Source: a bacterium
Lineage (GTDB): Bacteria > Babelota > Babeliae > Babelales > RVW-14
Reading direction: 5' to 3'
Assembly (NCBI GenBank): GCA_043822925.1
Contig: JBDRBF010000026.1
Span: 1 to 16,965 of the forward strand
DNA: 16,965 nucleotides
Part shown: positions 1-16,965 of the stretch, piece by piece
Numbering within the stretch: the stretch's first letter is position 1
Layout of the letters: each line of letters opens with the position of its first letter
The notes under the pieces: model-generated
What the model was told of the DNA's origin: nothing
What the model saw: the letters and a program-made list of their open reading frames with translations, nothing else
The model's database searches: none
Program-made: the position numbers and the translations under genes

Positions 1-34
1 AAAAAAAGGCGCTCGCGAGAAATCGCGAGCGCCT
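1..34 (-). terminator. Rho-independent terminator of the 85..645 gene
   Basis: Perfect 12-bp stem aggcgctcgcga (7-18) / tcgcgagcgcct (23-34) with a 4-nt loop. The A-run at the window start reads as a U-tract on the minus strand, about 50 nt after the stop. Confidence 0.9.
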
Positions 35-84
35 CATCATGGTTTAACCAGATGTGTGTTTGTTTTAACAGAGCTTTTTGTTGC

Positions 85-645
85 TTATTTAGCTTGAGTT
101 TCTGCTGCTGGAGCTGTTTTTGTTTCTGTTTTGCCAGTAAATTGGTCGATAACAGCATCAATTATTGCGTTGTATAATGATTCATCTTCTCTGACAGCTT
201 TGTCGATGGCAAGTCCAGCAACGGCTGTAAGTACTGTTGCGACAATAGCAGTGATAGCTTTGTGATTTTTGATGTATTCTGTTGATGCGTTAAAGCCATC
301 TTTTGTTTTTTTGCCAGCTGTTTTTAATACGTCACCAGTTTTTGTTGCTGCTTTTTTGCTGAAATCACATGTGCTTGCTGTTGCTGAATCAACGAATTTT
401 TGGAATTTTTCGTTTTTCTTGTATGCAACGTATGCACCTGTTGCGGCACCACCAAGAGCAACGACGACTGTTGCTGCGACCAAAGAACGTACAAGTGTTT
501 TATGTTCAGCGACCCAGCTTTTTACTTCTGGTGTGATTTCTTGTTCGACTTGGTTGTTTAACGTTACGCTAAAATCTGAAGGAGCTGTTTGAACTGTTGC
601 GTTAGCTGCAATTGCTAAAAGAAGTATTAAACTAAGTTTTTTCAT
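85..645 (-). CDS. Hypothetical exported/membrane protein, 186 aa
   Basis: Sec-type signal (MKKLSLILLLAIAANA), two further hydrophobic segments each preceded by an HK motif (WVAEHK, YIKNHK), and an Ala/Thr/Lys-rich linker. RBS-like gagga upstream, terminator downstream. Confidence 0.85.
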   Translation of the reverse strand: MKKLSLILLLAIAANATVQTAPSDFSVTLNNQVEQEITPEVKSWVAEHKTLVRSLVAATVVVALGGAATGAYVAYKKNEKFQKFVDSATASTCDFSKKAATKTGDVLKTAGKKTKDGFNASTEYIKNHKAITAIVATVLTAVAGLAIDKAVREDESLYNAIIDAVIDQFTGKTETKTAPAAETQAK

Positions 646-1148
646 TATATGTTCCTCGCATTACATTGTGTAAAATTACTAAACAATCGTTCTGTACATG
701 TTGTTTTGTCTGCGTTGTTCTATTTGTTTGTCGTACGTGTGAGCCACATGCGTAACATGTGAATCATCGCGTAGCGTAAAGGCTTTTTCTGAATTCTTTT
801 GCACAAATTACATCACAACTTATTTTTCGCGCGTAAAACAGTGTGACTGTTTTGTGGTAAAGTGTTCAGAAAAGAGTGGTTCTTGTTTGTGTTGCTTGTT
901 TTTGTATTGTTATTGCAAAAATCAGATTGTACGTATCTTGTTGAAACTCCCTATCAAACACACCCCTATGTTTTCTAGAATAAACCCACCCCAAAGTATC
1001 CCCAAAATTTCATATGAAATTAAAATGAACAAAACAAATACTAGCATAACAAAAGCAAAAATCAAACTTTTTTGCGCATGAGTCAAATTTTAAGTCGTTT
1101 TTTTGCTAGGAGCCTGGACGTGATTTGGGATGATAATTTGGTTTGTCA

Positions 1149-3959
1149 TTACGAGCCTGAGCGGAGTTTCCAGATAATATCAAATGCTTGTTTTGGCGAT
1201 AAGTTATCGATATTTATGTCGTTTAAGATGCGTAACTTTTGTTCTTGTTCCAGTATCGTTCTTTTCAGCTGGTCTTTACTACGCTCTTCCCCCTTCGCCA
1301 AGGCTACGGAGGTCAGGTCGCCTATCGGCTCGTAGCTTTGGGGGACAGATCGAAGGGCAGGATTGGCTATAGTGGGCAGGCTGCTGGGCTGGTCATGTAG
1401 CACTTGCAAAATTTGGGCAGCCCTATTAATAATTGCATCGGGCAGTTGGGCCAGCTTGGCCACATCAAGCCCAAAGCTCCGGTGGGCCACTCCAGGGGCG
1501 ATCGTGTGTAAAAAGTGCAGGTTGACCCCAATTTTTTTGCAGAGCATGTGATAATTTTTTATAGTCGCAAAAGTTTGTTCTAGTTCTGTAAGCTCATGAT
1601 AATGCGTCGCAAAGAGCGTCTTGGCCTGAATAACGGTGACGAGATATTCAATAATTGCTTGGGCCAGTGCTATGCCGTCATGTGTGCTGGTTCCTCGGCC
1701 GACCTCGTCTAAAATAACCAAGCTGTGTTTGGTTGCCTGGGTACAGATCGTCGCCGTTTCTTCCATTTCGACCAAAAATGTACTTTTGCCTTCGGCTAAA
1801 TTATCTGCTGAGCCTATTCTTGTGAAAATACGGTCAAAAATAGGCACGTTTGCGCTGGTAGCAGGTACGAATGAGCCGCATTGGGCCAAGATCGAGATAA
1901 GAGCGACCTGGCGTAAATAAGTCGATTTGCCGCCCATATTGGGTCCGGTTATAAGCATGACTTCTTGGGTGTTATCTAAATTCGTATTATTACCAATAAA
2001 TTGGGTATTATTTGTTGTTTCTATGACGGGGTGCCTGCCAAGCTTAATATTTACGCTGCGTGTGCTATTAAATTGGGGGGCGCAATAATTATTATGATAG
2101 GCCGTGAGCGCAAAACTTAATAACGCGTCTAGATATGCAATAGATTGTGCGGTGTTTCGCAGGGGGGATAAATAACTTTCGACGTCGTCTTTGACCCGTG
2201 TGAAAACTTCGTTCTCGACAACGTCTATCTCGTTTTGGGCTTTAAAGATATCCCGTTCTAGATCTTTTAGTTCTTGGGTTACGTAACGTTTTCTGTTTGC
2301 TAACTTTTGTTGTTCTATATAGTCAGGTGGGACCTGGTCTAAGTTGGGGTTTGTGATCTCGATATAATAGCCTGAAACTCGATTGTAACTAATCTTAAGA
2401 CTATTTATATTTGTGCGAGCACGTTCTTTTTGTTCAAGTTTTAATAATTCTTGTTGGCTGTTTTCTACTAAGTTTCTTAGGTGATCTAATCGATGATCAA
2501 AGCCGTTTTTAATTATGTGCTCTTGGGAGCTATCGTCGTTTAGGCTTATCTCGAGTAATTTAATTAAGTCTGTGAAAATACCCATTTTTTCTTGTAGCGC
2601 TTGGGCCAGCTGCGTTTGGCATGTCGTGCGCAAAAGTTCTTTAATTTCTGGAATAATTATTAAAGATTGTTTGAGCGCTAAATAATCATGTATTTGTGCA
2701 CGTTTAAGTGCAATGCGCCCGATAATGCGCTCCAGATCTGCGATGCTTGATAAATAATTTTCGAGCTTTTGCGTGATATCTATATTTTTATGTAATTGTG
2801 AAACTGTATCTTGCCGGCGCATGATTGCTTGTTCTTGAATTAATGGCCTGAGTAACCATTTTTTGAGCATGCGTGAGCCCATTGCTGTCTTTGCTTTGTC
2901 TATTACAGCAAGTAACGTGTTTTTCCTGCCCGAATCTTGATTGTTCTTAATTATTTCTAAGTTTTTTTGTGTTGCGGGGTCTAAGATTAAATAATCTTCT
3001 GGCTGATAAAACTGTATCGTTTTAAATAGGGGCAGCGCTTTTTCCTGATTTTTTTTTAGATATGTATATAGCAGGTCAAGCGAGCGTGACATACTTGTAT
3101 TATTTTGCAGTATGCTTAATATGTTTGGCGAAAACTGGGCATCAAGCCAGGCTTTTGATATTGGTTGCCCGGCTGCATAGTCACCTGCTGACTGTATTAT
3201 GTTCTGGTTATTATCTGGGGTGTTGTTGTTATTAATAATCGTATTTGTATTGTAATTTGCTGCGTTTGTGTCAGCAAAACTTGTGCAGTAGCCCAGTTTT
3301 TTTAAGTACGTATTAATAGCTCTGGATCCTGAACCAAGTCCCGACTTCGCCAAGGCTTCGCCGGATACGTCAGGATGATAAGAAGAGCTTTTTTGTGTGT
3401 CGTTGCATGCGCTTGGCAGTACAATTTCGTCGGGAAAAAAACGGGCAAGTTCAGCTTCAAACATACGATAATCGCCCGCAGGAATATGGGTGGCAAAAAG
3501 TTGGGCTGTTAAGAGTTCAGTAAATACTAAGCCCCATTCTTGTTGTTCAGGATAAAACGAGAGTAAATATGATGCAGATTTGTCATCAAGCATCGTTGAA
3601 TCTATAAGAGTGCCAGGAGTAAATACGTGCGTGACGCCACGCTGCACTATAGTCCCTGGTTGTGGCTGCGTGAGTTGGTCACAGAGGGCGACTTTAAAGC
3701 CACCAGATATTAATTTTTTAAGATAGTGCTTTACGGCGTGTATGGGGATTCCACAGAGTGGCACATCTTGGCCATTATTTTTGCCACGGGACGTGAGTGC
3801 TATTGCTAAATATGCTGAAGCTGTTTTAGCGTCATCAAAAAAAAGTTCGTAAAAATCCCCGACCTGAAATAAGAGTAGCGTATCTTGGTATTGGTTTTTA
3901 ATATCAAAATACTGTTGCATTAATGGCGTGTTTTTTTCTATTATTTTTTCTGTGTTCAT
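1149..3959 (-). CDS. mutS: DNA mismatch repair protein MutS, with extra inserted segments
   Basis: Motifs TPLMQQY, GDFYELF (mismatch-binding F-x-E), Walker A TGPNMGGKST, DEVGRGTST, FATHY and C-terminal DNLSPKQA. Confidence 0.98.
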   Translation of the reverse strand: MNTEKIIEKNTPLMQQYFDIKNQYQDTLLLFQVGDFYELFFDDAKTASAYLAIALTSRGKNNGQDVPLCGIPIHAVKHYLKKLISGGFKVALCDQLTQPQPGTIVQRGVTHVFTPGTLIDSTMLDDKSASYLLSFYPEQQEWGLVFTELLTAQLFATHIPAGDYRMFEAELARFFPDEIVLPSACNDTQKSSSYHPDVSGEALAKSGLGSGSRAINTYLKKLGYCTSFADTNAANYNTNTIINNNNTPDNNQNIIQSAGDYAAGQPISKAWLDAQFSPNILSILQNNTSMSRSLDLLYTYLKKNQEKALPLFKTIQFYQPEDYLILDPATQKNLEIIKNNQDSGRKNTLLAVIDKAKTAMGSRMLKKWLLRPLIQEQAIMRRQDTVSQLHKNIDITQKLENYLSSIADLERIIGRIALKRAQIHDYLALKQSLIIIPEIKELLRTTCQTQLAQALQEKMGIFTDLIKLLEISLNDDSSQEHIIKNGFDHRLDHLRNLVENSQQELLKLEQKERARTNINSLKISYNRVSGYYIEITNPNLDQVPPDYIEQQKLANRKRYVTQELKDLERDIFKAQNEIDVVENEVFTRVKDDVESYLSPLRNTAQSIAYLDALLSFALTAYHNNYCAPQFNSTRSVNIKLGRHPVIETTNNTQFIGNNTNLDNTQEVMLITGPNMGGKSTYLRQVALISILAQCGSFVPATSANVPIFDRIFTRIGSADNLAEGKSTFLVEMEETATICTQATKHSLVILDEVGRGTSTHDGIALAQAIIEYLVTVIQAKTLFATHYHELTELEQTFATIKNYHMLCKKIGVNLHFLHTIAPGVAHRSFGLDVAKLAQLPDAIINRAAQILQVLHDQPSSLPTIANPALRSVPQSYEPIGDLTSVALAKGEERSKDQLKRTILEQEQKLRILNDINIDNLSPKQAFDIIWKLRSGS
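1289..1357. repeat. Short palindromic element (family B) plus a degenerate inverted partner, inside the mutS 3' end
   Basis: 1289-1312 on the minus strand reads CCTCC-GTA-GCC-TT-GGC-GAA-GGGGG, a hairpin with an internal loop. It shares cttcgccaaggct with 3345-3357. An inverted copy cgtagctttgg[9 nt]cgaaggg lies at 1331-1357. Confidence 0.75.
3323..3381. repeat. Family A palindromic element with a 30-nt family B element nested in its loop, inside mutS
   Basis: Removing 3340-3369 gives tggatcctgaaccaagttcaggatgataa, the same 29-nt length as and 25/29 identical to 11208-11236. Confidence 0.85.
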
Positions 3960-4058
3960 GTATAAGATATGCCTGTTTTTTTTGTGTTTTTGGCTTTTAA
4001 GTTCTTGCCCAAATAAGATATCATGTTTGGCGAAAATAAAAAATAATCTACGTGAGAA

Positions 4059-4085
4059 AGGCCCTGTGATTTTTTCACAGGGCCT
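4059..4085 (-). terminator. Probable terminator hairpin between the RBR-like gene and mutS
   Basis: 11-bp perfect stem aggccctgtga/tcacagggcct with a 5-nt loop, 36 nt after the stop at 4122. The U-tract is weak. Confidence 0.7.
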
Positions 4086-4121
4086 AATGTGTGAGTGTTT
4101 TTGTATGGGATGAACTTAGAA

Positions 4122-5924
4122 TTACCAGGTAGCGGGATACAGAAATTTAAAATATTTCCATTCTTCTTTATATGCTGGCGGGAATGATATGCTAGCATTG
4201 AATTCTTTATTTGTATCGCCAAGTAACGTTTGAAGCGTCTTGCGAGTTATATTTGTTGTTATTCTGAGCTCTGGAACATCAATAGTAAATTCTTCCCCTT
4301 CAAGTTCTCCACCGTAAAATTGCTTTATTTCCGATTCTACTTTTGCGTTATTGTCTAAAGTTTTTATTGCTTCGGCGAGCTTTTTTGTATATTCGTAGGT
4401 ATATTCTCCTGCGTTGATACCAGGCTTTGGGGCTATTATAATATCTTTATTGGTAACCCATTTTGCTTTCACTGAAAAATCTAATGCTGCTTCTCTGCCA
4501 AAGCGAATGGTAAAAATGGTAGGGCTATTAGGGGCGAGTTGGTTTTTTTTTGATGCATAAATATATCCGTTTCGGCAGGCCCATACATGATGGTAGTAGG
4601 CGCCACCTGTGCGCGTACTACCGCTGCCGCTGGGATTGGGAGTACGTATTTCGTCCGCTTCTCGACATCCACATCCAAAGCAGAATGAGCCATGTTTACA
4701 AGGGGAATTATGCATGATGAGGCAATTGTTGTTCTCATTGTGGTAATCTATGTTGCAATTAGGTTCAGGGCACCGTTGTGTCGTTAAAAAGGTAATTTGT
4801 TCGTCTTTTTCTATATCAGATAGTTTTGGTTTGTTATCTGTTTTATTGCATGCTCCTTGGTGCCAGGGTTCCTGGCAATCTGGACAATATTTTTTATGAC
4901 AGCTTGGGCATTCATATTTGGTGTTACGCGAGATTTCGTGAAAGCCCCGTCCGTTGCCCAAGCTGTAAAATTCTTTACAGTTTGGGGTTGGGCAGCGTCT
5001 AAAATTTTTGTCAGTACTTTTGGCTAAAAGCTTAAGTAAGTTTATTCGTTCTGTTTTTGTTTTGCTGCTATCATCAAGTTCATCAGTTACCACTTTGTTT
5101 AAGTCATCATCTGAAATTGGTTTTTTGCATTGGAGGCATTGTAATTCGTTACGATTTCTTTCTTTGAGAGTCCTTGAAACAGAAGGATCGTAGCAATAAA
5201 TACAAATTTGATTGTGTCCACATGATAGCGAGGGAAAGTCAGATTTAAGTGTTAAGTAGTAGCAGGATCCGCAGTTGTCTGTTTCTAGTTTGGGTAAAAG
5301 TTTAAGGGCGTCTATTCTTTCTTCTTTTGTTTTTTCTTTTCCTCCTTGTATTACTATTTCTTCTTTGCCTTGTCGCATTTGTATATTTGGGAGTCCTCCA
5401 ACAACCCCTTTAGTAATTATTTTCCCCCAATCGTCATCATCAATGAGTTTGTGGCATCCTGGGCATTTTAAGAGCCCTCGGTTAGTAGAATCAAGAGCCT
5501 TCCAAACAGGCCCTTCAACGCCGTTGTATTCATTAATGCAATAAAATTTTTTAGATTCAAGTGCATTGCAGCCACATGCTAATTCAGGAAACATATTTCC
5601 AGGTTTTTGTATCTTGCAAATCGCACAAGTTTTGGGCGCATTTTTCTTTCGTTCTTTTTCTTCCCGGGCTATTCTTTGTTCTTCTTGTTCGCGAGCTATT
5701 TTTTGTTCTTCTTGTTCGCGTTCTATTCTTTCTTCAGCAGTTTCTTTTGGTTTATTTAGATTGTCTTTGACTTCTGCCATCGTAATACTGAGCTCAATTA
5801 ATTTAGCTTTAAGTATGCCTAGGCTTTGCTTTATGTTGTCTATTTTTTTATCTAATGCTATTCCTGAAATGTTGTATACGTTAAAAATACAGATTAGTGT
5901 TAAAATATATAAAATTTTGCGCAT
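4122..5924 (-). CDS. Exported RBR (RING-IBR-RING) E3 ubiquitin ligase-like zinc-finger protein, 600 aa
   Basis: Signal-like N-terminus and coiled coil. Two tandem RING-like units (CAIC..CGC..CPGC; CGSC..CGH..CIYC..CLQC), an IBR-like unit (CPTPNC..CPSC..CPDC..WH..C) and a RING2-like unit (CPEPNC..NCLIMH..C..FCFGC..HHVWAC). Confidence 0.8.
   Translation of the reverse strand: MRKILYILTLICIFNVYNISGIALDKKIDNIKQSLGILKAKLIELSITMAEVKDNLNKPKETAEERIEREQEEQKIAREQEEQRIAREEKERKKNAPKTCAICKIQKPGNMFPELACGCNALESKKFYCINEYNGVEGPVWKALDSTNRGLLKCPGCHKLIDDDDWGKIITKGVVGGLPNIQMRQGKEEIVIQGGKEKTKEERIDALKLLPKLETDNCGSCYYLTLKSDFPSLSCGHNQICIYCYDPSVSRTLKERNRNELQCLQCKKPISDDDLNKVVTDELDDSSKTKTERINLLKLLAKSTDKNFRRCPTPNCKEFYSLGNGRGFHEISRNTKYECPSCHKKYCPDCQEPWHQGACNKTDNKPKLSDIEKDEQITFLTTQRCPEPNCNIDYHNENNNCLIMHNSPCKHGSFCFGCGCREADEIRTPNPSGSGSTRTGGAYYHHVWACRNGYIYASKKNQLAPNSPTIFTIRFGREAALDFSVKAKWVTNKDIIIAPKPGINAGEYTYEYTKKLAEAIKTLDNNAKVESEIKQFYGGELEGEEFTIDVPELRITTNITRKTLQTLLGDTNKEFNASISFPPAYKEEWKYFKFLYPATW
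5668..5730 (-). repeat. 27-bp coding tandem repeat, about 2.3 copies, encoding REQEEQ(K/R)IA
   Basis: gctattctttgttcttcttgttcgcga / gctattttttgttcttcttgttcgcgt / tctattctt. Confidence 0.9.
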
Positions 5925-6112
5925 AGCGGTTCTTTCTTTTTATTAATGTGAAATTGTATTAGTTTTTTTTGCCTGCATGATCATGTTATTGTTTTTTAAT
6001 GAAAGAATTCAATAATTTTTTAATAACAAAAGATTTTTGTGTGATTATAAAGCGCGTGATAAAATTGGCAGAATAAGAGAAATGTGAGCCAAAAAAGTAA
6101 AAAAGAAAGAGA

Positions 6113-6805
6113 GTGAAAACTATGGTGATTACGATTGATGGGCCAGCCGCTAGTGGCAAAAGTACGGTAGCGCAAATACTTGCGCGTGAACTGGGCAGTT
6201 ATTATTTAAATACGGGGTTATTGTACCGGGCGGTTGCGTATATTATAGCGCGTCGTCATGAAAATCCTGATGGGTCTGGGTGTGATTGTTGCATGGGTGA
6301 TATTAAAATAGAAGCACAAGATTTGGACTTTATTGGGCGCATTATGTATGAGTATCGTGATGGTAAGCCGTATGTAATGTACAAAAAAGAGGATATCACG
6401 CAGCATTTATATGATGCACAAATTGGAGATCTTGCGTCTGTTATTAGCGCGACAGCTTTAGTGCGTAACGCGCTTTTGCCGTTGCAGCGAGATATTGCAC
6501 AAAAATATGATATTGTTGCTGATGGCCGAGACTGTGGCACGGTTATATTTCCTGATGCCAGATTTAAATTTTATTTAACTGCTTCTTTGGATGTGCGCGC
6601 AAGCAGGTTGCTTGCAGGGGTGCGATATAATGGAGTGAATGCATCGCTTGACGATATTAAACAGGATTTGGAGATTCGTGATCACCGTGATACGCATCGT
6701 GAAGTTGCGCCGCTTAAAAAACCTGATAACGCAATTTTTGTTGATAATTCAGATATGACTATCGAAGAAACGGTCGCGTATTTTTTACGTATTATTCGTG
6801 AGTGA
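6113..6805 (+). CDS. cmk: Cytidylate kinase (start GTG 6113 or ATG 6122)
   Basis: Motifs ITIDGPAASGKST, NTGLLYRA, DGRDCGTVIFPDA, FYLTAS and RDHRDTHREVAPL. Confidence 0.96.
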   Translation: MKTMVITIDGPAASGKSTVAQILARELGSYYLNTGLLYRAVAYIIARRHENPDGSGCDCCMGDIKIEAQDLDFIGRIMYEYRDGKPYVMYKKEDITQHLYDAQIGDLASVISATALVRNALLPLQRDIAQKYDIVADGRDCGTVIFPDARFKFYLTASLDVRASRLLAGVRYNGVNASLDDIKQDLEIRDHRDTHREVAPLKKPDNAIFVDNSDMTIEETVAYFLRIIRE

Positions 6806-6969
6806 AATGCGTAGGTAAATTATCGGCTCTGAAAAAAATAAAATTTTTAAACGCTTGATTTTGATCTAACGAGATCCGTACGCTTACTGGTATATAAAAT
6901 AAAAGATCTTATGAGTGCGGCTCAGGGTGAGCGCGCGTGATCTTGTTTTTTTACCAGAAGGAGACGGTG

Positions 6970-8337
6970 ATGGTGTTTATGCGTAAAAAATATTTTTTTC
7001 TTCTATTTTTTGGACTACTTGCTTTTGGGCGGGTTTGGTGCACAGAAAACGTACTTCAAGATAAAGTTATAGCGAAAACAAAAGCAGCGTGGTCAGTACT
7101 TGTGTATATCGCCGCAGATAATAATCTTGCACCGTATGCATTATATAACATTAATGATATGTCTGCGGGTATGGTTTCGACAAATGGCTGTAACGTGTTA
7201 GTTCAATGGGATAAGCCGCGTGAAAATAAAACGTGGCGTTATCAAATAACTCCGGGTAGTAAAATTGATGCAGGATCTATATCTTCAGAAATGGGATATA
7301 ATACGGTAAATGAGTTGGTTGCATCTATGAAGTGGGTTGTTACGAATTATCCTGCAGACAAATATGCGCTTATTTTGTGGGATCATGGCAGTGGGATAGC
7401 AGATTTTATGCCGGGGTCAAGAGCGTTTACGCGGGGTATTTTATACGATGATTCACAGCGTACTTGCTTGACGAATCAAGGGCTAACGACGGCACTTGCG
7501 CAAATTAAGGCATTAATTGGGCATAATCTTGATATTCTTGCGACAGATGCGTGTTTAATGGCTATGGCTGAAGTTGCATATCAAGTGAAAGATTCGGTGG
7601 ATCTATTTATTGGTTCTCAGGAAACAATTCCAGGTAACGGGTATTCATATTCTAAGTTTATAAAACCGCTCTCAACTAATCCTGCTGGAACGACGCCATT
7701 ACAGCTTGCGCAATATATAATTAATGGGTATGCGAATTTTTATACTAATACTGAGCCAACGTCAGATTTTACGTTGTCGAGTATAGATGTGACAAAGATA
7801 AGTTCAGTTAAGACAAGCATTGATCTGTTTGTTGCTGCTGTAAATGCGTGTAGTAAGTTGGATGCAAAAGCAACTAAGAATATGATTGTTGCTGCGCGTA
7901 AAGCGACAATTTCTTTTGCTATGCCTGAATACGTAGATTTGTATTCGTTTTATGCAAATGTCTTAAAACAGTTAAAAACGAAGTCTCCAAAATCGGCGCT
8001 TATTTTAGATCAGTATAATAAATATTTGAGACCAAAACCAAAAAAACCAAAAAAGCCAGCGTCAAAGCCAAAGCCAAAGCCAAAACCAGCGCCAAAACCA
8101 ACAGTAACATCAGTTAAAGCATATAAAGCGGCGCTTGAAGATTTAAAGCTTGCGGCACAAAATGGAATAAACCAAGTCTTAAACGTTGTGGCGCAAAATT
8201 CGACCGGGCCTGTATATTCAGGGGTTGGTGGCGTTTCGATTTATTATCCAAGATTTGGATCTATTCATAGTTCTTATCCTAAAACATTGTTTGCTAAGAA
8301 CACAGCCTGGAGTAAGTTTATTTTGGCATATCGATAA
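6970..8337 (+). CDS. Exported clostripain-family (peptidase C11) cysteine protease
   Basis: Motifs LVYIAADNNL, catalytic His in WDHGSG, catalytic Cys in DACLM, GSQE and GVSIYYP, plus a signal peptide. An aaggag RBS at 6958-6963 favours ATG 6970 over the track's 6937. Confidence 0.92.
   Translation: MVFMRKKYFFLLFFGLLAFGRVWCTENVLQDKVIAKTKAAWSVLVYIAADNNLAPYALYNINDMSAGMVSTNGCNVLVQWDKPRENKTWRYQITPGSKIDAGSISSEMGYNTVNELVASMKWVVTNYPADKYALILWDHGSGIADFMPGSRAFTRGILYDDSQRTCLTNQGLTTALAQIKALIGHNLDILATDACLMAMAEVAYQVKDSVDLFIGSQETIPGNGYSYSKFIKPLSTNPAGTTPLQLAQYIINGYANFYTNTEPTSDFTLSSIDVTKISSVKTSIDLFVAAVNACSKLDAKATKNMIVAARKATISFAMPEYVDLYSFYANVLKQLKTKSPKSALILDQYNKYLRPKPKKPKKPASKPKPKPKPAPKPTVTSVKAYKAALEDLKLAAQNGINQVLNVVAQNSTGPVYSGVGGVSIYYPRFGSIHSSYPKTLFAKNTAWSKFILAYR
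8032..8100 (+). repeat. Lys/Pro low-complexity coding repeat in clostripain
   Basis: ccaaaa/aagcca units encoding PKPKKPKKPASKPKPKPKPAPKP. Confidence 0.85.
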
Positions 8338-8386
8338 AAACTAAGCACTAAAAAAGCTTAAAAAAGAGACGTAAAACTTATCGAAA

Positions 8387-8422
8387 ACAAAGAGGGGCTC
8401 GGCCAGCCGAGCCCCTCTTTGT
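8387..8422. terminator. Perfect inverted repeat, probable bidirectional terminator between clostripain and the phoH/HEPN transcription direction
   Basis: acaaagaggggctcggc / gccgagcccctctttgt is a 17-bp perfect inverted repeat with T-rich tails on both strands. Confidence 0.85.
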
Positions 8423-8634
8423 AATGTTGTGAGATTAAAAAATATTGCGAGTTTATAATTTTTCGGTTGTTAACTTCGCAAGTTCGCTGCGTTCTGATTT
8501 TTCTAGAAACGCTGTCGCAACAATAGCATTATCTTTGAGCTTGTCAGATGTCACGGTCAGGCCGTTGCTGGTAAAATCAAGATAGGGCGAATCGATTTGG
8601 TACGGGTCTCCGGCCAGAATAACTTTGGTGCCTT
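8390..8634 (-). repeat. Direct repeat copy 1: last 59 codons of phoH, stop, 3' UTR and terminator (startless phoH fragment)
   Basis: 245 bp matching 9457-9702 with 7 substitutions and 1 indel. The phoH stop equivalent is at 8453-8455. Confidence 0.97.
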
Positions 8635-9010
8635 ATTTTATAACTTTGTTTTTAACGAAATTAGAAATTTTATTTGCCAAATCAATTGCTTCAATAAGAT
8701 CCTTTTGATTCACATGAAAAGAATCATTTGGGTATCGTGAATTGAAGCCATAAGGATCTAAGTATTGGCATGCTTTTTGAAGTAAAGCGAACTCCACATC
8801 AAGCTTTGTACAGCCATCCAAAAGCATGCTTAAATCGTGGGTCTTTGGAATTGCCTTTCCAAGAAAAACAAAAAATGTTTTAAGCGATTTTTCTGCACAT
8901 TGATGAGTAAGGTAGATTGCAGGATCGATTGTTTCGTCATCACATATTGATTTTGTAGCCAATTTCAAATCAGCCGATGCTTTTTGCTCCCAATCTTTAA
9001 TCCCTGGCAT
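8633..9010 (-). CDS. HEPN domain protein (toxin-type partner of an MNT-HEPN pair)
   Basis: Motifs W..KA.ADL, HQCAEKSLK, KTHDL and SRYP. Its start overlaps the end of the upstream MNT gene. Confidence 0.92.
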   Translation of the reverse strand: MPGIKDWEQKASADLKLATKSICDDETIDPAIYLTHQCAEKSLKTFFVFLGKAIPKTHDLSMLLDGCTKLDVEFALLQKACQYLDPYGFNSRYPNDSFHVNQKDLIEAIDLANKISNFVKNKVIK

Positions 9011-9317
9011 AAATAACCTTGCCTTTGGTTTTTATCTCATAGGTACTTGAGCTTGGATCTTGAGCATATTTATCAAATTCTTCTTTGGTAAAGACAATCA
9101 CATTTTTGGGAATTTTTAATCCTAGTAATACCTCAAAGGCTGTGTATCCCCTTTTGATAACTCTTTCGTTGGAAGATTCTACTATAATTAATATATCAAA
9201 TGTACTATCTTCGTTCTGGGTACCCAAAGCATAGTCGCCATATAAATAAATTTGCAATGGTTTGTAAGCTTTAACAAGCCGTTTTATAGCTTCATCAATA
9301 GTAGTTTTTGTTACCAT
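8997..9317 (-). CDS. Minimal nucleotidyltransferase (MNT) domain protein with a degenerate catalytic motif
   Basis: P..IYLYGxYA.G...EDSxxD pattern, C-terminal G.VIY, 106 aa, gaggg RBS, paired with HEPN. Confidence 0.9.
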   Translation of the reverse strand: MVTKTTIDEAIKRLVKAYKPLQIYLYGDYALGTQNEDSTFDILIIVESSNERVIKRGYTAFEVLLGLKIPKNVIVFTKEEFDKYAQDPSSSTYEIKTKGKVIYARD

Positions 9318-9456
9318 AAATCCCTCATTTTTTTATACGAAATAAACACTTTATGTCATAAGGTTACTTGCACTTGATTTATGCCCAAAGATGCCAGATT
9401 TCTGCATTAAAAGAAAGAGGGTTGAGGATTCTAAAATATTATAGGTTTAGTTAAGT

Positions 9457-9702
9457 AAGAGGGGCTCGGCCAGCCGAAGCCCCTCTTTGTAATGTTGTGA
9501 GATTAAAAAATATTGCGAGTTTATAATTTTTCGGTTGTTAACTTCGCAAGTTCGCTGCGTTCTGATTTTTCTAGAAACGCTGTCGCAACGATAGAATTAT
9601 CTTTAAGCTTGTCAGATGTTACGGTAAGCCCGTTACTGGTAAAATCAAGATAGGGCGAATCGATTTGGTACGGGTCTCCGGCCAGAATAACTTTGGTGCC
9701 TT
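9457..9702 (-). repeat. Direct repeat copy 2: the functional phoH 3' end plus a truncated, bulged terminator (9457-9487)
   Basis: 246 bp matching 8390-8634. The hairpin has an extra A (gccgaagcccc) and lacks the outer stem bases and tail. Confidence 0.97.
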
Positions 9703-11029
9703 CGCCCGCTCGGCTGACGAGTGTTTTTACTTCATGGGGGGTTAAGTTTTGGACTTCGTCTATAAACACAAACTGGTTTGGTATTGAGCGGCCACGCATG
9801 TATGTGATTGCTTCTAGGCTCAAGATCCCGCGTTGTTGGAGTTGTTCTATGCGTTTGTCTACGTTCATAAATTGAGGCTTGTGGTGATCATCTTTGTTCT
9901 TGTTTCGGTCTCGATCTCGTTGCCCATGTTGTTCTCCACCTCTATGATCATGTTTTTTTGAGCGGTGACGTGAGCGTTTTCTTTCTTCGTGCATGCCGGG
10001 AAAATCTCCATGTTCATGGTCTATTTGGCTTAAGATAAAATCAAGATTGTCTTGCACCGGTTGCATCCAGTAGTGTAATTTTGCTTGCAGGTCGCCAGGT
10101 AGGTAGCCAATATCGGCGCCAAGCGCGACAACCGGGCGAGCTACTAAGAATTTGCGATATGCTTTTTCTATCATTACTTTATATAAACCGGCCAGCAGTG
10201 TTAAAAAAGTTTTACCGGTTCCGGCTGGTCCAAGTAATGTTACCAGTTTTATGCTGTCATCCATGAGTAAATCAAGCGTCATAAGTTGTTGAATGTTTTT
10301 TGCGTGAAAACTATTCATGACGGTGATTGGGGGAATGTCTTTAAAATTTTGGCCGCCTAGATAGCGTACAAGGCGTGTGTTTTCAGGATTATTTTCACTT
10401 TCAAGAATTATAAATTCGTTTAAGCATAAGTCTTGGGGGTCTACGATTGAGCCAATTTTTTTGACTGACAGAGTCTTCATGTCTTGTGCTGGCAAAGCCA
10501 GGCGTCTCCAGCCTTTAAAGAAGTCGTCATAACTGACCAGGCCCTTGGTATAATCTTCCGTGTGTATGCCCATAACGTCTGCTTTGACGCGCATGTCTAT
10601 ATCTTTGGTGACCAGCGTGACGGTGCAGTTTTGTTGCATGAGGTCTTTGGCTGTTTGGATAATTAAGTTGTCTTTAGCGGCCAGCAGGTCTCCAGAAAAA
10701 TCGACATTTGTTGGTGTTGGAAATACTTTTATTATGGTTTCTTGTCCGTTAATTTGTACCGGTACCCCCTGTAATAAACTGCCTTTCTGGCGTAGTTCGT
10801 CTAGTTTACGAATAGATTCACGGGCGTTTCGGCTGCGTTCATCTGTGCCGCGTTTAAAAGAGTCCAGCTCTTCAAGCACAACAAACGGTATGCCAATAAC
10901 GACCCCTTTAAAGCTAAAAAAAGCATGGGGGTCGTGTAACAAAATATTTGTGTCTAAAATAAATATACGGTTAAGCCGTATTGGACAGTTTTGGTCTTTA
11001 TTTGTATCTAGGTCTGATTTGTTTGCCAT
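9521..11029 (-). CDS. phoH: PIN-PhoH fusion (PhoH2-like) ATPase
   Basis: N-terminal PIN domain (ILDTNILL, VLEELD, DNLI, VTKD). PhoH motifs GPAGTGKT, IGYLPG, YMRGRS, DEVQN and GDPYQID. aaaggag RBS. Confidence 0.95.
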   Translation of the reverse strand: MANKSDLDTNKDQNCPIRLNRIFILDTNILLHDPHAFFSFKGVVIGIPFVVLEELDSFKRGTDERSRNARESIRKLDELRQKGSLLQGVPVQINGQETIIKVFPTPTNVDFSGDLLAAKDNLIIQTAKDLMQQNCTVTLVTKDIDMRVKADVMGIHTEDYTKGLVSYDDFFKGWRRLALPAQDMKTLSVKKIGSIVDPQDLCLNEFIILESENNPENTRLVRYLGGQNFKDIPPITVMNSFHAKNIQQLMTLDLLMDDSIKLVTLLGPAGTGKTFLTLLAGLYKVMIEKAYRKFLVARPVVALGADIGYLPGDLQAKLHYWMQPVQDNLDFILSQIDHEHGDFPGMHEERKRSRHRSKKHDHRGGEQHGQRDRDRNKNKDDHHKPQFMNVDKRIEQLQQRGILSLEAITYMRGRSIPNQFVFIDEVQNLTPHEVKTLVSRAGEGTKVILAGDPYQIDSPYLDFTSNGLTVTSDKLKDNSIVATAFLEKSERSELAKLTTEKL

Positions 11030-11207
11030 AGATTCTCCTTTATGGTAAGGCGTTCTTTCAGACGCTAATCACGTCAAGGCGTGTTGGGGGCGCCGGACGC
11101 GAAACCTGTTTATTACCTATAATTTAGTTCGTTAGATTGAGAATAATAAAGAGATTTGTTAATCTGTCTGGATACGTACTTAAAATACGAGTACTTATAA
11201 AGTGGCT

Positions 11208-11236
11208 TGGATCCTGAAGCGAGTTCAGGATGACAA
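11208..11236 (+). repeat. Family A palindromic element in the phoH/thrS intergenic region
   Basis: tgg-atcctgaa-gcgag-ttcaggat-gacaa. Confidence 0.85.
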
Positions 11237-11281
11237 AGCTCAAGCGTCATAAGTGTTACTGGTGTCACAAGAAAGGTTTTT

Positions 11282-13000
11282 ATGGAAAAGCATGATAATT
11301 TGTACAAAATTCGTCATTCTGCAGCACATTTGCTTGCGCAGGCTGTTTTAGAATTATTTCCAAAAACTTTGACGACGATTGGACCTGTAACGGAAAATGG
11401 TTTTTTTTATGACTTTTTACCCGAGAAGAATTTTAAAGACCAAGATCTGGAACTTATAGAAAACAAAATGCACGAACTTGCCAAGAAAAATTATAAGATT
11501 ACCGGCAAGCAAATTTCAAAAAAAGAAGCGCTTGAATTTTTTAAAGATAATAAATTTAAGCTTGAGTTAATTAACGGGATACAAGACGAAACGGTCGGTG
11601 TGTTCTCTCAGGGTGATTTTCATGATTTATGTCAGGGGGATCACGCTCAGGCAACCGGAGAAATAAAGTTTTTTAAGCTTATGCATATTTCTGGTGCGTA
11701 TTGGCGTGCTGACCGCGAAGGCCAAGCTCTGCAACGTATTACTGGCGTTGCATTTGAAACACAAAAAGATTTTGATGAGTATCTTAAACATCTTGAAGAT
11801 ATTGCAGCGTATGATCATCGTAAACTAGGGCAACAATTAAACTTGTTTTCGTTTCATGATGAAGCGCCGGGTATGGCGTTTTTTCATAATAAAGGTCAAA
11901 TTTTATATAATAATTTAATTAACTTTACGCGTTCTTTACAAGAAGATTTATATCAAGAAGTGCGTACACCACTGATTATGAGCGAAGGTCTTTGGAAAAC
12001 GTCTGGACACTATGATAATTATAAAGACATGATGTATTTTGCCTCGACCGCTGATGGCAGCGTAAATTGCGTCAAGCCTATGAACTGTCCTGGCGGCGTT
12101 CTCATGTATAAAGAAGGTTTGCATTCATATCGTGATTTGCCGATGCGCATTGCTGAATTTGGTATGGTTCATAGATTTGAGCTTTCTGGTGTGCGTCACG
12201 GCTTGTTGCGCGTGCGACAATTTACACAAGACGATGCGCACATTTATTGTACTCCTGAGCAAACTGAACAAGAAGTTATTGGGTGCTTGGATTTAATTGA
12301 AAAAGTATATAAACCGTTTGGGTTTAATAAAATATCTATGGCAGTCTCGACAAAACCAGAAAAAGCTATGGGTACTGACGATATGTGGGAGCGCGCAACA
12401 GACGCTTTATGCAAAGCTCTCGAAAAACGAGAGATCCCGTATATTATACAGGCGGGCGAAGGCGCATTTTATGGTCCTAAAATAGAAGTGCGTGTTGAAG
12501 ATGCAATGGGACGTGAATGGCAAATGGGTACGGTTCAGGTAGATTTTAACTTGCCGGCAAGTTTTGAACTTGAGTATGTAGATGCTGATCAATCTCGTAA
12601 AACTCCCGTCATGATACATCGGGCAATTATGGGTTCGATCGAACGTTTTATGGGAATTATTATAGAGCACTTTAAGGGTAATTTGCCGTTTTGGATTGCT
12701 CCTGAGCAAGTGCGTATACTTAAGATTACTGATGAGCAGCAAAATTATGCACGTACTTTACAGGCTCGTTTGAAAAAAGCAGGAATACGTGTGACGCTTG
12801 ATGAATCTTCAGATCAAATTTCAGCGCAAATTAAGCGGGCACAGATGGCTAAGATTCCGTGGATGCTGGTTGTTGGCAAAAAAGAACAGGAACAAAATAC
12901 GATTACGTTACGTACGCTTGATGGTAAGCAGCAATTTGGTTTAACGCTGGATGTTATTCTCGAGCAAGCAGAGCAGTTGATTCGATCGGTTAATTCATGA
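11282..13000 (+). CDS. thrS: Threonyl-tRNA synthetase, short form starting at the editing domain (no TGS domain)
   Basis: Motifs RHSAAH, DLCQGDH, SGAYW, DHRKLG, KPMNCP, RVRQFTQDDAH, GEGAFYGPK and HRAIMGSIERF, plus the anticodon-binding C-terminus. Confidence 0.98.
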   Translation: MEKHDNLYKIRHSAAHLLAQAVLELFPKTLTTIGPVTENGFFYDFLPEKNFKDQDLELIENKMHELAKKNYKITGKQISKKEALEFFKDNKFKLELINGIQDETVGVFSQGDFHDLCQGDHAQATGEIKFFKLMHISGAYWRADREGQALQRITGVAFETQKDFDEYLKHLEDIAAYDHRKLGQQLNLFSFHDEAPGMAFFHNKGQILYNNLINFTRSLQEDLYQEVRTPLIMSEGLWKTSGHYDNYKDMMYFASTADGSVNCVKPMNCPGGVLMYKEGLHSYRDLPMRIAEFGMVHRFELSGVRHGLLRVRQFTQDDAHIYCTPEQTEQEVIGCLDLIEKVYKPFGFNKISMAVSTKPEKAMGTDDMWERATDALCKALEKREIPYIIQAGEGAFYGPKIEVRVEDAMGREWQMGTVQVDFNLPASFELEYVDADQSRKTPVMIHRAIMGSIERFMGIIIEHFKGNLPFWIAPEQVRILKITDEQQNYARTLQARLKKAGIRVTLDESSDQISAQIKRAQMAKIPWMLVVGKKEQEQNTITLRTLDGKQQFGLTLDVILEQAEQLIRSVNS

Positions 13001-14436
13001 ATAAGTATCCGTTGCCACGTATAATCACGCGAGCAGATAATAATGTGCTCAAGAGTTTGCAATCAGTTTCGTATGAACAACTTGAAGAAGAGACACAATC
13101 GTTTGTGCGGCAATCAGCTTTGCGTTTAAAAGCGGGGCATTGGTTGGATAATGTTAAGCCGGGTGCAAAATTTTTATCGGGCAAAGTTGGTGATTTTAAG
13201 ATTTTGGAAGAAGCTAATGCAAATTCGCTTTTTACGCCGTTTGTGGAAAAGCATATTTGTCCTCCAGGCTCACGAGTGTTTGTTATAGGCGATATTCATG
13301 GAGATATCGCCTCTTTAGCTTCTATTGTTGATTATTTGCATCATCAAGGCATTCTCGATGATGAATATCACATCGTTGAAGACGATTTTTATATGGTATT
13401 TTTGGGTGATTATGTTGACCGGTTGCCATATACGGTCGAAGTTATGATGTTAATATTTCACCTGCATAGCCAAAATATCGGCAAAGTTTTTGTGCTGCGT
13501 GGGAATCATGAATTTTCTGCATGTAATAGATATTTTTATGAAAAATTGCAGAAGCATGAGGCTGATGGTGGTGAGAGTATTATGGGGCAAGAGTCTTTCT
13601 TGGGCGAACTTGCATATCGATTTGATGTTTATTATTATCCCGATCTTTTATATTGGTATGATTATTTGCCGCTTGCCTGTTATTTGGGAACTGAGAATGA
13701 AAAAACGGGGCAAGTTGACGTTATTCAGTTTAGTCATGCTGGTATAGAAATGGGATTTAATCCTGGGCCGTTACTTGCTGATCCAGAAATTAATTATCAA
13801 AAATTGGTGCAGCTTGACCGGTATGGTGCTTTGCAAAAAGCTCTGGTAAGTGACCAATTAAAATCTGTCCGAGCAAGTATTTCCAATACGTTTGAGTATT
13901 TAACTAAAAATATAGAAAAAACGGCTTTTGGGCCTGTTTTAAATTCATACGTGAATACGGGTATTATTGAGCTTAAAGATCCCATGAGCCCTATACAGTT
14001 ACTTTTAGGCACTCAATGGAATGGCTTTTTAACAGAAGAAAATGATTTAGGTTTTGCGACATCTCTTTCTGGCTGCCCATTACTTTTTGGCAGGATTCTT
14101 ACTGAGTACTTCTTTCAGAATTTAGATGGCGCACCCAATGCTAAGATAGTTTCTATGATCCGTGGGCATCAGCACCGTAACGATCTTGATAAAAATATTG
14201 GCCTCGATAATAGGTTACTTGATTTATTACGTGAGCGCCGTGGCTGTGTGCGGCAATGGGACGGGTTATTGTATACGATGGGTGATAGCGGCATGAGGAC
14301 GGGATATCAATCGTTCTTATTACTTACGCTTGCTGAGCAAACAGAAAAATGGATGGTTGAGCATTATTCACGCTCGCCACATGAAGAACATTTTTCGGTA
14401 GAAACGTTTAAAATGTTTGCCCGTTTATCTGGTTAA
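12997..14436 (+). CDS. PPP-family (calcineurin-like) metallophosphoesterase / Ser-Thr phosphatase
   Basis: Motifs GDIHG, GDYVDR, LRGNHE, SHAG and IRGHQ. ATGA overlap with the thrS stop. Confidence 0.9.
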   Translation: MNKYPLPRIITRADNNVLKSLQSVSYEQLEEETQSFVRQSALRLKAGHWLDNVKPGAKFLSGKVGDFKILEEANANSLFTPFVEKHICPPGSRVFVIGDIHGDIASLASIVDYLHHQGILDDEYHIVEDDFYMVFLGDYVDRLPYTVEVMMLIFHLHSQNIGKVFVLRGNHEFSACNRYFYEKLQKHEADGGESIMGQESFLGELAYRFDVYYYPDLLYWYDYLPLACYLGTENEKTGQVDVIQFSHAGIEMGFNPGPLLADPEINYQKLVQLDRYGALQKALVSDQLKSVRASISNTFEYLTKNIEKTAFGPVLNSYVNTGIIELKDPMSPIQLLLGTQWNGFLTEENDLGFATSLSGCPLLFGRILTEYFFQNLDGAPNAKIVSMIRGHQHRNDLDKNIGLDNRLLDLLRERRGCVRQWDGLLYTMGDSGMRTGYQSFLLLTLAEQTEKWMVEHYSRSPHEEHFSVETFKMFARLSG

Positions 14437-14438
14437 TG

Positions 14439-14467
14439 TTGTCATCCCAGACTAGATTTGGGATCCA
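14439..14467 (-). repeat. Family A palindromic element, reverse orientation
   Basis: The reverse complement tggatcccaaatctagtctgggatgacaa has the same length and termini as 11208-11236, with compensatory stem changes. Confidence 0.8.
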
Positions 14468-14492
14468 AGTCCAAATAAAATTAAGGATCCAA

Positions 14493-14813
14493 ATGATTTC
14501 ACAAGAAATAATTTAAGAGGCGGTACGTCGCTTAGTCAGAGCGTATGACCCACTAGAAGTATATCTTTATGGTACTTACGCATGGGGAACTCCTAACGAA
14601 GATGATGATCTCAATTTGTTGCTCATTATTGAATCGTCGGATCAAAAAGTCTATGAAAGAGGCCATAAGGCATTCGATACTTTATTGGGATTAAAAATAC
14701 CTACGAATGTAATTGTTTTTACAAAACAAGAATTTGATACGTTCTCGCAAGACATAACATCATTAACCTATGAGGTAAAGAGTAAGGGAAAGATACTTTA
14801 TGCCAGGAGTTAA
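14493..14813 (+). pseudogene. MNT paralogue with a nonsense codon at codon 8
   Basis: ATG 14493 follows an aagga RBS and reads MISQEII*EAVRRLV..., with TAA at 14514-14516. It is colinear without gaps with the 8997-9317 MNT (about 62/106 identical by hand count). The track ORF 14616..14813 is its 3' part. Confidence 0.9.
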
Positions 14814-14841
14814 TGATTGGGTCAAAGTATTCTTTTCATAA
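14800..14841 (+). pseudogene. Truncated HEPN remnant
   Basis: MPGVNDWVKVFFS* versus intact MPGIKDWEQKAS..., with the same 14-nt overlap with the MNT end. Confidence 0.8.
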
Positions 14842-14970
14842 CAGTTTCTTACTTCAAATAAATGGTTTTCTTGATCTTCTTTTTGGTATTTTTTCATGCT
14901 ATAAAAATTACAGCGCAACATTCACCGTTATAGCTATTTTATCTTTAGATTACTTTTTTAAGGAACCCAG

Positions 14971-16356
14971 ATGAGAATCAAAAAAACTTCGTTTATCCTG
15001 AGCTCTTTTGCAATAGGTTTGGTTTGTGCTTTATTTGTGTATAGCAGCGTTTTCTCACTTAAAAGCAAGCTCGATAAATATATTAAAGCATATGTAGATT
15101 TGGAGAAATTTAGCGGTTCTGTTTTAGTCGCCAAAGATGGCAAGATAGTGTTGTGCAAAGGTTATGGCATGGCAAACTACGAACTTGATGTTCCCAATAC
15201 CCCTGAAACAATATTTAGATTAGGGTCAGTAACAAAACAGTTTACTGCAATGGCAATAATGCAGCTGCAAGAAAAGGGTTTATTAAGTGTTGAAGATACG
15301 CTATCAAAGTATATATCTGATTATCCCAATGGTGAGAATATAACCATTCACCAGTTACTAGCGCATACATCTGGGATTCCTGAAATTCTAAAGTTTCCAG
15401 AGTCCAAAAAAAAGAAAATAAAGCCACAGACACTTGAACAACTTATAGAAATATTCAAAAACAAACCGTTAGATTTTGAGCCAGGAGAAAAACATAGTTA
15501 CAGTAATTCAGGGTATATTTTATTAACGTACATTATTGAAAAAGTATCTGGGAAAAAATACGAAACTTTTTTGAAAGAAAATATTTTTGATCCGATTGGT
15601 ATGAAGAATACGGGATGTGATCAATTCAAGGCTATTATTAAAAATAGAGCATCTGGTTATACGCGGGATGGTGACCTGCTTGTTAATGCTGACTACATTG
15701 ACATGTCTTTTCCTGCTGGAGCTGGAGTTTTATATTCAAAACTTGAAGATTTGTTTCTTTGGAATCAGGCTCTGAACTCAGAAAAGTTATTATCACAAAA
15801 ATCACGTGATGCCATGTTTACGCCTCATGTAATCGTAAACACAAATGACCCAAAATCTTTGAGCTATGGATACGGCTTGCGTATGGGTAAAAAGCACAAT
15901 CGAAATGTTATTTTGCATACTGGCGGAATAGATGGCTTTGCTTCAATCTTTTGCAGATATCCTGATGATAACGTTTGTATAATTATTTTAAGTAATTTCG
16001 AGTTTTCGAACAAATCAAAAATAGCAGACGATCTTGCGGCGATTGTTTTTGGAGAAAAATATGAAATACCCAAAAAACGAATTGCTATCGATATAAATCC
16101 TGAAATTTATGATCACTATGTTGGCAAATATAAACTTAAAGAAGATCTTATTATTACTGTAATTAAAGAGAATAATAGACTTTTCGATCTACCAAAAGGA
16201 CAAAAGAAATACGAGCTATTGCCTGAAACAGAATCAGATTTTTTTCATAAGTTTGTTGATTCAAAAATATCTTTCGTCAAAGACAAAGATGGCAACGTTA
16301 CAAGATTAATAGTACGTGAAGATGGAAAAGATCAAGTTGCTGAAAAAATAGAATAA
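14971..16356 (+). CDS. Exported serine hydrolase, class C beta-lactamase/PBP-like, with a C-terminal DUF3471-like domain
   Basis: SxxK (SVTK), LLAHTSG, YxN (YSN) and HTGG motifs, a hydrophobic N-terminus, and a C-terminal YDHYVGKY...F beta domain. Confidence 0.93.
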   Translation: MRIKKTSFILSSFAIGLVCALFVYSSVFSLKSKLDKYIKAYVDLEKFSGSVLVAKDGKIVLCKGYGMANYELDVPNTPETIFRLGSVTKQFTAMAIMQLQEKGLLSVEDTLSKYISDYPNGENITIHQLLAHTSGIPEILKFPESKKKKIKPQTLEQLIEIFKNKPLDFEPGEKHSYSNSGYILLTYIIEKVSGKKYETFLKENIFDPIGMKNTGCDQFKAIIKNRASGYTRDGDLLVNADYIDMSFPAGAGVLYSKLEDLFLWNQALNSEKLLSQKSRDAMFTPHVIVNTNDPKSLSYGYGLRMGKKHNRNVILHTGGIDGFASIFCRYPDDNVCIIILSNFEFSNKSKIADDLAAIVFGEKYEIPKKRIAIDINPEIYDHYVGKYKLKEDLIITVIKENNRLFDLPKGQKKYELLPETESDFFHKFVDSKISFVKDKDGNVTRLIVREDGKDQVAEKIE

Positions 16357-16372
16357 AGAGGAGAAGGGCACC

Positions 16373-16965: not shown

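What the first reader, a model, noticed from the sequence alone, without database searches (positions are those of the whole stretch)
3323..3381. Nested palindromic elements translated in frame within MutS
Seen: a 29-nt family A element (free copies at 11208 and 14439) is split by exactly 30 nt containing a family B hairpin (minus strand CCGGC-GAA-GCC-TT-GGC-GAA-GTCGG). The composite keeps the mutS frame and encodes YHPDVSGEALAKSGLGSGS in the connector region. Known: Rickettsia palindromic elements insert in frame into housekeeping genes. Inference: two distinct very short mobile palindrome families, one of which may target the hairpin of the other, are adding peptide loops to a core protein. 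No mobilising enzyme is in the window.
Basis: partly seen in the sequence, partly recalled or inferred. Interest (0 to 1): 0.75.

Follow-up and report, generated by a model that had tools for sequence, protein, structure and literature searches.

The report
Nested hairpin repeats inside mutS
Two small selfish DNA hairpin repeats, one sitting inside the loop of the other, lie in frame in the mismatch-repair gene mutS of an uncultured Dependentiae (TM6) bacterium and add a floppy 21-residue loop; this kind of event is already known from Rickettsia and other bacteria.

Summary
Window 3321-3383 (minus strand, mutS codons 193-213) is a 63-nt composite: a family A hairpin whose 5' arm is interrupted by a 30-nt family B hairpin. 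All 33 MutS orthologues examined lack this block. AlphaFold2 models it as a low-confidence loop inside the connector domain.

Family A has 82 paired copies in this 1.52-Mb genome, against 0-7 in shuffles. It is a TGTC-tagged REP of the CGTC superfamily. It brackets both small GIY-YIG genes of the genome, which are 46% identical to the NTS-embedded SsnA-type gene of Neisseria. So A is an Ssn-related hairpin in a phylum where it has not been reported, although it fails the published SRM search pattern.

Family B is a separate CYTG-tagged hairpin family. It occurs in genomes without A and in viral contigs. B-in-A nesting recurs at fixed positions next to the A loop: 22 intact cases here, and composites in 18 of 35 genomes of the family.

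In-frame REP/RPE insertions in repair genes are already described, and this scan noted the same families in holB and gpsA of this genome. I call it a new member of a known kind, of moderate interest.

The parts
1149..3959 (-). mutS, 936 aa, intact ORF with all five MutS Pfam domains
   Evidence: Invariant residues F36/E38 and the Walker A stretch 672-680 are kept in an alignment of 18 orthologues.
3321..3383 (-). 63-nt composite insert (A interrupted by B), read in frame as residues 193-213 (SYHPDVSGEALAKSGLGSGSR)
   Evidence: Absent from 33 of 33 orthologues. pLDDT below 50 over residues 186-209.
3370..3383 (-). Family A 5' part: degenerate tag plus 5' arm (CTTATC-ATCCTGA; family consensus TTGTC-ATCCTGA)
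3340..3369 (-). Family B module, 30 nt (CGTA-TCCGGC-GAA-GCC-TT-GGC-GAA-GTCGGG), subtype B3
   Evidence: nhmmer E 0.087; 3 mismatches in 25 to the copy at C2:35635-35664
3321..3339 (-). Family A last arm base, loop, 3' arm and tail (A-CTTGG-TTCAGGAT-CCAGAG)
11206..11236 (-). Free, uninterrupted family A copy, intergenic, upstream of thrS
   Evidence: DNA fold z -3.7.
14439..14469 (+). Free, uninterrupted family A copy, directly after the stop of the metallophosphoesterase gene
1279..1361 (-). Second in-frame mosaic of nested B-type modules, in the MutS C-terminal linker (residues about 866-896, ...LTSVALAKGEE...)
   Evidence: B-model hit 1290-1317. pLDDT below 50 over 858-893. A net insertion relative to orthologues is not shown.

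Best explanation
The segment is a fixed, in-frame insertion of selfish hairpin DNA into the connector domain of an otherwise intact mutS. It is translated as a disordered surface loop and tolerated as a neutral passenger.

The outer element (A) belongs to the TGTC-tagged branch of the CGTC REP superfamily. These are oriented hairpins: a tag, an 8-bp stem beginning AT, a 5-nt loop, then a C and a CCA tail. In this lineage they bracket genes for an SsnA-type single-strand-specific GIY-YIG nuclease.

The inner element (B) is an independent 30-33-nt CYTG-tagged hairpin. It has an outer stem, a symmetric GAA/GAA internal loop and a GCC-TT-GGC tip. It integrates preferentially next to the ACTTG loop motif of A, and next to AGCTTG in a third family (F).

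Shown: repeat-family membership, nesting at fixed positions, absence from orthologues, the link between A and the nuclease gene, and the low-confidence loop.

Inferred: that the insert arrived by transposition-like copying of single-stranded hairpin DNA, whether A and B came together or one after the other, that the protein still works, and which enzyme moves B. The mutS copy is probably inert now, because its tag is mutated and its hairpin is interrupted.
For: Family A. There are 82 paired copies against 0-7 in shuffles. The stems covary: CAGA/TCTG, TGAA/TTCA and TGGA/TCCA in this genome, and CCGGA, CCTGA, CCCGA and CTCGA in relatives. The pattern is present in 22 of 35 genomes of the family, with the reversed control at 0.

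Nuclease link. Both 101-aa GIY-YIG genes are flanked by A. By coordinates the same holds in G014, G012 (five places, two of them gene fragments), G007 (a partial gene) and, on one side, G004. The protein is 46% identical over 91 residues without gaps (E 1e-28) to a 94-aa ORF of N. gonorrhoeae that lies among 11 NTS copies in 1.28 kb.

Family B. An nhmmer model gives 37 hits at E<0.01 and 70 at E<1. Of the 70, 22 lie in intact A, 13 beside partial A, 12 in F, 2 in B and 21 elsewhere. The B core is in 28 of 35 genomes and in 16 viral-contig loci, against 0 for the reversed control. Composites occur in 18 of 35 genomes.

The insertion. 18 of 18 and 15 of 15 orthologues lack the block. The Pfam MutS_II match breaks at residue 193. 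E. coli MutS aligns to residues 7-180 and 296-878 only. pLDDT is below 50 over 186-209, between strand 178-182 and helix 212-221.

Not an assembly artefact. Contigs of three other runs from three studies cover the element with 0-1 differences and no gaps.

Genome-wide habit. A lies in frame inside or beside Pfam domains of holB, dprA, acs, cdsA, a Mur ligase, fabF/B and iPGM, and in the N-terminal part of a DUF885 ORF, upstream of its domain.
Against: No empty or A-only allele was found, so movement into mutS is inferred from distant orthologues only (at most 58% identity).

The alignment gap is 25 residues but the element accounts for 21. The loop region varies in length.

The composite does not fold better than shuffles.

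A does not match the published SRM search pattern: the genome has 1 hit, which is not an A copy, against 1-3 in shuffles, and all four A variants tested fail.

SsnA is known to cut single-stranded DNA upstream of its hairpin, not to move it (PMC11893778, section 8, read), so no transposition chemistry is known for A.

No enzyme is linked to B. The B model was trained on A-hosted copies, which inflates the share found in A.

No RNA or protein data exist (0 RNA runs).
Confidence: 0.8

Rival explanations
1. One-step origin. A ready-made A+B composite was copied into mutS as a unit, so B never integrated into mutS itself.
For: Composites with the same architecture (TCATCCTG-CGTG...-ACTTGATTCAGGATCCA) exist in G041 and G015, and four identical composites occur in G044. 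So composites do multiply as units. Within this genome, B1 subtypes partly track the A stem types.
Against: B occupies at least three positions and both orientations within A across genomes, so independent integrations are also common. B is 30 nt here and usually 33 nt, always a multiple of 3, so a later in-frame integration into a resident A was equally possible.
Confidence: 0.45
2. Adaptive loop or regulatory hairpin. The insert is kept because it changes MutS function (for example the contact made through the connector domain) or mutS expression or stability.
For: MutS was hit repeatedly. There is a second B-type mosaic in the C-terminal linker of the same gene. G005 MutS carries independent B-type inserts in the connector and the C-terminal linker. 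Di Nocera et al. noted many intragenic REPs in replication and repair genes (PMC3733652, section 15, read).
Against: The insert is modelled as disordered and is absent from 33 of 33 orthologues. The copy is decayed. Insertions cluster in regions that already vary in length, as expected from mere tolerance. Many unrelated housekeeping genes are hit too.
Confidence: 0.08
3. Chance resemblance or assembly artefact.
For: nhmmer E for the mutS B copy alone is only 0.087, and the half-site scans are noisy (284 heads against 222 in a shuffle).
Against: The head, tail, complementary arms, B core and orthologue gap all coincide at one place. Shuffles give no 31-32-nt pairs and 2 pairs of 57-67 nt in five shuffles together. 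Contigs of three independent runs carry the identical sequence.
Confidence: 0.02

Closest known systems
CGTC-tagged REPs (Di Nocera, De Gregorio and Rocco 2013, PMC3733652; abstract and sections 6, 7 and 15 read)
   Same: An unpaired tag (CGTC, or TGTC in many repeats), an 8-9-bp stem starting with A-T pairs, a 4-5-nt loop and a CCA tail. They are dispersed in high copy. Some lie inside ORFs, many of these in replication and repair genes. Some REPs sit inside other palindromes.
   Different: Here the CGTC-type hairpin is the host of another hairpin, not the guest. The stems are AT-shifted. The host phylum (Dependentiae) is not among those listed. mutS is not named among the genes listed in the section I read.
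Ssn-related motifs (NTS/SRM) with the SsnA GIY-YIG ssDNA nuclease (Chenal et al. 2025, PMC11893778; abstract, sections 6-8, 10 and 17 read, supplements searched)
   Same: An oriented hairpin with GTC before and C after the palindrome. A single-domain GIY-YIG gene of about 100 aa is bracketed by the repeats. The protein is 46% identical to the Neisseria gene embedded in NTS copies.
   Different: A fails the published degenerate SRM pattern. The only Dependentiae genome found in their Supplementary Data 4 (Babela massiliensis) is listed with 0 SRM and no ssnA (two of the 14 supplement files were not searched). Nuclease activity was not tested here. In-frame genic copies and nested guests are not described in the sections I read.
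Rickettsia palindromic elements (RPE; recalled from Ogata et al. 2000/2002, and as cited in PMC3733652, where RPE-4 and RPE-6 are equated with CGTC-4 and CGTC-1)
   Same: Palindromic repeats inserted in frame into housekeeping genes of an intracellular, reduced-genome bacterium. They add loops without breaking the protein.
   Different: Different phylum. The unit is shorter (about 33 nt, against 100-150 nt for RPE-1, recalled). The element is nested and two-family. Sequence relatedness to RPEs was not tested.
Small dispersed repeats SDR1-8 of Nostocaceae (Elhai et al. [quoted passage not shown]
   Same: Very small (about 20-30 nt) mobile repeats with a sequence-specific target, found inside other repeats.
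   Different: Different sequences and phylum. Here the target is the loop of a tagged hairpin repeat.
REP/REPIN with RAYT, and hairpin elements derived from IS200/IS605
   Same: Hairpin DNA handled as a single strand. B sits 3' of a short motif (YTTG) without an obvious duplication. One Y1 gene (C83:55121-55465) is flanked by B1-like hairpins.
   Different: Neither A nor B carries a GTAG tag. B is not enriched near Y1 genes (3 of 32 loci; 0.53 hits per 10 kb against 0.46 genome-wide). 15 of the 28 genomes with the B core have no detectable Y1 gene.

Membership tests
CGTC/TGTC-tagged REP (family A) | Unpaired 5' tag CGTC, TGTC or CCTC | tested here: met
   TGTC precedes the stem in the family (TTGTCATCC is the commonest GC-containing word). 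The mutS copy has TATC.
CGTC/TGTC-tagged REP (family A) | Stem of 8-9 bp starting with complementary A/T pairs, loop of 4-5 nt, short CCA tail | tested here: met
   ATCCNNNN / NNNNGGAT, loop CTTGA, tail CCAAG in 51 copies of 31-32 nt. In mutS the hairpin is interrupted by 30 nt.
Ssn-related motif (SRM) | Matches the published degenerate pattern HGTCWYN(0-2)YYVSBRHN(0-5)WNVSBRGN(0-2)RNCYNB | tested here: not met
   1 hit in the genome, not an A copy, against 1-3 in shuffles. 0 of 4 A variants match.
Ssn-related motif (SRM) | The genome encodes a homologue of SsnA (the paper's criterion is E<1e-10 to the N. meningitidis protein) | tested here: met
   tblastn E 4e-19 and pairwise E 1e-28 at 46% identity, to the 94-aa ORF among 11 NTS copies in N. 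gonorrhoeae. N. gonorrhoeae was used as a stand-in for N. meningitidis.
Ssn-related motif (SRM) | The repeats flank the ssnA gene on both sides | tested here: met
   C57 copy: A at L036 1385-1418 and 1764-1797 around the gene at 1426-1731. C2 copy. Relatives G014, G012 and G007 (a partial gene) by coordinates.
Ssn-related motif (SRM) | The nuclease cuts the motif only as single-stranded DNA | not testable with these tools
   Needs purified protein and oligonucleotides.
RPE-like in-frame palindromic insertion | The repeat lies in frame in a conserved gene, is absent from orthologues, and the ORF stays intact | tested here: met
   (33 of 33 orthologues lack it).
RPE-like in-frame palindromic insertion | The insert lies on the protein surface, outside the folded core | tested here: met
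   AlphaFold2 model: pLDDT below 50 for residues 186-209, between well-modelled elements. This is a prediction only.
REP/RAYT (REPIN) | GTAG tag, and repeats flanking a RAYT gene | tested here: not met
   A and B have no GTAG tag. The Y1 genes at C2 and C64 are flanked by their own GTAG-CCYGGGCAC repeats, not by A.
Hairpin element derived from IS200/IS605 (family B) | Association with a Y1 transposase, and insertion 3' of a fixed short target | tested here: inconclusive
   YTTG precedes B in A, in F and in several other contexts. There is no enrichment near Y1 genes and no co-occurrence: 13 of 28 B-positive and 2 of 7 B-negative genomes have a Y1 gene.

The most novel reading that the evidence does not exclude
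Family B is a 30-33-nt tagged hairpin found in both bacteria and phage contigs. It would be one of the smallest mobile elements known. It integrates site-specifically beside the loop of other hairpin repeats, acting as a parasite of a parasite. In doing so it splits the recognition hairpin of the Ssn nuclease, so that nesting disarms Ssn target sites. Its mobilising enzyme would be new, or a paralogue of the GIY-YIG nuclease: strong GIY-YIG homologues occur in 18 of 28 genomes with the B core, against 1 of 7 without it.
Probability: 0.2. Interest if true: 0.65.

Novelty: new member of a known kind. Interest (0 to 1): 0.35.

Why it matters
The finding adds mutS, hit twice in this genome and independently in a second genus, to the list of core genes that tolerate translated hairpin repeats. 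It extends the Ssn nuclease and hairpin system to Dependentiae, a phylum of intracellular parasites of protists, and shows that the published SRM search pattern misses this AT-shifted variant.

The recurrent, position-specific nesting of a second hairpin family inside the first gives a concrete substrate for two questions: how such tiny elements move, and whether nesting blocks Ssn cleavage.

For annotation it is a warning. Low-confidence loops in conserved proteins of these MAGs are often repeat-encoded.

Tried and rejected
- Y1/RAYT as the mover of B. Density of B-model hits near 32 Y1 loci was 0.53 per 10 kb (3 loci with a hit), against 0.46 genome-wide and 0.33 at 19 MutS loci. There is no co-occurrence either. 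Rejected as a general explanation; the single case at C83 remains.
- Published SRM pattern. It does not match A.
- Ssn cleavage site as the B entry point. SsnA cuts upstream of the hairpin, not at the loop (PMC11893778, section 8).
- Empty or A-only alleles. Contigs of X2, X3 and X5 carry the same composite. X4 shows only short B-like matches from other contigs. The metagenome and genome scans found no MutS closer than 58% identity.
- Rfam. No family matches the elements; there were 4 weak, unrelated hits with E above 0.08.
- GIY-YIG protein. NCBIfam gave only sub-threshold matches and PDB sequences gave none.
- B in plasmids. Only chance-level partial matches, E at least 0.04.
- Fold stability of the composite. 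Not better than shuffles.
- Literature. 'Dependentiae' plus 'palindromic' gave 6 papers, none about repeats judging by title or abstract. The B core strings occur in 0 papers. Searches for nested repeats gave nothing useful. Elhai 2008 is not held.
- Earlier-findings look-ups by sequence returned nothing.
Full report
**What is there**

The window is contig C26 of a 1.52-Mb, 86-contig, 37% GC genome. Its nearest named MutS relatives are MAGs titled Candidatus Babeliales and candidate division TM6, that is, Dependentiae. This agrees with earlier scan notes.

mutS is the 936-aa ORF at 1149..3959 on the minus strand, with all five MutS Pfam domains.

At 3321-3383 the coding strand reads CTTATC-ATCCTGA | CGTATCCGGCGAAGCCTTGGCGAAGTCGGG | A-CTTGG-TTCAGGAT-CCAGAG. 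It is translated in frame as S193-R213.

**Family A**

Read on the strand that starts with the tag, the free element is (C)TTGTC-ATCCNNNN-CTTGA-NNNNGGAT-CCAAG.

- Copy number: words from it are the commonest GC-containing 11- and 12-mers of the genome.
- A head and tail scan finds 82 pairs: 51 of 31-32 nt, 22 of 57-67 nt, 3 of 92-112 nt and 6 others. Five shuffled genomes give 0-7 pairs, none of 31-32 nt.
- The variable stem positions change in a compensated way (CAGA/TCTG, TGAA/TTCA, TGGA/TCCA).
- The exact pattern TGTCATCC-N13-GGATCCA occurs in 22 of 35 genomes of the taxonomic family, with other compensated stems. The reversed control is 0 everywhere.
- It also occurs in 19 loci of viral contigs. 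There, 20 of 21 copies have perfectly complementary arms.

The anatomy fits the CGTC-tagged REPs of Di Nocera et al. (PMC3733652, section 6): the tag is changed to TGTC in many repeats, stems are 8-9 bp and begin with A-T pairs, loops are 4-5 nt, and there is a CCA tail. It also parallels the Neisseria NTS, CGTC-ATTCCCGCG-MAV-GCGGGAAT-C (PMC11893778, section 6).

**The nuclease link, tested here**

The genome has two paralogous 101-aa single-domain GIY-YIG genes, plus a 577-aa ORF that also carries a GIY-YIG domain.

- The C57 gene is bracketed by inverted A copies 8 and 33 nt from its ends.
- The C2 gene has an A+B composite and a free A upstream, and an A plus a B downstream.
- By coordinates, A also brackets the homologous gene in G014, at five places in G012 (two of them gene fragments) and around a partial gene in G007, and abuts it on one side in G004.
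- The protein is 46% identical over 91 ungapped residues (E 1e-28) to a 94-aa ORF of N. gonorrhoeae. That ORF lies among 11 NTS copies in 1.28 kb, which is the SsnA situation described by Chenal et al..

Against membership, the published degenerate SRM pattern does not match any A variant. In that paper's Supplementary Data 4 the only Dependentiae genome found (Babela massiliensis) is listed with 0 SRM and no ssnA (2 of the 14 supplement files were not searched).

Co-occurrence within the family is imperfect. Of the 22 genomes with A, 16 have a strong homologue (counting the partial gene of G007), and so do 4 of the 13 without the short form. Two of those 4 have composite A copies. Related genomes are not independent data points.

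**Family B**

The 30 nt inside the mutS element align with the inserts of the other composites. The shared plan is a tag (CCTG, CCGTG or CGTA), an outer stem, CGWAGCC, a short loop, GCGWAG, and the outer stem again. Subtypes differ in the outer stem; I call them B1, B2 and B3, and mutS carries B3.

- The mutS core has 9 relatives at up to 6 mismatches, against 0 in a shuffled genome.
- The 16-nt core occurs 11 times here and in 28 of 35 genomes of the family, with the reversed control at 0. This includes genera without A.
- A 25-nt degenerate B pattern occurs in 16 viral-contig loci of 42-69% GC, again preceded by CYTG and without A flanks. The reversed control gives 0.

So B is a family of its own, with a wider range than A. 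The B core strings occur in none of the papers searched.

**Nesting**

An nhmmer model of B was built from 18 of the 22 A-hosted inserts with flanks removed; 4 truncated or aberrant rows were dropped. It gives 37 hits at E<0.01 and 70 at E<1. Of the 70:

| Context | Hits |
|---|---|
| Inside intact A elements (all in the same orientation as A) | 22 |
| Beside partial A | 13 |
| Inside a third family, F (GCGCTCACCCTG^AGCTTGTCGAAGG) | 12 |
| Inside other B modules | 2 |
| Elsewhere | 21 |

A covers only 0.24% of the genome. The training set inflates the share in A, but the excess is far too large to be explained by that.

Two entry points are used:

- B1 and B2 follow the loop motif (ACTYG^).
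- B3, including the mutS copy, lies one base before it (ATCCNNN^N-CTTG). B3 enters F at the equivalent place.

Across the family, TGTCATCC-N38-60-GGATCCA composites occur in 18 of 35 genomes, with the reversed control at 0. They have species-specific A stems, different B subtypes, a third entry point after the 3' arm, and both orientations. Four identical composites occur in G044. Hence B enters A repeatedly, and composites also multiply as units. Triple nesting exists as well (C4:775 and C47).

**The insertion in MutS**

- All 18 orthologues from related genomes and all 15 from metagenome contigs lack a block of about 25 residues at this site. The element explains 21 of these residues.
- The Pfam MutS_II match ends at residue 193, at profile position 65 of 133.
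- E. coli MutS aligns to residues 7-180 and 296-878 only.
- An AlphaFold2 model built on 18 sequences (mean pLDDT 79) gives pLDDT below 50 for 186-209. This lies between strand 178-182 and helix 212-221. The N-rich stretch 234-263 and the C-terminal linker 858-893 are also below 50.
- Mismatch-binding F36/E38 and the Walker A residues are invariant, so the protein looks functional.
- Contigs of three other runs from three studies carry the identical composite. No empty or A-only allele was seen, and no MutS closer than 58% identity was found. The order of events therefore cannot be resolved.
- B inserts are 30 or 33 nt, so either route keeps the frame.
- The mutS copy is decayed (tag TATC, interrupted hairpin, fold z +0.6) and is probably inert.

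**Not a special property of mutS**

A elements lie in frame inside or beside Pfam domains of holB, dprA, acetyl-CoA synthetase, cdsA, a Mur ligase, fabF/B and iPGM, and in the N-terminal part of a DUF885 ORF, upstream of its domain.

MutS itself carries a second, multiply nested B mosaic in its C-terminal linker (1279-1361). G005 MutS has independent B-type inserts in both regions.

Earlier notes of this scan report the same families in holB and gpsA of this genome, and nested in-frame repeats in mutS of other phyla.

**Mechanism**

For A, the partner nuclease is identified by homology and by gene context. SsnA is only known to cut single-stranded DNA a few bases upstream of its hairpin (PMC11893778, section 8). 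How the repeats spread is not established.

For B, I tested Y1 transposases.

- Four genes exist. One, on C83, is flanked by B1-like hairpins. The genes on C2 and C64 have their own GTAG-tagged repeats.
- B is not enriched near 32 Y1 loci.
- 15 of the 28 genomes with the B core lack a detectable Y1 gene.
- Strong GIY-YIG homologues are commoner in genomes with the B core (18 of 28) than in those without it (1 of 7). This is only a hint.

The best reading is copying of single-stranded hairpin DNA with a preference for the ACTTG loop. The enzyme is unknown.

**Verdict**

The class of event is known: RPE, and intragenic CGTC/GTAG REPs in repair genes. The added value is a new host phylum for the Ssn-type system, and a well-documented case of position-specific nesting of one hairpin family in another.

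Noticed in passing
window 8410-8634 and 9478-9702, around 8633-9317: A HEPN plus nucleotidyltransferase (MNT) gene pair, toxin-antitoxin-like, sits between two 225-nt direct repeats that are 97% identical. The repeats include the hairpin GGGGCTCGGCCAGCCGAGCCCC and overlap the 3' end of the PIN-PhoH gene. It looks like a cassette that duplicated its target, similar to the Y1 cassette noted earlier in this genome.
   Followed up: partly
window 1279-1361 (-): The C-terminal linker of MutS holds a second, multiply nested B-type mosaic read in frame (...PIGDLTSVALAKGEERS...), with pLDDT below 50. A net insertion relative to orthologues is not shown.
   Followed up: partly
window 3192-3266 (-), MutS residues 232-256: An asparagine-rich low-complexity stretch (NAANYNTNTIINNNNTPDNNQNIIQ) in the connector domain, absent from all 33 orthologues and modelled as disordered.
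   Followed up: partly
L002 3470-3620 and 1600-1720 (G005 mutS): MutS of another genus carries its own in-frame B- and F-type repeat mosaics, in the connector (ALLRSTSSEGQALLRSTSG) and in the C-terminal linker (SSFAKATADRQDKL). They are at different sites, and in the linker the B core is on the opposite strand, so these are independent events.
   Followed up: partly
L237-L252 and L253-L271 (IMG/VR viral contigs): Both hairpin families occur in viral contigs of 42-69% GC. B is found at 16 loci, against 0 for the reversed control. A is found at 19 loci, nearly always with perfect arms. There the two are not nested. The hosts and gene contexts were not examined.
   Followed up: partly
G000:C83:54700-55630 (L039): A Y1 transposase gene is flanked, in direct orientation, by B1-like hairpins (CCTGTCCTACGAGCCACGCAGGGCGTAGTAGGA) that lie within a longer repeated unit. 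It is the only such case among the four Y1 genes of this genome.
   Followed up: partly
window 4122-5924 (-): A 600-aa ORF with an IBR (in-between-RING) half-RING domain. This is a eukaryote-type ubiquitin-ligase module in a bacterium that lives inside protists.
   Followed up: no
G000 contigs C2, C6, C22, C24, C31, C66, C83, C84 (L021-L033): Family A or A+B elements lie in frame in holB, dprA, acs, cdsA, a Mur ligase, a DUF885 protein, fabF/B and iPGM. In 7 of these 8 the tag-first strand of A is the coding strand.
   Followed up: partly
G000, about 30 copies, e.g. C2:24100-24140: A third repeat family, F (GCGCTCA[CT][CG]CTGAGCTTGTCGAAGGG), also hosts B modules and is itself found inside A. 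Read in frame it gives peptides of the FDKLR/AQGER type.
   Followed up: no

Follow-up and report, generated by a model that had tools for sequence, protein, structure and literature searches.

Does a bacterial chromosome encode a full RING1-IBR-RING2 (RBR) ubiquitin ligase, and if so, to what end would its product be used? The question is raised by a single ORF, P0001 (Table 1), lying in a window of 16,965 nucleotides (the whole stretch of DNA that was analysed), in which a sequence-only reading had seen a signal peptide, four Cys/His clusters and a candidate host-derived ligase exported to act on host ubiquitination.

A bacterial chromosome as the home of the gene

The source organism is a Dependentiae (TM6/Babeliales) bacterium whose 1.5-Mb genome is a draft of 86 contigs (92% complete, estimated contamination 3.2%); known members of the Dependentiae live inside protists. 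This draft state and estimated contamination, together with the otherwise eukaryotic distribution of RBRs, speak for an artefact in which eukaryotic host DNA or a chimeric assembly had entered a bacterial bin, an explanation to which we give almost no credence. Against it, bacterial mutS and cmk lie on either side of the ORF on the same contig, the spacers are short and introns are absent, and the GC content of the ORF equals that of the contig (0.379 for the ORF versus 0.386 for the window). The neighbouring genes encode MutS, Cmk, ThrRS and others, the ThrRS showing 60–70% identity to proteins named TM6, Dependentiae or Babeliales. Furthermore, contigs from an independent groundwater run span both the mutS-gene and gene-cmk junctions with 0–5 differences, and both junctions were seen again in independent runs of metagenomes from other studies. 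A paralog (P0002) on another contig of the same genome also argues against an artefact, as does the presence of IBR above the Pfam cut-off in 45 of 261 Dependentiae genomes, some of them single-contig (versus 0 of 14 control genomes). Taken together, these observations support residence of the RBR gene in a bacterial chromosome rather than in contaminating eukaryotic DNA; the bacterial encoding assumed in the sequence-only reading is borne out, and the phylum-wide count shows that the gene is no isolated case.

Upstream of the ORF, the promoter-like site is weak, because the region has 4 such sites against 7.1 in shuffles, and no terminator was found in the promoter/terminator scan of the region. 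A GA-rich stretch precedes the ATG. One metatranscriptome held a single 170-base contig on cmk; an apparent expression signal for the ORF in the same data (two pieces of 18 and 24 bases, from one contig) was judged spurious and is uninformative either way.

Table 1 Features of the P0001 gene and its upstream spacer, with positions in the window
Feature	Position	Strand	Basis or remark
Whole ORF (P0001)	4122..5924	(-)	600 aa + stop, ATG start
Signal-peptide-like N-terminus MRKILYILTLICIFNVYNISG, residues 1-21	5862..5924	(-)	Sequence reading and crude script
Helical region, residues 24-95	5640..5855	(-)	Sequence reading
RING-like A, residues 100-175	5400..5627	(-)	BLASTP vs RING1
RING1 (C3HC4), residues 218-266	5127..5273	(-)	Ligand pattern, profile, model
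IBR (C6HC), residues 301-359	4848..5024	(-)	Pfam PF01485; whole-genome scan gives 4851-5024
Divergent RING2, residues 385-450	4575..4772	(-)	Alignment to HOIP RING2 and canonical bacterial RBR RING2
Cys401 codon	4722..4724	(-)	Codon checked; Cys aligned to catalytic position
C-terminal alpha/beta domain, residues 452-600 (~150 aa)	4125..4571	(-)	No known family
Promoter-like CTGCCA-16-TATAAT	6044..6071	(-)	10/12 matches; in 188-bp divergent spacer to cmk

The RBR core and its candidate catalytic cysteine

The Cys/His clusters are located as described in the sequence-only reading, in the order RING-like, RING-like, IBR-like and RING2-like. RING1 carries the canonical C3HC4 ligands (C218, C221, C235, H237, C241, C244, C263 and C266), and the IBR carries the canonical C6HC ligands (C311, C316, C339, C342, C347, C350, H355 and C359) in the spacing C-x4-C-x22-C-x2-C-x4-C-x2-C-x4-H-x3-C. 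In the HMMER check with Pfam models that had been proposed, PF01485 recognized the IBR at residues 301–358 (E 3e-10, 40.5 bits against a cut-off of 24.3), while the RING models reported nothing for RING1 at E ≤ 1 and RING2 gave no match to IBR, IBR_1 or IBR_2 at E ≤ 0.01.

Upon searching the PDB with the whole protein by phmmer, the best 2 of 6 matches were to the HOIP RBR (E 4e-5), with the alignment running from RING1 through RING2. With a subfamily profile, the HOIP RBR scored E 3.5e-11 (profile positions 211–428, RING1-IBR-RING2) and ARIH2 0.004; among RING1 structures, the profile matched those of HOIP (7v8f, 1.9e-5) and RNF144A (1wim, 1.8e-4). AlphaFold supplied with a 90-sequence alignment returned a mean pLDDT of 69.9 (about 96 in RING1, 70–83 in RING2 and <50 at model residues 332–349), compared to only 31.4 from the single sequence. 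Foldseek of the AlphaFold model gave 30 matches at E ≤ 1e-3, and the rows listed to rank 49 were all RBR ligases (HOIP, ARIH2, HHARI, HOIL-1, RNF216 and Parkin, among them the three proteins for which this check had been suggested), a fold match that is not independent of the sequence match because the AlphaFold alignment consists of RBR relatives. VIA-align, whose Z scores were all <8 and are rated middling by the tool, aligned RING1 at Z 7.5–7.9 (rmsd 2.4–3.8), including RNF216 (Z 7.9, rmsd 2.4 over 78) and HOIP RING1 (Z 7.5, rmsd 2.9 over 86), and RING1-IBR with ARIH2 (Z 7.0, rmsd 5.5 over 135) and Parkin (Z 6.0, rmsd 3.7 over 131). The Pfam and profile matches lie well beyond chance, and together with the Foldseek result they support the conclusion that the ORF encodes a genuine RING1-IBR-RING2 protein homologous to eukaryotic RBRs, and with it the original claim of a full RBR-type protein.

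The Cys/His residues of RING2 are C385, C390, C401, H405, C409, H411, C415, C418, C420, H445, H446 and C450. Its second zinc site probably has H445/H446 and C450 as closing ligands, within conserved HH-x-W-A-C-R-N-G residues that probably complete it, and its first site is missing one canonical Cys, for which H405 or H411 are candidate replacements. By our own reading P0003 has fewer RING2 ligands still, so the "catalytic" Cys could have become a zinc ligand. Both phmmer and subfamily-profile alignments place C401 of P0001 in register with the HOIP active-site Cys, and it is likewise in register with the catalytic Cys of GGC[ND]HMTC, an invariant Cys in the alignment of bacterial RBRs (12 of 12); a Cys is kept here in 5 of 5 subfamily sequences at only 35–46% overall identity. 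As proposed by eye beforehand, Cys401 is predicted from these alignments to occupy the RING2 catalytic position.

The substitution of Ile (Ile403) for the His two residues after this Cys is likewise confirmed, and across the five subfamily sequences the Cys+2 residue is I (P0001), M, W, W and W, with His in none. The caveat attached to this substitution, that activity may be altered or lost, stands as regards the loss of the His and falls as a disqualifier, because RNF216 is active without that His; the RBR catalytic triad is described as not universally conserved and the mechanisms as differing (PMC7458406). Moreover, 7 of 24 Dependentiae RBR ORFs, some of them otherwise canonical-looking, lack His at +2 by our own regex reading, so that loss of the His appears common within the Dependentiae RBR radiation.

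Domains around the core, relatives and origin

The N-terminus of P0001 is a predicted, signal-like segment by heuristic assignment: a basic n-region is followed by an uncharged hydrophobic run of 14 residues (a crude measure of our own), and a plausible ISG cleavage motif can be read in P0001 and P0002. To this extent the proposed signal peptide is borne out as a signal-like N-terminus, and export is predicted by the same heuristic. N-termini of the same type are found in P0002, P0003 and P0091, with a poor cleavage context in the latter two (IYP ahead of the helix, own reading). A lipoprotein was considered and rejected by our own reading, as the residues ahead of C12 form no lipobox. Residues 28–56 keep a continuous 3-4 hydrophobic (heptad) spacing and are followed by an E/R/K-rich repeat (ER-K helix), a putative "coiled coil" read from the sequence; residues 7–97 weakly resemble the membrane helix and long helix of ATP synthase subunit b (E 0.099). 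The Cys/His residues of RING-like A are C100, C103, C117, C119, C129, C154, C157 and H158; it has 7 of 8 ligand positions, with Cys in place of His and Glu132 in place of the sixth Cys, and by BLASTP it matches RING1 at E 3e-10 with 35% identity. This first cluster, noted earlier as RING-like, is by this comparison a degenerate duplicate of RING1. Paralog P0002 holds a domain of this type twice, and AlphaFold confidence at RING-like A is low (pLDDT 34–57).

The C-terminal domain had been called unrelated, and no Pfam or NCBIfam match was found; in an Atlas search its best score was 0.76 with TM ≤ 0.31. Parts of the domain are modelled at pLDDT 86–95, and its fold matches (Z ≤ 6.6) are to the cyanophycin synthetase N-domain, RNA polymerase alpha-like and MscS-type domains, generic matches that, on the model, would reflect a common alpha/beta arrangement. 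The domain is conserved in P0002–P0004 and P0091 and was found in only 1 of 261 Dependentiae genomes, namely its own; the sole phylum match outside that genome (G239, E 0.004) was set aside as a PpiD/SurA-like chaperone. P0001 may have a short strand-helix motif near its C-terminus in common with canonical Dependentiae RBRs (hhalign probability 91%, 26 columns, with sequences picked after the motif was seen). A regex for the RBR-tail motif hit 6 of 101 tails versus a shuffled mean of 0.5, which serves as a lead only because the pattern was written after the data were seen.

An N-terminal hydrophobic run of at least 10 residues occurs in 20 of the 24 Dependentiae RBR ORFs examined. The His-less divergent subfamily to which P0001 belongs is rare, with 4 lineages found in 1.84 billion representatives. 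Paralog P0002 has no match to any Pfam family, which fits fast divergence and possibly relaxed constraint, and its IBR ligand pattern is altered. In the IBR scan of the source genome, a match on contig 84 proved to be the zinc lid of an adenylate kinase (a false positive). Pattern matches from the subfamily alignment (102 among genome contigs, 257 among metagenome contigs and 78 among viral contigs) yielded no confirmed relative, and a word-indexed whole-protein search (8000 candidates) returned the query alone, probably because the low-complexity helix swamped the candidates.

As to origin, a quick tree placed the subfamily, on long branches, beside eukaryotic or eukaryote-like RBR rows (SH-aLRT 91). 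A tree constraining the subfamily with Dependentiae RBRs is, however, 13.6 log-likelihood units better (p-AU 0.674), and the AU test does not reject a single clade of the P0001 subfamily and the canonical Dependentiae RBRs. Because the constrained tree scores better, we dropped the claim of a separate eukaryotic acquisition; the host-derived origin that had been suggested for P0001 stays putative. Databases already name some such genes "IBR domain-containing protein", and the literature searched gave no paper tying RBR or IBR to Dependentiae or TM6.

A proposed effector and its known counterparts

We consider it reasonably probable that P0001 is a secreted Dependentiae effector acting as an RBR ubiquitin ligase inside a eukaryotic host, and that through it the bacterium would probably attach ubiquitin to host proteins; its export and its ligase activity are both predictions from sequence features. 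Briefly, the Sec signal peptide would carry P0001 over the inner membrane, with release via a type II-type secretin pathway or vesicles; host E2~ubiquitin would be bound by RING1, possibly together with the degenerate duplicate of RING1; ubiquitin would be handed to RING2 Cys401 as a thioester; and it would then move to a target selected by the C-terminal domain fused to RING2. The C-terminal extension (LDD) of HOIP, which positions and selects the acceptor, offers a parallel for this last step. The N-terminal heptad helix may oligomerise or tether the protein.

Searches of the genome, which is 92% complete, turned up neither a ubiquitin domain nor an E2 (UQ_con), in line with dependence on the host, the E2 search having been run without a positive control and having given no match in any genome. 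Three secretin and three T2SSE ATPase matches lie above their cut-offs, for which a type II system and type IV pili both fit. Neither VirB4, DsbA nor DsbB was found in the genome; with no match for the latter two, a Cys-rich zinc protein may cross the periplasm unoxidised. A type II system is described as common to TM6 genomes (PMC4776705), and Chromulinavorax is credited with signal peptides on 44% of its proteins and with putative outer membrane vesicles that bud early in infection (PMC6561590).

In an RBR-fold pseudo-ligase, RING1 and the IBR would still engage host E2~ubiquitin, or ubiquitin itself, but no transfer would follow; the protein would block host ubiquitination by acting as a decoy or trap, or it would be a scaffold with its real function in the C-terminal domain. 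We regard this as unlikely, yet it has several observations on its side, namely the loss of the Cys+2 His in 5 of 5 subfamily sequences, the failure of Pfam to recognise RING2, the missing canonical zinc ligand in that domain, the long branches of the subfamily and, in P0002, the altered IBR ligands and absent Pfam match. Set against these are the activity of RNF216 without the His (PMC7458406), the same His missing from 7 of 24 Dependentiae RBR ORFs, and the retention of the catalytic-position Cys in 5 of 5 sequences despite 35–46% identity.

If instead the N-terminus were an uncleaved signal anchor, the RBR module would stay with the bacterial envelope, the periplasm or vesicles and work where bacterium and host meet rather than diffuse through the host cytosol. 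The weak likeness of residues 7–97 to ATP synthase subunit b, the poor cleavage context of P0003 and P0091 and the putative vesicles of Chromulinavorax early in infection (PMC6561590) lean this way; a run of 14 residues, however, is rather short to span a membrane and has the length usual in the h-region of signal peptides, the ISG motif is plausible in P0001 and P0002, and a periplasmic location would part the enzyme from E2 and ubiquitin, which are apparently not encoded in the genome, leaving this arrangement improbable. It is very improbable, in our estimation, that P0001 is an active RBR of altered chemistry or cargo, handling another ubiquitin-like modifier or, in the manner of HOIL-1, transferring to hydroxyl groups or acceptors other than protein, with the acceptor set by the active site without His together with the subfamily's own C-terminal domain. 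The direct junction of that domain to RING2, acceptor selection by the closest solved relative, HOIP, through its C-terminal extension, and the account of a triad that is not conserved and of mechanisms that vary among RBRs (PMC7458406) agree with such a chemistry, while the C-terminal domain itself gives generic alpha/beta fold matches only.

Should the preferred reading of a secreted, active ligase be correct, intracellular bacteria can adopt in its entirety a eukaryotic class of cysteine-dependent E3s, mechanistic work gains RBRs that are small, soluble and naturally minimal, and a handle is gained on how the barely studied Dependentiae manipulate their protist hosts. To this picture the P0001 subfamily brings a doubled RING1, an active site without the His and a C-terminal domain not described before. 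A broader proposal, which we put forward tentatively and think unlikely to hold in full, is that Dependentiae RBRs form a bacterial family truly homologous to a eukaryotic class of transthiolating E3s, the first of its kind, and that the P0001 subfamily is a HOIP-like, His-less offshoot whose C-terminal domain, welded to RING2 via the second zinc site, would select the acceptor and, inside the protist host, give an unusual linkage or direct the modification to a non-lysine or non-protein target.

In an October 2026 review, the bacterial E3 effectors comprise RING/U-box, HECT-like (SopA/NleL) and other transthiolating classes that use host E1, E2 and ubiquitin, the transthiolating ligases known so far show no homology to eukaryotic classes, and the RBR class is stated as not identified in bacteria (PMC13720258), in keeping with the sequence-only reading's view that full RBRs are absent from described effectors. 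P0001, unlike those effectors, is truly homologous to the eukaryotic RBR class, and it differs from type III and IV effectors in its predicted Sec-type signal (the genome search having covered VirB4, with none found). Its best solved relative by sequence and top Foldseek match is HOIP/RNF31, the catalytic subunit of LUBAC in metazoa, with which it shares a C-terminal domain directly after RING2. Identity in the structural alignment is only about 15–20%; HOIP-type PUB, NZF and UBA domains were not detected in P0001 by Pfam; its C-terminal domain gave no match to the LDD in fold searches, which returned generic alpha/beta matches only; the active-site His of HOIP (H887) is Ile in P0001; and P0001, unlike HOIP, has a signal-like peptide and a second RING1-like domain.

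With Ariadne (HHARI/ARIH1, ARIH2) and Parkin, P0001 shares the order of the three domains and the zinc-ligand patterns. The Ariadne domain and the Parkin Ubl and RING0 are absent from it by Pfam, it lacks the Cys-x-His motif, and its RING2 has a longer gap from the catalytic Cys to the next ligand. RNF216 resembles P0001 in missing the triad His and is the best VIA-align match of its RING1, although RNF216 is a eukaryotic cytosolic protein and the likeness rests on the RBR fold. Canonical Dependentiae RBRs, such as an ORF on contig 66 of the same genome and NCBI MFC1842380.1, an "IBR domain-containing protein" of a Candidatus Dependentiae bacterium, have a signal-like N-terminus followed by the RBR, as P0001 does. 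Unlike P0001, most of them carry GGC-x-H-M-T-C with both IBR and RING2 detected by Pfam, and compared to them the P0001 subfamily is distinguished by an extra RING1-like domain, the absence of the His and a well-conserved 150-aa C-terminal domain.

RBR assignment of the encoded protein

Every element that the sequence-only reading had listed for P0001, in proposing an exported, host-derived RBR (RING1-IBR-RING2) ubiquitin ligase, was found in its place in the sequence and Cys/His map (see table). Hydrophobic residues of the helical region fall at positions 28, 31, 35, 38, 42, 45, 49, 52 and 56, a spacing of 3–4, and are followed by an E/R/K-rich repeat. RING-like A, the first Cys cluster, duplicates RING1 (BLASTP E 3e-10, 35% identity), with Cys for the His ligand and Glu for the sixth Cys, and clusters of its type occur twice in the paralog P0002. 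Cys12 (window 5889–5891), midway along the hydrophobic stretch at the N-terminus, is conserved in all four full-length subfamily sequences (P0001, P0002, P0003 and P0091); it was rejected as a lipobox Cys, since the context in P0001 and its three equivalents is not that of a lipobox.

Features of the window, of P0001 and of the two further RBR loci in the same genome (G000)
Feature	Position	Strand	Remarks
MutS	1149-3959	-	neighbour
P0001 ORF	4122-5924	-	600 residues
Cytidylate kinase	6113-6805	+	neighbour
Clostripain-family (C11) peptidase	6937-8337	+	near RBR gene
HEPN protein (125 aa) and nucleotidyltransferase (106 aa)	8633-9317	-	small overlapping ORFs
PIN-PhoH fusion protein	9521-11029	-	near RBR gene
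P0001 N-terminus	residues 1-21		basic, then hydrophobic; MRKILYILTLICIFNVYNISG; read from sequence
P0001 helical region	residues 24-95		read from sequence
P0001 RING-like A, Cys cluster	residues 100-175		Cys/His map
P0001 canonical C3HC4 RING (RING1)	residues 218-266		Cys/His map
P0001 canonical C6HC IBR	residues 301-359		Cys/His map
P0001 RING2-like cluster with Cys401	residues 385-450		Cys/His map
P0001 C-terminal domain	residues 452-600		sequence reading
Paralog P0002 (contig 2)	L009:1369-3498	-	709 aa
Second, canonical RBR gene (contig 66)	L002:133-1719	+	528 aa

HMMER comparison with Pfam bore out the RBR reading through an IBR match that scored 40.5 bits, above the gathering score of 24.3 (E 3e-10), and no other Pfam family was convincing at E<=1. 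Against all PDB chains, phmmer returned six matches at E<=1, the significant two being the RBR of HOIP (RNF31; 4e-5 and 5.3e-5), and in this RING1-IBR-RING2 alignment Cys401 stands opposite the HOIP active-site Cys. A profile of the five-sequence subfamily matched HOIP at E 3.5e-11 over profile positions 211–428, HOIP RING1 alone at 1.9e-5 and RNF144A RING1 at 1.8e-4, as well as TRIM RINGs and, at 0.004, ARIH2.

AlphaFold modelling of P0001 gave a pLDDT of 31.4 without an alignment and a mean of 69.9 with a 90-sequence alignment; by part, the values were about 96 for RING1, about 80 for IBR, 70–83 for RING2, 86–95 in parts of the C-terminal domain and <57 for RING-like A. The RBR fold was recovered by Foldseek against the PDB (30 matches at E<=1e-3), where the rows listed, to rank 49, were all RBR ligases (HOIP, ARIH2, HHARI, HOIL-1, RNF216 and Parkin). 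VIA-align scored the model at Z 7.9 with RNF216 RING1 (rmsd 2.4, 78 residues), Z 7.5 with UBE2L3-bound HOIP RING1 (rmsd 2.9, 86 residues) and Z 6–7.4 with RING1-IBR of HOIL-1L, ARIH2 and Parkin, values below the tool's threshold for a clear match. Because of these sub-threshold scores, and because the AlphaFold alignment was made of RBR relatives, the structure corroborates the sequence evidence and is not independent of it.

Genomic setting and distribution

The genome (G000) totals 1.52 Mb in 86 contigs, of which the window is contig 26, and is estimated to be 92% complete; the P0001 gene matches the window in GC (0.379 vs 0.386). Further neighbours are a metallophosphoesterase, a beta-lactamase-fold protein, a GNAT protein and a ThrRS with 60–70% identity to proteins named for candidate division TM6, Candidatus Dependentiae or Candidatus Babeliales. 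The HEPN and nucleotidyltransferase ORFs are arranged as a HEPN/MNT toxin-antitoxin pair. The P0001 gene recurs near-identically in groundwater and biofilm metagenome runs from several other studies: in the independent run X2, one contig covers 3692–4429, from the mutS start to where the RBR gene ends, and differs at 5 positions of the spacer, another covers 4405–4767 with 0 differences and a third covers 4805–6126, from the RBR gene to the cmk start (1 difference, synonymous), and in run X5 both the mutS and cmk junctions are bridged. The gene is thus taken to be bacterial; that it is contaminant DNA or another artefact seems vanishingly improbable. At window 4070–4074, in the mutS/RBR spacer, TTTTT is replaced by AAAAA in one independent-run contig of depth 4.9 (five adjacent differences).

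The same genome encodes P0002, which shares 44–55% identity with P0001 over matched parts, carries two RING-like A repeats instead of a canonical RING1 and has a longer C-terminal tail; it gave zero Pfam matches at E<=0.1. The contig-66 RBR has the motif GGCDHMTC, an IBR without most of its cysteines, and a long, conserved, helical N-terminal domain that is possibly membrane-associated; its orthologues lie in two same-family genomes and at six named MAG loci, of which one bears the label Candidatus Babeliales. IBR exceeded the Pfam cut-off in 45 of 261 Dependentiae genomes (31 of 145 genera; 31 of the 189 genomes at least 90% complete) and in 0 of 14 control genomes. Up to 11–12 IBR matches occur in single Dependentiae genomes, and local expansion of RBR genes is suggested in some. 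Tandem clusters of IBR ORFs lie at G242:C1:585-601 kb, G194:C2:76-83 kb, G201:C1:986-989 kb and G053:C1:572-574 kb. Among 24 distinct, script-extracted Dependentiae RBR-like ORFs, 20 have near the N-terminus an uncharged hydrophobic run of at least 10 residues, and a regex reading of the residue at Cys+2 gave His in 16, another residue in 7 and 1 unresolved case.

When 1.84 billion representatives were scanned exhaustively with HMMER, 90 proteins matched at E<=1e-3, of which, besides P0001, only P0002, P0003 (2e-34) and P0004 (1e-16) combine RBR and C-terminal domain; genome, metagenome and viral contig scans found no relative. P0024 is recorded at NCBI as 'IBR domain-containing protein [Candidatus Dependentiae bacterium]'. 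The RBR cores of loci L012 and L013 are identical to those of L008 and L007 (genomes G022 and G013), so genomes placed in the same family as G000 bear public titles such as 'uncultured Pseudomonadota bacterium' or 'bacterium', and record labels are unreliable for this group. A 128-aa ORF comprising IBR and a canonical RING2 (GCNHMTC) only (L017:1832-2218, +) lies on a 13.6-kb contig of GC 0.47 from a MAG labelled Rhodobacterales, among short, unconvincing ORFs; this contig may be mis-binned or non-bacterial DNA.

Origin of the subfamily and its C-terminal domain

When 98 RBR cores (208 columns) were placed in a quick maximum-likelihood tree, the subfamily was monophyletic (SH-aLRT 95) and stood beside 30 rows, those with names among them being fungal, amoebal or, in one case, a vertebrate RNF31-like protein. 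All 23 rows known from Dependentiae genomes lay on the opposite side, a split with support of only 91 amid many long branches. Constraining the subfamily to the Dependentiae side raised the log-likelihood 13.6 above the free search (p-AU 0.674); as the constrained tree scored better, the data do not reject a single bacterial RBR radiation, for the whole of which a eukaryotic source is plausible.

The C-terminal domain of P0001 matched no family in Pfam or NCBIfam and no Atlas neighbour above 0.76, gave generic alpha/beta matches only in fold searches, and was found in 1 of 261 Dependentiae genomes, G000 itself; the single further match in the phylum was a false positive. With its HMM iterated over ~220 collected sequences, P0019, P0085 and a single Dependentiae ORF were added, matching its last 50–75 positions. 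A recurring terminal strand-helix motif (a hydrophobic strand, then ..LQ..L..AN..F), similar to the way the P0001 C-terminal domain ends, is seen in the tails of P0005, P0012, P0019, P0040, P0085 and ORFs of loci L021, L026 and L032. Comparison of the domain with five canonical RBR tails by hhalign gave 91% probability, over only 26 columns and with sequences picked post hoc after the motif had been seen; a strand-helix unit common to Dependentiae RBRs may therefore be taken as a lead, not a result.

Proposed mode of action and alternatives

No ubiquitin domain and no E2 (UQ_con) domain was found in G000, the latter in a search without a positive control, so an RBR there would depend on E1, E2 and ubiquitin from the host. 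The genome encodes three secretins and three T2SSE-type ATPases, VirB4 was not found, and neither were DsbA and DsbB, which would ease passage of a Cys-rich zinc-binding protein through the periplasm. Reports, as far as the portions consulted extend, describe a type II system in every TM6 genome examined (PMC4776705) and, in Chromulinavorax, signal peptides on 44% of proteins, including 78% of ankyrin proteins (PMC6561590). Together these lead us to read P0001 as a Sec-dependent secreted effector: exported via Sec, it would bind host E2~Ub through RING1 and accept ubiquitin on Cys401, and the C-terminal domain, joined to RING2 in the manner of the HOIP LDD, would pick the acceptor. We regard this reading as reasonably probable; the architecture and genomic setting are what is observed, whereas we infer binding, thioester formation, export and target. 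An envelope-anchored P0001, which the hydrophobic N-terminal segment might allow, appears quite unlikely.

Across 12 aligned bacterial RBRs the Cys401 position is invariant, and the seven canonical members carry His at Cys+2 (GGC-[ND]-H-M-T-C); the Ile noted there in P0001 is real, and the five subfamily sequences read I, M, W, W and W. The Pfam IBR, IBR_1 and IBR_2 models did not detect the P0001 RING2 at E<=0.01, and one of the canonical Cys ligands is absent from its first zinc site, where H405 or H411 may take its place. H445, H446 and C450, invariant in the subfamily, probably close the second site and are at the same time part of the conserved stretch with which the C-terminal domain begins. 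According to the sections consulted of an RBR review (PMC7458406), the Cys-His-Glu/Gln triad is not conserved across all RBRs, thioester formation persists in HOIP H887A, and RNF216 has activity despite lacking the His; the loss in P0001 therefore lowers confidence in ordinary aminolysis, not in RBR membership. A pseudo-ligase or E2 trap, to which the degenerate site would point and the invariant Cys401 would not, is unlikely yet worth keeping in view, and a working enzyme with altered chemistry has a slim chance. We continue to favour a secreted ligase acting with host E2~Ub.

For HECT, RBR, RCR and RZ ligases alike, a review of 29 October 2026 (PMC13720258) states, in the part consulted, that counterparts in bacteria 'have not yet been identified'. 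No paper linking RBR or IBR with Dependentiae, TM6, Babela or Vermiphilus was found in the literature searched, whose supplementary files, outside the search, may list such domains; a search for bacterial RBRs yielded a rubrerythrin paper and nothing relevant, and of 12 papers containing PF01485 the 11 listed do not concern bacteria, by title and start of abstract. P0001 is homologous to an enzyme class already known, but occurs in a host domain new to that class and has a new architecture.

Follow-up and report, generated by a model that had tools for sequence, protein, structure and literature searches.

The stretch of DNA analysed here (the window, 16,965 nt) is a chromosome segment of an amoeba-associated Babeliales (TM6/Dependentiae) bacterium. 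Within it, an MNT-HEPN gene pair sits behind phoH2, between two direct copies of the 3' end of that gene. We identified the following features, given by position, strand and content:

6937-8337, plus strand: C11 (clostripain-family) peptidase gene, the downstream flank, convergent on phoH (Pfam Peptidase_C11, E = 6.7e-52)
8381-8422, no strand assigned: native terminator common to the convergent phoH and C11 genes, with a 16-bp perfect stem at 8387-8422 (-31.7 kcal/mol)
8390-8634, no strand assigned: repeat copy A, the displaced copy, 245 nt
8453-8634, minus strand: phoH' fragment, which takes in AA of codon 443 and all of codons 444-502, up to and including the stop, an open frame without a start codon
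8522-8567, no strand assigned: 46-nt substitution patch containing all 7 substitutions, with its partner at 9590-9635 in copy B
8633-9010, minus strand: HEPN, 125 aa, presumed toxin (Pfam HEPN, E = 2.7e-21)
8997-9317, minus strand: MNT, minimal nucleotidyltransferase, 106 aa, presumed antitoxin (Pfam Polbeta/NTP_transf_2, E ~7e-8)
9318-9456, minus strand: cassette leader, 139 nt, 30% GC, whose upstream edge is junction J1
9457-9487, minus strand: copy B hairpin, with a 13-bp stem and a 1-nt bulge (-23.2 kcal/mol), followed by ACUUAAC and without a U tract
9457-9702, no strand assigned: repeat copy B, 246 nt, running from phoH2 codon 443 (positions 2-3) through the stop and 3' UTR to the truncated hairpin
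9521-11029, minus strand: phoH2, intact, 502 aa, PIN plus PhoH ATPase (Pfam PIN_4, E = 5e-29; PhoH, E = 4.8e-43)
14493-14841, plus strand: second MNT-HEPN cassette, decayed (from tblastn, translation and alignment)

In copy A, two bases of codon 443 (its last two) precede codons 444-502 and the stop, followed by the 3' UTR and the hairpin; the last 59 codons of phoH2 likewise fall within copy B. Of 246 aligned columns, 238 are identical between the two copies, the rest being 7 substitutions and a single-base indel located in a hairpin arm; the longest exact stretch common to both is ~105 nt, and the spacing from start to start is 1067/1068 nt. Between them lie 822 nt of unique DNA (8635-9456) that hold the leader, MNT and HEPN only, and this insert fills the duplication joint exactly, with 0 extra bases on either side. 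Both junctions, J1 at 9456/9457 and J2 at 8634/8635, are resolved to the base. The window has no other long repeat (its second-longest repeat has 38 nt at 71%), and the repeat with its hairpin occurs twice in the window and 0 times in the three relatives' loci (L001-L003). The architecture laid out in the initial annotation was therefore correct in each part: direct repeats of ~245 bp at these positions, made of the last 59 phoH codons plus terminator and recurring with a period of ~1068 bp, enclose ~822 bp of unique DNA with Pfam-matched MNT and HEPN genes, and the window holds no recombinase or transposase, none being found among its 12 large ORFs with Pfam and NCBIfam. A search for tRNA genes (ARAGORN) found none, the only terminal inverted repeat on the insert is a 10-nt AT-rich match near the ends, at chance level, and comparison of the 822-nt insert to plasmids and phages (blastn) gave 0 matches.

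The flanks belong to the core chromosome: the synteny thrS<-phoH->...<-cmk is kept in three Babeliales relatives, with mutS nearby. The PhoH2 proteins of these three syntenic loci are 57-58% identical to the protein encoded here, too distant for a DNA-level alignment of the empty site, and the NCBIfam PhoH2 match of the 502-aa protein is below the cut-off. In 3 of 3 relatives phoH is directly followed by other genes, and both the cassette and the phoH 3' duplication are found in 0 of 3. The comparison of phoH-clostripain synteny that had been suggested at the outset gave a negative answer, as phoH and the C11 gene are adjacent in 0 of 3 relatives and this neighbourhood is not conserved. Because the nearest PhoH2 is 69% identical and those of the three loci 57-58%, the polarity of the event is read from the duplication itself.

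The two cassette genes are on the same strand, MNT first, with ORFs that overlap by 14 nt. Their Pfam matches are above the gathering cut-offs, so that the pair has the make-up of a two-gene MNT-HEPN module (PF01909/PF18765 with PF05168), for which we infer a toxin-antitoxin function from sequence. The AlphaFold model of MNT (pLDDT 95.1) has as its top Foldseek matches the MNT antitoxins 2rff, 8xeo, 8xeh, 1no5 and 7bxo, and the motif of the MNT family is G27-D28 ... [T/S]39-x-D41-x-L43. The HEPN fold was assigned from Pfam and PDB profile matches only (1wol, E = 5e-9; 1ufb, E = 1.5e-8), and the closest solved relatives are uncharacterised structural-genomics proteins. HEPN ends at the usual place for its family, 65 of 85 sequences ending within 2 alignment columns. 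R92...H99 is present with RX6H spacing; R92-Y-P is invariant in the family, as are H36 and H58, whereas the H99 position (n = 85) holds His in 11 sequences, Tyr in 39, Arg in 14 and Phe in 9. PADLOC gave weak matches of MNT to the candidate family PDC-S09 (E = 2.6e-7) and 0 matches for HEPN.

The organisation of the pair, MNT first and then HEPN in overlapping ORFs, is that of the type VII HepT/MntA systems of Shewanella and Aphanizomenon (PDB 5yep, 7bxo, 7aer), and the predicted MNT model superposes on MntA/MNT antitoxins. The HEPN protein, in contrast to HepT, falls in PF05168 (relatives 1wol, 1ufb and TM0613), and HepT/DUF86 was not reported by the Pfam scan. The MntA-type catalytic motif is GSx10DxD, and the HEPN RNase motif is Rx4-6H. 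GSx10DxD is absent from MNT, these catalytic motifs are not conserved in the family, and the NCBIfam MntA_antitoxin score of MNT is 20.2 bits vs. a cut-off of 60. Given these departures in motif and score, neutralisation by AMPylation should not be assumed. As for the toxin-antitoxin pair named in the initial annotation, the MNT-HEPN module is present but deviates from the catalytic motifs of proven HepT/MntA.

GC content is 33-34% in the cassette vs. 38.6% in the window and 42.9% in phoH2. This offset of the cassette is modest, and another gene of the window, with a beta-lactamase fold, has just as low a GC content (33.3%).

In the leader, inspection by eye shows a candidate promoter of sigma-70-like type, ATGACA (9360-9355) and TATAAA (9338-9333) separated by 16 nt, and a ribosome-binding site, GAGGG (9326-9322), 4 nt upstream of the MNT start codon. 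The promoter pair was missed by the consensus scan, which accepts a -10 box only with T as its sixth base. That scan for promoters and terminators also left the phoH hairpin unflagged, and shuffled sequence gave counts at least as high; hairpins were therefore assessed by folding. The leader gave no Pfam signal in 6-frame pieces, and a search for integrase remnants, of very low power with four frame pieces of 30-43 aa, gave no match below E 0.2.

The two hairpins differ in a way that locates one breakpoint. The native terminator is followed on the phoH-sense strand by UUUUCG, and its folding energy has z = -6.6 and -8.65 on the two strands. Its stem and U tract extend 3+6 nt past the repeat boundary, from which it follows that copy A runs uninterrupted into the ancestral flank. 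The copy B hairpin is 3 stem pairs short relative to the native terminator, is bulged and has no U tract, which identifies J1 as a breakpoint inside the terminator. Plausibly this hairpin is a weakened terminator that lets phoH2 transcription read through into the cassette, and the cassette would then be transcribed by this read-through or from its own weak promoter, in either case ending at the native terminator. An Rfam scan of 8000-10000 returned sub-threshold hairpin matches only (best 27 bits vs. a gathering score of 229), which we regard as noise.

At the other end, J2 lies exactly at the native HEPN stop codon, with a 2-nt AA overlap (microhomology). The HEPN stop TAA (8635-8633) takes the place of phoH2 codon 443 (GAA), in frame with the phoH' fragment. 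As judged from their sequences, both junctions look like illegitimate joints. For a random joint of this kind, a breakpoint exactly at the HEPN stop is surprisingly neat.

The differences between the copies are not spread evenly. Outside the 46-nt patch, the flanks of 67 nt and ~130 nt are identical except for the hairpin indel, and the clustering of the 7 substitutions is significant both over 245 nt (P = 1.4e-4) and over the coding part (P = 1e-3). Of these substitutions, 6 are synonymous third-position changes and 1 is S479A, the one amino-acid difference between the phoH' fragment and copy B; the third-position excess is also significant (P = 1.2e-3 to 6.9e-3), and residue 479 is variable among 40 homologues. 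With 6 synonymous changes among the 7 and a total span of 46 nt, the substitutions suggest a patch of recombination and not drift, and the synonymous bias fits an arm that was once part of a working phoH allele. A protein database search for phoH2 alleles from sister strains that might have donated the patch found none above 69% identity.

We compared the cassette proteins and PhoH2 to the same database of 5.8 billion proteins. HEPN has 84 non-self homologues, the best at 86% identity, and MNT has 54, the best at 88%, vs. 69% for the best non-self match of PhoH2. Because the best matches of the cassette proteins are so much closer than that of the neighbouring core protein, the cassette family looks horizontally mobile, circulating among Babeliales. 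By eye, 25 of the 54 non-self MNT matches share their longest-contig size with a HEPN match, which indicates co-occurrence on contigs, whereas 0 of the contig sizes of the 84 HEPN homologues recur among the 119 non-self PhoH2 matches listed. Among the matches listed, the linkage of the cassette to phoH thus looks unique to this contig.

The second cassette is a degraded member of this family: MNT2 has 59% protein identity to MNT and is interrupted by TAA in frame at codon 8, all that is left of HEPN2 is MPGVNDW with 6 unrelated codons, and the codon-position counts are 35/20/61. It has no flanking direct repeat of at least 24 nt in the window. The initial annotation had asked whether other MNT-HEPN copies are flanked by duplicated gene ends; at the one copy examined (14493-14841) no such repeat of at least 24 nt was found, and a long duplication is therefore not a regular property of the cassette family here.

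We give about even credence to the reading that the locus records a real and fairly recent insertion-duplication ('insertion with long target duplication') in a Babeliales chromosome, to which no element-encoded recombinase would have contributed. The 822-bp cassette of leader, MNT and HEPN, from a family circulating among Babeliales, would have been joined in behind phoH2, and 245 bp of the target, which run from phoH2 codon 443 into the terminator stem and include most of it, would have been duplicated simultaneously. The outcome is an intact phoH2, with the displaced last 59 codons and the native terminator beyond the far side of the cassette. Such a structure would result if a circular DNA bearing a phoH arm underwent one reciprocal crossover with the chromosome (Campbell-type insertion-duplication); equivalently, host replication or repair may have made the insertion and its long target duplication in one step. 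The two edges of the insert would be illegitimate joints. Later, a short recombination tract from a diverged, functional phoH allele may have created the 46-nt synonymous patch. The upstream hairpin would have lost its U tract and 3 stem pairs, and this loss would make transcription of the cassette possible from its own weak promoter or by phoH2 read-through. The direct repeats would permit loss of the cassette by homologous recombination, and if HEPN and MNT act as a toxin-antitoxin pair, that loss would be selected against. Single-crossover integration of a ~1.07-kb circle had been proposed for this locus from the start; its topology holds exactly (245-bp arm plus 822-bp cassette), but the ends of the insert are arbitrary breakpoints, and the 'homology arm' may simply be the target duplication left by a one-off insertion.

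Insertion with long target duplication was reportedly described by Nobusato et al. in 2000 for restriction-modification gene complexes. According to the published accounts of restriction-modification addiction modules, such insertions occur with long target duplications of 46 to ~420 bp and without mobility genes (PMC2853133; PMC3874152). As in the cases described by Furuta, Abe & Kobayashi (2010, PMC2853133), a small addiction-type module lies here between long target-derived direct repeats, transposase and integrase genes are lacking, the insert has a higher AT content than the genome, and the repeats may extend over a gene's 3' end; excision and amplification via the repeats are hypothesised in that work. 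Applying by analogy the definition of Furuta et al. 2010, which was written for R+M, we find a complete module in an insert of <20 kb (822 nt), a direct target duplication of >30 bp (245/246 nt) and, in the window and L001-L003, no linked mobility gene and no multicopy repeat. That definition also asks for an empty site in a related genome where the repeat is single-copy; the three relatives have neither cassette nor duplication, but at 57-58% PhoH2 identity their DNA is too diverged to align. Unlike in the restriction-modification insertions, the module is an MNT-HEPN pair, which has no DNA-cutting activity, so that the suggestion of double-strand breakage driven by the module, as put forward in PMC2853133, does not apply; the host is also of the obligate-intracellular type (Babeliales) and not a naturally competent free-living species. 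The topology has a further counterpart in an E. coli lacZ-end system, in which circular DNA with a gene-end fragment entered by single crossover: PCR showed duplications in 56 of 60 Lac- clones, and those of the 14 clones sequenced measured 109-950 bp (PMC3240628). There, as here, the gene stays intact if its 3' end is included, and host recombination suffices; that system is described as a laboratory construct with designed homology, whereas any circle and arm behind the present locus are hypothetical.

Two other classes of element were compared with the locus. Like the toxin-antitoxin cassettes of chromosomal integrons, this is a promoter-poor, pair-only cassette of ~1 kb among chromosomal genes; unlike them, it has no attC-like imperfect inverted repeat at its end, the HEPN stop abutting the phoH repeat with zero intervening sequence, the window encodes no IntI integrase, and 245 bp of target are duplicated. 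An insertion sequence or transposon is likewise not indicated, there being no transposase, only the 10-nt AT-rich inverted match, and a duplication of 245 nt.

Among the alternatives, it is unlikely, though worth weighing, that the locus is a decayed integrase island that had entered the 3' end of phoH2 and brought along a substitute for that end, in the manner of e14 and phage 21 at icd, and that an internal deletion left only MNT-HEPN, the pair being kept because deletion of a toxin-antitoxin pair is selected against. Integration of e14 and phage 21 into icd is said to have been described by Hill et al. in 1989. In the e14/icd-icdC case, gene-end copies with mostly synonymous differences are presented as the signature of integrase elements that replace a 3' end (PMC13626634). 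The resemblance to that pattern is close: the intact gene reaches into the element, whose far end carries the displaced C-terminal pseudogene, the copies differ mostly at synonymous positions (6 of 7, with the seventh at a variable residue), and excision would yield a chimeric, functional gene. The 67-nt perfect identity adjoins J2, where the crossover core would be expected, and copy B, which would be the element-borne arm, stops arbitrarily inside the terminator and is the imperfect one of the two. However, e14 is described as a 15-kb element with a site-specific integrase, whereas the element here is 822 bp, and no recombinase gene is found in those 822 nt or in the rest of the window; nor do the 822 nt contain an excisionase or any other island gene or fragment. 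Here, unlike in the e14/icd case as described, the non-coding 3' UTR and terminator are also duplicated, and these 63 nt are identical bar one indel, which would be unexpected for an arm captured long ago elsewhere. With the HEPN stop abutting the repeat, any arm-type integrase sites would have to lie in coding DNA, and two events would be required where one suffices.

That the cassette is instead an autonomous mobile circle of ~1,068 bp, made of the toxin-antitoxin pair and a phoH arm, which excises, passes between related cells, re-integrates homologously and is kept by addiction, seems to us improbable. Its topology fits, repeats of this length and similarity would suffice for RecA-type recombination, members of the cassette family seem to be transferred from one Babeliales genome to another, and a virus-like cycle has been hypothesised for repeat-flanked restriction-modification units, for which, in the account of PMC2853133, amplification is experimental and release is not. 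On the other hand, the second cassette copy has neither a duplicated gene end nor a phoH arm, and the ends of the arm are arbitrary and cut the terminator stem, unlike those of a conserved, reused arm. The HEPN-phoH linkage looks unique to this contig (by eye, 0 shared among the matches listed), a 1-kb circle would lack any replication or transfer function, and the toxin activity is presumed. We are equally doubtful of the wider form of this idea, a recombinase-free selfish element with a homology arm that spreads among Babeliales sharing an amoeba host and leaves the host gene intact.

There is also a small chance that the arrangement is an assembly artefact, in which co-occurring strains, or an empty-site chromosome and separate cassette DNA, were threaded together via the common phoH 3' sequence, the two copies then being two strain alleles. 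The window is apparently a whole metagenome-type contig, its proteins being assigned in the protein database to one contig of 16,965 nt, and the 46-nt synonymous patch resembles allelic strain variation. A graph assembler, however, needs both junctions in real DNA, and J2, where the HEPN stop meets phoH codon 443, implies a phoH fragment behind HEPN. With a longest exact shared stretch of ~105 nt the path need not be ambiguous, k-mers in late assembly steps being commonly longer than this, and the alternative arrangements need more rearrangements than the assembled one.

Very improbable is a two-step origin, in which a 245-bp tandem duplication of the phoH 3' end came first and the cassette was inserted between the copies later: tandem duplications by slippage at hairpins are common and one duplication boundary does lie in a strong hairpin, but the later insertion would have had to strike one phosphodiester bond exactly, and a cassette-free duplication is found in 0 of 3 relatives, which are distant. 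We also rejected a model in which everything between phoH codon 443 and the HEPN stop was duplicated in tandem, as it predicts two cassettes and one is present.

On the insertion-duplication reading, the pattern is not new in kind, since recombinase-free long target duplication has been described, mainly for restriction-modification genes in the accounts cited above; a literature phrase search at the level of listings found no description of this architecture for a protein toxin-antitoxin pair. The movement of chromosomal toxin-antitoxin pairs without a transposon, phage or integron is poorly documented, and the locus offers a clean, fully delimited example of 822 nt and two genes. Because the HEPN and MNT proteins do not cut DNA, the case argues that this mode of insertion is a process of host replication or recombination, and is not provoked by a nuclease of the module. 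Should the homology-arm element nevertheless be real, toxin-antitoxin modules would themselves be mobile elements that use host recombination only, as in Kobayashi's hypothesis for restriction-modification genes, and their loss would be resisted through post-segregational toxicity. The locus also documents the colonisation of the 3' end of a core gene by such a module in a reduced, host-associated genome, and because the sister cassette close by is already in decay, gain and loss are both visible in the window.

The initial annotation had described a duplicated phoH end, and both its coordinates and its description were upheld by the repeat search, the alignment, the ORFs and the content of copy A. 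No other repeat comparable to the two copies was found in the full 16,965-nt window. The copies are spaced 1067/1068 nt apart and, in pairwise alignment, differ by 7 substitutions and 1 single-base indel, which falls in a hairpin arm. The insert between them consists of two overlapping minus-strand ORFs and a leader. The features are:

8390-8634: copy A, 245 nt (repeat search and pairwise alignment); final 2 bases of phoH2 codon 443, codons 444-502, stop, 3' UTR and hairpin
8635-9456: insert, 822 nt
8633-9010, minus strand: HEPN, presumed toxin, 125 aa (Pfam HEPN, E 2.7e-21)
8997-9317, minus strand: MNT, presumed antitoxin, 106 aa (Pfam Polbeta/NTP_transf_2)
9318-9456, minus strand: leader, 139 nt, preceding the MNT/HEPN ORFs
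9457-9702: copy B, 246 nt (repeat search and pairwise alignment)
9521-11029, minus strand: phoH2, the repeated gene (PhoH2, PIN+PhoH, 502 aa)
14493-14841, plus strand: second MNT-HEPN cassette, between metallophosphoesterase and beta-lactamase-fold genes

The ATPase domain of PhoH2 contains a ~55-aa insert rich in His, Arg, Lys and Asp (residues ~336-392, window ~9850-10020); the Pfam PhoH alignment runs over residues 242-492, yet covers just 192 of 205 model positions.

On the phoH-sense strand, copy A forms a hairpin whose 16-bp stem has no mismatch (-31.7 kcal/mol) and leads into UUUUCG. Its final 3 pairs and the U tract fall outside the repeat boundary, so that copy A is continuous with the ancestral flank; its hairpin is the native terminator, common to phoH and the convergent C11 gene. 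The copy B hairpin is shortened (13 pairs, a 1-nt bulge, -23.2 kcal/mol, then ACUUAAC), which identifies the leader/copy B edge (9456/9457) as a breakpoint within the terminator. The other junction (8634/8635) coincides with the HEPN stop TAA, which stands in the place of phoH2 codon 443 (GAA), the final AA being common to both. Because the closest HEPN homologue has the same terminal residue and 65 of 85 family members have their C-terminus no more than two alignment columns away, this stop is native, and the insert thus comes without a 3' UTR. Beyond a 10-nt AT-rich match, the insert has no terminal inverted repeats, and the leader contains no recognisable gene fragment. Inspection of the leader by eye revealed a candidate promoter (ATGACA-16 nt-TATAAA) and a GAGGG ribosome-binding site; a consensus scan did not report the ATGACA/TATAAA pair. 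From these elements, the weakened copy B hairpin and the native terminator, we infer that transcription of the cassette could begin at its own promoter or enter from phoH2 by read-through over the weakened hairpin, and that its transcripts would cross phoH', the displaced phoH2 fragment in copy A, and stop at the native terminator. The HEPN stop (8633-8635) and the 59 codons of the phoH' fragment share a reading frame, and read-through of this stop would yield a HEPN-PhoH' fusion; such an in-frame arrangement arises by accident in 1 of 3 cases and may be meaningless.

The assembled structure is the product of a single reciprocal crossover between the chromosome and a circle made of the 245-bp phoH end and the 822-bp cassette, and matches in topology the single-crossover circle of the initial annotation. 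We rank first a recombinase-free insertion-duplication, to which we assign an about even chance. This covers two variants jointly: a circle carrying the phoH arm and the cassette would undergo one crossover with the chromosome, or, in a single step, template switching or repair would exit the chromosome at the hairpin and re-enter 245 nt upstream. The assembled structure fits both alike. The restriction-modification literature names such a product 'insertion with long target duplication' (PMC2853133). Furuta et al. catalogue such insertions for every type of restriction-modification module, the duplications measuring 46 to ~420 bp; mobility genes are lacking, some cases overlap gene 3' ends, and most are in competent species; an invasion-amplification-release cycle is hypothesised, of which experiment supports amplification only (PMC2853133). 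Mruk and Kobayashi state this mode for restriction-modification systems and mention carriage of toxin-antitoxin systems on known mobile elements (PMC3874152). When circular DNA bearing a fragment of the lacZ end was used in E. coli, PCR showed single-crossover duplications in 56 of 60 Lac- clones; in the 14 clones sequenced they were 109-950 bp long (PMC3240628).

Comparison of the two copies shows that all 7 substitutions fall in one 46-nt stretch (8522-8567, codons 465-480), between flanks of 67 nt and ~130 nt that are identical except for the hairpin indel. Six are third-position synonymous changes, and the remaining one, S479A, falls at a freely variable position of the family (S 19, P 6, A 5, R 4 and others, n = 40). 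Both the clustering (P = 1.4e-4 over 245 nt, P = 1e-3 over the coding part) and the third-position excess (P = 1.2e-3 to 6.9e-3) were assessed by simulation and exact tests; neither would be predicted if a pseudogene copy had decayed neutrally. The patch resembles a short segment of a phoH allele that had diverged yet still worked; this segment would have come in with the arm or have been imported later into one copy. As every model considered here needs a mosaic, the patch cannot separate them. An integrase island, bearing a replacement phoH end and since decayed, would account for the synonymous patch as well as the imperfection of the proximal copy, as in e14/icd-icdC (PMC13626634); however, such an island requires an extra deletion and leaves unexplained both the near-identical 3' UTR and hairpin and the absence of room for arm sites, and we consider it unlikely. 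Domain scans of 12 window ORFs detected no recombinase or transposase domain, in agreement with the initial annotation, and a tRNA search of the window found none. The active self-mobilising circle proposed there has the right topology, but there is no sign of a circle, of arm reuse or of phoH linkage in other cassettes, which makes it improbable. We place at a similarly low level a strain-chimeric assembly; against it, both junction sequences must be present in real DNA, and the longest exact stretch common to the copies is just ~105 nt. A bare tandem duplication followed by insertion exactly at the joint demands an unlikely coincidence and is the least probable of all.

In the second, paralogous cassette, MNT2 shares 59% amino acid identity with MNT, but its frame is interrupted by a TAA at codon 8; of HEPN2, only MPGVNDW is left, with unrelated sequence behind it, and the 14-nt gene overlap is retained. 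Such a decayed cassette and an intact one in the same window indicate that the genome gains and loses these modules. The repeat search found no direct repeat of at least 24 nt flanking it, which shows that these modules are not always inserted with a long duplication.

Domain scans identified mutS, an IBR-domain protein, cmk, a C11 peptidase, the cassette, phoH2, thrS, a metallophosphoesterase, a beta-lactamase-fold protein and a GNAT protein in the window. A genome search with PhoH2 yielded 3 loci, all from TM6/Babeliales MAGs (57-58% identity); in each, thrS and phoH are divergently oriented, and cmk faces phoH from further downstream. The phoH-cmk interval is variable:

Window, 6113-9520: C11 peptidase and cassette
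Relative L001, 11393-13087: UCH deubiquitinase (11450-13036, minus strand)
Relative L002, 11438-13705: metallophosphoesterase and unknown ORF
Relative L003, 5661-5719: no gene

The phoH-clostripain synteny is thus not shared, as none of the three gaps holds a C11 gene. MNT-HEPN is absent from the site in all three (tblastn), as is a duplicated phoH end, so the simple local duplication considered in the initial annotation has no counterpart in these relatives, which are all too distant for a base-level empty site; the evidence base is a single locus on one contig. Given the conserved thrS-phoH...cmk order and the differing gap content, the cassette sits in conserved core chromosome at a spot variable across Babeliales. 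The IBR protein (4122-5924, minus strand, 600 aa; eukaryote-type RBR E3-ligase domain) has three 27-nt tandem repeats at 5648-5728, and it and the L001 UCH both resemble mimics of the ubiquitin system, a trait typical of bacteria living inside eukaryotic cells. The beta-lactamase-fold/PBP-like protein (14971-16356, plus strand) adjoins the AAC(6')-like GNAT protein (16373-16963, plus strand); both score far under all NCBIfam resistance cut-offs (e.g., 100 vs. 415 bits and 112 vs. 280 bits), and a resistance-gene label is not warranted.

HEPN has 84 non-self homologues (top identities 86, 80, 79 and 79%), those bearing names being from TM6/Babeliales, and MNT has 54 (top identity 88%), of which 25 pair with a HEPN match by longest-contig size (compared by eye), indicating that the two genes travel together. 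The top non-self PhoH2 among the matches listed from the same protein database reaches 69% identity, and HEPN-bearing contigs showed no overlap, by size and by eye, with those of the 119 non-self PhoH2 matches listed. The pair is thus more conserved between contigs than the core ATPase PhoH2, which suggests horizontal movement of the cassette family within Babeliales, although the short contigs may stem from otherwise unsampled close relatives. GC content is 33-34% in the cassette, 38.6% in the window and 42.9% in phoH2, and one further window gene is as AT-rich. The predicted MNT structure (pLDDT 95.1) matches MNT antitoxin structures, including HEPN-MNT complexes, and the HEPN profile matches 1wol, 1ufb and TM0613. 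HepT/MntA systems are marked by GSx10DxD in MntA and Rx4-6H in HEPN, catalytic-type residues that the Babeliales family, in contrast, does not conserve: its MNT motif is G-D...[T/S]-x-D, with no GSx10DxD and no D-x-D; the Rx4-6H histidine (His99) is present here but in only 11 of 85 family sequences; and the invariant HEPN residues are H36, Q37, E40, K41, K44 and H58. With an NCBIfam MntA score of 20.2 bits vs. a cut-off of 60, membership in this type VII family is not supported by these comparisons, and the pair may work otherwise than the AMPylating systems. We therefore infer toxin-antitoxin behaviour of the predicted pair from family and gene arrangement.

Literature searches joining toxin-antitoxin systems with target duplication brought up restriction-modification papers and reviews; outside subscription journals and supplements, none of the titles and abstracts listed reports that a protein toxin-antitoxin pair had entered a genome in this manner, and no paper was found that joins Babeliales with HEPN. 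Addiction-type modules that lack a mobility gene are known to insert with long target duplications; the occurrence of this with an MNT-HEPN pair in Babeliales is new. The cassette resembles the restriction-modification modules in being of addiction type and lacking a mobility gene, whereas those modules cut DNA and MNT-HEPN does not. Since the same insertion mode is seen here with a module that does not cut DNA, the case bears on the mechanism proposed for it.
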